Positions 1 through 64,000 of a stretch of 64,000 nt of DNA are shown in pieces (positions within the stretch are counted from its first letter, which is position 1; each line of letters opens with the position of its first letter). Source of the stretch: Defluviitaleaceae bacterium (GTDB lineage Bacteria; Bacillota; Clostridia; Lachnospirales; WRAX01); NCBI GenBank assembly GCA_009779935.1, contig WRAX01000011.1, positions 539 through 64,538 of the forward strand. Direction: 5' to 3'. Position numbers and translations under genes: made by a program. The notes beneath the pieces are model-generated. The model worked only from the letters and a program-made list of their open reading frames with translations, was not told where the DNA came from and did no database searches.

Positions 1-927
1 AACCCGAATGATTTTCTTATGGAATTCATCAGCGTTGGGTTGGGACAACACATGGTCTTGCAAACTCGCCAGAAATCCATTGCAGGGGTAGCACAACGAG
101 CCAAAGAAGGAGTTTTTCTTGGTGGTGTTGCTCCTTTGGGATACGATGTTATTGACCAGCAGTACATTGTGAATGAACGTGAAGCGGTGGCAGTGCGTCT
201 TATTTTTGACCAGTATGCCGAGGGCAAATCATATAACACCATCATTGATGCCCTTTCTGCACGTGGTTTTAGGGGTAAAAGAGGACAGGTGTTGGGGCGT
301 AGCTCCCTAAATGCCATCTTACAAAACCAACGCTATATTGGCGTGTATTCGTGGAATAAATATCAAATCAAATATATGGGCAAGTGGGCTGGTGGTAAAC
401 TCAACCCAGAAGCAGTCACCATAAAAGACGCAATACCGCCGATTATTGACATGGTTACATGGGAGAGGGTGCAAAACAGGATGAAGGACAATAAGCGAAA
501 AAATGCTACAAATACAGCAAAAGCCACCTACTTACTTTCTGGACTGATAGAGTGTGGTATGTGTGGTGGTAATTTTACGGGCAAAACCAACAAAAGTGGC
601 AAGGGTTACATTACCCGATATTACGCCTGTAGCAATAAATACCGTACAAGAAACTGTGATGCAAAGAATATCAATGCCAACGAGGTTGAAGATAATGTGA
701 TTAAAGGGTTGAGGGATTATTTACAAAACCCCGATTTTGAAGCTATTGCCGATAACGTACTAGAAGCTTTTGAGGGTAGCCGTGGTGGCAAAAATAAGGA
801 GCGAAAAGAATTAGAGCAACTACAAGTCGAGTTACAAAACTGTATCAAGGCAATTCGTGGCGGTTTGGACATTCCAGAGATGCACAATGAGGTACTGTCC
901 ATCCGCACCCGCATTGGTGAGCTATAG
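1..927 (+). CDS. Large serine recombinase, C-terminal recombinase and zinc-ribbon part. The 5' end lies off the window. It ends at an in-frame TAG (925-927), and the same frame stays open to a TGA at 1123-1125.
   Basis: Frame 1 is open from nt 1. It contains GGVAPLGYD and the Cys-rich LIECGMCGG...YYACSNKYRTRNC block typical of large serine recombinases. The peptide after the TAG (IKSYITKIYAHHDEINI) looks like the usual C-terminal tail. Confidence 0.75.
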   Translation, partial: NPNDFLMEFISVGLGQHMVLQTRQKSIAGVAQRAKEGVFLGGVAPLGYDVIDQQYIVNEREAVAVRLIFDQYAEGKSYNTIIDALSARGFRGKRGQVLGRSSLNAILQNQRYIGVYSWNKYQIKYMGKWAGGKLNPEAVTIKDAIPPIIDMVTWERVQNRMKDNKRKNATNTAKATYLLSGLIECGMCGGNFTGKTNKSGKGYITRYYACSNKYRTRNCDAKNINANEVEDNVIKGLRDYLQNPDFEAIADNVLEAFEGSRGGKNKERKELEQLQVELQNCIKAIRGGLDIPEMHNEVLSIRTRIGEL

Positions 928-1106
928 GATATTATTTCATGGTCGGCTGACATAACCATCAGTCGAGAGGATGTAATTAACCAATTGAAAAAAGACGCTG
1001 AAAACCTCGATGATGAGAGTATCAAGTGTCTTATAAAGTCCTACATAACAAAAATTTACGCCCACCATGATGAAATCAACATCACAGGGGGCGTAAACAT
1101 AGGGCA

Positions 1107-1180
1107 TAGCGGGAAAGGGACTTGAACCCCCGACCCTCTGGGTATGAACCAGATGCTCTAGCCAGCTGAGCTATCCCGCC
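1107..1180 (-). tRNA. tRNA-Met (anticodon CAT, elongator type)
   Basis: The reverse complement reads GGCGGGATAGCTCAGCTGGCTAGAGCATCTGGTTCATACCCAGAGGGTCGGGGGTTCAAGTCCCTTTCCCGCTA. It folds as a cloverleaf with anticodon loop TTCATAC. The anticodon stem lacks the three G-C pairs of an initiator tRNA. The T stem and position 72 carry G-U wobbles. Confidence 0.85.
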
Positions 1181-1236
1181 GAATGGTTATAACTAAATTA
1201 TTATAAACTAAGGTTTTGGATTTGTCAAGGATTTTT

Positions 1237-1644
1237 TTAATATCTTGGTGTTAAGCGTTGGTTGTGAATTTGGCGGCATATGCCCATGATGTTTTGCCAG
1301 TGGGTGCAATCTGCGGTGATGGCGGTTTGGATAAAGGAAAGGCGGGAACGGTCCGATAGGCTGGCTTCTAAGCGGGAAAGGTTTGTCATATCCCCGCTGG
1401 CGTAGGCGGCCAGCAAGGCAAGCAGGTTTCTTTCTGATATAATAACGGGGATAAAGGGCTCCAAAACCCACATAAGGCTACCAATTTCCTGCCTTTTGCA
1501 GGGATATGCCATGCCTAAATAAAAATAAAAGCTATCCATATTAATAAAGTGAATATTTTCGGGCATTTGCCCCTTAAAGGGCGCAAGGGCATGGCGCAAA
1601 TCTTGCAAAAAACAGTTAAGGCTTGCTTCTGATATGATTTTCAT
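1237..1644 (-). CDS. Hypothetical protein
   Basis: An ORF with an AAGGAG RBS 5 nt before the ATG at 1644 (MKIISEASL...). No recognisable domain. Confidence 0.5.
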   Translation of the reverse strand: MKIISEASLNCFLQDLRHALAPFKGQMPENIHFINMDSFYFYLGMAYPCKRQEIGSLMWVLEPFIPVIISERNLLALLAAYASGDMTNLSRLEASLSDRSRLSFIQTAITADCTHWQNIMGICRQIHNQRLTPRY

Positions 1645-1777
1645 GGCTTTCTCCTTCAAAAGGGTTATTCTGTATTTTGTGCGGATTTTGAAAATTTATT
1701 TTGGCATGCACAAACTTTTTTCAAAACCTTGCGTATTTAGTGGTATAGGGGAATTAAAATTTGAAGGAGAGATTTAG

Positions 1778-2323
1778 ATGAGTTATGAACCCAATCAAAA
1801 TGGCGTTGATAAAAGCGACTACACAAGGGATAGCCGCACCACGCATGGCTCGCCTGCGCCCCACACGCCCATTTCCTATGGTGGGGCTGTGCCACGCAAA
1901 CCCAGCAAGTTTTTGCTGTTTATCCTTTCCGGTTGCGTGCCGGGGCTTGGGCATATGTACCTTGGTTTGATACGCCGTGGGCTGTTTTATATGGCAGGCA
2001 TTGCCTTGTTGATATTTTTAACGGTGCAGTTGGCAATTGGCGGGCTGGGCATATTTACGGTGTTTACCGGCTTTGGATTGCTTGCCCTATACGCAGTTTC
2101 GTTTTTTGAAAGCTTTGTTATGCGCAGGGATATTGCCGCAGGCAAAGAAGTGGCGGACAGCATGCCCGCATTTGTAACCAGCAAAACATTTTTGGTTGCC
2201 GTTGGTGTAACACTTGCACTAAGCGTACTTGCAAGCATAATTTCTGTGGTACCGTGGCCTTTTTGGGTAATTGCAGGCGTTTTGGCAGTGGTTATAGTAT
2301 CCAGAAAGAAAAAAGGGGCGTAA
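1778..2323 (+). CDS. Membrane protein with a Pro-rich N-terminus and several TM helices
   Basis: A GGAGAG RBS precedes the ATG. Hydrophobic helices follow LSGCVPGLGHMYLG. Confidence 0.6.
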   Translation: MSYEPNQNGVDKSDYTRDSRTTHGSPAPHTPISYGGAVPRKPSKFLLFILSGCVPGLGHMYLGLIRRGLFYMAGIALLIFLTVQLAIGGLGIFTVFTGFGLLALYAVSFFESFVMRRDIAAGKEVADSMPAFVTSKTFLVAVGVTLALSVLASIISVVPWPFWVIAGVLAVVIVSRKKKGA

Positions 2324-2447
2324 CAGCCTTTTTTCTTTTTGTACATCAAAACTTGAAGATTTATTTTATTTTGATCATCTACGCATATCGCACAAATTAA
2401 AAACAGGAATAGCCATTACTTGCGGCATTCCTGTTTTTGTTATTTCC

Positions 2448-2993
2448 CTACTGCTCCATTTGCTTACCAATAAACCCTGCCGCCGTTTGGGCCAACTTGC
2501 TTTCCAGCTCCCCCATCTTCTTGTCGGGGGAAAGGAAAAGTATTGCGCCAAGCACATCCCCTTCCGCCATGATAGGGGTTATCATTTGGTTGTTGTACAC
2601 CTCGGTGGGGTCATCTTCCAGAATAGGCACAAAATTGGGCTCGCTGCGGCTTGCTTGGTGGGTGCTGCGGCTATTTATTGCCTTTTCCAGCGCAGGGCTG
2701 ATGTGTTTTTCCATCAATTCCTTTTTAGCCCCACCGGATACGGCAATTATTTGGTCCTTATCCACAATGCAGGTAATGTGACCGGAGCTGGTTGCCAAAC
2801 TCTCCGTATACTCCTTGGCAAAGTTACCAAGCTCCCCAATAGGCGAGTATTTTTTGAGGATAATTTCGCCCTCTCGGTCTGTGAATATTTCCAGCGGGTC
2901 GCCTTCTCTTATACGCAGGGTGCGACGGATTTCTTTGGGGATAACCACCCGCCCCAAATCATCAATTCTCCTTACAATTCCTGTTGCTTTCAA
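2448..2993 (-). CDS. spoVT: Stage V sporulation protein T (AbrB-family regulator)
   Basis: The N-terminus MKATGIVRRIDDLGRVVIPKEIRRTLRIREGDPLEIF is the SpoVT/AbrB swapped-hairpin domain. It is followed by a GAF-like C-terminal domain, at about SpoVT length. Confidence 0.92.
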   Translation of the reverse strand: MKATGIVRRIDDLGRVVIPKEIRRTLRIREGDPLEIFTDREGEIILKKYSPIGELGNFAKEYTESLATSSGHITCIVDKDQIIAVSGGAKKELMEKHISPALEKAINSRSTHQASRSEPNFVPILEDDPTEVYNNQMITPIMAEGDVLGAILFLSPDKKMGELESKLAQTAAGFIGKQMEQ

Positions 2994-3259
2994 AATAACT
3001 CCTCCTTATATTTAGGAATTACGTTCGCAGAAGAAAGTTTCAAAACCTATTATTTGACAGGTTTTGAATTTTTATGCACATGATGTTAGAAAATTGATTT
3101 TTGGGCAGCGGCTTGTGTTACAGTAGCTGTGTTGGTTGGAGCCAGCAGCCAATAATGGGATGTGCAGATTTTACATTATTTCAACTTCGCCAATTCCAAT
3201 CCATGATTTTTAGCACAAAGCTCACATAGCCCGTGCTTGAATGTTCATGCACAAGAATA

Positions 3260-4672
3260 TCATGGAAATTGTGGTTTCTGAGGTTGCTCGTAATGCCTTT
3301 TGTTTAGTAGGTCAATGTAATCATATACCGACTTTTCTGTAACTTCCAGCCCTATGTCATGCAATAAAGATAATCGCAATAAAAGCTCTAATTTTTGCAT
3401 AGCCAGTTTGTTTTCATCATACTTAAAATAGTCATCCGTCTTAAACAAATGCGAGATAAAATTTCTATGGTTTACAGCCTTACTAATGAAAACATCAAAT
3501 AGTGTCTTGTTGTGAGGTGGTGTATCCGTATTCCGCTCATATTCAAAAATTTTTTTAGTAAGCGGAGTGCGCTCAATAGCAAACAAAAGAATCTTACGCA
3601 GACTCTTTTTGTTGATACGCCCAAGGCTATTTTCAATACTGGTTATAACCTCATTAAATAAAACCTCATCGAAAGAATTTTTAATTTCGTCTGAATTTTT
3701 TATTGCTTCAAGGGCAGTCTTAACGATAAGTCTATTGCGTTTTTTATCATAAATCATCATCTCTTTGTCGTGATGTGTAGTAAAGTAACCCTCCAAGCAT
3801 TGGATAAGCGTAGATGTTTTCACTTCTTCAAACATATCACGGCTATACAGCACATTCAGAAATACAGTAAACACAGGTATGTTTTCCACTCTCATGCTGA
3901 ACCATTTATCGAATTTATCAGAAAAATTATCCATGTTCTCAAGAAACAGACGCCTCTCTATATGGATTGCGCTTTTTTTCGATTGATGTATGCCCTTTGA
4001 GTGTTCAGCATAAATAAACTCATCTTCACCATCGAAAAAACGCATATCTTTGATTTCGGGGAAATATCCAATCCACATAAAATACATTTCGAGGAGTGTG
4101 AAAAAGCAGTCTTTTATTTTTTCAAATGACATAGGGCTCATGGGGGTCAATTCAAACATCGCACCGTTATTTTTTCTTTCGCCATCTTTAATTGACGACC
4201 ATTCCGTTTTGACGCAAATCATGTCCGAGCATATTTTATACTCGCTTCGACCAACGCTATTTCTATACTGATTTTTGGCATCTTCCACGATGCACTTCAT
4301 ATTGATGACATAGCAATCGCTTTTGCTTGAAATGTGCTTACCGATTATTATGCCATTCCACACAATTCGCATTTCTTTCAACGGTGCATTCAAGTGACAT
4401 ATGCTGCACCCGTAGAGAGTAAACGGGATATTGTTCACATCAAAACCGTATACAAAGTCTGCCTCATCTGCATCATATTTTCGCAAATAATGCATATCAA
4501 GCATATCAATATAGCCAGACTTTTCTACATTGAAATCAAACTGCCGTTCTTTTAAGTTGATTGTGAAGTCAATATCAAGCCTTTCAATCGTTTCGCTTCC
4601 AAGCGCAAGTCTGATAAGAGCGATGCCCTGTATTTCCGTTAGATAAACGTAATCCAATTGACCTACAATGAT
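3260..4672 (-). CDS. ApeA-like HEPN-domain protein (candidate defence RNase). The start is uncertain; the maximal ORF runs to 4756.
   Basis: A long, AT-rich ORF with a C-terminal Rx4H motif (AVNHRNFISH) in a helical region. Size and layout resemble ApeA (N-terminal domain plus HEPN). The 5' ORF extension 4690-4756 overlaps a conserved non-coding module. An AGGGGGG RBS lies at 4675-4681. Confidence 0.5.
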   Translation of the reverse strand: MIVGQLDYVYLTEIQGIALIRLALGSETIERLDIDFTINLKERQFDFNVEKSGYIDMLDMHYLRKYDADEADFVYGFDVNNIPFTLYGCSICHLNAPLKEMRIVWNGIIIGKHISSKSDCYVINMKCIVEDAKNQYRNSVGRSEYKICSDMICVKTEWSSIKDGERKNNGAMFELTPMSPMSFEKIKDCFFTLLEMYFMWIGYFPEIKDMRFFDGEDEFIYAEHSKGIHQSKKSAIHIERRLFLENMDNFSDKFDKWFSMRVENIPVFTVFLNVLYSRDMFEEVKTSTLIQCLEGYFTTHHDKEMMIYDKKRNRLIVKTALEAIKNSDEIKNSFDEVLFNEVITSIENSLGRINKKSLRKILLFAIERTPLTKKIFEYERNTDTPPHNKTLFDVFISKAVNHRNFISHLFKTDDYFKYDENKLAMQKLELLLRLSLLHDIGLEVTEKSVYDYIDLLNKRHYEQPQKPQFP

Positions 4673-4689
4673 AACCCCCCTACACGAAA

Positions 4690-4790
4690 AATATTTTTGC
4701 GCAAGTGCTACTCTCGCCGTGGTGCATAAGTGCGCTCTTTTGATTGTATAGACCAAAGTGCGTTATTTGCACCCTTTACAGCTTAGAACT
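4690..4790 (-). repeat. Copy c1 of the conserved upstream module (shorter version)
   Basis: In gene orientation it reads GTAAAGGGTGCAAATAACGCACTTTGG...AAAAGAGCGCACTTATGCAC...GCGCAAAAAT. This aligns with the modules at 42973-43128 and 43955-44109. Confidence 0.7.
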
Positions 4791-4864
4791 TAAGATTTAG
4801 CATCCTCAGAAATGGCGCAAAAGCAGTGCGTGAAGATGTGCATCCGCTTATTGAACACTGGTTC

Positions 4865-5314
4865 TTAATCTTGAAAGGCTGTTCTTCTCCGCATTTCTTC
4901 CATAAATTCTCTAATTTCTTTACGATCCTTCGGCAGTATGGGCTCGTCCATATACACACTGGGTTCGCCCTTTATATCTATGCGCCAATGGTTGCCGTGT
5001 AGGTGAAATGTTCTTATCACCCTTGTTATATGTTGATATTCCAGCTTGCGCTCTTTATTACCCAAAGTTAAGTCGGCATGGGTTTTGTGGATGGTGGCTG
5101 TGGCTGTTGCATCCGTCCAAATGCGCATGGGGATATAGGCACCCAAAAATATGGCAATAAAAAGCAGTATGCCAACAATCGCATTAATTTGGTTATCCGA
5201 AAAGAAATAAAACACAATGGACATTAGGGCAAAGGCGATGGCGATGGCGGGCAGCATTAACGTAACAGTAAGCCAGCTACGGCCGTATTTGAATTTGTGG
5301 ACATTATTATTCAT
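4865..5314 (-). CDS. Small membrane protein (2 TM helices plus a soluble C-terminal domain)
   Basis: The ORF lies immediately after the speE stop and has a GGGGG RBS. It has two hydrophobic helices. Confidence 0.55.
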   Translation of the reverse strand: MNNNVHKFKYGRSWLTVTLMLPAIAIAFALMSIVFYFFSDNQINAIVGILLFIAIFLGAYIPMRIWTDATATATIHKTHADLTLGNKERKLEYQHITRVIRTFHLHGNHWRIDIKGEPSVYMDEPILPKDRKEIREFMEEMRRRTAFQD

Positions 5315-5315
5315 A

Positions 5316-6161
5316 TTAAACCCCCAAAAGCTTCAAAACATGGTTTGGCAGGGCAAATGCCCCTACATGCAGTTTTGTGTTATAATACTGGGTATCCAGC
5401 CCAAAGCTGCTCCATTTATCCGCCTGCATATCACGCACCGGATGTGCGCCTTTGGTTGCAAAACCAAACAGCCAATGCCCACCGGGATAGGTGTGCACAT
5501 TGGCTTGATATGCCAAAGCTATGGGGAAAGCCCCTTTTATCTTGCCGAAAGCCCGCTGCATGGATAGGATATCGTGGGCATAAAATGTGCCGCCCAGCTG
5601 GTTTACCATAATGCCGCTTTCCGTCATGGCATTGTAGCAATTGCCGTAAAATTCCTTGGTAAACAGCCCTTCGCCGGGGCCAAACGGGTCGGTGGAATCT
5701 ACCACGATAAGGTCATACTCATTCTGCTTTTTACGGACGAATTTTAGGCCATCTTCAAAATAAAGGTTAAGGCGGGGGTCATCAAGGCAGCCGGCGGTTT
5801 GGGGCAAAAACTGCCGGCAAGCATCCACCACCATTTTATCAATTTCTACCATATCCATTTGCTTTATGGTGGGGTAGCGTGCCAGCTCCCGCACCATGCC
5901 GCCATCCCCTGCACCAATAATCAAAACTTTTTCTATATTAGGGTTAACCGCCATAGGCACATGGGAAAGCATATCGTGATAAACAAATTCATCCTTTTCC
6001 GTTAGCATGGTAAAACCGTCCAAAATCAGAATACGGCCATATTCCTTGGATTCGTAAATATCCACCCGCTGGTAATCACTTTGCCCGCTAAACAGATGCT
6101 GCTCTAATTTAATATCCAGCCGCACATTTTCTGTGTGTATTTCTGAGAACCATAGTTCCAT
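5316..6161 (-). CDS. speE: Spermidine synthase
   Basis: MELWFSE...YQRVDIYESKEYGRILILDG...VLIIGAGDGGMVREL...DLIVVDSTDP is a full-length SpeE signature. Confidence 0.95.
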   Translation of the reverse strand: MELWFSEIHTENVRLDIKLEQHLFSGQSDYQRVDIYESKEYGRILILDGFTMLTEKDEFVYHDMLSHVPMAVNPNIEKVLIIGAGDGGMVRELARYPTIKQMDMVEIDKMVVDACRQFLPQTAGCLDDPRLNLYFEDGLKFVRKKQNEYDLIVVDSTDPFGPGEGLFTKEFYGNCYNAMTESGIMVNQLGGTFYAHDILSMQRAFGKIKGAFPIALAYQANVHTYPGGHWLFGFATKGAHPVRDMQADKWSSFGLDTQYYNTKLHVGAFALPNHVLKLLGV

Positions 6162-6164
6162 GGT

Positions 6165-6596
6165 TTAACCTCCCGTCACAACTTGTTTTATTATTCCCGA
6201 AACAACTTTACCCGCTATATCCACCATTGCTTTCAAAGTAGTTGCTCCAACCTTTGAAGCAGCGGACTTGGTTTTGTCCCAATTGTCATTAGAGCGTATG
6301 TTGCCCAGAAAGTCGTGCCCTTCTGGCGTGATGTCCCTTATTTTATAATAGTTTGGGCCGATATCATTCTTTACCCAGTCAGCTTTAATAAGCCCGCTTT
6401 CATTCATTTGCAACAAAGAGTAAAGTATGTCTTCTTCTGAATAATCCAGCTTCCCACTTTCTATAATATCCTTAGATATTATTTTTTTGGGCTTACCTGT
6501 AAACGAGCCGTCATCTTTATTGCCCTTTTTCTTCATCACTTGATTTTCTTCAATCCAAATCAAAATGCTTCTAATGCACTCTAAATCAAGTTTCAT
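6165..6596 (-). CDS. DUF2513-like winged-helix protein inserted in the polyamine operon
   Basis: The N-terminus MKLDLECIRSILIWIEEN and the ITPEGHDFL motif resemble DUF2513. The gene is AT-rich relative to its neighbours. Confidence 0.5.
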   Translation of the reverse strand: MKLDLECIRSILIWIEENQVMKKKGNKDDGSFTGKPKKIISKDIIESGKLDYSEEDILYSLLQMNESGLIKADWVKNDIGPNYYKIRDITPEGHDFLGNIRSNDNWDKTKSAASKVGATTLKAMVDIAGKVVSGIIKQVVTGG

Positions 6597-6640
6597 AAGT
6601 GCCCCTTCCCAATAAATAAGCGTTTACCCAACACGCCACA

Positions 6641-8122
6641 TCACTTCAACACCAAAATCTCATTAACATCAGGGTCTTTGGTGCCGCTTATGCTGCAACC
6701 CTTTTCCCTTGCATAAGCAATGTAATCAAGGGCTTCTTTGGTAATGCGCTCGCCGGGGGCAAGTACGGGTATGCCCGGCGGGTAACACATAACAGATTCG
6801 CCGCTTATCGCCCCAAGGCTGTCCGATAATGCTACCGCCCTTTTTTCAGCATAAAAAGCTTCTTGCGGCGTAATTGCCACTTGGGGATGGATATATTCGT
6901 TTGTTGGTGCAGGGCGGGCGGTTGGTTTGCCATGGTTGCGCAACACATCTTTTAGGGACGAGCATAAACGTTCTATGTCCCGCTTAGCATCACCCAGGGA
7001 TATGTAGGCAAGGAAGTTTCCAATGTCCCCGAATTCGATTTGTATTTCATAGTCATCCCGCAGTATATCATAAACTTCAATGCCGGCAAGCCCTATTTTT
7101 AAGGTGTTTACCGACAGTTTGGTGGTATCAAAATCAAAAATACTGTTTTTGTTGATAAGTTCTTTACCAAAGGCGTAATAGCCGCCCATTTGGTTAATTT
7201 CATCACGGGCGTAGGCGGCAAGCTGGCTAACCTTATCAAAGGCTATTTTGCCGTTTAACGCCAAATTGCGGCGGGAAATATCAAGGCTTGCCATTAGCAG
7301 ATATGATGCACTGGTGGTTTGCGTCAAGTTAATAATTTGGCGCACATAGCCCGGATCCGCCCCTTTGCCCATTAGTAAAAGGGAGCTTTGGGTTAACGAC
7401 CCGCCCGATTTGTGCATGCTAACCGCCGCCATATCCGCCCCTGCCGCCATGGCGGACATGGGCAAACCTTCGCCAAAGTAAAAATGCGTGCCATGGGCTT
7501 CATCCACCAACACAAGCATATTGCGGGCATGGGCAAGCCGTACAATACTTTGCAAGTCGCTACAAATGCCGTAATATGTGGGGTTATTAAGAAAAATTGC
7601 TTTGGCATCGGGGTTTTTGTCAATGGCATTTTTAACATCTTCCACTTTCATCCCCAGCGAAATGCCCAAGTTGCTATCCGTGCCCGGGTCAATATAAACA
7701 GGTTGTGCGCCCGACAAAATTAGGGATGTAAGGGCGGATTTATGCACATTGCGGGGCATTAAAATCTTATCCCCCCGTTTAACGGTAGCCAAAATCATAG
7801 CCTGCACAGAGCTTGTTGTGCCGCCAACCATAAAAAAGGCAGCCGCCGCCCCAAAAGCCGCAGCGGCCAATTCCTCCGCTTCTTTTATCACACCGACTGG
7901 ATTGCCTAAAAAATCCAGCGGCAACATGGAATTAACATCAAGCTCCATTGCCCGTTGGCCAAGAAACGCTACCAAATCGGGGTTGCCCTTGCCACGCTTG
8001 TGGCCGGGCACATCAAACGGCACAACCCTATGGGTGCGCAAACGTTCCAAAGCATCCGCAATAGGCACATGCTGTTGGGGCAAGCTTTTCCGGGTCAAGC
8101 TTTGTTGGGGTCTGTTGTTCAA
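6641..8122 (-). CDS. speA: PLP-dependent Orn/Lys/Arg decarboxylase (arginine decarboxylase type)
   Basis: Contains the SMHKSGGSLTQSS PLP-lysine motif. It is full length and lies between speD and speE. Confidence 0.85.
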   Translation of the reverse strand: MNNRPQQSLTRKSLPQQHVPIADALERLRTHRVVPFDVPGHKRGKGNPDLVAFLGQRAMELDVNSMLPLDFLGNPVGVIKEAEELAAAAFGAAAAFFMVGGTTSSVQAMILATVKRGDKILMPRNVHKSALTSLILSGAQPVYIDPGTDSNLGISLGMKVEDVKNAIDKNPDAKAIFLNNPTYYGICSDLQSIVRLAHARNMLVLVDEAHGTHFYFGEGLPMSAMAAGADMAAVSMHKSGGSLTQSSLLLMGKGADPGYVRQIINLTQTTSASYLLMASLDISRRNLALNGKIAFDKVSQLAAYARDEINQMGGYYAFGKELINKNSIFDFDTTKLSVNTLKIGLAGIEVYDILRDDYEIQIEFGDIGNFLAYISLGDAKRDIERLCSSLKDVLRNHGKPTARPAPTNEYIHPQVAITPQEAFYAEKRAVALSDSLGAISGESVMCYPPGIPVLAPGERITKEALDYIAYAREKGCSISGTKDPDVNEILVLK

Positions 8123-8139
8123 TAGGTCTGCCCCCTTTG

Positions 8140-8922
8140 TTAGAATATATTTACGCCGCTAAAAATCTCTATCATCTCGTTACGGATATTGTTAATAATC
8201 TCCAACCGCTTGCGTGGGGCAAGCTCGTACACATCATGGTTGAATAAGTATTCTTGCAAATCCACATCATTAAGCATCATCTTGGTGTGGAACAGGTTGT
8301 ATTGATACACATTCATATCAATAGCATCGTATTTTGCAAGGGTTGCGGGCTCGATATAATCCTGTATACTGGTCAACTTCTCATCAATAAAAATCTTGTT
8401 GCCGTCCACATCCCGGGTAAAACCCCGCACACGGTAGTCCATGGTAATAATATCCGAATCAAAGCTGTTTATAAGGTAATTTAAGGTGGACAAGGGGGTT
8501 ATCTGCCCGCAGGTGGATACATCAATATCCACCCTAAATGTGGCTATATTAGTCTCCGGATGAAATTCTGGATAAGTATGCACCGTAACATGGCTTTTAT
8601 CAAGATGTGCTAAAACAGTTTCCTTTTCCACAAGCCCGGCAGGTTTCTTTATCTCCTCTTCCGCAATTAAAATAGTTACGGATGCGCCCTGCGGCTCATA
8701 ATCCTGCTTGGCAATGGATAGCACATGCGCCCCTATCATCTCGGTAACAGTGCATAAAATCTCCGTCAAACGGTCGGCATTATATTCTTCGTCAATATAC
8801 GCAATATAATCCTCTTGCTCCCGGGGGCTGCCCGCATAACAAATGTCGTAAATATTAAAACTTAATGATTTGGTAAGGTTGTTAAAACCATGCAATTTAA
8901 GCTTATCCGACACCATCATCAC
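8140..8922 (-). CDS. speD: S-adenosylmethionine decarboxylase proenzyme (long, E. coli type)
   Basis: [24 protein letters not shown]...[18 protein letters not shown]...[17 protein letters not shown] closely matches E. coli SpeD. Confidence 0.93.
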
Positions 8923-8937
8923 CTCTTGCTGTATTAT

Positions 8938-8978
8938 TCAAAAGAAAAGCCCCACGCCTGTACTTCAGGCTTGGGGCC
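8938..8978 (-). terminator. Rho-independent terminator (minus strand)
   Basis: The minus strand reads GGCCCCAAGCCTGAAGTACAGGCGTGGGGC followed by TTTTCTTTT. Confidence 0.7.
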
Positions 8979-9071
8979 ATTCGCTATTTTATTGTAGCGT
9001 AGCTGCGGGGTTTTGTCAAGTGTTTTTTCATCACCCAACGCATGGGTAAAATATGTATCTTAAATCTGCTA

Positions 9072-9287
9072 TCATCTAAACCCTTCTTGAATCATACGCT
9101 CTTGCGCTCTTCTCGCCAACTCGTCTTGCGCAACAGTTTCCAAAAACTTTGGAAACGCCATCTCCAACTTGCCTGCAATTGGTTTCAAGCCATCTACCTG
9201 CTGTTGCACCATTACTTTGCCGCTTTCGGGAATCACAACTAAAATCTTCTCGTAAAAGAAAAAATCTTCTTTATATAGCGAACGCAC
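9072..9287 (-). CDS. Hypothetical small protein. The frame continues upstream across an in-frame TAG to an ATG at 9365.
   Basis: An ORF with a GTG start that lies inside an 11 bp inverted repeat. See findings. Confidence 0.35.
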   Translation of the reverse strand: MRSLYKEDFFFYEKILVVIPESGKVMVQQQVDGLKPIAGKLEMAFPKFLETVAQDELARRAQERMIQEGFR

Positions 9288-9416
9288 AATTACGACTTTG
9301 AAGTGCGTTCGCTATGCCCTTTCGTAAATCCTCCAAGCCTCATCAATTGTAAAAGTAATGCCCATGGCGATTTCCCCTCCCATTCTTATAAATATTTTCT
9401 CCCACTATACACATCC

Positions 9417-10169
9417 TTATGATAGCACCAGCCCAACAGGACAATGGTCACTGCCATGTATATCTGCATAAATCTTAGCTTCTGCAATCCTATCCGCCAA
9501 GCGGGCAGAAACCACAAAGTAATCAATACGCCAACCCGCATTGCGCTCCCTAGCCCGTGAAATCATGGACCACCAAGTGTATACCCCTTCCAAATTAGGA
9601 TAAAGGTGGCGAAAGGTATCTACAAAACCCGCTTCCAATAGGGTGCTAAACTTATTCCGCTCTTCATCAGTAAAGCCGGCACTTTTGTGGTTTGTTTTGG
9701 GGTTTTTAAGGTCAATTTCCTTGTGGGCCACATTTAGGTCGCCGCACAGGATAAGAGGTTTTTTGGCATCTAAGGCCAATAGGTATCCCCTAAACGCATC
9801 CTCCCACTCCATCCGATAGGGCAGGCGCAACAGTTCTCTTTTGGAGTTGGGTGTGTACACATTAACCAAATAAAAATCATCATATTCCAGCGTAATAACA
9901 CGCCCTTCTTTATCATGCTCTTCTATCCCAATGCCGTAAGCAACGGAAATGGGGGGGTTTTTGGCAAAAATTGCTGTACCGCTGTATCCTTTTTTCTCCG
10001 CATCGCAAAAAAACACCTCATAACCGGGAAATTCAAAGGTCAGCTGGCTGTATTGCATCTTAGTTTCTTGCAGGCAAAAAAAGTCCGCATCTTCCGCCTC
10101 AAAAAAGTCCATAAAACCTTTTTTCATGCAGGCTCGCAGGCCATTTACATTCCATGATATAAATTTCAT
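9417..10169 (-). CDS. xth: Exodeoxyribonuclease III
   Basis: [13 protein letters not shown]...QETK...GDLNVAH...SDHCPV are ExoIII/APE motifs. Confidence 0.95.
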
Positions 10170-10283
10170 CTTATCCCCCTATGTTGTTTTAGATTATTTT
10201 ACCACCGGTAAGTATAAAACGCAAGCTTGCATTTATAATTGCAGCGTGTTATAATTTTGTTGCAAGGAAAGGAGGTTTTTTGT

Positions 10284-11561
10284 ATGGTTTGCAAAAAATG
10301 TAGCAGCCCCATGGGAAACCATGACGGGATTTGCAAGGTTTGCGCCACCCCCGTGCGAAAAGGGGGCAAGGTTTGGTCTAAACCCGCAAAAATGGCTGTG
10401 GTGGGCTTTGTACTTGCTGTAAGCGTTGCTTTTGTGGTGCTGTACACACAAGGGTTTATAAGTTTGGATTTTTTGACAAGTAATAATGACAGCAGTATAT
10501 CGGCCCCCGTGGATGACATATCTGATAATGATACGGGCAATAACAAAAATTTAGCAAACCAACCAAACAACGAAGATGATGAGTACGCCCACACGGTACG
10601 GGATCGTGAAGGGCGTTTAGAAATGTTGCAGCATGTATATGAAGTTGTTTTGGAGTATATAGACCAATCCGCCCACATACCTTTTGTATCAGCCGGGGGG
10701 TATTTACAAATTTGGCAGGATTGGACATTAATAACCACCCAATATTTAGTAAACGAAGGTTTTTTGGATGATGAGTTTTTAGAAGAGGAAAAATTTATCT
10801 TCCTGTTGCGGCCTATGGATTTTGCAGGTTTTGATGAGGTGGACATTCCAAGTTCTGCGGAAATGACTTTGTTTGTGGGGCATGAAACAGTAATTGGCAT
10901 TGGCTTATATTCCCGCTACGGCTATCAAGAAATTTTCAGGGAAAATTTGAACCAAATTTTGGCAAGCTACACGCCCGATTTTTGGACAGAAACCATGGAA
11001 CGCCCAAACAGCACCCACCCATTGCACCAACAAGCAACTGCGCTTATTTCCAGTTTGATGAATGGGGCAGATGTGGACATTCGCTACATGGCATTTAATG
11101 ACCATTTTGCCTTCGCAACCGCCTCTGCGGTGGGGGAATCCCATCGCCTGCGTTATTACCTATTTGAAGTGGAAAACGGCAATTTATCCCTTTTGGTACA
11201 TGGTTTTGAAAATGTGCGCCACCCTATTAGAGCTATTAACCAAGCAGCACCCAGCGCAAACTTGCACATTTTACCGCTGACACATACAGGCGCACAGGGG
11301 CTTTTGCCCCCCGATAGCCCTGTTTTTAGCCAAATAATAATCCTTTTGCATAATGAAGGGCATATAACCGATGATACCCAGCCGCTATTTGCCAGCGCAA
11401 CAGAAGATTTTGCCTATATGGTTTTTGCAGGCGGCGGCGTGCTTTTAGTAAACACCCCAATTGGATGGGAATTACAAAATACCGTGGGTTGGCAACAAGC
11501 CGAAGAGCGGATGCGGCAGCTGACAGAAAATCCGCCTTTCTACATAATACGACAAGAGTAG
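10284..11561 (+). CDS. Zinc-ribbon membrane-anchored protein, hypothetical
   Basis: A GGAAAGGAGG RBS precedes the ATG at 10284. The protein opens with MVCKKCSSPM...CKVC, followed by one TM helix. Confidence 0.6.
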   Translation: MVCKKCSSPMGNHDGICKVCATPVRKGGKVWSKPAKMAVVGFVLAVSVAFVVLYTQGFISLDFLTSNNDSSISAPVDDISDNDTGNNKNLANQPNNEDDEYAHTVRDREGRLEMLQHVYEVVLEYIDQSAHIPFVSAGGYLQIWQDWTLITTQYLVNEGFLDDEFLEEEKFIFLLRPMDFAGFDEVDIPSSAEMTLFVGHETVIGIGLYSRYGYQEIFRENLNQILASYTPDFWTETMERPNSTHPLHQQATALISSLMNGADVDIRYMAFNDHFAFATASAVGESHRLRYYLFEVENGNLSLLVHGFENVRHPIRAINQAAPSANLHILPLTHTGAQGLLPPDSPVFSQIIILLHNEGHITDDTQPLFASATEDFAYMVFAGGGVLLVNTPIGWELQNTVGWQQAEERMRQLTENPPFYIIRQE

Positions 11562-11611
11562 GGTAGGGGCAGCACAGGCGATAGCCGACTGACCCCACCT
11601 TATAAGGAGAA

Positions 11612-12043
11612 TTGATGTTATCACTTTCCATATCCGATGTTAAAGGCTTTATGGGTAAACTGTTAAAAGAAGGGATATTTGACAGCTTTGACCTACACAG
11701 CCTATCTATACAAAATTTTGCCTGTTTTGAAATACATAAAATCCCAGCAGAGGCACCGCCTAAATGGCATACAGTGCGCCCCTTTGCCTTTAACTTGGTA
11801 AAGGGCATCGGCGCAACCCCAAAATCCCTTAAAATTATACTTGCAATAGATGGCAACACAATTAATATTGCGGATACATCCCTATTCCTAAACATCCATT
11901 TTGAGGAGGGTAAAATAACCATAACCACAGGCTTTTCCCAAAAAACCTTTTCGCTGGATAAAACCGCCAAAAGTGTTTGGGATAACCATGTTAAAGACTT
12001 TTTAGATAGCAATAAAATGGAATATGTTAATAATTTAGAGTAG
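11612..12043 (+). CDS. Hypothetical protein
   Basis: An ORF with an AAGGAG RBS and no recognised domain. Confidence 0.5.
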   Translation: MMLSLSISDVKGFMGKLLKEGIFDSFDLHSLSIQNFACFEIHKIPAEAPPKWHTVRPFAFNLVKGIGATPKSLKIILAIDGNTINIADTSLFLNIHFEEGKITITTGFSQKTFSLDKTAKSVWDNHVKDFLDSNKMEYVNNLE

Positions 12044-12082
12044 GTCACATTATATTCGTTCCACGTGAAACCAAAATTTTCC

Positions 12083-12165
12083 CCACCATGGATAAACACA
12101 GATACACACGGATCGGTTGTTGTAAAAAGGTTTTATCCGTGCAAGTCCGTGTTCATCCATGGTGG
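12083..12165. repeat. Long imperfect hairpin next to oriC
   Basis: CCACCATGGATAAACAC (12083-12099) pairs with GTGTTCATCCATGGTGG (12149-12165) with one mismatch. An inner pair is CACGGAT/ATCCGTG (12107-12113 and 12135-12141). Confidence 0.7.
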
Positions 12166-12277
12166 GTAAAAGATTTTTATAAGAAGGTATCCCACCTTCT
12201 TTTTATTTCGATTAGCTATTGAAAAACCATCACATATTTGGTATAATAAAAGCGTTAAAAGCTTATATTTTCGGGCT

Positions 12278-12376
12278 TTATCAACATACGTTGTGGATAA
12301 CTTTTTAAGTTTTGCTACAAATCCCTTTAAGTGGATTGTGGATAATGTGGATAACTTTTCCACCTTATGTTGATAA
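12278..12376. promoter_or_regulatory. oriC part 1: DnaA-box cluster upstream of dnaA
   Basis: Perfect TGTGGATAA boxes lie at 12292-12300, 12337-12345 and 12346-12354. One-mismatch boxes lie at 12278-12286 and 12368-12376. Confidence 0.85.
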
Positions 12377-12410
12377 ATATTAATTCAAGTTTTAAGGGGC
12401 GGTTTTACAA

Positions 12411-13793
12411 ATGGTAAATGCTTTTTTGGGCAACAATGCCTTAATAATTAACGACATTAAAAACTATTGGGAGTCTGTGGTGGCTTACCTAGGAAAAGGT
12501 GCGCTAAACCCCGCTGTTTTTTCCTCTTGGATAGCACCCCTTACCCCCCACGACATGGATGAAAACAACTTTATCCTAACCACAAAAAGTGAATATATAA
12601 AATCCACTGTAAACTCCCGATACGCTGATAAGATTGCGGGGGCTTTTCGTGTAGTTCTTGGTAGGGAATATGATGTGCATGTGCTTTTGGAGAGTGAGGT
12701 GCAAAAACCAAAACCAAGGGAAGCGGGTCAGGTAAAGCCCGCTGCCGTTGCTGTAAATACAGCAAATGGCAGTAATTTAATACCAAAATTTATTTTTGAC
12801 AGTTATGTAAAAGGCAAGTGTAACGAATTTGCCTACGCCGCCAGCCTTGCAGTGGCGGACGAGCCCGGCGGAAAATACAACCCACTATATATATATGGGG
12901 ATGTTGGGCTTGGTAAAACCCACCTAATGCACGCCATTGGCAACCACGTGCTTACCTGCAACCCAAATGCAAAAATTTTATACACCACATCAGAAAATTT
13001 GGTAAACGAATTTGTTTACGCCATACGCCATAAAAAGAATGAGGAGTTTAGAGAAAAATACCGCTTAGTAGATGTTTTGCTGGTGGATGACATTCAATTT
13101 CTTTCCGATAAAGATGGTACGCAGGAGGAGTTTTTCCACACCTTCAACGCCCTGCATAATGACAATAAGCAAATAATCCTAACATCAGACAAGCCGCCAA
13201 CCGAACTTAAATCCATCGAAGATCGTTTGCGATCCCGTTTTGGCAGTGGATTATCTGTGGATATTTCTTTACCGGATTTGGAAACCCGCACAGCCATACT
13301 TATGCGAAAAGTGGAAGCAGAACGGTTAAATGTGGACCAGGAAATAATTGAATTAATTGCCAAATACATACAATCCAATATCCGTGAGTTGGAAGGGGCC
13401 TTAAATGCGGTAACCGCCCGCTCCCGTTTAACAGGCACAAAATGCACTGCCGAATTTGCTAAATCAACGCTGGAAGAAATGGTAAAGCAAGAAGAAAGGC
13501 AGGAAGTTAATGTACAATTTATTAAAGAGGTGGTAGCGGGTTATTTTAACATATCCATGGCAGAAATGGACAGTGGCCGCCGCACAGCCGAAATTATTCA
13601 CGCCCGCCACATTGCCATGTACATTTCACGTATGTTAGTGGATAAACCCCTAAAAACCATTGGTAAGGAATTTGGCGGCAGGGATCATTCCACCATAAGC
13701 CATGCTGTGGATAAGATGATTGATAAAATGGATAAGGATAAAAACCTTAAAAAGGAAGTGGATGGGCTATTGAAAAAGATTAGGGATGAGTAG
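12411..13793 (+). CDS. dnaA: Chromosomal replication initiator DnaA
   Basis: Contains the Walker A motif GDVGLGKTHLMHAIG, LLVDDIQFL, and the C-terminal DNA-binding region GGRDHSTISHA. Confidence 0.98.
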   Translation: MVNAFLGNNALIINDIKNYWESVVAYLGKGALNPAVFSSWIAPLTPHDMDENNFILTTKSEYIKSTVNSRYADKIAGAFRVVLGREYDVHVLLESEVQKPKPREAGQVKPAAVAVNTANGSNLIPKFIFDSYVKGKCNEFAYAASLAVADEPGGKYNPLYIYGDVGLGKTHLMHAIGNHVLTCNPNAKILYTTSENLVNEFVYAIRHKKNEEFREKYRLVDVLLVDDIQFLSDKDGTQEEFFHTFNALHNDNKQIILTSDKPPTELKSIEDRLRSRFGSGLSVDISLPDLETRTAILMRKVEAERLNVDQEIIELIAKYIQSNIRELEGALNAVTARSRLTGTKCTAEFAKSTLEEMVKQEERQEVNVQFIKEVVAGYFNISMAEMDSGRRTAEIIHARHIAMYISRMLVDKPLKTIGKEFGGRDHSTISHAVDKMIDKMDKDKNLKKEVDGLLKKIRDE

Positions 13794-13800
13794 AATGTGT

Positions 13801-14040
13801 TTATCAACAATTATAAGCCTGTGAAAAAAGTTGAGGATAATAAACATGAAATTGTTGATTACTGCCAAACCCAAATAGGGTTGTGAAAACTGTGGAAAAA
13901 CACCTGCTTAAATATCACATTTTCCACAAAACTGAACAACCTACAAACCCATGTTTTTTCAACCACACAAAGGTTGTACCCATTTCCACAACCCCTACTG
14001 TTACTACTACTAAAATAATTTTATATAATATATGTTATGC
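13801..14040. promoter_or_regulatory. oriC part 2: degenerate DnaA boxes plus an AT-rich unwinding-type stretch
   Basis: Boxes are TTATCAACA (13801), TGAGGATAA (13832), TGTGGAAAA (13891), TTTTCCACA (13920) and ATTTCCACA (13982). They are followed by TACTACTACTAAAATAATTTTATATAATATATG. Confidence 0.7.
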
Positions 14041-14072
14041 ACAAACAGGTGTTACTGCCGAGGAGGATTTAA

Positions 14073-15182
14073 GTGAAAATTATATGCGCAAAAAACTTAT
14101 TAGCGGACGGTCTCAGTATTGTATCTAAGGTGGCAAGTGCCAAATCCACCATACCTATTTTAGAATGCTGCCTTTTAGTTGTTGACGCAAATGGCCTAAA
14201 ACTAACCGCTAAAGATTCTGAGATGACCATACAAACCAACTTTATTGAAAGTGAAGTTGTGGAAGAAGGCTCCATAGCCCTTGATATCAAAATTTTTACG
14301 GATATTGTAAAGGGCTTACCCGGCCCAACAATCGAAATAACCTGTGATGATAAGTTTTTAACCGTGATAAGATCAGGTAAATCCGAATTCAAAATCCTTG
14401 GTATGAACCCCGAGGAATTTCCTGATATACCTAATGTGCCTAAAAACCAAGCCTACTCACTACCATCAATATCCCTTAAAAACATGATACGCCAAACAGT
14501 TTTTTCTGTATCCACAGACGCAACCAAGCCTGTTTTGTGCGGCCAATTAATGGATATAGCAAACGATACTTTACGGGTTGTATCTGTAGATGGTTTCCGT
14601 ATATCCATGCGCCAAGATAAGGTGGATGGTAGTAGTAGTGACAATTTGAAAATGATTGTGCCCAGCAAAACCATGGGGGAGGTGGGCAAGCTTTTGTCCG
14701 CTGATGGGGATGCTGTTATTAATTTTTATTGTACGGACAAGCATTTGCTTTTTGAATTGGATAGCTGTATTGTTGTATCTAACTTGATAGAAGGGGAATA
14801 TATCAACTATGAAAACATGCTTGCCGGTGAAGTAACAACCCTTATTACCGTTTCCCGTGCGGAGCTTTTGGAAAGTGTGGATAGGGCAACATTAATTTCC
14901 AAAGATACCAAGAAAAACCCTGTAAAGTTCAAAATTTCTGATTCTGTAATGGCAATTACCTCCAATGCAGAGATGGGCACGTCTTATGAAGAGTTAAATG
15001 TGTTGCAAGATGGGCCTGATTTGGAAATTGGCTTTAATCCCAAATATATCACCGATGTTATGCGTGCGTTGGAAGGGGAAAAAATTACTATCTCCTTCTC
15101 ATCCTCTGTTTCCCCTTGTATTATCAGGGTGGAGGATAGTGAGGATTATAAATACCTTGTATTACCGTTGAGATTGCGATAA
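14073..15182 (+). CDS. dnaN: DNA polymerase III beta sliding clamp
   Basis: A GTG start follows a GAGGAGGA RBS. It has typical clamp length and sequence, ending LVLPLRL. Confidence 0.96.
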   Translation: MKIICAKNLLADGLSIVSKVASAKSTIPILECCLLVVDANGLKLTAKDSEMTIQTNFIESEVVEEGSIALDIKIFTDIVKGLPGPTIEITCDDKFLTVIRSGKSEFKILGMNPEEFPDIPNVPKNQAYSLPSISLKNMIRQTVFSVSTDATKPVLCGQLMDIANDTLRVVSVDGFRISMRQDKVDGSSSDNLKMIVPSKTMGEVGKLLSADGDAVINFYCTDKHLLFELDSCIVVSNLIEGEYINYENMLAGEVTTLITVSRAELLESVDRATLISKDTKKNPVKFKISDSVMAITSNAEMGTSYEELNVLQDGPDLEIGFNPKYITDVMRALEGEKITISFSSSVSPCIIRVEDSEDYKYLVLPLRLR

Positions 15183-16268
15183 ATGCAGGTTACACGGGTA
15201 ATCCTAAACAACTTCCGCAATATTGCCGCAGCTGATGTGGTACTTGGGGCGGGCATTAACATTATCCATGGTGATAATGCCCAAGGCAAAACTAATTTTT
15301 TGGAATCGGTTTACCTGTCATCCGTTGGCCGTTCCCATCGTGCGGGGCGGGATAGGGATTTGGTGCGTTTAGGTGAAAAAACCGCCACATCCACAGTTTT
15401 TGTGGATGCCGGCCACGGTACGGACAAAATATCCACAGAAATTGATAAGGATGGCAAAAAAATGTGGGTAAACGGGCTACCTATAAGGCGGCTGGGGGAG
15501 CTTTTCGGGCATATTTTGTGTGTAATTTTTTCGCCGGAGGATTTGTCTTTAATAAAAGCCGGGCCCCAGATACGCCGCCGCTTTATGGATATGGAGCTGT
15601 GCCAGCTGTACCCCACTTATTACCATAATTTGCGCATGTATTATAAAGTGATGAAACAGCGCAATAACCTGCTGCGTGACATCGGCACAAACCCTAAGTT
15701 ATCGGAAACATTGGATGTTTGGGATGAACAGTTAGTGCAGTATGGCAGCCCCATAATTGATGCACGAAAAACTTTTGTGGCTGGGCTGTCCCAAATTGCC
15801 AATGCAAACCAAAACCAAATAACCGGTGGGCGGGAATGTTTAGAAATCACCTACAAAGCTAATGTGGAACAAGGAAACTTTACGGATAAACTAATAAAAC
15901 ACCGCCATCATGATATACAGCGCAAACACACATCCATCGGTATCCATAAAGATGACATGGAATTTCATATAAACCATAAAGATGGCAGATTATACGCTTC
16001 ACAAGGGCAGCAACGCACCGCCGCCCTATCCATAAAATTAGCGGAAATTGAGTTGATTAAAAAAGAGCGGGGCTGTACCCCTATCCTACTTTTAGATGAT
16101 ATATTATCGGAGTTGGATGCAAAACGCCAAAAGTTTTTAATGGAAAAGATTGAAGGTATGCAGTCCATAATCACCTTAACAGGGGCAGAAAGCCATTTTG
16201 AAACATATGCAAACCATACAAACACAACGGTTTTCCATATGGAAAAAGGTTGTGTGCACATTTCATAA
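15183..16268 (+). CDS. recF: DNA replication/repair protein RecF
   Basis: Contains the Walker A motif GDNAQGKTNFLE, the signature SQGQQRT, and LLLDDILSELD. Confidence 0.96.
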   Translation: MQVTRVILNNFRNIAAADVVLGAGINIIHGDNAQGKTNFLESVYLSSVGRSHRAGRDRDLVRLGEKTATSTVFVDAGHGTDKISTEIDKDGKKMWVNGLPIRRLGELFGHILCVIFSPEDLSLIKAGPQIRRRFMDMELCQLYPTYYHNLRMYYKVMKQRNNLLRDIGTNPKLSETLDVWDEQLVQYGSPIIDARKTFVAGLSQIANANQNQITGGRECLEITYKANVEQGNFTDKLIKHRHHDIQRKHTSIGIHKDDMEFHINHKDGRLYASQGQQRTAALSIKLAEIELIKKERGCTPILLLDDILSELDAKRQKFLMEKIEGMQSIITLTGAESHFETYANHTNTTVFHMEKGCVHIS

Positions 16269-16295
16269 AGGCGCATTGTGTATTGCGCCTTTTTT
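16269..16295 (+). terminator. Rho-independent terminator after recF
   Basis: AGGCGCA-TTGTGTAT-TGCGCCT followed by TTTTTT. Confidence 0.75.
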
Positions 16296-16372
16296 AATAC
16301 ATATTTTTCCAAAGCGGTCATAAAATTAACCCAAGATACTAAGACATAGGTTAAACACGAGAGGAGCAAAAC

Positions 16373-17032
16373 ATGAGCTTAAATACAGACCTTAGCGGCA
16401 TCACAAACCGCATAAACCTTTTTGGAAAAATTGAAACCCCACCTACTTTCAGCCACGATGTTTTTGGGGAAGGTTTTTATGGTTTTGACCTATCAGTGCC
16501 CCGCCTAAGTGATGCCAGCGACCTTTTGCCCATTACCATTTCCGGGCGGATTATGGAGGGTAGCCGCTTTGCTGTGGGGCAGCATTTGGGCATAACAGGC
16601 CAAATACGCTCCTACAACAATTACATAGCGGAAGAGGGGCGCAACCGCCTTGTACTTACAGTTTTTGCCAAAGATTATAAGTTTTGTGATGATTTTGGTA
16701 CAGCAAACCCTAATGATGTGCTGCTGGATGGCTTTATCTGCAAGCCGCCCGTGTACCGCACAACCCCATTCGGGCGGGAAATAACTGACCTTTTGTTGGC
16801 TGTTAACCGCTCCTACAACAAGTCGGATTACATACCATGTATAACATGGGGGCGCAATGCCCGTTATGCTTCTAAACTGCTTGTGGGGGATAATGTAAAG
16901 CTTTGGGGGCGGATGCAAAGCAGGATTTATCAAAAAAAAATGGAAGATGATGCAGTGATGGAAAAAACCGCTTTCGAGGTGTCTGTTTCCCGTATGGAAG
17001 TGGTTGACAAGGGGGCATCGGATGAAAATTGA
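16373..17032 (+). CDS. Tandem OB-fold, SSB-like protein
   Basis: The C-terminal half (PCITWGRNARYA...VKLWGRMQSRIYQKK) resembles the SSB OB fold. The N-terminal half repeats the pattern (LGITGQIRSYN). Confidence 0.6.
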   Translation: MSLNTDLSGITNRINLFGKIETPPTFSHDVFGEGFYGFDLSVPRLSDASDLLPITISGRIMEGSRFAVGQHLGITGQIRSYNNYIAEEGRNRLVLTVFAKDYKFCDDFGTANPNDVLLDGFICKPPVYRTTPFGREITDLLLAVNRSYNKSDYIPCITWGRNARYASKLLVGDNVKLWGRMQSRIYQKKMEDDAVMEKTAFEVSVSRMEVVDKGASDEN

Positions 17033-17222
17033 ATACTTTGTGGAGTTGGACGGTAACCAAACGGACTTTAAGATGATAACTGACACAGTAAAGGACATTT
17101 GGAAGGCGGAAGGTAACGCCATAAAGGATTTACGCACCATGGCGGTGTATTTTAAGCCGCAGGATAAAATGTGTTATTATGTGATAAACGGAATTAGCCA
17201 AGGAGGTTTTCAAATTACATAA
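17022..17222 (+). CDS. Small hypothetical protein
   Basis: An ORF (MKIEYFVELDG...) that overlaps the end of the upstream gene and is followed by a terminator. Confidence 0.45.
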   Translation: MKIEYFVELDGNQTDFKMITDTVKDIWKAEGNAIKDLRTMAVYFKPQDKMCYYVINGISQGGFQIT

Positions 17223-17225
17223 AAA

Positions 17226-17250
17226 ACGCCCCTTTGGGCGGTTTTTTCTT
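17226..17250 (+). terminator. Rho-independent terminator
   Basis: ACGCCCCTTTGGGCGG followed by TTTTTTCTTT. Confidence 0.75.
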
Positions 17251-17315
17251 TGCATACAAAAATATGTTGTGTTAGTGGAATGTGATGTGATATAATTAGG
17301 CGGGAGGGGTGTTGT

Positions 17316-17945
17316 GTGGATAAGATTATGGCAAAACTTAATATAAAATCACCTTTGTTGTTTAAGGTTTTATTGGGGGTTGCCGGCCTTGCTGTTTTGG
17401 TGCTTGGTGTGGTCTACATCAGCTTGCAACAAAACGCCCCTGTTTTGCTTATTGCGGATGACGAGCCAGCCATAGATCAAGAATATATGCAGATGGCTTA
17501 TATAACCCCAGCCCCAATCCCTATTGTGGTATATATTAGCGGCCATGTTTACTACCCCGGTGTGTTTGAATTTTATCAGGGGGCAAGGGTGCGGGATGCA
17601 GTGCAGGCGGCAGGCGGCTTAACATCTTATGCCGACCCCAATGCAATAAACCTTGCTGCCACTTTGTTTGATGAGCAACATATTGTAGTTTTTGGGCTGG
17701 ATGACGGAATGCCGCCTTCATCTTCTGCACTTGCAGGGCAAAGCGGCGGCGGTTTAATAAATATAAACCGTGCCACGGCGGAGGAGTTAACAAACCTATC
17801 CGGCATAGGTCCTGCACGGGCGGATGCCATAATAAGGCACAGAGAAGCCCGTGGTGGCTTTGCCGCCATAGAAGAAATTATGAATGTATCAGGTATTGGC
17901 GATAGTATTTTTGAAAATATACGCAACCAAATTCGTGTTGATTAA
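17316..17945 (+). CDS. comEA: Competence protein ComEA (SLBB plus helix-hairpin-helix DNA-binding domains)
   Basis: Has an N-terminal TM helix, an SLBB-like GHVYYPGVFEF segment, and INRATAEELTNLSGIGPARADAII...NVSGIG HhH repeats. Confidence 0.88.
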   Translation: MDKIMAKLNIKSPLLFKVLLGVAGLAVLVLGVVYISLQQNAPVLLIADDEPAIDQEYMQMAYITPAPIPIVVYISGHVYYPGVFEFYQGARVRDAVQAAGGLTSYADPNAINLAATLFDEQHIVVFGLDDGMPPSSSALAGQSGGGLININRATAEELTNLSGIGPARADAIIRHREARGGFAAIEEIMNVSGIGDSIFENIRNQIRVD

Positions 17946-17969
17946 ATAGGCTTAAAGGAGGGGCAAGCC

Positions 17970-18665
17970 GTGGCCACAAGGGTTTTGTTAGTTGATGATG
18001 AAAAGTTAATTGTAAAGGGCATAAAATTTAGCTTGGAGCAGGATGGGATGGATGTTGTGGCCTGCCATGACGGGGAAGAGGCTTTAGAGCTGGCCAAAGC
18101 CCAGCCCTTTGATTTAATTGTGCTGGATATTATGCTGCCCAAAATGGATGGGTTGGAAATTTGCCAGGCAGTACGGGAATTTTCACAAGTGCCCATTATT
18201 ATGCTTTCTGCTAAATCAGAAGATATGGACAAGATTATGGGGCTGGAATATGGTGCGGATGACTATCTAACAAAACCATTTAATATATTAGAGCTAAAGG
18301 CAAGGATGAAGGCCGTACTGCGCCGTGGTGCACGCAAAAAGAAAGAAGTAGCCCAAAACCCTGCCAAAAAGATTTTCCAAGCTAGGGAATTGCGGGTTGA
18401 TGCCAATTCCCGTAGAGTGTTTATGGATGGTAAGGAAGTTAATTTAACTGCCAAAGAATTTGATTTGTTGGAACTTTTAATCGAAAACCCCGATAAGGTG
18501 TATAGCAGAGAAGAGCTTTTAAGCACCGTTTGGGGATATGATTATCCCGGTGATGTGCGCACGGTGGATGTGCATGTGCGCCGCCTGCGGGAGAAAATTG
18601 AGGTTGCCCCCAGCGAGCCTAAGTTTATACACACCAAGTGGGGTGTGGGGTATTACTTTAAGTAG
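17970..18665 (+). CDS. OmpR-family response regulator (YycF-like paralog)
   Basis: Has the receiver acidic pocket LLVDDE and DLIVLDIMLPKMDG, plus a winged-helix C-terminus ending WGVGYYFK. Confidence 0.92.
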   Translation: MATRVLLVDDEKLIVKGIKFSLEQDGMDVVACHDGEEALELAKAQPFDLIVLDIMLPKMDGLEICQAVREFSQVPIIMLSAKSEDMDKIMGLEYGADDYLTKPFNILELKARMKAVLRRGARKKKEVAQNPAKKIFQARELRVDANSRRVFMDGKEVNLTAKEFDLLELLIENPDKVYSREELLSTVWGYDYPGDVRTVDVHVRRLREKIEVAPSEPKFIHTKWGVGYYFK

Positions 18666-18689
18666 AAAGCTAAATAGATTGGAGTTAAT

Positions 18690-20192
18690 ATGGCCGCAGA
18701 AAACACAGCAAGCGAAAAACGGCCGGGGAATGCTTTGCGCAACCCTTTGCGCCCATCAAAAATTTTTAATGTGGTGGTAGATGGTTTGCGTACCTTACGT
18801 TTTAAGCTATTTTTATCATATATTTTGGTTAGTGTTGTACCGCTGGTGGTTTTGTGGAGCTTTATAGCAGGCGTTATCCAAGAAGATTTTTTGGAGAGGG
18901 ATTTAGGGCATTTACGTTTTGGTGCAAGCCAAATTGCCACATCCCTTGCTGTGGGCGGGTTTATGGATGATGCCGATGCACGTTATCAACGTAGTGATTT
19001 TTTAATAGGGGAAAGCGCCCGTCTTGCCAGCCGCATTCTTGTAATGGATAATATGAGCATGGTTATTTTTGACAGCCAAGGTCTGATGGAAGGCGACACC
19101 CTGCACACCACTGATATTGTGATGGCCTTGGATGGCCACCACAGTTATAGTTATAACATAGGAAGTGAATCTACTGTAATACATTCTGCCGTTTCTATTT
19201 TGAATGAGGAGAATAATGTGGTGGGCGTTGTTATGTTGCACCATACCACAACCGAAGCTGCCGGTATCATCACCCGTATAAATGACCGTACCACACTGTT
19301 GCTTATTGGTATTGGGGTGGCTGTTTTGGTGGTTGTGTTATTTGTGGCATCTTGGCTATTGGGGCCCCTAAACCATGTTTTAACGGCGGTTAAAAGCATT
19401 TCGGAAGGGCATTTAGGTAAAAGAATAGAACTTAATGGAAAGGATGAAATTTCCGCCCTTGGGGGTGCTGTAAACCACATGGCACAAAAATTAGAGCGGG
19501 TGGAGCTAACAAGGCAGGAATTTGTTTCAAATGTATCCCACGAGCTTAAAACGCCCCTATCAGCTGTAAAAGTACTTAGCGAATCCCTTTTGCATAAAGA
19601 AGGGGTTGCAGATGCCACTTATCAAGAGTTTTTAGGTGATATTAATTCTGAGGTTGATAGGATGGCAGATATTATTGATGAATTGCTTACCCTTGTGCGT
19701 TTGGATGAGGTGGAATTGCCCCTTAATATTGATACATTCTCCATATCAGGCCTGCTGGAAGATGTTGTTAAACGTTTGCGCCCCATTGCCAACAAAAAGC
19801 GGGTTGTGATTGATATTAGCAATGCCGCCGAAATTTATGTGGAAGGGGATGAAATGAAACTTAGCCTTGCTATTACCAATTTAGTTGAAAATGCCATAAA
19901 ATACAGCCATGAAGAGGGTGTGGTTAAGGTGATGCTGGAAGTGGATGCCAAAAACGCCTTTATCACCGTGGCAGACGATGGCATTGGCATTAGCGAAGAA
20001 GACCAAGAAAGGGTTTTTTCCCGCTTTTTCCGTGCGGATAAGGGACGGGACAGGGAGACAGGGGGGACGGGCCTTGGCCTTGCCATCACCCATAAAACCA
20101 TATTATTACACAAGGGCAGCATAAAATTATCAAGCAAATTAGGCGAGGGCAGTATTTTTGCCGCCCGTATTCCGCTAAACCATAAGTTGTAG
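18690..20192 (+). CDS. Sensor histidine kinase (TM, extracellular domain, HAMP, HisKA, HATPase)
   Basis: Contains the H-box SHELKTPLSA, the N box ENAIKYS, and G boxes DDGIGI and GGTGLGLAI. Confidence 0.92.
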   Translation: MAAENTASEKRPGNALRNPLRPSKIFNVVVDGLRTLRFKLFLSYILVSVVPLVVLWSFIAGVIQEDFLERDLGHLRFGASQIATSLAVGGFMDDADARYQRSDFLIGESARLASRILVMDNMSMVIFDSQGLMEGDTLHTTDIVMALDGHHSYSYNIGSESTVIHSAVSILNEENNVVGVVMLHHTTTEAAGIITRINDRTTLLLIGIGVAVLVVVLFVASWLLGPLNHVLTAVKSISEGHLGKRIELNGKDEISALGGAVNHMAQKLERVELTRQEFVSNVSHELKTPLSAVKVLSESLLHKEGVADATYQEFLGDINSEVDRMADIIDELLTLVRLDEVELPLNIDTFSISGLLEDVVKRLRPIANKKRVVIDISNAAEIYVEGDEMKLSLAITNLVENAIKYSHEEGVVKVMLEVDAKNAFITVADDGIGISEEDQERVFSRFFRADKGRDRETGGTGLGLAITHKTILLHKGSIKLSSKLGEGSIFAARIPLNHKL

Positions 20193-20222
20193 ACGGGTAA
20201 TACCGTAGAAAGGCAGGAAAAA

Positions 20223-21236
20223 ATGCCAAACAAACCACGAAAAACACAAAAACCACGGAAAAGGCCGCCCACTTGGATTGTGGGGATTATTGCTTTGGCT
20301 TTGGCTATCGGGGTTGCGGCTTTAATTAGGTTTTTAGGGGATGATGATACGCAGCCCCCTACAATACCACCCCTTACACAAATAGTTAATGTGGAATTCC
20401 ATTTTCCTGTGTCGTATGCGGGCGGATGGGCGCAGGAGATGCGCCAATTTGAATATGCCCCCCATAATGACCTTATTTGGAGCGTGCTGATGGGGCTGTG
20501 GGCAGGCCCTAACACCCAAGGTTTGGAGCGCAGTGTGCCAAGGGGGCTTTATCTTGTACGCCATGCCCTGCATGAAGATACAGGGGAGCTGGAACTGCAC
20601 TTTCCGTCCGCTTTTTACGACTTAACAACCAGCCAACGCCTAAACTTAATAGTTTCTACGGTATACACTTTAACTGAGATTAACTTTATCCAAGGGGTGC
20701 TGTTTTTTGTGGATGGCCAGCCCCTGTTAGGTGGGGATGGGGAGGTTTTTGGGTTGCGCCATAGGGGCAATACCACCTTAGGTGTTGTGGAGCAACCACC
20801 TACAATTATCACCCTATACTTTCCCAACCGGCAATTTTTATGGTTGGTACGGGAATTTAGAAGCATCACTTATGACCCGCTGGTGGGCGTGGAAACCCAT
20901 GTGGTAAATGCCCTGATTGGCGGGCCAAGAACGGAAGGGTTTTATCCATCAATTCCACCGGAAACTGCCCTTAACAGCCCCGTGGAAAGGGTGGGTGATG
21001 TGGTTTTTGTTGATTTTACATCGGATTTTTTAACAAACCTTGGTGCAGGCTTTGCGCAAGAGGAGATGATGATTTTTTCGCTGGTAAATAGCTTGACGGA
21101 GATAGAGGGTAATAGATATGTGCAAATTATGATAGATGGGCTGGTTTTGCCCTATGACCATCAAAGCACCTTTCACATCGACCTTTCCCGCCCCATAGAG
21201 CGGGACGAAAGTTTGATTTTGAATGCCGGGTCTTAG
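20223..21236 (+). CDS. gerM: GerM-domain germination/sporulation protein (two GerMN repeats)
   Basis: Has an N-terminal TM anchor and two repeats of the GerMN pattern (LIGGP...GFYPSIP...V.F.DFT). Confidence 0.7.
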   Translation: MPNKPRKTQKPRKRPPTWIVGIIALALAIGVAALIRFLGDDDTQPPTIPPLTQIVNVEFHFPVSYAGGWAQEMRQFEYAPHNDLIWSVLMGLWAGPNTQGLERSVPRGLYLVRHALHEDTGELELHFPSAFYDLTTSQRLNLIVSTVYTLTEINFIQGVLFFVDGQPLLGGDGEVFGLRHRGNTTLGVVEQPPTIITLYFPNRQFLWLVREFRSITYDPLVGVETHVVNALIGGPRTEGFYPSIPPETALNSPVERVGDVVFVDFTSDFLTNLGAGFAQEEMMIFSLVNSLTEIEGNRYVQIMIDGLVLPYDHQSTFHIDLSRPIERDESLILNAGS

Positions 21237-21356
21237 AACCTATGTTCAATAAGCTGTTGCACGCATTTTCGGCTGATTTTACGCCACTCTGCGCTAGGCA
21301 AATCCTTGTGTGCCAAATAACCTTGTAAAACAAGCAACCACAAAAGGGGCAATACC

Positions 21357-23699
21357 ATGGCAAGGCCAATGATTTGGGTTTTCATATTTTTGGCGGGCGG
21401 CATCCTGTTTGGGCGGTTTTTTGCCGCCTATAACCTGTTGCCGCTTTTTCTTGTATTTGCATGTGTTTCAGCGGGCGGTATTTTCTTCATCTATCGCCGT
21501 AAAATTGCCTTTGTGCTGCCTGTTTTTGCGGTTTTAGGGGTAATGCTTATTGGTAACACCCTAATCCCTACCAATTATATTTTGGAACAAGCAGCCCAGC
21601 GGCAGGGTTTTGTGCGCATAGAAGGGGTAGTGCAGGATATATCCCTTACCCGGGCAGGGCGTTACCGCATTTCGGTGCGCACTATGGCCTTTTCCCAAGC
21701 CCCGGAGCATTTAATGCACCAGGCAACCCTAAATATACAAGCCCATTTGCCGGAAGGGGTGGGGGCGGCCTTAGGGCAAAGGGTGGTGCTGACGGGTTAT
21801 ATAACCACCCTGGATACAGCCCGCAATCCCGGTGGTTTTGATGAATTTCAGTTTCTGCGAAGCCGTGGTATAGAATACCGCATGTTTGTGGAAGCTGCCC
21901 AAACCTACGAAATAAGTATGACACCGGCAATGCACATACGCAATTTTGGCTTAAGCCTGTCCGCTGTTTTTGGCAATGTATTGCCCAATCATCAAGCCGG
22001 CATAATGTCTGCTATGGTGGTGGGGGACCGCAGCGGGCTGGATGGGGATGTGCGTAGCCTTTACAGCTCTGTTGGCATGTTTCATATTTTGGTGGTATCC
22101 GGTTTGCATGTTAATATTTTATCACTTTTATTCGGCAAGGGGTTGGAAAAGCTTGGGATAAAGTCCCTTAAAAAGCGGGGGTTGGCAACCATTGCTTTCA
22201 TCATCCTTTTTACGGTTTTGACGGGGGCAGGGGTGGCCACGGTGCGTGCCGCCATTATGGGTATTATCTTAATCCTAACAAGCCTTGCGGGTTTTGAAGG
22301 TGATACGCCCACATCCCTTGCCATAGCCGCCATTGCCTTGTTGTTGCACCAGCCCCTGTTTTTGTTTGATTTGGGCTTTATTTACAGTTTTACCATGGTA
22401 CTAACATTGGTGGCACTAACCCCGCCAATAGAAAAATGCCTTTCTAAAATTAAAAGTAAGCCTATCAGAAAATTTGCGGCATTTAATATCGCCGCAACTG
22501 CTGTATACACCCTTATTAACGCCCACTTTTTCTACGAATTTTCGCCATACGCCCTTGTGGCCAACCTGCTTATTATGCCCACGGTGGCAATAACCCTTGG
22601 TTTTGGCTTGCTAACTGCTTTTGCGGGGCTTTTTAGCACTTTTTTGGCACAAATCTTTGCCTTTCCCTTGTGGGTGCTGTTAAGTCTGTACCAACTTATC
22701 ATGGAAGCCATTTTGCACCTGCCCCATGCCGTGTTGCTTACGGGCAGGCCAAGCCCTGTAACCCTAATAACCCTAACCACCGCAATAATCGCCTTTATGT
22801 TAATTGTTAATAAAGGCAAACAAATGGCAAAGCGTTTGGCAACTATGTCGGTGGCGGTTTTATCCGTGTTATCCGTATCATCCGTGGTTGGGGCTTTAAG
22901 TCCTCAAATAAATATCACATTTTTGGATGTGGGACAAGGCAAATCTACTGTAATTTCAAGAAACGGGCAAGCGGTGGTAATTGATGGCGGCGGCATTTTC
23001 GGGCGGGAAGCAGGGGAAAACACAGGTACATTAACCCTAATACCATATCTAAATTTTCGTGGTGTAAGCACTGCTACCGCCATTGTAACCCATAATTGTC
23101 GCGACCATAAGTTGGGCATTATCGAAGCTACCGAGGCCGGGCGCATCCACCACATTATAATGGCAACAGCAAACAGCGAGCCGGGCAGGCCGCTGTATGA
23201 TAGGTTGTTGCAAGCGGCACACGCCAATGGTGCGCCCATTACCTATGTATCAGCAGGGGATATGTTGGATTTTCACGGAAAACACTTGTATATAATTTTC
23301 CCGTATGCCCAGCAACTTTTTGGGGGCGGCAACAACTCATCCATAGTAATTATGGCGGTTTATGGCGAGCATAGCATACTACTAACCGCTGATATTGAAG
23401 CCGAGGCGGAAGCTTATTTGGTTGTAAACCGCAACCTGTCCGCCCAAATTTTGCAGGTGGCCCACCATGGCAGCCGCACATCTACCACAGAAGGGTTTTT
23501 GCAGGCGGTAAGCCCACAGGCGGCAATAATTTCGGCAGGGCGCAATAATATGTACGGCCATCCCCATACCGGTGTTACAAGCCGACTAAATTACCAAGGT
23601 GTGCCCTATTTTAACACGGCAACCCATGGGGCAATATTAATACGCACAAATGGCAGCCGGATGACTGTAAATACAATGTTAAACCCAAGGGAGAATTAA
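21357..23699 (+). CDS. comEC: DNA internalization competence protein ComEC/Rec2
   Basis: A polytopic competence domain (GMFHILVVSGLHV) followed by a C-terminal metallo-beta-lactamase domain (FLDVGQG...HHGS). Confidence 0.92.
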   Translation: MARPMIWVFIFLAGGILFGRFFAAYNLLPLFLVFACVSAGGIFFIYRRKIAFVLPVFAVLGVMLIGNTLIPTNYILEQAAQRQGFVRIEGVVQDISLTRAGRYRISVRTMAFSQAPEHLMHQATLNIQAHLPEGVGAALGQRVVLTGYITTLDTARNPGGFDEFQFLRSRGIEYRMFVEAAQTYEISMTPAMHIRNFGLSLSAVFGNVLPNHQAGIMSAMVVGDRSGLDGDVRSLYSSVGMFHILVVSGLHVNILSLLFGKGLEKLGIKSLKKRGLATIAFIILFTVLTGAGVATVRAAIMGIILILTSLAGFEGDTPTSLAIAAIALLLHQPLFLFDLGFIYSFTMVLTLVALTPPIEKCLSKIKSKPIRKFAAFNIAATAVYTLINAHFFYEFSPYALVANLLIMPTVAITLGFGLLTAFAGLFSTFLAQIFAFPLWVLLSLYQLIMEAILHLPHAVLLTGRPSPVTLITLTTAIIAFMLIVNKGKQMAKRLATMSVAVLSVLSVSSVVGALSPQINITFLDVGQGKSTVISRNGQAVVIDGGGIFGREAGENTGTLTLIPYLNFRGVSTATAIVTHNCRDHKLGIIEATEAGRIHHIIMATANSEPGRPLYDRLLQAAHANGAPITYVSAGDMLDFHGKHLYIIFPYAQQLFGGGNNSSIVIMAVYGEHSILLTADIEAEAEAYLVVNRNLSAQILQVAHHGSRTSTTEGFLQAVSPQAAIISAGRNNMYGHPHTGVTSRLNYQGVPYFNTATHGAILIRTNGSRMTVNTMLNPREN

Positions 23700-23701
23700 T
23701 T

Positions 23702-24688
23702 ATGAAGGTTTTGAACGAGCATATAAAATCAGGCAAATTTGCCCCTGTATACCTTTTCCATGGCGCAGAAAGCTTTTTGCTGCGCCACTGGCAAAAACGG
23801 CTGGTGGATGCGGTTGCGCCTGATGCAAGCTCTTTTAATACGGAGGTGTTGGATGCCAAAACATCAGCTTCAGATATCATTGCATCTTCCGAAACACTGC
23901 CTTTTATGGCAAGCTACCGCCTAATAATCCTTAAAAACACAGGCCTTTTTGAAACAGGCCGCAAAGATGATGCAGAAGCCCTTGCCGCATATATACCCCA
24001 AATACCCGAAACCACAGTGATAATGTTTGTGGAAGCAGGCGTGGATAAGCGGGGCAGGCTGTACAAAAGGGTTAAGGATGCCGGGCTTGCGGCAGAAGCT
24101 GAAACCCCAAGCGAAGCCGATTTAATGGATTGGGCAATAAAAATGTGCGCCAGCCGTGGCAAAAAGTTAGCCCGCCCCGCCGCCGCCCATATGATGCGCA
24201 GCGTAACGGGGGATATGCAACTTTTGCATAACGAGCTGGAAAAGCTAATAGCCCATGCAGGGGATGATGCAGAAATTACCATAACGGATATCGATGCACT
24301 TTGCACCAAATCCCTTGATGTTAAGGTTTTTGACCTAATGAAGGCGGTGGGGGCAGGCAATGCCAAAGCTGCCGCCAAAATGTACAGCGATTTGATGACG
24401 CTAAAAGAATCCCCCTTTATGGTGCTGTCCATGATGGCTCGCCAATACCGTTTTTATATCCAATGCAGCTATTTAGCGAAAAAGGGTGTGGCACAAAAGG
24501 ATATTGCATCAAAATTAAGCCAGCACCCATTTGCGGTAAAAGAATTTGTAGCAGGTGCAAAAAACCTTACCCAGCAAGCCATGATAAATGCCCTAAACCA
24601 ATGTTTGGAAACGGATTTTGCAATAAAAAGCGGCAAAATAAATGATGCCGCCGCTGTGGAGCTGTTAATAATCAAACTTTGCAGTTAA
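23702..24688 (+). CDS. holA: DNA polymerase III delta subunit
   Basis: The N-terminus PVYLFHGAESFLL matches, with HolA length and helical C-terminus, and the gene lies after comEC as in other Firmicutes. Confidence 0.88.
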   Translation: MKVLNEHIKSGKFAPVYLFHGAESFLLRHWQKRLVDAVAPDASSFNTEVLDAKTSASDIIASSETLPFMASYRLIILKNTGLFETGRKDDAEALAAYIPQIPETTVIMFVEAGVDKRGRLYKRVKDAGLAAEAETPSEADLMDWAIKMCASRGKKLARPAAAHMMRSVTGDMQLLHNELEKLIAHAGDDAEITITDIDALCTKSLDVKVFDLMKAVGAGNAKAAAKMYSDLMTLKESPFMVLSMMARQYRFYIQCSYLAKKGVAQKDIASKLSQHPFAVKEFVAGAKNLTQQAMINALNQCLETDFAIKSGKINDAAAVELLIIKLCS

Positions 24689-24798
24689 GTAAATAGCAAG
24701 CTCATATTTTTGCTTTGTTGTGGAATAGTATGTACTACACAATATAAGAACCTACGACCCATTATTGACCGTAGGTTCCAAATCTAAGAGGTGAGGAT

Positions 24799-25563
24799 AT
24801 GACAAAGAAAAAAATAAGCCCCTTGCGGGCAACAAAGGTTTTGGTTTTGGGGGCTTTGGCATTGTTGGCATTGGTGTTTGCCCTGCCTGTGGTGTACACA
24901 GTTTTTGGGGCGGATAAGATGCTGCCCATCTATTCGGTGCAAACACCTGAAAAGGTGGTTGCCATCACCTTTGATGCGGCTTGGGGGGCAGATGACACCG
25001 ATATACTTATTGAAATTTTAGCGGAATATGATGTAAAGGCCACATTTTTCATCTGCGGCTATTGGGTTACAAAATATCCCGATGCGGTGCGCAAATTCCA
25101 CGAAGCCGGGCATGACATTGCAAACCATGGTGACACCCACGCCCATGTGGCAAGCCTAGGGTTTGAGCAAAATGTGGAAGAAATTGCCGCAGCCCATACC
25201 CGTGTTTTAGGGCTTTTGGGTGTGGAAATGGATTTGTACCGCCCACCCTATGGGGAATATAATGATACGGTGCTAAAAGCTGCCCAATCCCTTAATTATC
25301 ACACCATCCAATGGGATGTGGATAGTTTGGACTGGAAAAGGCCAACCCCCGATGCTATGGTGGAGCGTGTTGTAAATCACAAAGCCTTGCAAAATGGCTC
25401 TATCTTATTGTTTCATAATGATATACCCGAAACACCCATCGCCCTGCGCAAAATTTTAGCAGAGCTAAAAAATAAGGGCTATGGTTTTGTACCTGTGTCA
25501 CAACTTATCCATCGTGGAGAATTTAAGTTGGACCATACAGGGCGGCAAATACCCATACAATAG
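24799..25563 (+). CDS. Polysaccharide deacetylase (NodB homology domain)
   Basis: Contains FDAAWGADDT, HGDTHAH, RPPYGEYN and LLFHND motifs, with a signal anchor. Confidence 0.9.
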   Translation: MTKKKISPLRATKVLVLGALALLALVFALPVVYTVFGADKMLPIYSVQTPEKVVAITFDAAWGADDTDILIEILAEYDVKATFFICGYWVTKYPDAVRKFHEAGHDIANHGDTHAHVASLGFEQNVEEIAAAHTRVLGLLGVEMDLYRPPYGEYNDTVLKAAQSLNYHTIQWDVDSLDWKRPTPDAMVERVVNHKALQNGSILLFHNDIPETPIALRKILAELKNKGYGFVPVSQLIHRGEFKLDHTGRQIPIQ

Positions 25564-25574
25564 ACGGCATTTGA

Positions 25575-25607
25575 AAACGGATGCTCTACTTAAGGGCATC
25601 CGTTTTT
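25575..25607. terminator. Bidirectional terminator between convergent genes
   Basis: AAAACGGATGC-loop-GCATCCGTTTTTT. Confidence 0.75.
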
Positions 25608-25624
25608 TATGTGATATTTTTGGG

Positions 25625-26524
25625 TTATTCAAAAAAACTCATGCGGTTTTTGGCATATTCTACAAAATTCTCCATCGAACTTAGCACATTTTCAAAGTTT
25701 ACACATTCGTCCATTTGCCCACCCCTTATAACCGCTTCGGAAGTGAACGAGTATCGGGCGATTGGTACGGGTATGGCCGTACCATGTGGATTCAATATCT
25801 CTAAAGTGGTGCGATTACCATTAAAACTTGCATCTCTTTCCACACTACGGAAGGCAGCTCGGGTATTGACGGGTCCGGCACCGCACAGGCTGCCTTCGTA
25901 GTAAGTAACAGTAAACACAGCTAATTCTAAGCCTAATTCATTCGATAATTCATAAACATAGCTTAGAATTTCAAAATCAATCTCCAATTGCCTGTCCACA
26001 TCAATGTAATCCCGTATTATACTAATACTCACACTATTACTTCTGCCCCTGCTAATGGTTACATATCTTAATTGCGCAGGTATGCTCCAACCCACAAATC
26101 TGTTTACATCGTACATTTCCGGCATCAATTCATTCATTCTGGATATTAGCCTAACCCTATATTGATGGTAATGATAGGGAAAGCTCACAGTATAAATGCC
26201 ATTCCTATAAGAAACCTCCGCTCCTAATCCTCCGTCTAGCTTAGAAAATACATAAGCAAACCATTCGTCGGTATTCATGTTAACTGCTACATAAGTTTCT
26301 TCCCGAGCTGCAACAAAACCGGGAAATTCTTTCATTACCATTGCAATGGCTATATCGATTTTTTCCTCTGCTATGTCATGGTCTAACGTTGGTATTGTCT
26401 GTGGCTCTATCTTTTGTGCAACCTCATTCAAAAATTCATTCAAAAATTGCCCGCACCCGGTTAGAAAGGCAAATGTGAATAGCAAAATACATAATGATAG
26501 AATTGCTTTATGTGCCCTTTTCAT
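25625..26524 (-). CDS. Lipoprotein, hypothetical
   Basis: A signal peptide with the lipobox LTGC; no known domain. Confidence 0.6.
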   Translation of the reverse strand: MKRAHKAILSLCILLFTFAFLTGCGQFLNEFLNEVAQKIEPQTIPTLDHDIAEEKIDIAIAMVMKEFPGFVAAREETYVAVNMNTDEWFAYVFSKLDGGLGAEVSYRNGIYTVSFPYHYHQYRVRLISRMNELMPEMYDVNRFVGWSIPAQLRYVTISRGRSNSVSISIIRDYIDVDRQLEIDFEILSYVYELSNELGLELAVFTVTYYEGSLCGAGPVNTRAAFRSVERDASFNGNRTTLEILNPHGTAIPVPIARYSFTSEAVIRGGQMDECVNFENVLSSMENFVEYAKNRMSFFE

Positions 26525-26634
26525 ATTTTCTTTACCGCCTTTTCTTAATCTTTTCGGAAAATATGATTATAACACACCTACCCATAAAATACTACCCACA
26601 ATCTACATAGGACATGTAAAAAATTACAGAGCGA

Positions 26635-27882
26635 CTATTCGCTGTTTCCAATTTCACCTATTTTAGGCAATGTACGTATCCGCTTGGAGGATATCAAGCA
26701 AATGCCGATAAGTACGTAGGATGCACCTTGCAACATGAAAATTAGGTTTACATCCCCAAGCCACCTTCCTAAAAAGCCACCGGCCAAGGCACCAAGGGCA
26801 ACTGCCACAGCGGACAGGCTTTTAATGGAAGTGTCCACACGGCTGATGATGCCCTTTGGCGGCAGTTTTTGCACCAACACATGAAAAAATATTGAAATCA
26901 TACTGCCAAGGCCGATGTACATGACATAAACCAAAATACCGGCAACCACGTGATGCTGTATAGTTTGCACAAAACCAATGCGCACCGCACCGGCAAGCAA
27001 AAAGCCGCCCACAAGGATTTTCCAAAGTGCAAATTTCTTATCAACCATACCCACGATGATGGAGCCTACTAAGCTACCTGTCAAGGCAAGCATGGATAGT
27101 ATTATGTAGCCGGATGCGTCCCCCATATGCAGTTCTGCAAAAGCAGGGAAGTTTACATAAGCCACATCGTTAAAAAATGACATGGAAATGGTTGCGGCAA
27201 TAAGCGGTAGCATAACACCTTTTCTGGCGAAGGCAAAACCCTGTTTAAGCTCGGCAAAATACGCTTTTGTGGTGGATTTGCCGGCCTTTCTACCCTCAGG
27301 GCTGCGCAACAACAAGGCAAAAAACATGGAAACCGCCAGCGTGCCGGCCAATATTATATACAACGGACCAAAGCCCCCGTCACCGTTGATGGCATTGCGC
27401 AACAGCACAATCATTGTGCCGCCAATTATCAAACCGCCCGTAATGCCCGTAATATTAGTTGCCACATTGGCTTTTACTATGTCATCCCCATCCACAATGC
27501 GGGGCAGTAGGGAAGTGTATGCGGTGCTGCTAAACACAGTGCCCACACGGAAAAGGAAGATGCCTGCAAAAAACAGCCACACGCCGGGGTAATAAATTAA
27601 GTGGGATGCCAAAATTGCCGCTGCAACACCCATTTTTAGGAATGTGGTAAAGCGTAGCACCACAGCCTTATTCCATCTATCCACCCAAGGGCCTGCAATA
27701 AAGCCCAGCACCATGGGGGCGGCAAGCATAAAGCCCGCAATGCCTGTGTAAACGGGGTTTTGATAGGTATAATGCACAACCCACATCATAAACATGCTAA
27801 ACATGCCATCCCCAATGCCAAGGAATGTGGAAAACATTAAAAATTTGCGAAAGTTGGGATTTTCCTTAAAAAGCTTAATCAT
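26635..27882 (-). CDS. MFS transporter
   Basis: Shows a roughly 12-TM hydrophobic pattern. The likely start, MIKLFKEN, overlaps the padR stop by 8 nt. Confidence 0.85.
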   Translation of the reverse strand: MIKLFKENPNFRKFLMFSTFLGIGDGMFSMFMMWVVHYTYQNPVYTGIAGFMLAAPMVLGFIAGPWVDRWNKAVVLRFTTFLKMGVAAAILASHLIYYPGVWLFFAGIFLFRVGTVFSSTAYTSLLPRIVDGDDIVKANVATNITGITGGLIIGGTMIVLLRNAINGDGGFGPLYIILAGTLAVSMFFALLLRSPEGRKAGKSTTKAYFAELKQGFAFARKGVMLPLIAATISMSFFNDVAYVNFPAFAELHMGDASGYIILSMLALTGSLVGSIIVGMVDKKFALWKILVGGFLLAGAVRIGFVQTIQHHVVAGILVYVMYIGLGSMISIFFHVLVQKLPPKGIISRVDTSIKSLSAVAVALGALAGGFLGRWLGDVNLIFMLQGASYVLIGICLISSKRIRTLPKIGEIGNSE

Positions 27883-28441
27883 TTTTACCGCCCTCCAAAT
27901 TTTCCAGTTTGTTAATACAATCTTGCGCCCACTCAATCATTGCTTTTACTTCTGCAATGCCGTATGCGTGGGTCATTTCCCAGTACAAAGCCTCCCTTTC
28001 CCCGTTTGGCGAAATTGCCTTGTAATGGTTAATATTGGCTTGGTTTTCGGGTGCTTGCGCACCCAAGGCGGCTTTTGCCGCATCCCTAAGGCTAATCAAA
28101 ATTTCCAATATCCTATCCGGTGCCGCCGACCCGAAGAAGATGTACATTAGCAGGGGGCTGTGGCGGTTTTTAATTAGGTTTGCCGGGGTGTGCATCCACT
28201 TAACAAATTCTGCTTGCCCATTTTCTGTAATGGCATATACCCGCTTGTTGGGCTTGCCATGCTGCACCACGTTTTGGGATGTAACCCAGCCCAACTCTTC
28301 CATCCTATTAAGCTCCCTGTAAATTTGGCTTGCCTGTGCGTGCCAAAATTTGTTAAGGGAAACCTCGAACAGTTTTGCCAGTTCATACCCTGTCCTTTCC
28401 TTGTATTGCAAAAGCCCCAGTAGGCCATGGGGTAATGACAT
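27875..28441 (-). CDS. PadR-family transcriptional regulator
   Basis: LPHGLLGLLQYKERTGYELAKLF...WHAQASQIYRELNRMEELGWV is a PadR winged helix. A GAGGTG RBS precedes the ATG at 28441. Confidence 0.9.
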   Translation of the reverse strand: MSLPHGLLGLLQYKERTGYELAKLFEVSLNKFWHAQASQIYRELNRMEELGWVTSQNVVQHGKPNKRVYAITENGQAEFVKWMHTPANLIKNRHSPLLMYIFFGSAAPDRILEILISLRDAAKAALGAQAPENQANINHYKAISPNGEREALYWEMTHAYGIAEVKAMIEWAQDCINKLENLEGGKND

Positions 28442-28452
28442 ATAATCACCTC

Positions 28453-28482
28453 GTATGATATTATACTGATATAATATCATAC
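28453..28482. promoter_or_regulatory. Perfect 13 bp inverted repeat, a likely PadR operator
   Basis: GTATGATATTATA-ctga-TATAATATCATAC lies immediately upstream of the padR RBS. Confidence 0.55.
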
Positions 28483-28586
28483 TGGTTTAATATTGTCAAG
28501 AACTTTTTTATGGTAGAATTATTGCTGCATTGCAAACGCATAGTAATTGTGATATTATAGTTTAGACTTCAATTTATGGAGGGCAT

Positions 28587-31007
28587 ATGTGCAAAAAAGA
28601 TTTTAAGGAAAAATTTGTTAAAAATTTAAGAAACCTAAGCCGCAAAACGGTGGAAGGGGCAACCACAGGGCAGCTATATGATGCCCTTGCCGCCACTGTG
28701 CAGGATTTGCTTATGGATAAGTGGATAGCCACACACGAAGCCTATAATAAACAAGATGCCAAAATTGTCCACTATCTTTCCATGGAATTTTTGATGGGGC
28801 GGTTTTTGGGCAATGCGCTTATTAATTTATCCCTAAACGGTGTGGTGCAGGAAGTTTTTGAGGAATGGGGGCTGTGCCTTAATGCCGTGGAAGATGTGGA
28901 ACGGGACCCCGGCCTTGGTAATGGTGGCCTTGGCCGCTTAGCGGCTTGTTTTTTGGATTCCCTTTCAACACTTTCGCTGCCTGCCTACGGTTGCGGCATA
29001 CGCTATCGTTATGGTATTTTTGAGCAGGGCATTGAGGATGGCTATCAAGTAGAGCGGCCCGATAATTGGCTGGATAAGGGCGATGCCTGGGGCATTTTGC
29101 GCCGGGATTATGCAGTGGAGGTCAAATTTGGCGGCACAGTGTCCGCTGTTAAAAATGGGGATGGCAGTTACAGCTTTGTGCAGGAAAACACACAAAATGT
29201 ATTGGCAATTCCATATGACTATCCTATCCCCGGCTATGGTACGGATACGGTAAACACCCTGCGCCTGTGGGAGGCGGAGGCCATTAATCAATTTAACCTT
29301 TCCCATTTTAACCGTGGCGAATACAGCAAAGCAGTGGAGGAGCAAAGCTTGGCAAGAAGCCTTTCCAAGGTGCTATACCCCGCTGATGATACAATGGCTG
29401 GTAAAGAATTGCGCCTGCGCCAACAATACTTCTTTATTTCGGCAACCTTGCAGCGCATTATCACCCGCTTTTTGGAAACACATAGCGACCTGACCAAATT
29501 ACCTGAAAAAGTGGTGTTACAGCTAAACGACACGCACCCATCTGTTGCTGTGGCGGAGCTTATGCGCATATTAGTGGACGAACACGGCATACCATGGGAT
29601 GTGGCATGGGATATTACAAAAAACACCTGCGCCTACACCAACCACACCATAATGGCAGAAGCGTTGGAAAAATGGCCAACCGAGCTGTTTTCCCGCATAT
29701 TGCCACGTATTTATATGATTGTTGAAGAGATAAACCGCCGTTTTTGTGCCCAGTTAACCGAATGGTTTGGGCATGACCCCCATAAGCTACGCCAAATGGC
29801 CATTATTGCAGACGGGTATGTGCATATGGCGCATCTGGCAATTGTTGGTAGTTTTTCCGTCAACGGGGTGGCGGCAATACACACACATATACTAAAAACA
29901 GCGGAATTAAAGGATTTTTATGGGATTTACCCAAATAAGTTTAACAACAAAACCAATGGCATAACCCAAAGGCGCTGGCTTGCTCATTGCAACCCCCAAT
30001 TGGCAGGGCTTATAACGGACGCCATTGGGGATGGCTGGATAAAAGACTTGGACCAACTGCAAAAGCTTGTCCCATATGCCACAGACCATGCTTTTGCCCA
30101 AAAATTTATGGAAATAAAGCTGGGCAACAAAGTTGCCCTTGCAAACCATATCCGCCACACCACAGGGCATAAAATTGACCCCCACTCTATTTTTGACATA
30201 CAAATTAAGCGTTTGCATGAGTATAAACGCCAGCTAATGAATATTTTACAGGTTCTTGCCATATACAACAGGCTAAAAACCCAGCCCTGGCTGGAAATGC
30301 CCCCACGCACCTTTATTTTTGGCGCAAAGGCCGCCGCAGGCTATCACCGTGCAAAGCTTATTATCAAGCTAATAAACGCTGTTGCGGATTTGGTTAATAA
30401 TGACCCTGCCGTAAGCGATAAGTTAAAAGTGATATTCATGGAAAACTACCGTGTTAGCCTTGCAGAGCGGCTTATACCCGCCGCAGATGTTAGCCAGCAA
30501 ATTTCCACAGCAGGTAAGGAGGCCAGCGGCACGGGTAATATGAAATTTATGCTAAACGGCGCAATCACCCTTGGCACAATGGATGGGGCTAATGTGGAGA
30601 TTTTTGAGGAAGTGGGTGAAGAAAATATTGTAATCTTCGGCATGTCCGCAAGCGAAGTAGCAAATTTAGCCCGCAGCGGCACTTACAACCCTTGGGATGT
30701 GTATAATGCAGAATCCACTGTGCAGCAGGTGCTTAATATGCTAATAAATGGCATGTTGGATGACGATCACGACCGTTTTCGGGAGATTTATGAAGCCCTG
30801 CTAAATGGATGGCACGGGCAACGCCCCGATGAATATTTTGTATTGCAAGATTTTGCAAGCTACACCCACGCCCAGGACCGCATAGGTGCGCTTTACAGCG
30901 ACAAAGCAAATTGGGCTAAGATGGCAATTACCAATGTGGCAAAAAGCGGCAAATTTTCCAGCGACCGCACTATACAACAATATGCCAATGAAATTTGGAA
31001 GCTGTAA
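28587..31007 (+). CDS. glgP: Glycogen/alpha-glucan phosphorylase
   Basis: Contains GLGNGGLGRLAACFLDS, the PLP region EASGTGNMKFMLNGA, and is 806 aa long. Confidence 0.96.
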   Translation: MCKKDFKEKFVKNLRNLSRKTVEGATTGQLYDALAATVQDLLMDKWIATHEAYNKQDAKIVHYLSMEFLMGRFLGNALINLSLNGVVQEVFEEWGLCLNAVEDVERDPGLGNGGLGRLAACFLDSLSTLSLPAYGCGIRYRYGIFEQGIEDGYQVERPDNWLDKGDAWGILRRDYAVEVKFGGTVSAVKNGDGSYSFVQENTQNVLAIPYDYPIPGYGTDTVNTLRLWEAEAINQFNLSHFNRGEYSKAVEEQSLARSLSKVLYPADDTMAGKELRLRQQYFFISATLQRIITRFLETHSDLTKLPEKVVLQLNDTHPSVAVAELMRILVDEHGIPWDVAWDITKNTCAYTNHTIMAEALEKWPTELFSRILPRIYMIVEEINRRFCAQLTEWFGHDPHKLRQMAIIADGYVHMAHLAIVGSFSVNGVAAIHTHILKTAELKDFYGIYPNKFNNKTNGITQRRWLAHCNPQLAGLITDAIGDGWIKDLDQLQKLVPYATDHAFAQKFMEIKLGNKVALANHIRHTTGHKIDPHSIFDIQIKRLHEYKRQLMNILQVLAIYNRLKTQPWLEMPPRTFIFGAKAAAGYHRAKLIIKLINAVADLVNNDPAVSDKLKVIFMENYRVSLAERLIPAADVSQQISTAGKEASGTGNMKFMLNGAITLGTMDGANVEIFEEVGEENIVIFGMSASEVANLARSGTYNPWDVYNAESTVQQVLNMLINGMLDDDHDRFREIYEALLNGWHGQRPDEYFVLQDFASYTHAQDRIGALYSDKANWAKMAITNVAKSGKFSSDRTIQQYANEIWKL

Positions 31008-31047
31008 CGGATAAAGATTTAACTTAGATAGGGAGGTGCAAAATCCC

Positions 31048-32326
31048 GTGGATGAATATGCTAAGCTGATTAACGACCTGATAAACCTGCCCCGGGAAAC
31101 AGAAGTGGTGGAGTTTAAGCAGAACCACAGCAAACCCGAAGACATAGGTGAATACATTAGCGCATTGGCTAATTCCGCTTTAAGCCAACCCTACTCATAT
31201 ATATAAAGCGATAGGTGGTGCCGTGAGGTGTCCAAAATATCGGCTATACAGCGAACGCACCTCGAAACAGTGGGTAGCCATAGACAGAAATTGCAAAAAT
31301 ATCCAACCTTGGAAAAAGAACTATGGAGCAAGCTAGGATGCCTCCAATTACGAAACCGGCCTTGCAAAAACCTACCTGCAAGGCCACGAGGTTTTGTCTT
31401 TGCTGGATTATGTGAAGTATTTTGAGCTAACAAATATACCAATACCCACAGATGATGATGCTATTTTACACTATTTGATAGAAGACAAGCTTGTTGCGGA
31501 GCGGGGAGGATTTTTGTATGACATTACCAACCTTGGTGCTATTTCATTTGCAAGAAGATTAACATCTTTTAATGGCGTTTCCAGAAAAAGCCTTCGTGTA
31601 ATTCGATATGAAGGCACCAACAAGCTTAAAACCATAAGAGAAGATATTGGCAACAAGGGATATGCAGCAGGCTTTAAGGGTCTTTTAGGGTATATTGATA
31701 ACATGTTGCTAAAAGAGGAAATATCAGGGGCTTTGCGAAAAAATGTGTCTGCTTACCCAAAAATTGCACTTCGTGAGCTTGTTGCAAATGCAATAATCCA
31801 TCAAGATTTTTCGATAGGCGGAACAGGTCCAATGGTTGAAATTTTTGATAATCGCATAGAAATTACCAACCCCGGCAAACCCCTTGTAGATTTTATGCGC
31901 ATTATAGATAACCCCCCACGTTCCAGAAACGACCATCTCGCATCGTTGATGAGAAGACTTGGTATATGTGAAGAACGTGGCAGTGGTTGGGACAAAATTG
32001 CAATAAGTTGCGAAGTGAAGCAATTGCCTGCCCCCAAGATTGATACTTATGATGAGCATACCAAAGTCACCATTTATTCCCACTTGGACTTTGGTGCAAT
32101 TGATGAAAAGGGAAAACTTTGGAGTTGCTACATGCACGCTTATATAAAACACACCCACCATGAGCGCATGACAAACACATCTTTGCGTGAGAGGTTTGGC
32201 GTTTCTAAAGACAAGCAACCTGATATTGCACGACTTATCAAAAGGACTATGGATAAGGGATGGATAAAACCCTTTGACCCAAACACAGCCCCAAGACATT
32301 TTAGCTATGTGCCATTTTGGGCGTAA
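31048..32326 (+). pseudogene. Decayed AlbA_2 (Schlafen-type) / HATPase_c_4 ATP-binding protein gene
   Basis: The N-terminal fragment ETEVVEFKQNHSKPEDIGEYISALANSA stops at a TAA (31204-31206). The next frame still reads VGSHRQKLQKYPTLEKELWSKL. A further frameshift joins DASNYETGLAK...LLDYVKYFEL to the intact C-terminal 310 aa ORF. Confidence 0.7.
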
Positions 32327-32452
32327 TTTTAACATACGTTAACATGCAAAACAGCGAGCCTGCGCCTATAAATTGGCGCAATTACTGCCTTGTTTAACAT
32401 GTTGGTAACATGTAAAATTAAATTTTTATGAAGACAAGGAGAGTGAGTCCCT

Positions 32453-33175
32453 GTGGATAGATATAAAGCCATTAAAATTGTTGGTGATGAAATTTTGAAG
32501 GATGGACTGGTGGAGGCTCTATTCTTGAAAGGCTCCATCGCCCGTGGGGTTGATGATGATTATTCTGATGTGGACATGTACGCAGCCGTAACCCCCGAAA
32601 ATCGTGAGGAATTTTTGGGAAATCGTATCCAATATATGGAAAAATATCTGCCCATGATTTATTATACAGAATCCAATTTTGTGGGCCCGCAAATTGTGGG
32701 TGTTTTTGAAGATTTGCTGCATTTTGACCTTTACACAGTGGATGCGGACAATATCCCCCAAACTGACAATATTAAGGTGATTTATGATAAGGCCGGCATT
32801 TTGGCAACATACACCCCTGCCCCACTGGGATATTCGGATAACCAGCTGGCGAAAATGGTGGACAGCTTCGCATTTACCATGCTGGAATACTACATTGCCC
32901 ATTCCCGTGGTGATGCAGTTTGGGCGGCACGCCTGTTTAGCCACCAGGCGGCAGTTGTGGGTGTTGTTGCCCGCCATGTTTATGACAAGGACACGGCACA
33001 GCTTGGGCTAAAAGGGCTGGGTAAAATACTGCCGCCCGGGCTGTATCAAAAGCTGCAAGCAGCGCAGAATATGGCAACATTAGCAAAATTGTTGGATGAA
33101 TTGGTTCCAAATGAAATACGTATTAACACCAATCAAAAATTTTTCCAAAAAATGTTAGAAGAGGTGGGCAAATGA
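32453..33175 (+). CDS. Nucleotidyltransferase-fold protein (Lnu/ANT-like architecture)
   Basis: Has the GS-x-xRG...DDYSDVDMY NTase motif followed by a helical C-terminal domain. It has a GTG start and a 4 nt overlap with the next gene. Confidence 0.65.
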   Translation: MDRYKAIKIVGDEILKDGLVEALFLKGSIARGVDDDYSDVDMYAAVTPENREEFLGNRIQYMEKYLPMIYYTESNFVGPQIVGVFEDLLHFDLYTVDADNIPQTDNIKVIYDKAGILATYTPAPLGYSDNQLAKMVDSFAFTMLEYYIAHSRGDAVWAARLFSHQAAVVGVVARHVYDKDTAQLGLKGLGKILPPGLYQKLQAAQNMATLAKLLDELVPNEIRINTNQKFFQKMLEEVGK

Positions 33176-33672
33176 ACTTTGCAATAAGAAGCGCAACTAC
33201 CGCAGATGTGCCGTTAATACTTGCGTTTATTAAGGAGCTTGCAGTATACGAAAAAATGTTGGATGAGGTTGTTGCAACTGAAGAGCTGCTAAAAGAGTGG
33301 ATTTTTGAAAAGGATAAAGCTGAGGTTATAATTGGCGAAGCAGGCGGAAAACCCGTGGGTTTTGCCCTGTTCTTCCACAACTTTTCCACATTTGTGGGGC
33401 GTGGCGGCATTTATTTGGAGGATTTGTACATACAGCCCGAATATAGGGGCAAGGGATATGGCAAAGCCATGCTTATCCACCTTGCCCAAATTGCAGTTAA
33501 GCGGGGTTGCGGGCGTATGGAATGGTCCTGTTTGGACTGGAACACACCCAGCATTGATTTTTACCTGTCCCTTGGAGCCAGACCCATGGTTGGCTGGACA
33601 GTATACCGCTTGGCAGGTGACACCCTTGCTGCAGTGGCTGATAATGCTACACCCCGCCAACCCGCTGGATAA
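33172..33672 (+). CDS. GNAT N-acetyltransferase (diamine/spermidine acetyltransferase-like)
   Basis: YIQPEYRGKGYGKAMLIHLAQIA is the acetyl-CoA binding motif. Confidence 0.85.
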   Translation: MNFAIRSATTADVPLILAFIKELAVYEKMLDEVVATEELLKEWIFEKDKAEVIIGEAGGKPVGFALFFHNFSTFVGRGGIYLEDLYIQPEYRGKGYGKAMLIHLAQIAVKRGCGRMEWSCLDWNTPSIDFYLSLGARPMVGWTVYRLAGDTLAAVADNATPRQPAG

Positions 33673-34171
33673 TTTTAATATTACGCAAGGCAAAACCGCC
33701 TGCATAACCAATTAACATACCCGTTACCACACCTGCAATAATCATCACAGGGGCATAGTAAAACAAGCCTGCGTTTTGCACCAAAACCGCACCAATGGCA
33801 ATTTGCGCCACATTATGGAAAACACCGCCAAAAACGCTAACACCAACCACCCCAAATATATTAAGGTGCTTAACACCAACCATTACTGCAAAGCTTACAA
33901 GCCCGCCTGCAAGGCTGTATGCAAAACTAAATGGGTTGCCAAAAAGCAGTGCAATTACCCCAATGCGTAACACAGCAATGGCAAAGGCGGCACGCACGCC
34001 AAAGGCGTACAATGCCATAACCACCACAATATTGGCAAGCCCCAGCTTTACAAAAGGGATGGGTATGGGCGGCGGGAAAAGCCGCTCCAAATAAGCCATA
34101 ATAATGGCAAGTGCGCCAAAAACGCCGTACATTGCAATGCGTTTTGCAATATCTTTTTTTTGCATTATCAC
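33647..34171 (-). CDS. Gx transporter family membrane protein (heptaprenyl diphosphate synthase component I-like)
   Basis: A multi-TM protein with N-terminus IAMYGVFGALAIIMAYLERLFPPPIP typical of this family. Confidence 0.7.
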   Translation of the reverse strand: MIMQKKDIAKRIAMYGVFGALAIIMAYLERLFPPPIPIPFVKLGLANIVVVMALYAFGVRAAFAIAVLRIGVIALLFGNPFSFAYSLAGGLVSFAVMVGVKHLNIFGVVGVSVFGGVFHNVAQIAIGAVLVQNAGLFYYAPVMIIAGVVTGMLIGYAGGFALRNIKIIQRVGGV

Positions 34172-34177
34172 ACCTCC

Positions 34178-34576
34178 TTACGGTAAGGTCATTACATCAA
34201 TTTCCGGGTGGTGAAAGTTAGCATCTTCGGCTTGCAACATCACAACAATACGGTTTGGCAAGCAAATTATTCGCTGGAAGGTGTTGGTAAGAGCCGGCCA
34301 ACGCACACAATCGCCCCCGTGGCAGTCTGCACGGGTCATGCTAACCCGCCCACCTTCCACCGAAATCACATTTTCGCCTAATATTGTGGCGATGGTATGG
34401 CTTTGCCCCTCCAATTCTTCCAACGAAAGGTTATAAACTTCCTCCCCATCTGCTATTACGATAATGCGTGCACCGTCGGTTGTGTTGCCCGTAAAGAAAA
34501 TAAAAAGCAGGGCAACCGCCAATAATAAAAAGGTAGCAATTGCTACTATATCAGGTTTTTGCAAAATTTTTATCAC
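34178..34576 (-). CDS. NusG domain II-containing membrane protein
   Basis: A TM anchor followed by GGRVSMTRADCHGGDCV...ICLPNRIVV (NusG_II-like). A GTG start follows a GAGGTGA RBS. Confidence 0.65.
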   Translation of the reverse strand: MIKILQKPDIVAIATFLLLAVALLFIFFTGNTTDGARIIVIADGEEVYNLSLEELEGQSHTIATILGENVISVEGGRVSMTRADCHGGDCVRWPALTNTFQRIICLPNRIVVMLQAEDANFHHPEIDVMTLP

Positions 34577-34626
34577 ATTATCACCTCGCAAGAAGTCTAT
34601 TATAGCACAAACCACGGGGGTTGTAT

Positions 34627-35394
34627 ATGAAAAAATTTTTTGTATTTTTGAAAGGGCTGTTAAGGGAAGCCAAGGCCAATGAAATAACTGTATTGGCAAC
34701 TAAGCTAACCTACCATCTAATTTTTGCCTTATTCCCATTTCTGGTCTTCCTTATCAGCTTGGTGGGTTTTTTTAATATCCACCCGGATTATTTAATGATG
34801 GAAGTTTCCGCCATACTGCCCACCCAAATTGCGGAAATGGTAAATTTAGTGATAAATGATGTGGTGGATACACGCAACCCCAGCATATTAACCACCAGCC
34901 TAATTATCGCTGTTTATACTGTTGCAAACGGTTTTCGCTCCATCATGCGGGGCATAAACCGTGTGTACAGACAGGAGGATGGGCGGCATAATGTTAAAAA
35001 ATGGGCTTTGTGCCTGCTTTTGGTGTTAATACTTTCGGCCGCCATAATCTCCTCACTTATAACTATTATTTTTGGGGTTATGGGCCTGGCTATTGCTGCT
35101 GCCATCCTGCTTTTTGCCATTGTTTTAATTTACCGCCTGTCATCCAGCGTTAAGCATCCGTTTTTATCCATGCTGCCGGGGTCGGTGCTTACTATGGTGG
35201 TTTGGGGCATTTCTTCGTGGGGTTTTAGCCTTTACATCACCAATTTCTCCAACCATTCTCTTATTTATGGGCCAATTACCAGTATTATTTTAACCATGTT
35301 GTGGCTTAACATCATTTCAATCACAATTTTGTTTGGGGCACAGTTAAATGCCCAAATTATGGGCTTTATGGACAAATTTTCAAAAAAAGCTTGA
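34627..35394 (+). CDS. YihY/BrkB-family membrane protein
   Basis: LATKLTYHLIFALFPFLVFL and a C-terminal FGAQLNA motif, with six TM segments. Confidence 0.85.
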   Translation: MKKFFVFLKGLLREAKANEITVLATKLTYHLIFALFPFLVFLISLVGFFNIHPDYLMMEVSAILPTQIAEMVNLVINDVVDTRNPSILTTSLIIAVYTVANGFRSIMRGINRVYRQEDGRHNVKKWALCLLLVLILSAAIISSLITIIFGVMGLAIAAAILLFAIVLIYRLSSSVKHPFLSMLPGSVLTMVVWGISSWGFSLYITNFSNHSLIYGPITSIILTMLWLNIISITILFGAQLNAQIMGFMDKFSKKA

Positions 35395-35419
35395 CAACTT
35401 GTTACAAATGTGTTAAGAT
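35391..35419 (+). promoter_or_regulatory. Sigma-A type promoter for the G5/3D gene
   Basis: TTGACA, a 17 nt spacer, then TAAGAT preceded by TGT (extended -10). Confidence 0.55.
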
Positions 35420-35639
35420 GTGAATAAGTTGTTAATAAGGGGCTGGCTGGATGCTGAGCTATGCCCTTTAAGTTTGCCAAATTTTAACCATATGCGGCTG
35501 AAATGGGTATAAAATTGGTAATACATGACTAAGATGTAAAATATAGCCAAATAATTATGAAATTTACAGTCATAATTATTACAAATGTTTTAAGGCATAT
35601 TTTGCGCCACCCCCGCAGGGGTGTTAAGGAGGAAATGAA

Positions 35640-36683
35640 ATGCAAAAATTAAAAGCAAAATTTAGAAAATTTCATATGGTGGTTGCGGTGGCTTTAATTG
35701 CTGTAACTGTGTTTTTAACAGGCGGGGATGTTTTTGAAGGCGCAACCTTCGGCGTTTTGCTAATTGATGGTGGTTTTGCCCAAAATGTGTACACCAGCCA
35801 AACCACCGTGGGAGAGTTTTTGGATGAATTGGAAATAGAGCTGCACCAGTTTGACAGGGTTTCTCTACCATGGCACAGCGAAATCCATCGTGGCACAGTG
35901 CTGGTTATCGACCGTGCCATACCCGTAAACATTATAATTGATGGCAATGGGGAAGTTATCCCCTTCTACGCCCGCCCCGATGCGGGCCTTGCAACCCTTG
36001 TATCCGACTTTCGCAGGGTGCACCGTGGCCACTTCCTATTTGACAGGGAAAATACCCAACAAGGCTTTGAGGCCGGCGAAACCATTAATCTGCAATCGGT
36101 GGTATGGCAAACCACAGCAGAAGATTATATAATACCTTTTACAAGAGAATATGTAGAAACTTTTACCCTACCCGTTGGCGAAGAAGCAGTTTATCGTTAT
36201 GGCGCAGCAGGCACAAGGCGCATCACCTATCTTGTTGAATATGTAAGCGGGCAAGAAAGCAGCAGAGATGCCCTATATAGCGCAATTGTTGCCCAGCCAC
36301 TTACAGAAATTGTTAATGTGGGTGTGCCGTTGCCGGAAGGCATGGGCGTATCTGCCTGTGGGGAAGCATTCAGTTACAGCCGCTTGATGCTGATGGAATC
36401 CACCGCATATACCCTTAGCGTGTCCTGCACAGGGCGCACCCCGGACCATCCCCATTGGGGCAGAACCGCCAGCGGAATGATGGCGGCAGTGGGCATTGTT
36501 GCTGTGGACACTAATGTGATACCCTTCCACACCCGCATGTATATTGAAGGTTACGGATTTGCCGTAGCCGGTGACCGTGGCGGGGCAATACGTGGCTATA
36601 AAATTGATGTTTTCTTTGACACCATGGCGGAAGCCCGCCAGTGGGGCAGAAGGCACGATGTGCGTGTTTGGATTTTGGAATAA
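35640..36683 (+). CDS. YabE-like cell-wall protein (DUF348, G5 and 3D domains)
   Basis: A TM anchor, a G5-like central region (RRITYLVEYVSGQE), and a C-terminal 3D domain (ESTAYT...GIVAVDTNVIPFHTRMYIEGYG...GGAIRGYKIDVFF). Confidence 0.85.
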   Translation: MQKLKAKFRKFHMVVAVALIAVTVFLTGGDVFEGATFGVLLIDGGFAQNVYTSQTTVGEFLDELEIELHQFDRVSLPWHSEIHRGTVLVIDRAIPVNIIIDGNGEVIPFYARPDAGLATLVSDFRRVHRGHFLFDRENTQQGFEAGETINLQSVVWQTTAEDYIIPFTREYVETFTLPVGEEAVYRYGAAGTRRITYLVEYVSGQESSRDALYSAIVAQPLTEIVNVGVPLPEGMGVSACGEAFSYSRLMLMESTAYTLSVSCTGRTPDHPHWGRTASGMMAAVGIVAVDTNVIPFHTRMYIEGYGFAVAGDRGGAIRGYKIDVFFDTMAEARQWGRRHDVRVWILE

Positions 36684-36700
36684 AGCTTTGAAAATATAAT

Positions 36701-36745
36701 AAAACACGAAAGGGCACAATCGGTAGCCCTTTCGTGTTTTTGTTG
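36701..36745 (+). terminator. Rho-independent terminator
   Basis: AAAACACGAAAGGGC-loop-GCCCTTTCGTGTTTT followed by TGTTG. Confidence 0.8.
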
Positions 36746-36781
36746 TAAAGAGTATAAATTTCCCCCACACTTATCACCTTG

Positions 36782-36883
36782 TAGCAATTCCATTCTCAAT
36801 CACGGAAAAGGATATTTTGAAAACGCACTGAAACCTGCGATTTTCAAAATATCCTTTTCCATGTTTCGAATTGGAATTGGTAT
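36782..36883. repeat. MITE-like palindromic repeat, copy A
   Basis: Its reverse complement differs from copy B (54761-54863) at about six positions. Internal arms GGAAAAGGATATTTTGAAAA and TTTTCAAAATATCCTTTTCC are perfectly complementary. Confidence 0.85.
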
Positions 36884-36990
36884 TGGCTGTCGGTTTCGCC
36901 TGCATACACAAGCCCATGCTGCCACAAAACTTGGTCGTAACCTTGCTTTATGCTCGGTGGCAGGGTTTCGCTTTACCTCCATTGACACAG

Positions 36991-37737
36991 TTATTTCGGT
37001 GTATAAACCCCGTGGTTGCCCCATTCCCATTGCCCGCCGCCTGCACCGATTTGGAAGTGTAGCTTAAAAATACCCAAATCGTAAGCGTTCATATATTCCG
37101 TAATATCGTTTACGCCTGCTGTAACTTTGCCATCCTTTAAGCGGAAGTGCACGGGCTGTTTTTTCATTGCAGACGGGGCTTTTTGTGCCGCCATAACCCC
37201 GTCAATAAACCATTGGGGCGGATCCACATCGCTTATATATAGTTCCTCCAAGGTTTTTTGGCGTATGTTAAGCAAACCACGCACAAACCTTTCTTTGGAA
37301 GTGGTTTGCTCGTTTACGTTTCCGATAACAATGGCAGATGCAATCTTTTCGCCGTCTTTCAGTGTAAAAGGCAGCTCTTCCACCTTTTTTGCGGCAAAAC
37401 TTACCCAGCAAGTGCCAAGCCCCATGGACACCGCTTCCAGCACCAAAAGTTCCCCGAAATAACCCAGCTTTTCCATGCCCAGCCAATCACCTTTACCACA
37501 TACCAGCCCGACAAAATTGTTTACACCTGACAGCATACCATAACTTCTTGTAAATCCGCTAAATGCCGCACCGCTGTCGGCGGCAAGCTCCATACGAAAG
37601 CCTCCGCCGCCCTCTGCAGTATATTTTGCAATAAGGCGTTCCAGATTTGCTATCTGATGGTTATTAAGATACCTGCCCCTGTATTGACGACGGGAACGCC
37701 GTGTTTTAAGGGCTTCCGAAAGTTTTGTCCAGTCCAC
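36991..37737 (-). CDS. Nitroreductase-family protein
   Basis: Contains TRRSRRQY at the N-terminus and the GLGTCWV motif. Confidence 0.8.
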   Translation of the reverse strand: MDWTKLSEALKTRRSRRQYRGRYLNNHQIANLERLIAKYTAEGGGGFRMELAADSGAAFSGFTRSYGMLSGVNNFVGLVCGKGDWLGMEKLGYFGELLVLEAVSMGLGTCWVSFAAKKVEELPFTLKDGEKIASAIVIGNVNEQTTSKERFVRGLLNIRQKTLEELYISDVDPPQWFIDGVMAAQKAPSAMKKQPVHFRLKDGKVTAGVNDITEYMNAYDLGIFKLHFQIGAGGGQWEWGNHGVYTPK

Positions 37738-37749
37738 TGTTGCACCTCC

Positions 37750-38901
37750 TTATGAAAAGCTTTCAAACATAGAATATTCCCTTGTCATACCCACATTTAT
37801 TACCAACCCAATCATTGCCATAAAAACCCAAGCCGAACTGCCCCCGCTGGATACAAAAGGCAGGTTCATGCCTGTGTTGGGCAAAATAAAGGCGTTTATC
37901 CCCACATGGGCAAAGGTTTGAAAAGCAATTGCTGCTCCAACGCCTGTTGCCAGCAATTTGCCCAAAAACAGCTGGCTGCGGTGGGCTATCATAAAACAGC
38001 GCATAACAATAACAAAAATTACCGCAAGTACCGCAAGCGAACCTAAAAAGCCCAACTCTGCCCCTATGATGGCAAAAATAAAGTCATTACTAGCTTCGGG
38101 TACACGGGTGCCGCTAAACAGGCCACGCCCTGTTAAAAGGCCGCTGTTAAGAGCATCCAAAGCCCTTTCGTTTTGGTATAATAGTGCAGAGCCCGGCTCG
38201 GGATATAAAAAGGTCATAATACGGTTTATTTGCCATGGCTCAAAAAACTCTCCTAAAATCAGTGGGTTTTCTGCATGCAGTTCTATGAAGAAAAACAAGC
38301 CAAGGGGCAATATTACCGCTGTTGCGATTACAAAGTATTTCCAAGATAATTTGCCTACAAACAGCATGGCAACCATGATAGCCAGCGGCACCATGGATGC
38401 GGACAAGCTGGGCTGGGCAAAAATAAGTGCAACCACAATGGCGGTGCTGGCAACCACAATGCCCACCACCCATAGTTTATTTATCTGATCCCGAAACTTG
38501 TTAATAACAGCTGCCAAAAAAATTACCATAAAAATTTTTGCAAATTCTGACGGTTGTATGCCAAGCATTGTACCCATAACTTCATCTGTGCCGCCAATTT
38601 CTATTCCAATCCATCGGGTTACGCCGCCTCGGTCGGCGGGCAGCAACAAAACCACAACCAAAAACAGAATATTAACACCATAAATTGGCAGGTAAAATTT
38701 GCAAATAGTTTCAAAATTAATAAATGCTGCCACAAACATAATGGCAATGCCCGTAACCACAAAAATAAGTTGGTTTATAAATGTGCCGGACCCTGCACCT
38801 GTGATGGATGCAATCATCAAAAGCCCAAATGCGGACAAAACAACCACCAAGGCAAAAAGCACAATATCAAAACTGCGGGCATCACGTCTTAAACTGTTCA
38901 C
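37750..38901 (-). CDS. rodA: Rod shape-determining protein RodA (FtsW/RodA/SpoVE family)
   Basis: A SEDS polytopic protein with QPSEFAKI and PFVSSGGSS motifs, adjacent to minCDE. Confidence 0.88.
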   Translation of the reverse strand: MNSLRRDARSFDIVLFALVVVLSAFGLLMIASITGAGSGTFINQLIFVVTGIAIMFVAAFINFETICKFYLPIYGVNILFLVVVLLLPADRGGVTRWIGIEIGGTDEVMGTMLGIQPSEFAKIFMVIFLAAVINKFRDQINKLWVVGIVVASTAIVVALIFAQPSLSASMVPLAIMVAMLFVGKLSWKYFVIATAVILPLGLFFFIELHAENPLILGEFFEPWQINRIMTFLYPEPGSALLYQNERALDALNSGLLTGRGLFSGTRVPEASNDFIFAIIGAELGFLGSLAVLAVIFVIVMRCFMIAHRSQLFLGKLLATGVGAAIAFQTFAHVGINAFILPNTGMNLPFVSSGGSSAWVFMAMIGLVINVGMTREYSMFESFS

Positions 38902-39173
38902 GTGGTATCACTCCTTGCTTTCCAGCCTTTTACGGGCACTGTGGCGGTTAGGGTGGGGCCTTCGCCCCCTTTGCTATTTGGCAACCACAGGTCAATCTCC
39001 ATATCATTTTCATCAAAATCCAAATAAGCTGCCATCACTGCCATCATGTCGGATTTTAGCAACTCCAACACTTTGGGGGACCGCTCTAATCTATCTTGAA
39101 AGATAATGGTTTGCAACCTGCTTTTTGCAACCTGCCCGGAACCTTCGGGCGGCGGTTTTGTCGTGTTTATCAC
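38898..39173 (-). CDS. minE: Cell division topological specificity factor MinE
   Basis: SGQVAKSRLQTIIFQDR at the N-terminus; small size; directly downstream of minD. Confidence 0.85.
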   Translation of the reverse strand: MINTTKPPPEGSGQVAKSRLQTIIFQDRLERSPKVLELLKSDMMAVMAAYLDFDENDMEIDLWLPNSKGGEGPTLTATVPVKGWKARSDTT

Positions 39174-39181
39174 TATGCGGC

Positions 39182-39979
39182 CTACCTCCTTTTTCGGAAA
39201 ATGTTTTTAACCTTTTCGCCAAAGCTGAAATTTTCTGATATTGGTAGCATTGGCACATTAACATCCAAAATACGCCGGGCTATATTGGCATATGCCATCC
39301 CTGCGGGAGACTGGGGATTGGCCACGGCAGGCTCGCCCATATTGCCTGCGGCAATTATCGCCTCATCATCAGGCACAACACCAAGCACATTAATAGATAG
39401 AATGTTAGTAATTGCATCCATATCCATCATTTCGCCCTTACGTACCATTTGTGGGCGCACACGGTTGATGATTAGTTGGATGCTCTCAAAATCTTCCGAT
39501 TCCAAAAGCCCTACCACCCTGTCCGCATCCCGCACGCTGTTTACCTCCGGTGTTGCAACCACAATTGCTTTGGCGGCACCCGCTGTGGCATTACGAAAGC
39601 CCTGCTCAATACCTGCGGGACAGTCTATTAATATATAATCATAATCATCTACTAATGAGGAGCAAAGTTTAACCATCTGCTCCGGTGTAACTGCATCTTT
39701 ATCCTTAGTTTGGGGGGCGGCCAGCAGGTAAAGGTTGTCATAACGCTTGTCCTTTACCAGGGCTTGCTTAACACGGCAACGCCCTTCTGCCACCTGCACC
39801 AAATCATAAACAATTTTTTGCTCCAACCCCAAAATTACATCCAAGTTGCGCAGGCCAATATCCATATCAATAAGCACAACGCTTTTGCCAAGTGCGGCAA
39901 GCCCGCTGCCGATATTGGCTGTGGTTGTTGTTTTGCCAACACCGCCCTTGCCGCTGGTTACTACTATAATTTCGCCCAT
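39182..39979 (-). CDS. minD: Septum site-determining ATPase MinD
   Basis: Has the deviant Walker A motif VTSGKGGVGKTT and a C-terminal amphipathic helix. Confidence 0.96.
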   Translation of the reverse strand: MGEIIVVTSGKGGVGKTTTTANIGSGLAALGKSVVLIDMDIGLRNLDVILGLEQKIVYDLVQVAEGRCRVKQALVKDKRYDNLYLLAAPQTKDKDAVTPEQMVKLCSSLVDDYDYILIDCPAGIEQGFRNATAGAAKAIVVATPEVNSVRDADRVVGLLESEDFESIQLIINRVRPQMVRKGEMMDMDAITNILSINVLGVVPDDEAIIAAGNMGEPAVANPQSPAGMAYANIARRILDVNVPMLPISENFSFGEKVKNIFRKRR

Positions 39980-39995
39980 ATTAATTATCCCCCAA

Positions 39996-40658
39996 TTATT
40001 CCGCCATAGATGTTACATGTATTTGCCCGTCTTTTATAAAAGCATAGCCGGGGGCGATTTTGCTTCCGCCCAGCATTTCTTTGGGGAAAAATACCTTTTC
40101 CCCAGCAATGCGCATTATTTGTGTGGGCTGTAAGGATAAAGCGCATATAAATGCACTTTCATCCCCATCACTGCCGGCGTGTACCATGCCCCGCAAAGCC
40201 CCGAAAACCACCACATTGCCGGTTGCGGAAACCTCCGCCCCTGCATTTACATCCCCCAGCACCACAACGGAGCCGTTTTGCACAATGGCTTGTCCATTAC
40301 GCAGGCCGTGCTTGTGAAAATATGTATCCGCAGCGGCTTTTGGCAGCGGCAGCGGCGCAATTTCGGCTTGTATTTCTCCTGTTAAATCCTCCACAAAGGT
40401 GAGGGACAGGTCAGTTTCTTCATCAATAATTTTTAGCAGGGTAATTATTTCTAAATCATCAAGCTTTTTGCCTTTGAATGACAGTGATGTGGCGGCACCG
40501 GAAAAAAACCCCCTGGCATCCCTAATTTTTGAACGCAATGCCGCAGAAATTTCTGCAAAGCTTGCACCTTCGTCAATCAAAATAACGATGCCCTTTCTGC
40601 CGCCCTTAAAAATCACGGCATTATTTTTTCTCATCCCCGCACCGTCCTTATCAAACAT
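39996..40658 (-). CDS. minC: Septum site-determining protein MinC
   Basis: The C-terminal beta-helix repeats (VVLGDVNAGAEVSATGNVVVFGALRGMVHAG) are typical of MinC. Confidence 0.9.
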   Translation of the reverse strand: MFDKDGAGMRKNNAVIFKGGRKGIVILIDEGASFAEISAALRSKIRDARGFFSGAATSLSFKGKKLDDLEIITLLKIIDEETDLSLTFVEDLTGEIQAEIAPLPLPKAAADTYFHKHGLRNGQAIVQNGSVVVLGDVNAGAEVSATGNVVVFGALRGMVHAGSDGDESAFICALSLQPTQIMRIAGEKVFFPKEMLGGSKIAPGYAFIKDGQIHVTSMAE

Positions 40659-40828
40659 TTAGCTTATTATATCCTGCGTTACAAGGTTCGTCAAGGACAT
40701 ATTTTCGCAATGCCTTACAATTATGCTACAAATTAACCAGAGATAGAGCTTTACTTTTGGTTTTATCCTGCTAATACGTGCCATCCGTGGTTTAAGGTTT
40801 TATACTCAAAATCCTATAAAATATGTAA

Positions 40829-40848
40829 AGGGGCGGAAGCCCGCCCCT
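40829..40848. terminator. GC-rich hairpin between the M23 gene and minC
   Basis: AGGGGCGG-aagc-CCGCCCCT flanked by A and T runs. Confidence 0.6.
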
Positions 40849-40852
40849 TTTG

Positions 40853-41929
40853 TTAATTGTTGATGGATAAAATTGCATGGGGGTTAATTATGTCCCCGTT
40901 GTTTTGCACATTAAAGCTTACATGATACCCAAGCCCGCCTGCAAAAATGCTGGGCGTGCCCACACTACCGATGATTTGCCCACGGCTTACCACATCCCCC
41001 ACAGCAACTGCCACATCGCTGGCAAGCTGGCGGTATGTAGTGGTCCAACCATTGCCATGGTCTATCACCACAACTTGTCCAAATTGTTGGGTTTGCTGCA
41101 CCTGTTGTATGCGCCCGTCAGCAGCGGCCCTTACGGGGTCCCCGTTGTTTGCGGCAATTGATAAACTGTCGCTGGTGCGCCACTGGTCCAATGTAGGGTC
41201 AAACACATGCGAATCTACGGAAAAATCCATCACAATGTCCCCGAGAACAGGCCAGTGCATGTCGTCATTGTCCGTAAATGCTGTAAATTGCTGGTCGGCC
41301 GGGTCAAAAACCTGTTGCACATTCCAATCCTCCAAAAAGTCCTGCACGAAGTATTCATCCCAGTTGTCCAGCACCATATCCAGTAAATTTTGCCAGTCGG
41401 TTATGGCTTGGCTTTGCTGGTTAGGGGGCTGGGCGGGCTGCCCTTCCGGTGGCGGCTGGTTTTGCGGCTGGGCTTGTGCTTCCTGCTGGGGTTGTTGCTG
41501 GTTTGGTTCAGCAGGCTGGTCGGGTTGGTTGGCATTCGGCTGGTTCTGCTCTTGTGGCTGTTGGCCGGGCTGGTTTGGTTGCTGGGGCTGGTTGTCTATG
41601 CCCTGCGTACCTTGGTTGGTTGGCTGCCCCTGTTGTGTTGGGCGGCCGTTTTGGTAGGGCAGGGCGGGCTCTGCCGCAACATCTTGCTGGTTTGTTGGGC
41701 GGGGGATTTGTACCGCAGGCCTGTCACCTATACCACTGACGGGCAGGCTTTCCTGTCCATAATCAGTGGAAGCGGTTATGGCAGGGTCATAATTCCCTGT
41801 CAAATCCGGCCGCAGCAGGCTGTTGTAACCAATTGCCACTGCCAACACCAAAAGTCCCGCAAGGCCGCTATACATGGCGATATAGAAGCCTTTCCCTCTC
41901 GCTTTTACATTGTTTGGTTTGTTTGCCAT
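40853..41929 (-). CDS. Membrane-anchored degenerate LytM/M23 domain protein with a long Q/P-rich linker (SpoIVFA-like architecture)
   Basis: An N-terminal TM helix, roughly 90 aa of QPxQ low-complexity sequence, and a C-terminal M23 fold. The zinc-ligand positions are replaced (YRQL for YxHL, GYHVSF for GPHLHF). Confidence 0.75.
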   Translation of the reverse strand: MANKPNNVKARGKGFYIAMYSGLAGLLVLAVAIGYNSLLRPDLTGNYDPAITASTDYGQESLPVSGIGDRPAVQIPRPTNQQDVAAEPALPYQNGRPTQQGQPTNQGTQGIDNQPQQPNQPGQQPQEQNQPNANQPDQPAEPNQQQPQQEAQAQPQNQPPPEGQPAQPPNQQSQAITDWQNLLDMVLDNWDEYFVQDFLEDWNVQQVFDPADQQFTAFTDNDDMHWPVLGDIVMDFSVDSHVFDPTLDQWRTSDSLSIAANNGDPVRAAADGRIQQVQQTQQFGQVVVIDHGNGWTTTYRQLASDVAVAVGDVVSRGQIIGSVGTPSIFAGGLGYHVSFNVQNNGDIINPHAILSINN

Positions 41930-42016
41930 ATCTTGTAAACACCTCCGTGACTTATTATTGCCCTGCCACGGATTTGATTATTCCGAAAAATATAAATTTT
42001 TTTCTCAATTTTGATG

Positions 42017-42183
42017 ATATACTCAAACAACCCCAAAACAGTATCACTAAACTTGTCTTTTTATCCGATTTACTGCGTCCCGAGAACCCGCACATACCTC
42101 TGGGTATGTGCGGAACCTCGCTCCTTGCAATCGAATAAAAATCCTGCGTTTTCTGATACTGTTTTGGGGTTGTTTGAGTATAT
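42017..42183. repeat. 167 bp near-perfect palindrome
   Basis: The 29 bp perfect arms are ATATACTCAAACAACCCCAAAACAGTATC (42017-42045) and its complement (42155-42183). The interior is also largely self-complementary, with central hairpin CCGCACATACC/GGTATGTGCGG. Confidence 0.9.
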
Positions 42184-42445
42184 TTGCAATACACATATTT
42201 AGTTATAAATTATTATTTGATAATTTATAAAAAACTTTTGACATTGCGGGGATGCTGCGGCTCCATTATTACGAAAGCGGCTTTGTACGCTAAACTATAT
42301 TATGCGAACCACACAGCCTCCGTCAATAATCATCTATTCAAGTACAATGTAACGTATATCCAAAACCTTGGCTTGCTATTGAAAGTTATGACGCACATTG
42401 ATAAAGGTTGAAATGACGCTAATAATACTTATTGTGTGTGCCATA

Positions 42446-42958
42446 TTATAATTCCGCTAAAGTTTTTGCAAACTTGATTAACCCAGCAGGATGCTTAGTA
42501 TTGTTTTGATTACGCTCAACATATTCGCAAAACAAACGTATACTCTCTTCACGAAAAAGCCCTATATTCACTTTCGGGAAATGCCATGTTTCGGATGGTC
42601 GTTTTTCAAATGCAATTCTAACAAAGTCTGTAGCTCCATCTTCCGGGGCTTCCAAAGAATAATATATTTTACCAACAAAACTTGATATAGCCATCCCAAG
42701 GCACATGAGGCAAGGTTCAAGGTTTGTATACAATTCTAATTTAGTTCGGACTGAATACGGCAATTTTTGCATGTCTGCATCATAAAGTGCTTTTTGTTCG
42801 GCGTGTACCAGAAATCTTCCATCCTCACGTTCGGTTGTATGTGCAGATGAAACTAGTTTATCGCCATGATAAATAGCGGCGGCAATGGGGAGCTCCCCTT
42901 TACTCATCGATTCCTTTGCCAAACTGATTACAAAAGCCATTTTTTCATTCGGTGTCAT
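42446..42958 (-). CDS. CMP/dCMP-type zinc deaminase (TadA / nucleoside deaminase-like)
   Basis: Contains the VHAEQKA and EPCLMCLGMA zinc-binding motifs. A GAGG RBS precedes the ATG at 42958. Confidence 0.8.
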   Translation of the reverse strand: MTPNEKMAFVISLAKESMSKGELPIAAAIYHGDKLVSSAHTTEREDGRFLVHAEQKALYDADMQKLPYSVRTKLELYTNLEPCLMCLGMAISSFVGKIYYSLEAPEDGATDFVRIAFEKRPSETWHFPKVNIGLFREESIRLFCEYVERNQNNTKHPAGLIKFAKTLAEL

Positions 42959-42972
42959 TTTTACCTCGCTTA

Positions 42973-43128
42973 TATAAATTTTACGCACGCACCACACTCG
43001 TTGTTGTACATAAGTGCGCTCTTTTTGCTTTTCCATTCAGCCAGTAAAGTCATTTTATCACAATTTTATTTTCTGTGACAATGTTGTCCGAACTGCGTTA
43101 TTTCTACCCTGCATAGCACACGTTCTAT
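42973..43128 (-). repeat. Copy c2 of the conserved upstream module
   Basis: Aligns along its length with 43955-44109, sharing AAATAACGCAGTTCG, TTGTGATAAAATGAC, GCACTTATGTAC and GTGCG-AAAATTTATA. Confidence 0.8.
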
Positions 43129-43384
43129 TATTTTAATAACAACCCTATTATATTTGACGGCGCAGGGGAACGGGTTCGTGAAGTCTGGATAAGCGAAGAA
43201 CACACTGTAACGCTTCATACGGGATGGGGCTTCGGTAAACGTACCACTATACACTACTTATCTTCTTCTGTTGGCGTTGCGCCCCCATTTATGTATGGCT
43301 TGGGTGGAAGCGGCACACATCTACATAGAGTTTTGGGAGACGACAGCCTTGTAGAACGTAATGTAAATAACGCCACTATGCTTA

Positions 43385-43927
<543 letters not shown>

Positions 43928-43954
43928 TCATAATACAGTTTGAAAGCGTAAGTT

Positions 43955-44109
43955 TATAAATTTTGCGCACGTACCCATGCTTGCAGTGGTACATAAGTGC
44001 CCCTCTGTTTTTATTATCCAAATAGTATAGTCATTTTATCACAACTTTGGATTGTTGTAGAGAAGTTCACGAACTGCGTTATTTATGCCCTTCACAGCTC
44101 ACGTTGTAG
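43955..44109 (-). repeat. Copy c3 of the conserved upstream module
   Basis: See c2. It has the same length and block order. Confidence 0.8.
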
Positions 44110-44271
44110 CTCGTGGCTTCTTCACTATAAACGTATTAGGTGCTTGGTTTATGCCCATTACCCACAATATTAATGCAGAAGCCTTTATTATGGGCGTAAC
44201 ATGCTTAGGGGCTATTTGTATAATGACATTAAAAAACAAGCTATTGATAGTGGTTTGTTTGGCAACTATTT

Positions 44272-44442
44272 TTACAATCCGCCACGCACTAAAAATAGTA
44301 GTACCAAAATAATCACAATGGACAATAAGGTAAAGGGGCTTATGCGGGGGCGGGTGCTTTTTGTTATCCTGTCTTGCCGCTCTTGCAGGCGGCGGCGCAG
44401 GCGGTCGGCTTGGGATTCACGATATTCAGGCTCTTTTCGCAT
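44272..44442 (-). CDS. Small (56 aa) basic, single-TM protein downstream of dnaB. It is shorter than any ORF listed in the supplied track, so it is absent from that track.
   Basis: A GAGGTGAAAA RBS precedes the ATG. The protein reads MRKEPEYRESQADRLRRRLQERQDRITKSTRPRISPFTLLSIVIILVLLFLVRGGL. Confidence 0.45.
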   Translation of the reverse strand: MRKEPEYRESQADRLRRRLQERQDRITKSTRPRISPFTLLSIVIILVLLFLVRGGL

Positions 44443-44495
44443 TTTTCACCTCGATTGATGATAGTAGGGTGTAGGACAAGCCCCCACCCCAATGT

Positions 44496-45845
44496 CTAGA
44501 ATGGGCTGTATTCATCTGCGTGGTTTACAAAGCGCACATAATTGCCTTGGTAGCCCAGCTCCACTGTGCCTGTGGCACCATTACGCTGTTTTGCCACAAT
44601 AACCTCGGCAATACCCGGCTTTTCCGTTTCCGGGTTATAATATTCGTCACGATAGATAAACATTACCAAATCCGCATCTTGCTCAATCGCTCCGGATTCA
44701 CGTAAATCGGAGAGGATTGGGCGGCGGTCGCTTCTGGATTCGGGCGAGCGGGAAAGTTGGGAAAGGGCGATAACCGGTGCATCCATCTCCCTGGCCAAAG
44801 CTTTTAGGGAGCGGGAAATTTCCGAAATTTCCTGTTGGCGGTTTTCGTTGCGGCCGCCGCCGCTCATTAACTGGATATAGTCCACCACAATCAAATCTAA
44901 ACCATGCTCCAATTTTAATTTGCGGCATTTGCTGCGCATTTGCGCTACGGTTATGCCCGGCGTGTCATCAATATAAATTGGTGCAGATGATAGTATGGGC
45001 AGGGCGTTTACAATGCTATCCCAATCTTCCGTATCCAACTGGCCTGTGCGCAGTTTGCCTGCATCCACCTTAGCTTCAGATGCTATAAAGCGGTTGGCTA
45101 ACGATTCCTTGCTCATTTCCAGCGAAAATATGGCGCAGTGTTTTTTCTCCCGCAGGGCGGCGTTGGATACAATATTAAGGGCAAGGGCGGTTTTGCCCAT
45201 GGATGGGCGGGCGGCAATTAAAATAAAATCGGTGGGGTGGAAACCTGCGGTTTTATAATCCAAATCATCAAAGCCGCTGGCGATGCCTGTTACGGGCTTG
45301 CCGTGCTCTGCTGCTTTTTCGATAACTTCCATGGTTTTCATCAATGCTTCTTGGATATGGGAAAAACCAAGGGAATGTCGCTTTTGCCCAATGGCAAACA
45401 GTGCCGCCTCTGCATCATCCAAAATAATTTCTGTGGGTTTTATGCCTGCAAAGCTGGCCTCGCTGGTGTCGTTTGCCGTATTTATCAGCCGGCGTAAAAT
45501 AGATTTGTCCAGTACAATTTTAATATATTGCTTAATATTGGCGGATGTGGAAACGGCTGCTGCCACAGCGGTAAGGGATTCTGTGCCGCCAACCTTGTCA
45601 AACCTCTCCATTTCCTCCAATTTATTTTTAAGGGTTATTAAATCCACAGGCTGGCCTGTGTTGTGCAAATCCAGCAGGGCTTGGAAGATATAGCGGTAAT
45701 CCAGCCGATAAAAGTCTTCGGGGCGCATAAATTCCGCCCCTTGCACCAAGGCTTCGTTATCAAATAACATGGAACTGATTAAAGCAAGCTCCGCCTGTTC
45801 GTCCCTTGGCATTGCCTTAGTTTGCGCCGCAAATTCGCCTTCCAT
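44496..45845 (-). CDS. dnaB: Replicative DNA helicase (DnaB family)
   Basis: Contains the Walker A motif ARPSMGKTALALN, IVVDYIQLM, and ALSQLSR. Confidence 0.97.
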   Translation of the reverse strand: MEGEFAAQTKAMPRDEQAELALISSMLFDNEALVQGAEFMRPEDFYRLDYRYIFQALLDLHNTGQPVDLITLKNKLEEMERFDKVGGTESLTAVAAAVSTSANIKQYIKIVLDKSILRRLINTANDTSEASFAGIKPTEIILDDAEAALFAIGQKRHSLGFSHIQEALMKTMEVIEKAAEHGKPVTGIASGFDDLDYKTAGFHPTDFILIAARPSMGKTALALNIVSNAALREKKHCAIFSLEMSKESLANRFIASEAKVDAGKLRTGQLDTEDWDSIVNALPILSSAPIYIDDTPGITVAQMRSKCRKLKLEHGLDLIVVDYIQLMSGGGRNENRQQEISEISRSLKALAREMDAPVIALSQLSRSPESRSDRRPILSDLRESGAIEQDADLVMFIYRDEYYNPETEKPGIAEVIVAKQRNGATGTVELGYQGNYVRFVNHADEYSPF

Positions 45846-45860
45846 ATCAACTTCTCCTTG

Positions 45861-47081
45861 CTATTGGTATTGGCTTGGTATTGCAAAAAATGCTTCCGCT
45901 GAGCTTGTTATCCGTTGCCCACCACTGCCATGGAAGCCGGCAGGCACAAGCATAAACTGGGTTGTGCCTGCCCCTGTCTCCTCCGAACCAAAGGTAAAGT
46001 GGGTTCCCGTGGAGAAGCGAAACAAATAATCCGACATAAAATCCTTATATTCTTCAATGGAATATGGTCTGCCGTTGTGGCTGGCATTTTCGTTGGCTAT
46101 TAATGTTGTCCCATCTGCAAAAGCACGGCGCAGGGTGTATAAATTCATAAAGTTACCATTTTCATCGGTTACAAACATGCGCACGGTGGGGTCCAGCATA
46201 ATCCACTGTTGCAATTCGCTTGAAAAGGCATGGGTTACCACATGCACGGGATGGTCATTTTCCGGGGGGTAGCCTGTAATGTGCTTGGCGGGTATACCAT
46301 AAAGCCGTAAAACCTCCGCCAGCAAAACTGCAAGCCCCCGGCAGTTAATGCCGCCCATGGGATTGTTTCTTGTGTAATAAATAATGGACATGGCATCCAT
46401 TTGCCGTGGCATGCCCGAACTGCCGTCATGGGCAAAGTTGTCGCTTACCCAGTCCAGCAGGGCAAGCATTAAATCCACATCATAAAGCCCTGTCGTTATG
46501 GTATCCAGGTCAAACTCCTCAATCAAATCCATATACAAATCCCGCCTGCCAAGGTCATAGGTGAAATTTATAACTGTGCCATCATCAGCAAAGCCCGGGT
46601 ATTGGTTTAATTGCCTAACCCGCTCCTCTAAGGACACAGGCTCCCAAATCATCCTAAAATTACCAATTTGTGGAAAGTCGGAAAGTTTTTCAAAAACGAT
46701 ATAAGATGTTTCGCCAAACTGGGTAAATATCCCCGTCATCTGTGACTTATCTTCTGAAAGGCTCATTATCATTGTTATGCGAAATTCCTCGCTATTCATG
46801 CCCAGCACAATGCGGCCGTCATCCATTTCCCAGTCAACGGGAAAAAATTCCGCCGCAAAAGATGAAAGTGTTACCCCGGTATCTTCATCCACAATATCAA
46901 ATGTGGCCAAACCGCCTAAATTTGGGTGCTCGCCTTGCCAACGCCCTCTAAAATCCAGAAGCGTTACTTCGGTGGCATGGTAGTAAGGGTATTCTGAATA
47001 ATACTCCTCCTCCGCCGCATAACCGCAGGCGGCAAGCAATAACATCAAACCAAAACATAAAAATGCTAAACCTTTTCGCAT
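45861..47081 (-). CDS. Lipoprotein with a transglutaminase-like cysteine protease domain
   Basis: Has the lipobox LLLAACG and the segment INCRGLAVLLAEVLRLYGIPAKH...HVVTHAF (Cys-His core). Confidence 0.65.
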   Translation of the reverse strand: MRKGLAFLCFGLMLLLAACGYAAEEEYYSEYPYYHATEVTLLDFRGRWQGEHPNLGGLATFDIVDEDTGVTLSSFAAEFFPVDWEMDDGRIVLGMNSEEFRITMIMSLSEDKSQMTGIFTQFGETSYIVFEKLSDFPQIGNFRMIWEPVSLEERVRQLNQYPGFADDGTVINFTYDLGRRDLYMDLIEEFDLDTITTGLYDVDLMLALLDWVSDNFAHDGSSGMPRQMDAMSIIYYTRNNPMGGINCRGLAVLLAEVLRLYGIPAKHITGYPPENDHPVHVVTHAFSSELQQWIMLDPTVRMFVTDENGNFMNLYTLRRAFADGTTLIANENASHNGRPYSIEEYKDFMSDYLFRFSTGTHFTFGSEETGAGTTQFMLVPAGFHGSGGQRITSSAEAFFAIPSQYQ

Positions 47082-47082
47082 A

Positions 47083-47829
47083 TTACACCTCGTTAAAACG
47101 AAATAGAAACTCTGTACATTCATGGGCTTTTACAAAGCCCAGCTTTTGGTACATTTGTTTGGGTGTGTCATCCTCGTCCGTTGCCAGGTATATTGTTGTT
47201 GCGCCCGCTTTAACCGCTATGTCTATAATATTTTTAAGGATTGCCGTGCCAAAGCCTTTGCGCTGGTGTTTTTTATCCACAACAAAATCCTCAATTTTTG
47301 CGGTGTGGTTGTGGATAAGCAAATCGCACTTGCCAATTACCTCTCCATTTTCATAACACAAATAAGAATCCACCCCGCCGGGGGCAAGATAAACCTTGCT
47401 GCGCCTTTCCACACGGCGGCGGCAAAAATCTTCACCTAAGTCTGCGCCATCTTCACCTAAATCCAGGTATAGCAAGCCATCCATCATCTCGGCCTTGTCC
47501 ACCTTGCTAATGTGGCAGTTTTTGGCATCAAAAGCTTGGGTGGTGTCGAAAACATAATAGCCCATAACCGATACATCCGGCTTGTGGGTTAGCTCGCCAA
47601 TAATATTGCGGTCAAAAGGTATGTGGAAATGTACCATGCAAAAGTCCGCTTTGCGGGCAATTTCACTGTTTATCAGCCCGGCATCCGCCTTTTTTAGCCA
47701 TGTGTAATTGTGGTAATACATATCAGGGATAAGCCCATCAACAAATCTGATAAAATCGAGTGTTTCCGTGGCTTTGCTGTAGCATTTTACATATGCAATT
47801 TCACAATCTTTAATTTTTTCAGCTATCAT
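47083..47829 (-). CDS. GNAT N-acetyltransferase
   Basis: The [15 protein letters not shown] motif in the C-terminal half. Confidence 0.8.
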
Positions 47830-48272
47830 AATGGCACAATTTCCAATTTAATGGTAGCTGCCACATCGGTGTGCAGGCGCACCTCCGCCTTATGCTCCCC
47901 AAGGGTTTTTATGGCATCGGGCAGGGTTATTTTCCTGCGGTCCAAATCAATATTTTCCTGCTCCAAAAGTGCTGTTGCCACCTCTTTATTGGTAACAGAG
48001 CCGAACAATTTGTTGCCGCCCCCGGTTTTTAAGGCCAGCTTGATAGTTTTGCTTTCTAAAAGCTCCTTCATGGCCTTGGCTTGGGACAAATCCAAGGCTT
48101 TTTGGTCGGCTATGCCCTGCAAACGCTTTTCAAGGGCGGCAAGGTTTGCTTTGTTGGCCTCCACCGCCAACTTTTTGGGGAATAAGAAGTTGCGCACATA
48201 TCCGTCGGCACACTCCAGTACCTGGTCTTTTTTGCCAACGCCTTTTACGTCTTGTAATAGTATTACTTTCAC
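47826..48272 (-). CDS. rplI: 50S ribosomal protein L9
   Basis: [36 protein letters not shown]. Confidence 0.97.
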
Positions 48273-48278
48273 AATATA

Positions 48279-48962
48279 TCAATCCTCTCTAAATTCAATT
48301 TCTAAAAAATCACAAACAGGCAAGTAGCCAATTGCCTTAAAAATGTTGTTGGTTGCCGTATTTTGCGGGTTGGTGTGCAAAATGCAGGTTTTGCCCTTGT
48401 CCAAATAAAGCTGGCTAACCTGCGCTGTAAGCGAGCTGGCATAGCCTTTTTTACGAAAATCGGGCGGGGTTTGAATTTCATCAAGACAAATCAAATCCCC
48501 TTTTATATCGCATACTTTTAGCTGGGACACTTCATTGCTGTCAACATCCAAAACATATGCACAATCATCCTTCTGCCGAAAGGGGTATTTGGGGACTTTT
48601 GGATTAATGCGGGTGGCTTCATAAACCCGTAAAGGTTTTGTGGATTTTTGGGGTTTGCCATATTCTTCTGCAAAAGCCTTTGCCAAAAAATCCTCTGCAT
48701 AAACGCTGCTTATAGCGGCATCCAGTCTATCAATCATAAACTTTATGGCGGCTTTATTAATCATGTTATCAACAGCAAAAAGCATTAGCTTGTTTTGCTC
48801 GTCCACCAGCCCAACCAACACAATTTCCCCACCATTTTTAACCGAAAAGCCGCCTGCTTTCATTTGGCTTATCATAAAGGTATTTTGGGCTTTCATTTCC
48901 ATTAGTGTTTCCAAGGTATCACTCTTAAAGTCTTGCAAATTGTCATACAAAACAAACTCCAT
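48279..48962 (-). CDS. GNAT-family protein
   Basis: The C-terminal PDFRKKGYASSLTAQV motif. Confidence 0.6.
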   Translation of the reverse strand: MEFVLYDNLQDFKSDTLETLMEMKAQNTFMISQMKAGGFSVKNGGEIVLVGLVDEQNKLMLFAVDNMINKAAIKFMIDRLDAAISSVYAEDFLAKAFAEEYGKPQKSTKPLRVYEATRINPKVPKYPFRQKDDCAYVLDVDSNEVSQLKVCDIKGDLICLDEIQTPPDFRKKGYASSLTAQVSQLYLDKGKTCILHTNPQNTATNNIFKAIGYLPVCDFLEIEFRED

Positions 48963-48964
48963 AC

Positions 48965-50386
48965 CTATAACCTCATCTTATATTTGCCATGCTTGCTTTT
49001 TGTTTCACGTATGCGCCTGCGCACCCCAAAAATTACCACCATCAAAAGCCCTGCAACTGACAAACCCGCCACCCAATAAGGGATGGATTGTCTTGAAAAA
49101 AAGATGCGTTGCACATTAGCCATATGGTAATCAATGTCGGATGCGGTGGTGCGTTGCAGCACCTCTCTTGCGGCATAAATATCCGTGTAAAACAGCACTT
49201 CCCCGTCCAAAATATGGCTAATTGTGCCAATTATTTGCCCTTCCCCGATGGGGGCAGCAAACATCTTTGTGCTTTCCGTGTCATATTCGTCAAAGATAAT
49301 AAATTCCTCTAAAAACTCCACAACGGTTTCCAGCCTACCAAGTTCCGCTTGTGATAGAAAAAGGTCGATGGGCCGGGCATTGTAAAACTCCAAATAATCA
49401 TAATCCCCAAGGCGGGGGTTGTAAACATCCATCTGCCCCAGCGGCTCGTAACCCACTGTAAGCAGGGTGCGGTAGGCAAAGTTTTCAAAACCGTATTCAA
49501 ATAAATTTACCCCGTCCTGCCAGCGGGTTTGCACATCCTCAACCCTTGGGGAGTTTAGGGTGACAACAATCAGCGTAATCCCATTCCGGTAGGCGGATGC
49601 CATTAGCGTGTCCCCTGCAAGCCCTGTGTGGCCCGTGCGCAAGCCTGTTGCATATGGATAAAAATCAGGCATATCGGGTCGGATAAGGCTGTTTGGACTA
49701 TTCCAAGTGCGGTTGCGCAAAACTGCCCCTTCGGGCGTTTCGGCTTCCCCTGCCATAGCCCCTGAAAAGCGGGCTTCAGAGGCAATTTGGGCAATTGTGG
49801 GTATGGACAGGGCATGGTGGGCAATTTGTGCCAAATCATAAGCGGTGGTAAAATGGTTGTCATGGTGATATCCGTGGGGGTTGGTGAAGCGGGAATCCAG
49901 CGCACCCAAATCCCTTGCACGCTCCATCATCAGGCCTGCAAAAAAGTGCTGGGCTTCGCTAAAAGGCATATCCGTATTGCCGGATGCACGCCGTGCCACA
50001 TTTAGTGCAACAATATTTGCCGTGTCGTTACCTGCCCCAATAAGCATGCCCCTAATCAGGTTTATGCCCAGTATAGCCTCCCCCACCTCATGGTGGTTTC
50101 TAGCGGAATCAAAGGGCAAATTGCCCACTTCGCTGCCGGCTATTATAATTTCATCCATATCAATATGCTCGTATGCAAGTATTGCTGTTAAAATCATAGT
50201 TGTGGCGGCGGGAAACATGCGTCGGTGTGCACCATTTTCTGTTAAAATGCGCCCGTTGGTAGCTTCCATCAGCACAAAAGTTTCTGCGTGTATTTGGGGC
50301 ATGGGTGCGGCTTCGGCCGGCAAGGCAAAAAGGGGCATTGCTATGAAGGTTGCCAATATAAATGCAAATATTCTGGCTTTTTTCAA
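48965..50386 (-). CDS. PBP5/DacF-type D-Ala-D-Ala carboxypeptidase homolog with all catalytic motifs substituted (predicted inactive)
   Basis: Has a signal peptide, the S11 peptidase fold and a C-terminal TM anchor. SxxK is replaced by AATTM, SxN by AGN, and KTG by RTG. Confidence 0.8.
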   Translation of the reverse strand: MKKARIFAFILATFIAMPLFALPAEAAPMPQIHAETFVLMEATNGRILTENGAHRRMFPAATTMILTAILAYEHIDMDEIIIAGSEVGNLPFDSARNHHEVGEAILGINLIRGMLIGAGNDTANIVALNVARRASGNTDMPFSEAQHFFAGLMMERARDLGALDSRFTNPHGYHHDNHFTTAYDLAQIAHHALSIPTIAQIASEARFSGAMAGEAETPEGAVLRNRTWNSPNSLIRPDMPDFYPYATGLRTGHTGLAGDTLMASAYRNGITLIVVTLNSPRVEDVQTRWQDGVNLFEYGFENFAYRTLLTVGYEPLGQMDVYNPRLGDYDYLEFYNARPIDLFLSQAELGRLETVVEFLEEFIIFDEYDTESTKMFAAPIGEGQIIGTISHILDGEVLFYTDIYAAREVLQRTTASDIDYHMANVQRIFFSRQSIPYWVAGLSVAGLLMVVIFGVRRRIRETKSKHGKYKMRL

Positions 50387-50429
50387 GGCATCAACCCCCT
50401 TCTTTTATTTTATGTGTGTTAGGTGTTTA

Positions 50430-51398
50430 TTATAGCCCGGGTATTATGATTTCTTGCCCTTCCTGCACTTGGTCGGTGGTCATATTGTTGGCTTGCATAA
50501 TGGTGTTAACATGCCCGCCGCTACCGAAAAAGCGTGTGGAAATACCCCAAAGCCCCTCACCTCTCTGCACAGTATACACTAAGTTACCTGCACCATCACG
50601 ATGGGTGTTTGCCCAGTTTGTAACATTTTGGGCGGGCGGCTGGCTTGTTGCAGGCTGATATGTGCTGTCCACAGGCGGGCCAAGGGCAAAACTGCTGCCA
50701 TCATTGTTATTGTCCATAGGTGGGGGGGTGGTTTGCGCCGCTTCCAGACCATCAATTTCTGCTCGCAATTGCTGGCTGTATGTTTGCAAATAAATTTCCC
50801 GTTCCTGTAAATAGGCCACTTGGTCTTCTGCATAAGTTAGGCGGCTGTTAAGGCTTGCCGCCTGCCACATGGCAACAACAAATGCCAAAAGCAAAACAAA
50901 ACAAACCCCAAGCATTGCCACATTACGGATGTTTATGGGGGGCATGGGCTTGCGTGCTGCGGCAACACTTTCTTGTTTTGGCGGCCTTGCTTTATGGGCC
51001 GGGTCGCCCCAGTCTTTTTCGGGCATGGCGGGGGGCGGGGCGGGCTCCTTTTTCTTGCCGCCTGATATTTTTGAAATTTCCTCCCATTGGGCATCTATAT
51101 GCCTTTTGGATGCTTCTTTTTTAACTTCCCCAACCTCATGCTCTTTACGGTTGGCTTCCCTGGCGGAATTTATGTAGCTGGCATACTCCATTTCGGGGTC
51201 TTTTTTTAACCGCTCTCTATACGGTGCTTCGGTGGGTAGCTTAAACTCTTCGGCGGCGGGCGGGGCTGTGGCAGGCTTATCTTCACTGCTTTCCTCTGCA
51301 AAAAGCGATTCTACCGCCCTGCGGGAAAAACTTTCCACACTTTCATGGTCGCTAACACTACCTAAATTTTTCTTATCCTTATCGTCAAAATCTTTCAT
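50430..51398 (-). CDS. LysM-domain membrane protein
   Basis: A charged N-terminus, one TM helix, and a C-terminal LysM domain (YTVQRGEGLWGISTRFFG...IIIPG). Confidence 0.8.
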   Translation of the reverse strand: MKDFDDKDKKNLGSVSDHESVESFSRRAVESLFAEESSEDKPATAPPAAEEFKLPTEAPYRERLKKDPEMEYASYINSAREANRKEHEVGEVKKEASKRHIDAQWEEISKISGGKKKEPAPPPAMPEKDWGDPAHKARPPKQESVAAARKPMPPINIRNVAMLGVCFVLLLAFVVAMWQAASLNSRLTYAEDQVAYLQEREIYLQTYSQQLRAEIDGLEAAQTTPPPMDNNNDGSSFALGPPVDSTYQPATSQPPAQNVTNWANTHRDGAGNLVYTVQRGEGLWGISTRFFGSGGHVNTIMQANNMTTDQVQEGQEIIIPGL

Positions 51399-51669
51399 AA
51401 AATCACCACTTTTCCAAAATTAAGACAAGTATAGCACCAATATACATCATATGTCAAGTATTGTATTTCAATTCGGAGAATTGAAATACGCACTTGATTC
51501 GCAATCAGCCGCATCATTGCACGAAGCGCAAATGATGTGTGGGCGTTGGCATAAACAAGGCTTTACCTTGCGCAAACTAAAATTAGCTTACTGTATTTCC
51601 CAAAATACTATTGATTTATTTGCTTAGTAGGTGTATTATTAATATTAGACAAGCATGTGGAGGTAAAAT

Positions 51670-52500
51670 ATGGAATTTAGAGATAAGATGGAAAAAATTT
51701 CTAAAATGAGTCTAAAAAACTTGAAAAGGTTGAGTGAGGCCGAGATAACCACCATAATTGACGATATGCTGGAAAATGTTGCCACAGCAGACAGGGCAAT
51801 CCGTTATGACCTAATTTACCCCACATTGCACAAAATGATTTCCAGCGGCGTTTTAAGTGACAAGGAATTTAGCCGTGTATTTAGGATTTGCCTTGATGAT
51901 GATTATTTGTTTAATGGCCTTGGGCAGGCCGGTACGGATACGGTTTTTATCCGTGCCTTCTCCGCCCTTATGTTGTTTACCCTGTTAAACGACAATATTG
52001 CAAAGCAACGGCTTTCTGTGCCGGAGGTGGATAATGCCTTTGAGCGGATTTTGCACTATGCTGAAAAAGAAGCGGATACAAGGGGATTTGTGGAAGGCAA
52101 GGGCTGGGCATTTGCCATTGCCCATGCTGCTGATATGCTGCAATGTTTGGTGCAAACCCCCTTTATCACCGCCGAAAAATTTCCGCAAATTTTAAGGGCG
52201 GTTAAAATTTGTCTATTTAAGGAAGGGCCCTATATTGATGGGGAGATTGATAGAATGGCCACTGTTGCCAAGCTGATGATGGAAAGGGGCTTCCCCACCG
52301 ATGCCTTGGAGGGCTGGATGTTGTCGCTGGCGGAAGGTGTGGAGGAAATGATGGCGGAAGAAGGCGCATCTTACAGGCATTTCCGTATTAATGCCAATGT
52401 TAGTAATTTTTTGCGCAGTTTGTACTTCCAATTTAAAAAAGACGGTGACAGACTTAAATTAAGGGTATCTATATTTGAGATTATTAAAAAATTCCTATAA
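51670..52500 (+). CDS. DUF2785-like helical protein
   Basis: An ORF with a GGAGG RBS. Its helical-repeat character (GKGWAFAIAHAADML) resembles DUF2785. Confidence 0.5.
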   Translation: MEFRDKMEKISKMSLKNLKRLSEAEITTIIDDMLENVATADRAIRYDLIYPTLHKMISSGVLSDKEFSRVFRICLDDDYLFNGLGQAGTDTVFIRAFSALMLFTLLNDNIAKQRLSVPEVDNAFERILHYAEKEADTRGFVEGKGWAFAIAHAADMLQCLVQTPFITAEKFPQILRAVKICLFKEGPYIDGEIDRMATVAKLMMERGFPTDALEGWMLSLAEGVEEMMAEEGASYRHFRINANVSNFLRSLYFQFKKDGDRLKLRVSIFEIIKKFL

Positions 52501-52737
52501 GACGGTCGGGTTCACAAATCCTGTTGTGACAAATACCCCGAATTGGATTTTCATGTAGGTGGCAGATTTACTTTGATTTTAAGAAAGAGTGGATTATCAA
52601 AAAATGACCGCTCTTTTTTATTTTCTTAAACTTAATGCCATTGCCTGTCGCAGAGGGGCTTTTTTTGTTTGTTCAAAAGCGCATTTGGGTTGCATAAGAT
52701 TTAGGACAAGTATGTGCGCTGTACAAAGGAGAAGCTT

Positions 52738-53646
52738 ATGGAGATAGCCGATGTTTTGAAAGAATATGCCCATGGCGGCTTGGTGCGGGCATTTGACCAT
52801 GTTGCGCCCCATATTTTGGAAAGCGCAAGGGAGATGCGCATAAGGCAAGGGTTGCCAATTATTGTGCGCACCTTGTCAGATGAAGTGGTGTTGGCCTACA
52901 AACCCACAATGGCGGACATTGCAGGCACGTTGGCTAAAATGGCAAACCATTCCCTTTATGCTTATGATGCGGAGATAAAAAACGGCTTTATCAGCTTAGT
53001 GGGGGGGCATAGGGTAGGTATTTGCGGGCGGGCCGTGGTGGAAGGGGGCAAAATTAAAACCCTGCGCCATATTAGTGGGCTTACCATTCGCATTGCCCGC
53101 CAGGTTATTGGGGCAGGGGATGCTGTTTTGCCCTTTGTTGCCGTTAAAGGGCAAGGGCGGCCTAATAATACCCTTATTATATCCCCGCCCGGGCAGGGCA
53201 AAACAACGGTGTTACGGGATTTGGTGCGCATTTTGTCCAATAAAAAGCTTCACGTTGCGGTGGTGGACGAGCGTAGCGAAATCGGCGGAACCCAGCTGGG
53301 CATAACCCAAAACGACTTGGGCATACGTACGGATGTGTTGGATGGTGCGCCCAAGGCGGAAGGCATGCTGCTTGTGCTGCGTGCAATGTCCCCCGATGTT
53401 ATTGCGGTGGATGAAATTGGCGGGGATGAGGATGTGAAGGCATTGCTTGCCGTATCCAGCTGCGGTGCTAAGATAATTGCCACCCTGCATGGGGAAAATA
53501 TGGCGGATTTGCAGAGAAAGCAAAGCCTTGCCCCCTTGCTGACCAATGGGATATTTGATAGATATATATTTTTAACGGACAAGCCAAAGCCCGCCACCTT
53601 GAGGGCGGTTTATGACAAGGATTTTAGGGAGATAAAACTATGTTAA
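52738..53646 (+). CDS. spoIIIAA: Stage III sporulation protein AA (ATPase)
   Basis: Contains the Walker A motif ISPPGQGKTT and the Walker B motif VIAVDEIG. It is first in an eight-gene spoIIIA order. An AAGGAG RBS precedes the ATG at 52738. Confidence 0.92.
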   Translation: MEIADVLKEYAHGGLVRAFDHVAPHILESAREMRIRQGLPIIVRTLSDEVVLAYKPTMADIAGTLAKMANHSLYAYDAEIKNGFISLVGGHRVGICGRAVVEGGKIKTLRHISGLTIRIARQVIGAGDAVLPFVAVKGQGRPNNTLIISPPGQGKTTVLRDLVRILSNKKLHVAVVDERSEIGGTQLGITQNDLGIRTDVLDGAPKAEGMLLVLRAMSPDVIAVDEIGGDEDVKALLAVSSCGAKIIATLHGENMADLQRKQSLAPLLTNGIFDRYIFLTDKPKPATLRAVYDKDFREIKLC

Positions 53647-54131
53647 TGCGGATTTTGGGCGGTGGGCTGGTTTGCCTTTCTGCTACATTAATTGGCTGGT
53701 ATATTGGTGGGTCAGGCGGCAGGCGGGCAGGCGGCCTGATGGAGCTTAAAAAAAGCCTTATCCTACTAAAATCCCAAATAGACCATGCAATTTACACCCT
53801 GCCGCAAGCTTTTGGTAATATTAGCCATAAGGTTGCCGCCCCGCTGGATGGTTTTTACAAAAGGCTGGCAGAAAAGCCCGATAGCTGGGCAGATGAGGCT
53901 TTGCGGCTTTCTGGCAGCAACCTGCATAAGGATGATTTGGCTAATTTAAGCCTTTTAGGAGCATCTTTGGGGCAAGGTGATACTTTGGTTCAAATAAATT
54001 CCATCGACATGGTGATAGCCGCTATTGACGACACATTAAATCAATTAACCGTAAAAAACAGGTCAGATACGAAAATGTGGCGCAGTTTGGGGGTTGTGGG
54101 CGGATTGTTGATAACCATCGCTTTATTGTAA
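53640..54131 (+). CDS. spoIIIAB: Stage III sporulation protein AB
   Basis: Matches in position, size and its TM-plus-helical-domain pattern. Confidence 0.85.
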   Translation: MLMRILGGGLVCLSATLIGWYIGGSGGRRAGGLMELKKSLILLKSQIDHAIYTLPQAFGNISHKVAAPLDGFYKRLAEKPDSWADEALRLSGSNLHKDDLANLSLLGASLGQGDTLVQINSIDMVIAAIDDTLNQLTVKNRSDTKMWRSLGVVGGLLITIALL

Positions 54132-54147
54132 CGGAGGGGGAATTTTC

Positions 54148-54342
54148 ATGGACATAACAGTAGTTTTTCAAATAGCGGCGGTGGGTATTTTGGTAGCGGT
54201 GCTTAACCAAGTGCTAAAAGGTGCAGGCAGGGACGACCAAGCCACAATGACCACCCTTGCAGGGCTTATTGTGGTTTTGTTTTGGATAATAAGCCATATC
54301 AGCGACCTTTTCGGAACGGTGCAAAATCTGTTCCAACTCTAA
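54148..54342 (+). CDS. spoIIIAC: Stage III sporulation protein AC
   Basis: A 64 aa two-TM protein, VFQIAAVGILVAVLNQVLK. Confidence 0.9.
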   Translation: MDITVVFQIAAVGILVAVLNQVLKGAGRDDQATMTTLAGLIVVLFWIISHISDLFGTVQNLFQL

Positions 54343-54364
54343 CCTACGAAAGAAGTGAGCGAAA

Positions 54365-54754
54365 ATGGATATTTTCCAAATCGTGGCAATTGGCATTGTG
54401 GGCGGCATACTTGCCGTAATGCTAAAAAAAGAAAACCCCACAATAGCCATAATGGTAACATTGGCCGTGGCGGTGCTGATATTTTTGTTGCTTATGCCCC
54501 CATTGGCAGGCCTTATTGGGCTTATTGCCCAAATTACCGGGCATTTGTCCAGTGGGCAGGAGTATGTGTTGGTGGTGGTGCAAATTATCGGCATTGCTTA
54601 TGTGGCGGAATTTGGTTCGCAAATTTGTAATGATGCCGGGGAAGGTTCCATTGCCGCTAAAATTGAGCTGGCAGGCAAGGTGCTTATAATGGGCGTTGCT
54701 GCCCCCATCATCATTTCGCTGGTGGAGCAGGTGGTGGCAATTATACCTGCTTAA
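54365..54754 (+). CDS. spoIIIAD: Stage III sporulation protein AD
   Basis: IIGIAYVAEFGSQICNDAGEGSIAAKIELAGKVLI matches SpoIIIAD. Confidence 0.92.
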   Translation: MDIFQIVAIGIVGGILAVMLKKENPTIAIMVTLAVAVLIFLLLMPPLAGLIGLIAQITGHLSSGQEYVLVVVQIIGIAYVAEFGSQICNDAGEGSIAAKIELAGKVLIMGVAAPIIISLVEQVVAIIPA

Positions 54755-54760
54755 TTACTT

Positions 54761-54863
54761 ATACCAATTCCAATTCGAAACATGGAAAAGGATATTTTGA
54801 AAATCGCAAGTTTCAGTGCGTTTTCAAAATGTGCTTTTCCATGATTGAGAATGGAATTGGTAT
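54761..54863. repeat. MITE-like palindromic repeat, copy B, inside the spoIIIA operon
   Basis: ATACCAATTCCAATTCGAAACATGGAAAAGGATATTTTGAAAA...TTTTCAAAATGTGCTTTTCCATGATTGAGAATGGAATTGGTAT. Confidence 0.85.
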
Positions 54864-54927
54864 TACATAAGAGGGGTGGGGGGAAATCGGCTTTGCCTTC
54901 GCAACCCCCACCTACGGGAGTGATAAA

Positions 54928-55953
54928 ATGGTTGACATTGGTGTGTACTTGCAAGACGTAGGGTGGGGGCTTGCCCCCACCCTACCCATGGATAATTTAG
55001 GTGATACAGCAATGGCCGCCCTGCGTGGGGAAATTGACCTATCCCTTGGGGGTGTTTTCAGCTGGATTTTATCAGCTTTGTTTGCAGAGGTGCACACATT
55101 ATTCTACATTCTGCGTCATATGCTGATAATCGCCATACTGTCCGCCTTTTTTAAGGCTATGACAGGTTCATTCAAAAACAGCGGCATTTCCAAGCTGGGT
55201 TTTTACATATGCTACATTGTCATCATTGGTCTGTTGTTCCGCACATTTTTGCTTGCCCTTGGCATTATGACGGATATGGTGGGCAATATTGTGTTTTTAC
55301 TGACAGGCTCCACCCCTGTAATTATCGGGTTGGTGGCGGGCGGGGGTTATGTGGCATCTGCCACTGCTTTTGCCCCCATACTTATCTTTACTGCAAGCTT
55401 TTTAACCATTTTTTTGGATACGATTATGGTGCCTGTGTTAATCTTTGCCTCCGCCATCACTTTGGTCAACTTCCTGTCCGACAGGGAAACGTTGGATGGG
55501 CTGTCCGAAAACATGCACAAGGGTATTAGCTTTGTGCTTAAAGGGGTTGCCATGGTGTTTGTGGCTGTGTTGGGCTTTCAACGGATAGCTACGCCTGTGT
55601 TAAACAGCCTTGCCATACGTGGCGCACGTACGGCTGTGGGTGCTGTGCCTGCTGTTGGTGGGGTGCTTGCCGGTGCCATTGATACAGCAATGGTGTACAG
55701 CGGGGCCTTGCGTGGTGCGGTATCGTCCGCTTTATTAATTGCTGTTGCCAGCATAAGTATTGTGCCAATTTTGCAAATTGTGGCGTTTATATTGGTTTAC
55801 AAGGCTACTGCCATCCTAATATCCCCCATTTGTGATGAGCGGATTGTGGATGCAATTGATGCAGTTGGCAATTACACCGCCCTTATCCTTGGCGTTTGCC
55901 TACTAGCCACCTTTTTATTTGTTTTCATAGTGCTTGCCACTTTAACTTTGTGA
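54928..55953 (+). CDS. spoIIIAE: Stage III sporulation protein AE (short N-terminus)
   Basis: A polytopic protein in the AE position. A GGGAG RBS precedes the ATG. An in-frame stop at 54868-54870 prevents any upstream extension. Confidence 0.88.
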   Translation: MVDIGVYLQDVGWGLAPTLPMDNLGDTAMAALRGEIDLSLGGVFSWILSALFAEVHTLFYILRHMLIIAILSAFFKAMTGSFKNSGISKLGFYICYIVIIGLLFRTFLLALGIMTDMVGNIVFLLTGSTPVIIGLVAGGGYVASATAFAPILIFTASFLTIFLDTIMVPVLIFASAITLVNFLSDRETLDGLSENMHKGISFVLKGVAMVFVAVLGFQRIATPVLNSLAIRGARTAVGAVPAVGGVLAGAIDTAMVYSGALRGAVSSALLIAVASISIVPILQIVAFILVYKATAILISPICDERIVDAIDAVGNYTALILGVCLLATFLFVFIVLATLTL

Positions 55954-55965
55954 TGGGGGTGCAAA

Positions 55966-56577
55966 ATGTCCGCTTTATCCGATTATATCCGAAACCTTGC
56001 CGTTTTCCTGCTTTTTTCCAGCTTTATAACCATCATCACCCCGGGCAAAAAGTTTGAGCGGTATATAAATCTCGTGCTTGGCATCATCTTAATTTTTATC
56101 CTTATTGCCCCCTTATCGGGGGTAATAAATGCCCTTGCAGGTAGCAGCGGGGATATTTTTGCAGATATCTCCCTTGCCTATGACCGTTCCGCTATGGCAA
56201 GCCAAATCCAAATGGCGGATGAGGCCGGACAGCAAGCTATTTTAGATTTGTTTACGGATGGGCTAACCCAACAAACCCAAAGGCTTGTTGATAACCACGG
56301 GCATTTTTACTTGGAGCAGGTAAACTTTACCATTGACACAACGGACAATTTTGGTGATGTGCTTGCCATACACCTAACCCTGAGAGGCAGGGGCGCATCT
56401 GCCCCGTTTTTGCGTATAGACCCCATCCGTATTGCCCCGGCAATAGGCACAAGGGGCGAGCCAGCCCCCGCAAGCTCCGAAGCCGTCGAAAGTCCCCACA
56501 TTATGTCACTAAAAACATTGCTTTCGGGATTCTATAACTTGGCAGAGGACAATATAATACTACAAACCACGGACTAA
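55966..56577 (+). CDS. spoIIIAF: Stage III sporulation protein AF
   Basis: N-terminus DYIRNLAVFLLFSSFITIITPGKKFERYINLVLGI. Confidence 0.88.
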   Translation: MSALSDYIRNLAVFLLFSSFITIITPGKKFERYINLVLGIILIFILIAPLSGVINALAGSSGDIFADISLAYDRSAMASQIQMADEAGQQAILDLFTDGLTQQTQRLVDNHGHFYLEQVNFTIDTTDNFGDVLAIHLTLRGRGASAPFLRIDPIRIAPAIGTRGEPAPASSEAVESPHIMSLKTLLSGFYNLAEDNIILQTTD

Positions 56578-56597
56578 CCACAGACTAATGATAAGAG

Positions 56598-57206
56598 GTG
56601 ATTGCTTTGGGCTTTATGCAGCTTTTTAAGAACTTTATGGACAAAAAGGGCAAAAAAGGCGTACAAAACCTGGTTATTATGCTGATTGCGGGGGTTGTGC
56701 TGCTTCTTATCAGTGCCTATTTCGCCAGCACCAGAGATGGGGGGAGTGGGAATGAGGAATTAGGAATTAGGAGTGAGGAATTAATAGAGCCGTTTGTCGG
56801 CACATCGCAGGTTTCGCAAGAAGCTTATTTGGCACGGCAAATGGAGGATATTTTGTCGCTGGTGGCAGGTGCCGGGCAGGTGCGGGTTATGCTTACCCTT
56901 GGTACGCCTGCCGGTGTTTACGCCGTTAACACCCAAATGTCCCTTTCCATTACCACAGAGGAGGATGGGGAAGGCGGCTTGCGCAATATTGACACAGAAA
57001 CCAGCAGCAACAATTATGTTATGGTGCGCCAAGCAGATGGAAGTGAAAGGCCCCTGCGCCTGCAAGAAATGCGCCCAACCATAGAAGGGGTTATTATTGT
57101 GGCAGAAGGGGCAGGCGACATAACTGTACGGGATGCCCTTGTGCGTGCTGCCCACACGGTGTTGGGTATTGGGGCACATAGGGTGCAGGTTTTTCAGATG
57201 CAGTAA
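56598..57206 (+). CDS. spoIIIAG: Stage III sporulation protein AG
   Basis: A TM anchor plus a ring-building motif domain (GAGQVRVMLTL...IEGVIIVAEGA). The exact start is uncertain. Confidence 0.85.
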   Translation: MIALGFMQLFKNFMDKKGKKGVQNLVIMLIAGVVLLLISAYFASTRDGGSGNEELGIRSEELIEPFVGTSQVSQEAYLARQMEDILSLVAGAGQVRVMLTLGTPAGVYAVNTQMSLSITTEEDGEGGLRNIDTETSSNNYVMVRQADGSERPLRLQEMRPTIEGVIIVAEGAGDITVRDALVRAAHTVLGIGAHRVQVFQMQ

Positions 57207-57258
57207 TAATTAACCTTGCAATTGCAGGGGGCAAAATATATAAATTGGAGGTTACATA

Positions 57259-57948
57259 ATGAAAAGATTTTTTCAACGTATCCGCTCAGGTAACGGTAGA
57301 AGGTTTAAGTTAAAGCGCAACCACGTTATCATATCCGCCCTTGTGGTGATGATTGGCGTAACAGGATACCTTAACCTGCGGGACAACCAAATGGGTTACG
57401 AAAACGGTCTGCCCCTTACCAGTGCCGGGGAAATTATGGCACTTATCCTTGATGATACCATGGCGCAGGATGTTGCAATGGTAAACACCACCTTGGACCA
57501 TTATGGCGTTTTAGAAACCACACATAATGTGGATATTGCCGCCGTACCTGTTATGGCGGATGGTAATGCGGTTTTTGTAAACACCACCAGCGATTCTTCT
57601 TTTTTCATCCAAGCCAAGCTTAACCGGGAGCAGGCAAGAAGCGGGCAAATGTCCACGCTAACCGAGCTTATTAACAACCAAAACATTGCAGGAGACCAGC
57701 GTGCGGAAAAAGCCACCCAACTGGCAGACATTCTATCACGTATTGAGCGGGAGGCAGCAGCAGAAGCCTTAATCGAAGCCAAAGGCTTTGCAGAGGTTTA
57801 TGTGCGCATTGGTGACAATGCTGTGGATATTGTTGTGGACCGCCCCCAGCTAACCGACCAAGAAATTGCCCAAATTGTGGATGTGGCCATGCGCAAAACA
57901 GGTTTTGCCATCGACCAGATTTTTGTAAGCCCTTTACGTCAAAATTAG
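57259..57948 (+). CDS. spoIIIAH: Stage III sporulation protein AH
   Basis: A TM anchor and a C-terminal SpoIIIAH-like domain. It is the last gene of the operon. Confidence 0.85.
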   Translation: MKRFFQRIRSGNGRRFKLKRNHVIISALVVMIGVTGYLNLRDNQMGYENGLPLTSAGEIMALILDDTMAQDVAMVNTTLDHYGVLETTHNVDIAAVPVMADGNAVFVNTTSDSSFFIQAKLNREQARSGQMSTLTELINNQNIAGDQRAEKATQLADILSRIEREAAAEALIEAKGFAEVYVRIGDNAVDIVVDRPQLTDQEIAQIVDVAMRKTGFAIDQIFVSPLRQN

Positions 57949-57954
57949 AGCAAT

Positions 57955-57990
57955 AAACACCATTGCGGCACTGCGCAATGGTGTTGTTTT
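57955..57990 (+). terminator. Rho-independent terminator after spoIIIAH
   Basis: AACACCATTGCG-gcactg-CGCAATGGTGTT followed by GTTTTA. Confidence 0.7.
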
Positions 57991-58009
57991 ATGTTGATGT
58001 TTTGGAGTG

Positions 58010-58043
58010 ATACCAATTCCATTCTCAATCATGGAATTGGTAT
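58010..58043. repeat. MITE-like repeat, minimal copy C (ends only)
   Basis: ATACCAATTCCAT-tctcaatc-ATGGAATTGGTAT has the same termini as copies A and B, with the interior missing. Confidence 0.75.
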
Positions 58044-58053
58044 GATTTGAGTA

Positions 58054-60213
58054 TTAACTCATAAAGGGTTTGGGCTTATTGCTTGTCCAGTTATTTTCTT
58101 CCCGTAGAAATTGGCGATGTCCCCAAATTTCTTCAAACCACCTGGTAAAGGTTTGGGGGCTGTCGTTGTCCATAAGAAAGTTTTGCTCCAATTCGCTTGC
58201 CGGCAGGGGGCGGCTGAAATAAAAACCCTGCAAATATTCCGTCCCCATTTCTGCTAATATGCGGGCTTGGGCAAGGGTTTCCACCCCCTCGGCGCAAACC
58301 ACATAGTTCATAATATGGGCAAGGTTAATAAGTGCGCCAAGGAAGTCTTTTCCAATTGTGTCGGTTTCGATGTCTTTTACAAAAGTACGGTCTATTTTTA
58401 GTTTGCAAATGGGCAGGCTGCGCAAATGCCCAAGGCTGGAATATCCCGTACCAAAATCATCCAGCGCAATTCTTGTACCAAGCTCACGCAGCTCCCCTAA
58501 AATACTTTCCCCGCCTTGGGCGGATACCACTACACTTTCCTCTGTCAGCTCCAAATAAATATTGGCAAGGGAAAGGGAGTTGGTTCGCATGGCATCCACC
58601 ATTTCTTCCACCATACTTCCGCTGGCTGCACGCTGGGGGGACATGTTGATGTTTATAGTAAATTCCTCATTTTTTGTTAGCTTTTTCCAAATGGCACATT
58701 GTCGTGCGGCGGTGCTAAACACCCAAGATTCTACCCGGTGAAACACACCCAAATCCTGCAAGGCAGGGATAACCTCCGCAGGGGAGATGATCTGCCCTTC
58801 CCCATTGCGCCAACGCAGCAACGCCTCTGCACCCACAAACATATTGTGGGCAACAGAATATAAGGGCTGGTAAAACACTTCAAATCCCGCAAAATCCGCC
58901 TCTATACTGTTCATTAGGGCAGTTTCCAAACTAAGCCGCCTTGTGTGCGCTTCCCTGTAATGCGCCTTGTAATGCTCCACTGTATCCTTTTGTTCTTTTG
59001 CTTTGTTAAGTGCCATTTCGGCATTCATCAAAATATCCGTAGGCATTTCGCCTGCCGCAAAATCTGCTACGCCAATGGAAACGGTCATTTTCACAAAAGC
59101 ATCGCCAAAAGCCATGCCGCCGCCGGAAATCATGGGTATGGCTTTACAAAGCCATTGTGCATGCGCCTTATCCTGACCCGTGGAGCTTATAGCGAAAAGG
59201 TTGTTGCCAAAATGGTAAAGCTGCTCTTTCTCCGATAACAAGCCGGCTAAAATATTGCCATATTCCGCCATTATCCTGTCCCCCGTATGCAAACCGTGGA
59301 TGGAGTTTATTGCGGAAAAATTGTCAATATCTATCAGGATAACAAAGCCGCCTTTGCCGCCAAAATTATCTTCGTCTTTCGCTATAAGGTCATCGCAATG
59401 CTGTAAAAATAGGGAGCGGTTGGGCAAACCACTCATTTTGTGTGCATTGTCCGGTTTTTGTATATGGTTGCTAAAAAATTCCATATCCTGCAAATTAATT
59501 AAAGAGCCTGCAATGATAAGATGGTTGCCAATTTCCCCACGGGCTGCTTTTCCCATAAGAGATATCCAAATGGGGTTACCATCCTTGTCGTTTATACGCA
59601 TTTGGGTTTTGAACCGGTCAGTTTCGCCGCTTATTACTTTTTCTAAGGAGGTAGTAAAAAAATCCCTGTCATTGGGCAAAACGTGGGCAAGCCATGTATC
59701 CCTGCCATTTTTGAACTTGCGGGTAAGTATGGGAATTAAATCCAAAATTTCCGCAGAAAATTCATATACATCTTTGGTAAGGTCAAAAACGAAGGCACAT
59801 TGGGCACTGCCTTGTATTATTAGCTTGTTAAGCTCATAACGCTTTTCATCGTTGGTTGTTTCGGTGATAGAGCCTGCAAGCATAAGAGCTTTGCCGCTTT
59901 CATCCCTGCCGTATTTGCCACGGAAATGCAACCAACGTATACTGTTGGTAAAATGGTCCAAAATGCGGGCTTTGAAGTCAAAAACATCCGCTTCCCCTTC
60001 TTTGATAGTTGAAAAGGCGTGCAGCAACTCATCTTTATCCAAATCGTCCACGGTGGCGGTTAAAAGCCAATCTATACCATTTTCCATGGTGGTGCTGTAT
60101 AAATCCATATCCTGTGCAAAAGCGTCGTTGAAAGTGAATGTGTCCAATTCAAAATCATAAACATAGTTGTATTTTGCTGCACCCTCCAAGATAAGTGCGT
60201 TTTTATCCATCAA
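58054..60213 (-). CDS. PAS-PAS-GGDEF(degenerate)-EAL c-di-GMP phosphodiesterase
   Basis: The GGDEF position reads HFGNNLF. The EAL domain is intact (GAEALLRW, DDFGTGYSSL, KIDRTFV, AEGVET). Confidence 0.88.
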   Translation of the reverse strand: MMDKNALILEGAAKYNYVYDFELDTFTFNDAFAQDMDLYSTTMENGIDWLLTATVDDLDKDELLHAFSTIKEGEADVFDFKARILDHFTNSIRWLHFRGKYGRDESGKALMLAGSITETTNDEKRYELNKLIIQGSAQCAFVFDLTKDVYEFSAEILDLIPILTRKFKNGRDTWLAHVLPNDRDFFTTSLEKVISGETDRFKTQMRINDKDGNPIWISLMGKAARGEIGNHLIIAGSLINLQDMEFFSNHIQKPDNAHKMSGLPNRSLFLQHCDDLIAKDEDNFGGKGGFVILIDIDNFSAINSIHGLHTGDRIMAEYGNILAGLLSEKEQLYHFGNNLFAISSTGQDKAHAQWLCKAIPMISGGGMAFGDAFVKMTVSIGVADFAAGEMPTDILMNAEMALNKAKEQKDTVEHYKAHYREAHTRRLSLETALMNSIEADFAGFEVFYQPLYSVAHNMFVGAEALLRWRNGEGQIISPAEVIPALQDLGVFHRVESWVFSTAARQCAIWKKLTKNEEFTININMSPQRAASGSMVEEMVDAMRTNSLSLANIYLELTEESVVVSAQGGESILGELRELGTRIALDDFGTGYSSLGHLRSLPICKLKIDRTFVKDIETDTIGKDFLGALINLAHIMNYVVCAEGVETLAQARILAEMGTEYLQGFYFSRPLPASELEQNFLMDNDSPQTFTRWFEEIWGHRQFLREENNWTSNKPKPFMS

Positions 60214-60312
60214 GGTATGCCCCCTTCCAAATTACGCTTGCATTAGCCTGATGTTCGGGTTATAATTATATATTATACACTTTTTTGTGATTTTTTTCAA
60301 TAGGTATTTTAT

Positions 60313-60453
60313 AGCCTGTTTAGCATCTTTTTGCCAGCGGATTTGCGAGACGGTTTTTCGCCTTTTTAAGAAGTAGCCCGTACGCTACAGGGTACGACGC
60401 AGAAAGGCATAAAATCGGCCGTGAAGGCGGCGGTAAAAAGTACCAAACAGGCT
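60313..60453. repeat. Roughly 140 bp imperfect palindrome in the walRK-like leader region
   Basis: AGCCTGTTT (60313-60321) pairs with AAACAGGCT (60445-60453). Internal segments (CTTTTTGCC/GGTAAAAAG and the central CGTAC..GTACG) continue the dyad. Confidence 0.6.
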
Positions 60454-60473
60454 CTTACTTGGAGGGTATAACC

Positions 60474-61169
60474 ATGGCAAGAAAAATTTTGATTGTTGAT
60501 GATGAGAAAAATATTGTGGAAATTGTGGCATTTAACCTGCATAAAGAAGGTTATGAGGTTGCAGTGGCAAGGGATGGGGAAGCTGCAATTTTAGCCTTTG
60601 ACCAAGAGCAGCCCGACTTGGTGCTTTTGGATATTATGATGCCCAAAATGGATGGTTTTGAAGCTTGTAAAAAAATAAGAGAGCGCTCCCAAGTGCCAAT
60701 TATCATGCTTACCGCACGGGCGGAAGAGGTGGATAAGGTGCTGGGGCTGGAGCTTGGTGCAGATGACTATGTGGTAAAACCCTTTGGGGTGCGGGAGCTT
60801 TTAGCGAGGGTAAAAGCCAATTTGCGCCGCAAAGATGCGCCCGATGAAGGGGAAAAAGGCCCCGTAAGTAACCTATTGGAAATTGGGGATATCGTGATAG
60901 ACACTGCCCGCTATGAAGTGCGGCGGGACGGTGAAGCTATAGACCTAACCCATAGAGAATATGAGCTTACCAAATACCTTGCCACCCACGAAGGGCAGGT
61001 TTTTTCCCGGGAGCATTTATTGGAGCGGGTTTGGGGTTACGAATATTTTGGCGATGTGCGCACGGTGGATGTTACCATAAGGCGTTTGCGCTCCAAATTA
61101 GAGCAAAACCCAGAAAAACCCAAGTACATCCTAACCCGCCGCGGGGTGGGCTACTACTTCAAGCCATAA
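60474..61169 (+). CDS. WalR/YycF-like OmpR-family response regulator
   Basis: [26 protein letters not shown]...[13 protein letters not shown] closely resembles B. subtilis WalR. Confidence 0.9.
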
Positions 61170-61233
61170 TTAACCCTAACAACTGCACCGTAACGGCGCA
61201 CAGTTTGCGCCATGTCCGGGAGGCACCATACAA

Positions 61234-63018
61234 ATGAGCATTCGCTGGAAATTGGTAATAATTAGCGTGGCATTGGTTTTTATAGTAATGGTGGCGATTG
61301 GCACCTTTGTTTTGTATGCCCTGCGTTTGGATGCCGAAAACAGCGCAAGAAGCGAGCTTGCCCTATGGGCGGATGATTTGTACATAAATGTTATCAACCA
61401 TTCTTTCTCCGCAGCGGCGGATTTGGAGGATTTTGAAAGCAGGATAAGCAATAGTTTTGAGCCTTTGGCAACCCAAAGGCTGCCTGTGGGCATGGATGCT
61501 TTTATCATCACGGCAGCAGGCCCGCCCCAAACCTTGGAAACCAATGCCCGGCCCCGTGGGCACTATGCCTTTATCACCCGTAGCGTGATAACATCTGCCC
61601 TTGCGGGCCTGGGGGATTTTGATACATCACGTAGCTACCCCGATGCCTTTGGCGAAACTAATTCTTGGTTTGAATATGCCCGGCCTATTTTTCTCACAAG
61701 CTACCATTATCCGGATTATGTGGTGTATATGCGCATGTCCGCAAACGAATTTTTTGATGGATTGGATGTTACAAGAAATATCATCACCTTAGCATCTGCC
61801 ATGGCACTTGGCGTGGCAACTTTGCTTGCCATTGCTTTTTCCATGCCGCTTACCAAAAACCTTTTTGCCCTAAGCCGAGAAATTAAGGATTTTAAGGTAG
61901 GCGATGCCACCAAAATTAACCTACCCGGCGCAAATGACGAGGTTGGGGATTTAGCAGAAAGCTTTAACACCATGTCGGGGCATTTGCGTAAAAATATTGC
62001 AGAAATGACCAATGAAAAAAACAAAATGGAAATTATAATGTATAATATGACGGACGGGGTGCTGGCTTATGATGGCAAAGGGTTGCTGATACACAGCAAC
62101 CACGCTTGCGAAGAGCTTCTCGCCATGGATAGGATTGCAGAAATGCCCATGGAGGAGATTTTTGCAGTGCTTGACATCGAAATACCCCCCGAAGGTGTGG
62201 ATAACATGGAGGATGTGACCATCAGCCGTGGGGAAAAGTTTATAAACGCCAGTTTTAATGCGCACAAAAACGCCAAAGGCGAAATACAAGGGGTTATTGT
62301 GGTTTTGCAAGATATTACCCGCCATATGCGCCTTGATAATATGCGTAAGGAGTTTGTTGCAAATGTTTCCCACGAGCTACGCACGCCCCTTACCACCATT
62401 AAAAGCTATGCAGAAACCTTGCTGGACGGAGCCGGGGAAAACCCCGATTTGCGGGATGAGTTTTTGGAAGTTATCAATAACGAATCCGACCGCATGACGG
62501 CGATTATAAGGGATTTATTGGAGCTTTCCCGTTTTGACAACAAACGCATGGAATTTGAATTTGAGCTGGGCGATGTTGTTGCTCTGCTTGAAAAAAACCT
62601 GCATAGCCACGCCATCACAGCGGAAAAGCAGGGCAAAACCATAACTTTGCACAGTGAAGTGGCAAGGGCGGATGTTATGATGGATGCCGCCCGTATTGAC
62701 CAAGTTGTAAACAATATTGTATCCAACGCCCTTAGGTACAGCCACGCAGGGGCGAAAATTGATGTGGAAGTGCAAGAACGGGGCTTGTTTTACATGGTTT
62801 ATATCCATGACAATGGCATCGGCATCCCCAAAGAGGATTTGCGCATGATTTTTGAGCGATTTTATCGTGTAGATAAAGCCAGAAGCCGAGAGCTGGGTGG
62901 CACAGGCCTGGGCCTATCCATTGCAAGAGAAATAATGGAAGGCCACGGCGGCCGCATACATGCCAGCAGCGAACTGGGTGTAGGCACTACTATGACGCTG
63001 CGCTTTCCAAAGCCGTAA
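61234..63018 (+). CDS. WalK/YycG-like sensor histidine kinase (TM, extracellular domain, HAMP, PAS, HisKA, HATPase)
   Basis: Contains the H-box SHELRTPLTT and G boxes DNGIGIP and GGTGLGLSIA. It is 594 aa long. Confidence 0.88.
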   Translation: MSIRWKLVIISVALVFIVMVAIGTFVLYALRLDAENSARSELALWADDLYINVINHSFSAAADLEDFESRISNSFEPLATQRLPVGMDAFIITAAGPPQTLETNARPRGHYAFITRSVITSALAGLGDFDTSRSYPDAFGETNSWFEYARPIFLTSYHYPDYVVYMRMSANEFFDGLDVTRNIITLASAMALGVATLLAIAFSMPLTKNLFALSREIKDFKVGDATKINLPGANDEVGDLAESFNTMSGHLRKNIAEMTNEKNKMEIIMYNMTDGVLAYDGKGLLIHSNHACEELLAMDRIAEMPMEEIFAVLDIEIPPEGVDNMEDVTISRGEKFINASFNAHKNAKGEIQGVIVVLQDITRHMRLDNMRKEFVANVSHELRTPLTTIKSYAETLLDGAGENPDLRDEFLEVINNESDRMTAIIRDLLELSRFDNKRMEFEFELGDVVALLEKNLHSHAITAEKQGKTITLHSEVARADVMMDAARIDQVVNNIVSNALRYSHAGAKIDVEVQERGLFYMVYIHDNGIGIPKEDLRMIFERFYRVDKARSRELGGTGLGLSIAREIMEGHGGRIHASSELGVGTTMTLRFPKP

Positions 63019-63226
63019 CTTTACCAAAATTGTGTGCGTTTTGGTATAAAATTTAGCCCCGACACTTGCCATTGGGGGGATGTTGATAACGACACCACGG
63101 CAAATATCACGCCTACAAATTTATCAAATATAGAGAGATTAAGGTGTGGAGAATCAAGTAATATCGGAAAAGCTATGGCAATGGCATTAGTGCGTAAAAA
63201 AACATATATAAATAGACAAATAATCC

Positions 63227-63255
63227 TTGACATACACATATAGGTATGATATGCT
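63227..63255 (+). promoter_or_regulatory. Sigma-A type promoter
   Basis: TTGACA (63227-63232), a 17 nt spacer, then TATGCT preceded by TGA (extended -10 like). Confidence 0.45.
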
Positions 63256-63355
63256 GTTGTTAGATTGTGTCATTTTTTGCAAACGAAAGTGATTTATTGT
63301 CAACCTAAGTTCCAAAAAACCCCAAACCCCAAACCAAAACTCAAAGGAGAACCCC

Positions 63356-64000
63356 ATGAAAACCAAAAAACCCCTAAACAAACTAAGGCGACTACATCCC
63401 TTTTCAATAAGCCAATTAAGTGCCTCCTCATTAAAGCGGCTACTTGCACTAATCTTAGTTGTTACAATGATAACCCCAAGCATGGCCTTTGCATCTTATG
63501 CGGTTGATACAGAAAACCCTTGGTTTAACTTGCCGGAAATAGCTCCTTATAACTACTTGGGTTATGCAGACTTCGACCCCTTTTTTAATTACACAAGTTA
63601 CCACGAAACACGTTTAATGGACTTACTCTCACGTATGCATGACTTTGATAACTTCACAGCAGAAGAGCAGGCTTTGGTTTCAAGACATCTTGGTACATAT
63701 GTAAATGAATTAGCCGAACTTTGCCCTATGGCCTTAGAAGAGCTGCTAAGGGAGCAGGAAGCTTATTGGTCCACAGACTGGCAGATGAGAGAAACCCTTG
63801 CCTTTTTTGAGCTTTTGAATAGTGGTGTTGGTTTTGGTGCTTTGGATGAATATAATAGAAACATGATTTACAGGCGTTTGGACATTGCCTATGAGGCGAT
63901 AAGTGTCACGGCGGCTCTTTTTAGTTTAATGGAAAGTGATGGGTTTTCGTTAGGTGATAGTATAGAATTAATGCGCATAATGTCTACGGGGTTATTTAAT
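63356..64000 (+). CDS. Secreted protein, N-terminal part (runs off the right edge)
   Basis: An AAAGGAGA RBS precedes the ATG. The protein has a signal peptide (LLALILVVTMITPSMAFA) and 215 codons with no stop. It has no stop codon inside the window, which explains why it is missing from the supplied ORF track. Confidence 0.7.
   Translation, partial: MKTKKPLNKLRRLHPFSISQLSASSLKRLLALILVVTMITPSMAFASYAVDTENPWFNLPEIAPYNYLGYADFDPFFNYTSYHETRLMDLLSRMHDFDNFTAEEQALVSRHLGTYVNELAELCPMALEELLREQEAYWSTDWQMRETLAFFELLNSGVGFGALDEYNRNMIYRRLDIAYEAISVTAALFSLMESDGFSLGDSIELMRIMSTGLFN

Follow-up and report, generated by a model that had tools for sequence, protein, structure and literature searches.

Proteins of the ApeA/BMEI1217 family (PF18862 + PF18739) combine a C-terminal HEPN_Apea domain with ApeA_NTD1, an N-terminal domain of ~250-300 aa made mostly of beta strands, and their genes can be embedded in R-M operons (Anantharaman et al. 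2013). The family overlaps PDC-S58, which is a single-gene candidate system in PADLOC, and this NTD1-type class of proteins, ~460 aa long and with a beta-rich presumed sensor domain, is listed as a defence candidate only. A search of the literature found no demonstration of defence by any protein with NTD1 and HEPN_Apea, and the mechanistic work that was found concerns the larger, helical ApeA. The ApeA defence system (Gao et al. 2020), which is characterized by phage protection that depends on the HEPN arginine and by cleavage of the tRNA anticodon or of phage RNA, has been studied in Ec1ApeA and Ec2ApeA (Juozapaitis et al. 2026; Drobysheva et al. 2026). The RNase mechanism of HEPN_ApeA is treated in bioRxiv 10.64898/2026.01.26.701840 and 10.64898/2026.03.20.713152. 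In the case of a 467-aa 'minimal homolog', transformation was impossible.

The locus described here lies in a stretch of 64 kb from a Defluviitaleaceae bacterium, referred to as the window, and its features are collected in Table 1. With a probability of roughly 0.7, its protein is a divergent member of the known ApeA/BMEI1217 family that keeps an intact R-N-x3-H motif and is encoded by a horizontally acquired single gene. Depending on the start codon, the reading frame comprises 498 aa (TTG far upstream, 3260..4756), 470 aa (ATC 4672) or 465 aa (TTG 4657). Its GC content of 0.363 is the lowest among all 1.4-kb sliding windows of the 64 kb (mean 0.448), compared with 0.496 for spoVT and 0.472 for speE. 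The original prediction of a stand-alone cassette without partner genes, much more AT-rich than its neighbours, agrees with these values, and the gene can be described as a single-gene, AT-rich, foreign-looking unit beside spoVT and polyamine genes. Searches of NCBIfam and tblastn searches of phage and plasmid collections returned no match, and no RNA-seq run was found to contain the gene.

Table 1. Features of the ApeA-like locus, with positions in the 64-kb window.
Feature	Positions	Strand	Basis or remark
Intrinsic terminator	3039..3068	-	12-bp stem and T-rich tail; sole strong one downstream; outside the cassette
CCAATTCCAATCCATGA	3190..3206		Right boundary of the shared unit; marginal resemblance to a MITE terminus and, likewise marginal, to the homolog cassette's right inverted repeat
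Conserved 3' element with hairpin	3206..3288	-	Common to the ~90% relative up to 3205/3206
ApeA-family ORF	3260..4672	-	Intact frame, 470 aa from ATC 4672; stop TGA 3262-3260
HEPN_Apea domain, residues 289-443	3344..3808	-	Pfam PF18739, PADLOC Cas13-ApeA, hhalign
Catalytic motif R403-N-F-I-S-H408 (Rx4H)	3449..3466	-	Conservation in 56 full-length relatives
Beta-rich N-terminal domain, residues 13-223	4004..4636	-	AF2; remote homolog of ApeA_NTD1, presumed sensor
TTG, start used by gene callers	4655..4657	-	17 nt past the G-run
GTA codon	4664..4666	-	ATG start at this very position in each of the seven close homolog loci
ATT, candidate non-canonical start	4667..4669	-	5 nt past the G-run; inferred
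Shine-Dalgarno-like AGGGGGG	4675..4681	-	Aligned with AGGAG of the homologs
Module copy c1	4685..4797	-	Outer box, AAATAACGCA block, leader block

The C-terminal half of the protein is recognized by several profile searches. The Pfam HEPN_Apea model (PF18739), proposed beforehand as a check, scores the window protein at 34.6-35.1 bits, above the gathering cut-off of 24.4 bits, and is covered over positions 3-133 of its 136. The PADLOC Cas13-ApeA model matches the same region with an E-value of 2e-9, and the alignment of the C-domain with those of relatives by hhalign reaches a probability of 99.1%. Within a set of 56 full-length relatives, HEPN_Apea is detected by Pfam in 46, with E-values down to 1.9e-40. 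The anticipated Rx4H motif of the C-terminal helical domain is present as NHRNFISH (3472-3449). Of all columns in the 56 relatives, only its R403 and H408 never vary, with N404 kept in at least 90% of the sequences, and the same conservation of the three residues is also seen in the 13 closest relatives.

Structural comparison was less favorable. The AF2 model of the whole protein has a pLDDT of 83.6 and the C-domain model one of 89.3. In the PDB, Foldseek returned neither a HEPN structure nor any other significant match for either of them, and in BFVD it returned no significant match for the whole model; the matches that it listed to GFP, a receptor and myoglobin carry no meaning, with TM scores below 0.25. 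PDB sequences were also searched, with the protein alone and with the profile of 56 sequences, and nothing relevant emerged. The expectation of a HEPN fold with conserved R and H residues is therefore borne out by the profile searches and the alignment, but not by Foldseek with two good models. The latter result, together with the modest Pfam score of the window protein on its own (35 bits), would be consistent with a helical domain that is not an RNase and carries an Rx4H motif by coincidence. Such a spurious assignment is barely credible, given that the motif is the sole invariant feature of the 56 relatives, that these match HEPN_Apea with the low E-values mentioned above, and that the C-domain aligns so well with those of the relatives matching this model. 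Moreover, the solved HEPN_ApeA domains are themselves described as diverged split HEPN domains, whose closest structural homolog found (GT-align) is HepT.

In the AF2 prediction, the beta-rich N-terminal domain is followed by a helical part spanning residues 250-461. The other search proposed beforehand, with Pfam ApeA_NTD1, did not match the window protein at E <= 1. In spite of this lack of a direct Pfam match, hhalign links the N-domain to seven NTD1-bearing proteins with a probability of 96.3% and an E-value of 1.7e-9 over 156 columns; cross controls, where N-domains were compared with C-domains, gave 0.1% and 37%. ApeA_NTD1 is found by Pfam in 11 of the 56 relatives (best E 1e-52), and the PDC-S58 model PDLC05048 is matched by 17 of them, with E-values down to 1.8e-108. 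The PADLOC model of PDC-S58 reaches an E-value of 3e-8 with the window protein, but only positions 245-329 of its 461 (85 positions) are matched. The ApeA/BMEI1217 architecture is therefore the probable one, given the HEPN_Apea match and the profile-profile link of the N-terminal half to NTD1-bearing proteins. The class with NTD1 and HEPN_Apea is widespread, with 358 cluster representatives in the profile searches. The close clade, which gave 17 matches in a word-index search, is of gut origin: its members are metagenomic or MAG sequences, mostly from termites (Defluviitaleaceae) and humans (Blautia).

The genetic neighborhoods of several relatives point to defence. The homolog of locus L004 sits between the Mod and Res genes of a type III system, with reading frames that overlap or abut, and has a DrmD-like helicase and Mrr nearby. 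That of L017 is preceded by AbiH and followed by HEPN_LA2681, that of L022 lies between a gene for a T5orf172-ResIII protein and a RES toxin, and one further relative is carried on a MobC/RelB-YoeB element. In both L022 and L018, the start of the homolog overlaps the upstream ResIII-type gene. An association with defence islands or R-M systems is thus seen in relatives, while the window has only its spoVT and polyamine neighbors. The overlapping frames of L004, L022 and L018, as well as the ApeA genes within R-M operons reported by Anantharaman et al. (2013), would fit an addiction or toxin component that acts together with R-M or other partners instead of sensing phages autonomously, and that has become an orphan in the window. 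This is quite improbable, as the partners are not the same at every locus (AbiH, RES, type III R-M or none), many relatives stand alone, and the related class PDC-S58 is a single-gene candidate in PADLOC. The gut-Clostridia clade is a very divergent branch of the NTD1-type ApeA class with clear defence-island neighbors and, because of these neighbors, it strengthens the case for a defensive role of the class.

Initiation of translation is unusual in the window copy. The in-frame codons that follow the ribosome binding site are ATC 4672, ATT 4669, GTA 4666, GGT, CAA and TTG 4657; therefore, no ATG, GTG or TTG is found within 16 nt of it, and the original prediction was right in that none is well spaced from this strong signal. 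The GTA codon is unlikely to be an assembly error, because an identical contig (3030-5895) is present in two metagenome runs from different studies, one of which is possibly the source of the window. The starts that remain possible in the window copy are only ATT or TTG 4657.

The transcription signals of the gene are altered as well. The module copy c1, correctly placed in front of the gene from the outset, matches the copies c2 (42979-43127) and c3 (43975-44108), and it is devoid of the ~51-nt promoter segment that holds the extended -10 box in c2 and c3. The leader hairpin of c1 is degraded and its leader does not fold; Rfam gave no family for this leader at E <= 10, and only a tRNA across the whole window. 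No minus-strand terminator is found between the upstream gene and the ORF, and read-through from the polyamine operon is possible. Because the ATG has become GTA and the module lacks its promoter segment, expression of the window copy is inferred to be low at best, from ATT or the distant TTG and with the help of operon read-through. Low expression would suit a toxic RNase, but might just as well mark the beginning of decay.

A defence gene that is being lost or silenced would have an ORF that is intact but untranslated, a start that has mutated (probably from ATG to GTG and then to GTA), and a promoter segment that has been deleted. The GTA in place of the ATG seen in all seven close homolog loci, the missing -10 box and the unfolded leader are all compatible with this. 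The same is true of the closest relative, the ~90% identical sister copy L013/L014, a clear pseudogene which has lost its 5' end, is split by an IS, and contains a frameshift and a premature stop. In addition, the window has CAG where L013 has TAG within the same flanking sequence, so the tail QPQKPQFP of the ORF corresponds to a shift of the stop codon. Loss is nevertheless somewhat unlikely: the frame of 470 codons is fully open, all residues conserved in the family are kept, the strong Shine-Dalgarno sequence remains with ATT 5 nt behind it, and the polyamine operon may still provide transcripts by read-through.

The 3' end of the gene is formed by the conserved element, from which the final 8 codons of the ORF and its stop are derived. 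Multiple copies of one part of this element (3241-3285) occur in a related metagenome, behind at least two other sequences. A MITE inserted at the end of the gene was considered and rejected, since this sequence is also present at the corresponding site of L013. Two repeat fragments had originally been described on this side, one at 3190-3206 resembling the MITE terminus and one at 3214-3238 resembling the outermost part of module c3, and the locus had been proposed to be a repeat-mediated insertion hotspot. Both strings are exactly at these positions, but the resemblances are weak. For the first of them the likeness is marginal, as the 11-mer CCAATTCCAAT common to MITE termini is equalled by 6-16 of 200 shuffles. 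For the second it does not exceed chance: when the flank 3084-3262 is aligned with c1, c2 and c3, its scores are equalled or exceeded by 89-147 of 200 shuffles, and the presumed c3 fragment is discarded, being also common to the 90% relative. The hotspot is left unsupported, the stretch 3206-3290 being conserved 3' sequence that the ~90% relative also has.

An idea of how the gene may move is given by a 70% homolog (L002), which is flanked on both sides by an imperfect inverted repeat of 25 bp and has no transposase inside. Its left and right repeats match each other at a level that none of 1000 shuffles reaches, and the outer tip of c1 aligns with the left one with a score of 15, which again none of 1000 shuffles attains. 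The right end of the window unit is only marginally similar to the right repeat, at a level that 67 of 1000 shuffles attain, and its similarity to c1-c3 is at chance. No transposase ORF is present between 3197 and 4800, no clear target-site duplication of the window unit could be seen by eye, and the upstream 149-aa gene, through whose homologs an empty site might be located, has none. In 30 loci, neither the module nor the 3' element was found beside the homologs; only the short outer box is there, in front of the 70% homologs. The gene lineage occupies at least three unrelated neighborhoods. It is in part shown that the gene is foreign DNA within a small transposase-less unit with c1 as its left end. 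This unit would have inserted just upstream of spoVT, where it separates the polyamine operon's last gene from the terminator of that operon.

A more far-reaching proposal, tentative and on balance unlikely, is that the ApeA-like gene is a passenger of a family of transposase-less cassettes from termite-gut Clostridia, delimited by inverted repeats, with a promoter and leader as the left arm and the hairpin-bearing 3' element as the right arm. Such cassettes would carry defence or toxin genes, one at a time, from genome to genome, and the loss of the promoter together with the change of ATG to GTA would be a selected throttle for a toxic RNase, and not decay. In any case, the lost ATG and the cassette context illustrate on a small scale how toxic defence genes move, are throttled and disappear in nature.

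As a member of the ApeA/BMEI1217 family, the window protein would be expected to work as follows, by analogy with the studied systems. Two copies may dimerize through their HEPN domains and form one composite active site, which the N-terminal domain would hold off until a cue of infection is sensed. Once active, the enzyme would cut tRNA anticodon loops or other RNA and thereby stop the growth of the phage. The small, compact proteins of the clade provide a means to test the control of a HEPN RNase by a beta-rich sensor domain.

Nothing in this locus changes what is known in kind. The closest described counterpart is the ApeA/BMEI1217 family, with which the window protein shares a similar length (450-470 aa), an N-terminal domain that AF2 predicts to be mostly of beta strands, and a C-terminal HEPN_Apea domain with the RNxxxH motif. 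The profile of the window family retrieves true NTD1 + HEPN_Apea proteins across most of their length, and embedding in R-M operons occurs in some members of both families. Unlike that family, the window protein obtains no score from the Pfam NTD1 model, and its identity to NTD1-bearing members is only ~14-20%. In terms of mobility, the L002 unit fits the mobile insertion cassettes (transposase-less, with inverted repeats and one passenger gene), and the c1 tip of the window is homologous to its left repeat; in contrast to such cassettes, the right repeat of the window is only marginally recognizable, and neither an empty site nor a cognate transposase has been identified. The ApeA defence system is encoded, as in the window, by a single gene. 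The early description of the window protein as an ApeA-like HEPN protein holds, but not the likeness in size and architecture to the experimentally studied ApeA: Ec1ApeA and Ec2ApeA have ~580-600 aa and are mostly helical, with helical N-terminal and Mid domains, whereas the window protein has 465-470 aa and a beta-rich N-terminal domain. They also possess a dinucleotide or RNA-binding pocket and form decameric or dodecameric rings, and none of their pocket, regulatory-loop or ring features can be mapped onto the window protein. What both share is the C-terminal HEPN_ApeA domain with its R-N-x3-H motif, RNKITH in Ec1ApeA and RNFISH in the window protein, and by this analogy the latter likely acts in the same mode, as a HEPN dimer that becomes an RNase upon infection.

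The ApeA-like open reading frame between spoVT and the polyamine operon is a real gene; its product is a divergent representative of an established HEPN RNase family and belongs to a class of candidate, untested defence proteins. The single Pfam match of its product is HEPN_Apea (PF18739); the score of 34.6-35.1 bits exceeds the gathering threshold (24.4), and nearly the entire model is covered. PADLOC additionally recognizes the protein with the ApeA-type HEPN model Cas13-ApeA (E 2e-9) and, partially, with the candidate system PDC-S58, while a search of NCBIfam gave no match. A word-index search of 5.8 billion protein clusters returned only 17 relatives, and 358 were retrieved when 1.84 billion representatives were searched with a profile. 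Two positions alone, R403 and H408 (numbered from the ATC at 4672), are identical in all 56 full-length relatives that were aligned, and N404 is nearly so, which bears out the proposed Rx4H signature. The original description of the locus from its sequence, that is, the reading frame, its low GC, the NHRNFISH motif and the start region, was likewise confirmed.

Positions of features in the window
Feature	Position	Strand	Remark
ApeA-like ORF	4756 to TGA 3262-3260	minus	
NHRNFISH motif	3472-3449	minus	
Only strong terminator	3068-3039		downstream of the cassette unit
Shared module, copy c1	~4685-4797		
Shared module, copies c2 and c3	42979-43127, 43975-44108		
149-aa membrane-protein ORF	4865-5314	minus	directly behind speE, between polyamine operon and cassette
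DUF2513 gene	6165-6596	minus	within the speD-decarboxylase-speE row
MafB19/dCMP-type deaminase and UPF0167 (CbrC-family) genes	42446-43036, 43385-43912	minus	preceded by c2/c3
MITE copies, ~125 nt	36759-36883, 54761-54885, 58007-58052		termini ATACCAATTCCA, internal palindromes; one copy a short palindromic version of 34 nt

Of the two Pfam models originally suggested for the search, HEPN_Apea was found above its gathering score, but ApeA_NTD1 gives no score on the window protein. Among the 56 full-length relatives, HEPN_Apea is detected in 46 and ApeA_NTD1 in 11, the latter with E values down to 1e-52. When the N-terminal 240 residues of the window clade were compared, profile against profile, with seven NTD1-bearing proteins, the two N-terminal domains matched with a probability of 96.3% (E 1.7e-9, 156 columns). 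The C-terminal domains matched at 99.1%, and the cross controls gave 0.1% for N against C and 37% for C against N. In an AlphaFold2 model built from 13 sequences (pLDDT 83.6, pTM 0.79), residues 13-223 form a beta-rich domain and residues 250-461 a helical one, matching the description of ApeA_NTD1 as made up largely of strands.

The structural comparison that had been suggested did not recover the fold: Foldseek searches of the PDB with the whole model and with the C-terminal domain modelled on its own (pLDDT 89.3) found neither a significant match nor a HEPN entry. A structure search of BFVD and a sequence-profile search of the PDB returned nothing. The solved HEPN_ApeA domains are described as split HEPN domains that have diverged, and it was GT-align that identified HepT as their closest structural homolog; the negative result is therefore treated here as a failure of the available test and not as evidence against HEPN. 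The HEPN fold of the window protein is a prediction drawn entirely from profiles and the motif.

The gene very probably sits in a foreign cassette. As originally noted, it is much richer in AT than its neighbors, with a GC content of 0.363 compared with 0.496 for spoVT (TIGR02851 equivalog match, 261 bits) and 0.42-0.49 for the speE, decarboxylase and speD genes; the 64-kb window, with a mean of 0.448, has no 1.4-kb segment of lower GC. Module c1, which precedes the gene at the left end of the cassette, has two blocks in common with c2 and c3. Homology links the outer tip of c1 (AATCTTAAGTTCTAAGCTGTAAA) to AAGCTATAGTTTTAAGCTGTAAA, which lies directly upstream of a 70% identical homolog (0 of 1000 shuffles as high), and this homolog is itself enclosed by an imperfect inverted repeat of 25 bp (likewise 0 of 1000). 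Relative to the gene, the c1 leader block is up to ~12-fold deeper in a related termite-gut metagenome, where it has several different flanks.

The two contigs with the 60-70% homologs (L001 5717-5975 versus L016 60-70) are not alike in the interval from the upstream gene to the left inverted repeat, where there is an indel of ~250 nt; in L016 the repeat is reduced to its inner half. The deaminase and UPF0167 genes preceded by c2/c3 resemble the ApeA-like gene in their low GC (0.39-0.40). The DUF2513 gene (Pfam E 2.7e-21, GC 0.38) looks like another small foreign insertion, and the 149-aa membrane protein is an orphan, with no homolog but itself among the 5.8 billion clusters.

The right end is less sharply drawn. 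Two loci carrying a ~90% identical copy share sequence with the window down to 3205/3206 and diverge beyond, and the gene was very probably brought in as a ~1.6-kb unit (roughly 3197-4800). The repeat-mediated insertion hotspot originally suggested from two 3' repeat fragments was not established: the likeness to c3 does not exceed chance, the MITE-like 11-mer is only a marginal match (6-16 of 200 shuffles as high), and the similarity between the right end in the window and the right repeat of the homolog is marginal too (67 of 1000). A 45-nt stretch spanning the stop codon (3241-3285) may be a shared, portable 3' element, as suggested by its ~5-fold gene depth and its junctions with at least two other upstream sequences in the related termite-gut metagenome.

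The ~90% copy is truncated at its 5' end at 4511, interrupted by an IS at 3442-3445, and carries two frameshifts and a stop. It reads TAG where the window reads CAG, so the window tail QPQKPQFP is the result of a stop-codon shift. The IS (~850 bp; L013 2041-2892, L014 1924-2775) holds ORFs with DUF4096 and DDE_Tnp_1 domains and lies just after the HEPN motif; 4 bp are common to its two flanks, as a target duplication of that length would produce.

The expression signals of the window copy are visibly damaged. The Shine-Dalgarno run A-GGGGGG (4681-4675) is followed by TT, ATC, ATT, GTA, GGT, CAA and TTG, and the predicted lack of a well-spaced ATG, GTG or TTG was confirmed. In all seven close homolog loci, an ATG 7-10 nt after an AGGAG-type Shine-Dalgarno sequence aligns exactly with the window GTA at 4666-4664, indicating that the family start codon was lost in the window copy. 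The starts left are the ATT at 4669, one codon upstream of GTA (5-nt spacing), and the TTG at 4657, three codons downstream (17-nt spacing), which gene callers choose. An assembly error is unlikely to explain the odd start, since an identical contig (3030-5895) occurs in two metagenome runs from different studies, even if one may be the window's source. Module c1 also lacks a ~51-nt segment that bears a TG-extended -10 box in c2 and c3, and its leader no longer forms their hairpin (z-score +0.46). Any transcript would most likely come from read-through of the polyamine operon, as no minus-strand terminator was found between the ORF and the upstream 149-aa gene and speE, and the only strong one lies beyond the unit.

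A pattern-limited scan found the gene in only 3 of ~185,000 species-representative genomes, and searches of the phage and plasmid collections did not find it. Across 18 loci (100 ORFs), the recurrent neighbors of its homologs are type III restriction-modification genes, homing endonucleases, recombinases/integrases and RES toxins; many other neighbors have ordinary housekeeping roles, which is also the case in the window. One 51% homolog is wedged between a type III methyltransferase (Mod) and the Res subunit, in a region of L004 (439-11623) that also holds a DrmD-like SNF2 helicase on the upstream side and an Mrr-type nuclease on the downstream side. Another (L017, 51%) has AbiH directly upstream and a TPR protein and an LA2681-type HEPN protein downstream; on this termite-gut contig (1000-4955) the four genes form a compact defence islet on one strand. 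At 38% identity (L022/L018), a T5orf172-ResIII protein overlaps the homolog's start and a RES-domain toxin follows. The 70% homolog (L001/L015) shares its stretch with NikA/MobC and RelB-YoeB, and a RhuM-family gene precedes the 36% homolog of a Defluviitaleaceae MAG.

Defence function and mode of action are known for Ec1ApeA, Ec2ApeA and related ApeA proteins, which are predominantly helical, ~580-600 aa long and composed of N-terminal, Mid and split HEPN_ApeA domains. They assemble into rings of ten or twelve subunits, are activated via a pocket that is separate from the active site, and cleave either tRNAs in the anticodon loop or the genomic RNA of phages (bioRxiv 10.64898/2026.01.26.701840; 10.64898/2026.03.20.713152). 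The sole NTD1-sized relative in these two papers is a 467-aa "minimal homolog" that was not transformable and is presumably toxic, and PDC-S58 is an entry in one genome survey, listed there without a test; the NTD1-type class is therefore a defence candidate and not a proven system. The ApeA identity originally proposed holds in part: the N-terminal architecture of the studied proteins is absent from the window protein, but HEPN_ApeA and the R-N-x3-H motif, which reads RNKITH in Ec1ApeA, are common to both.
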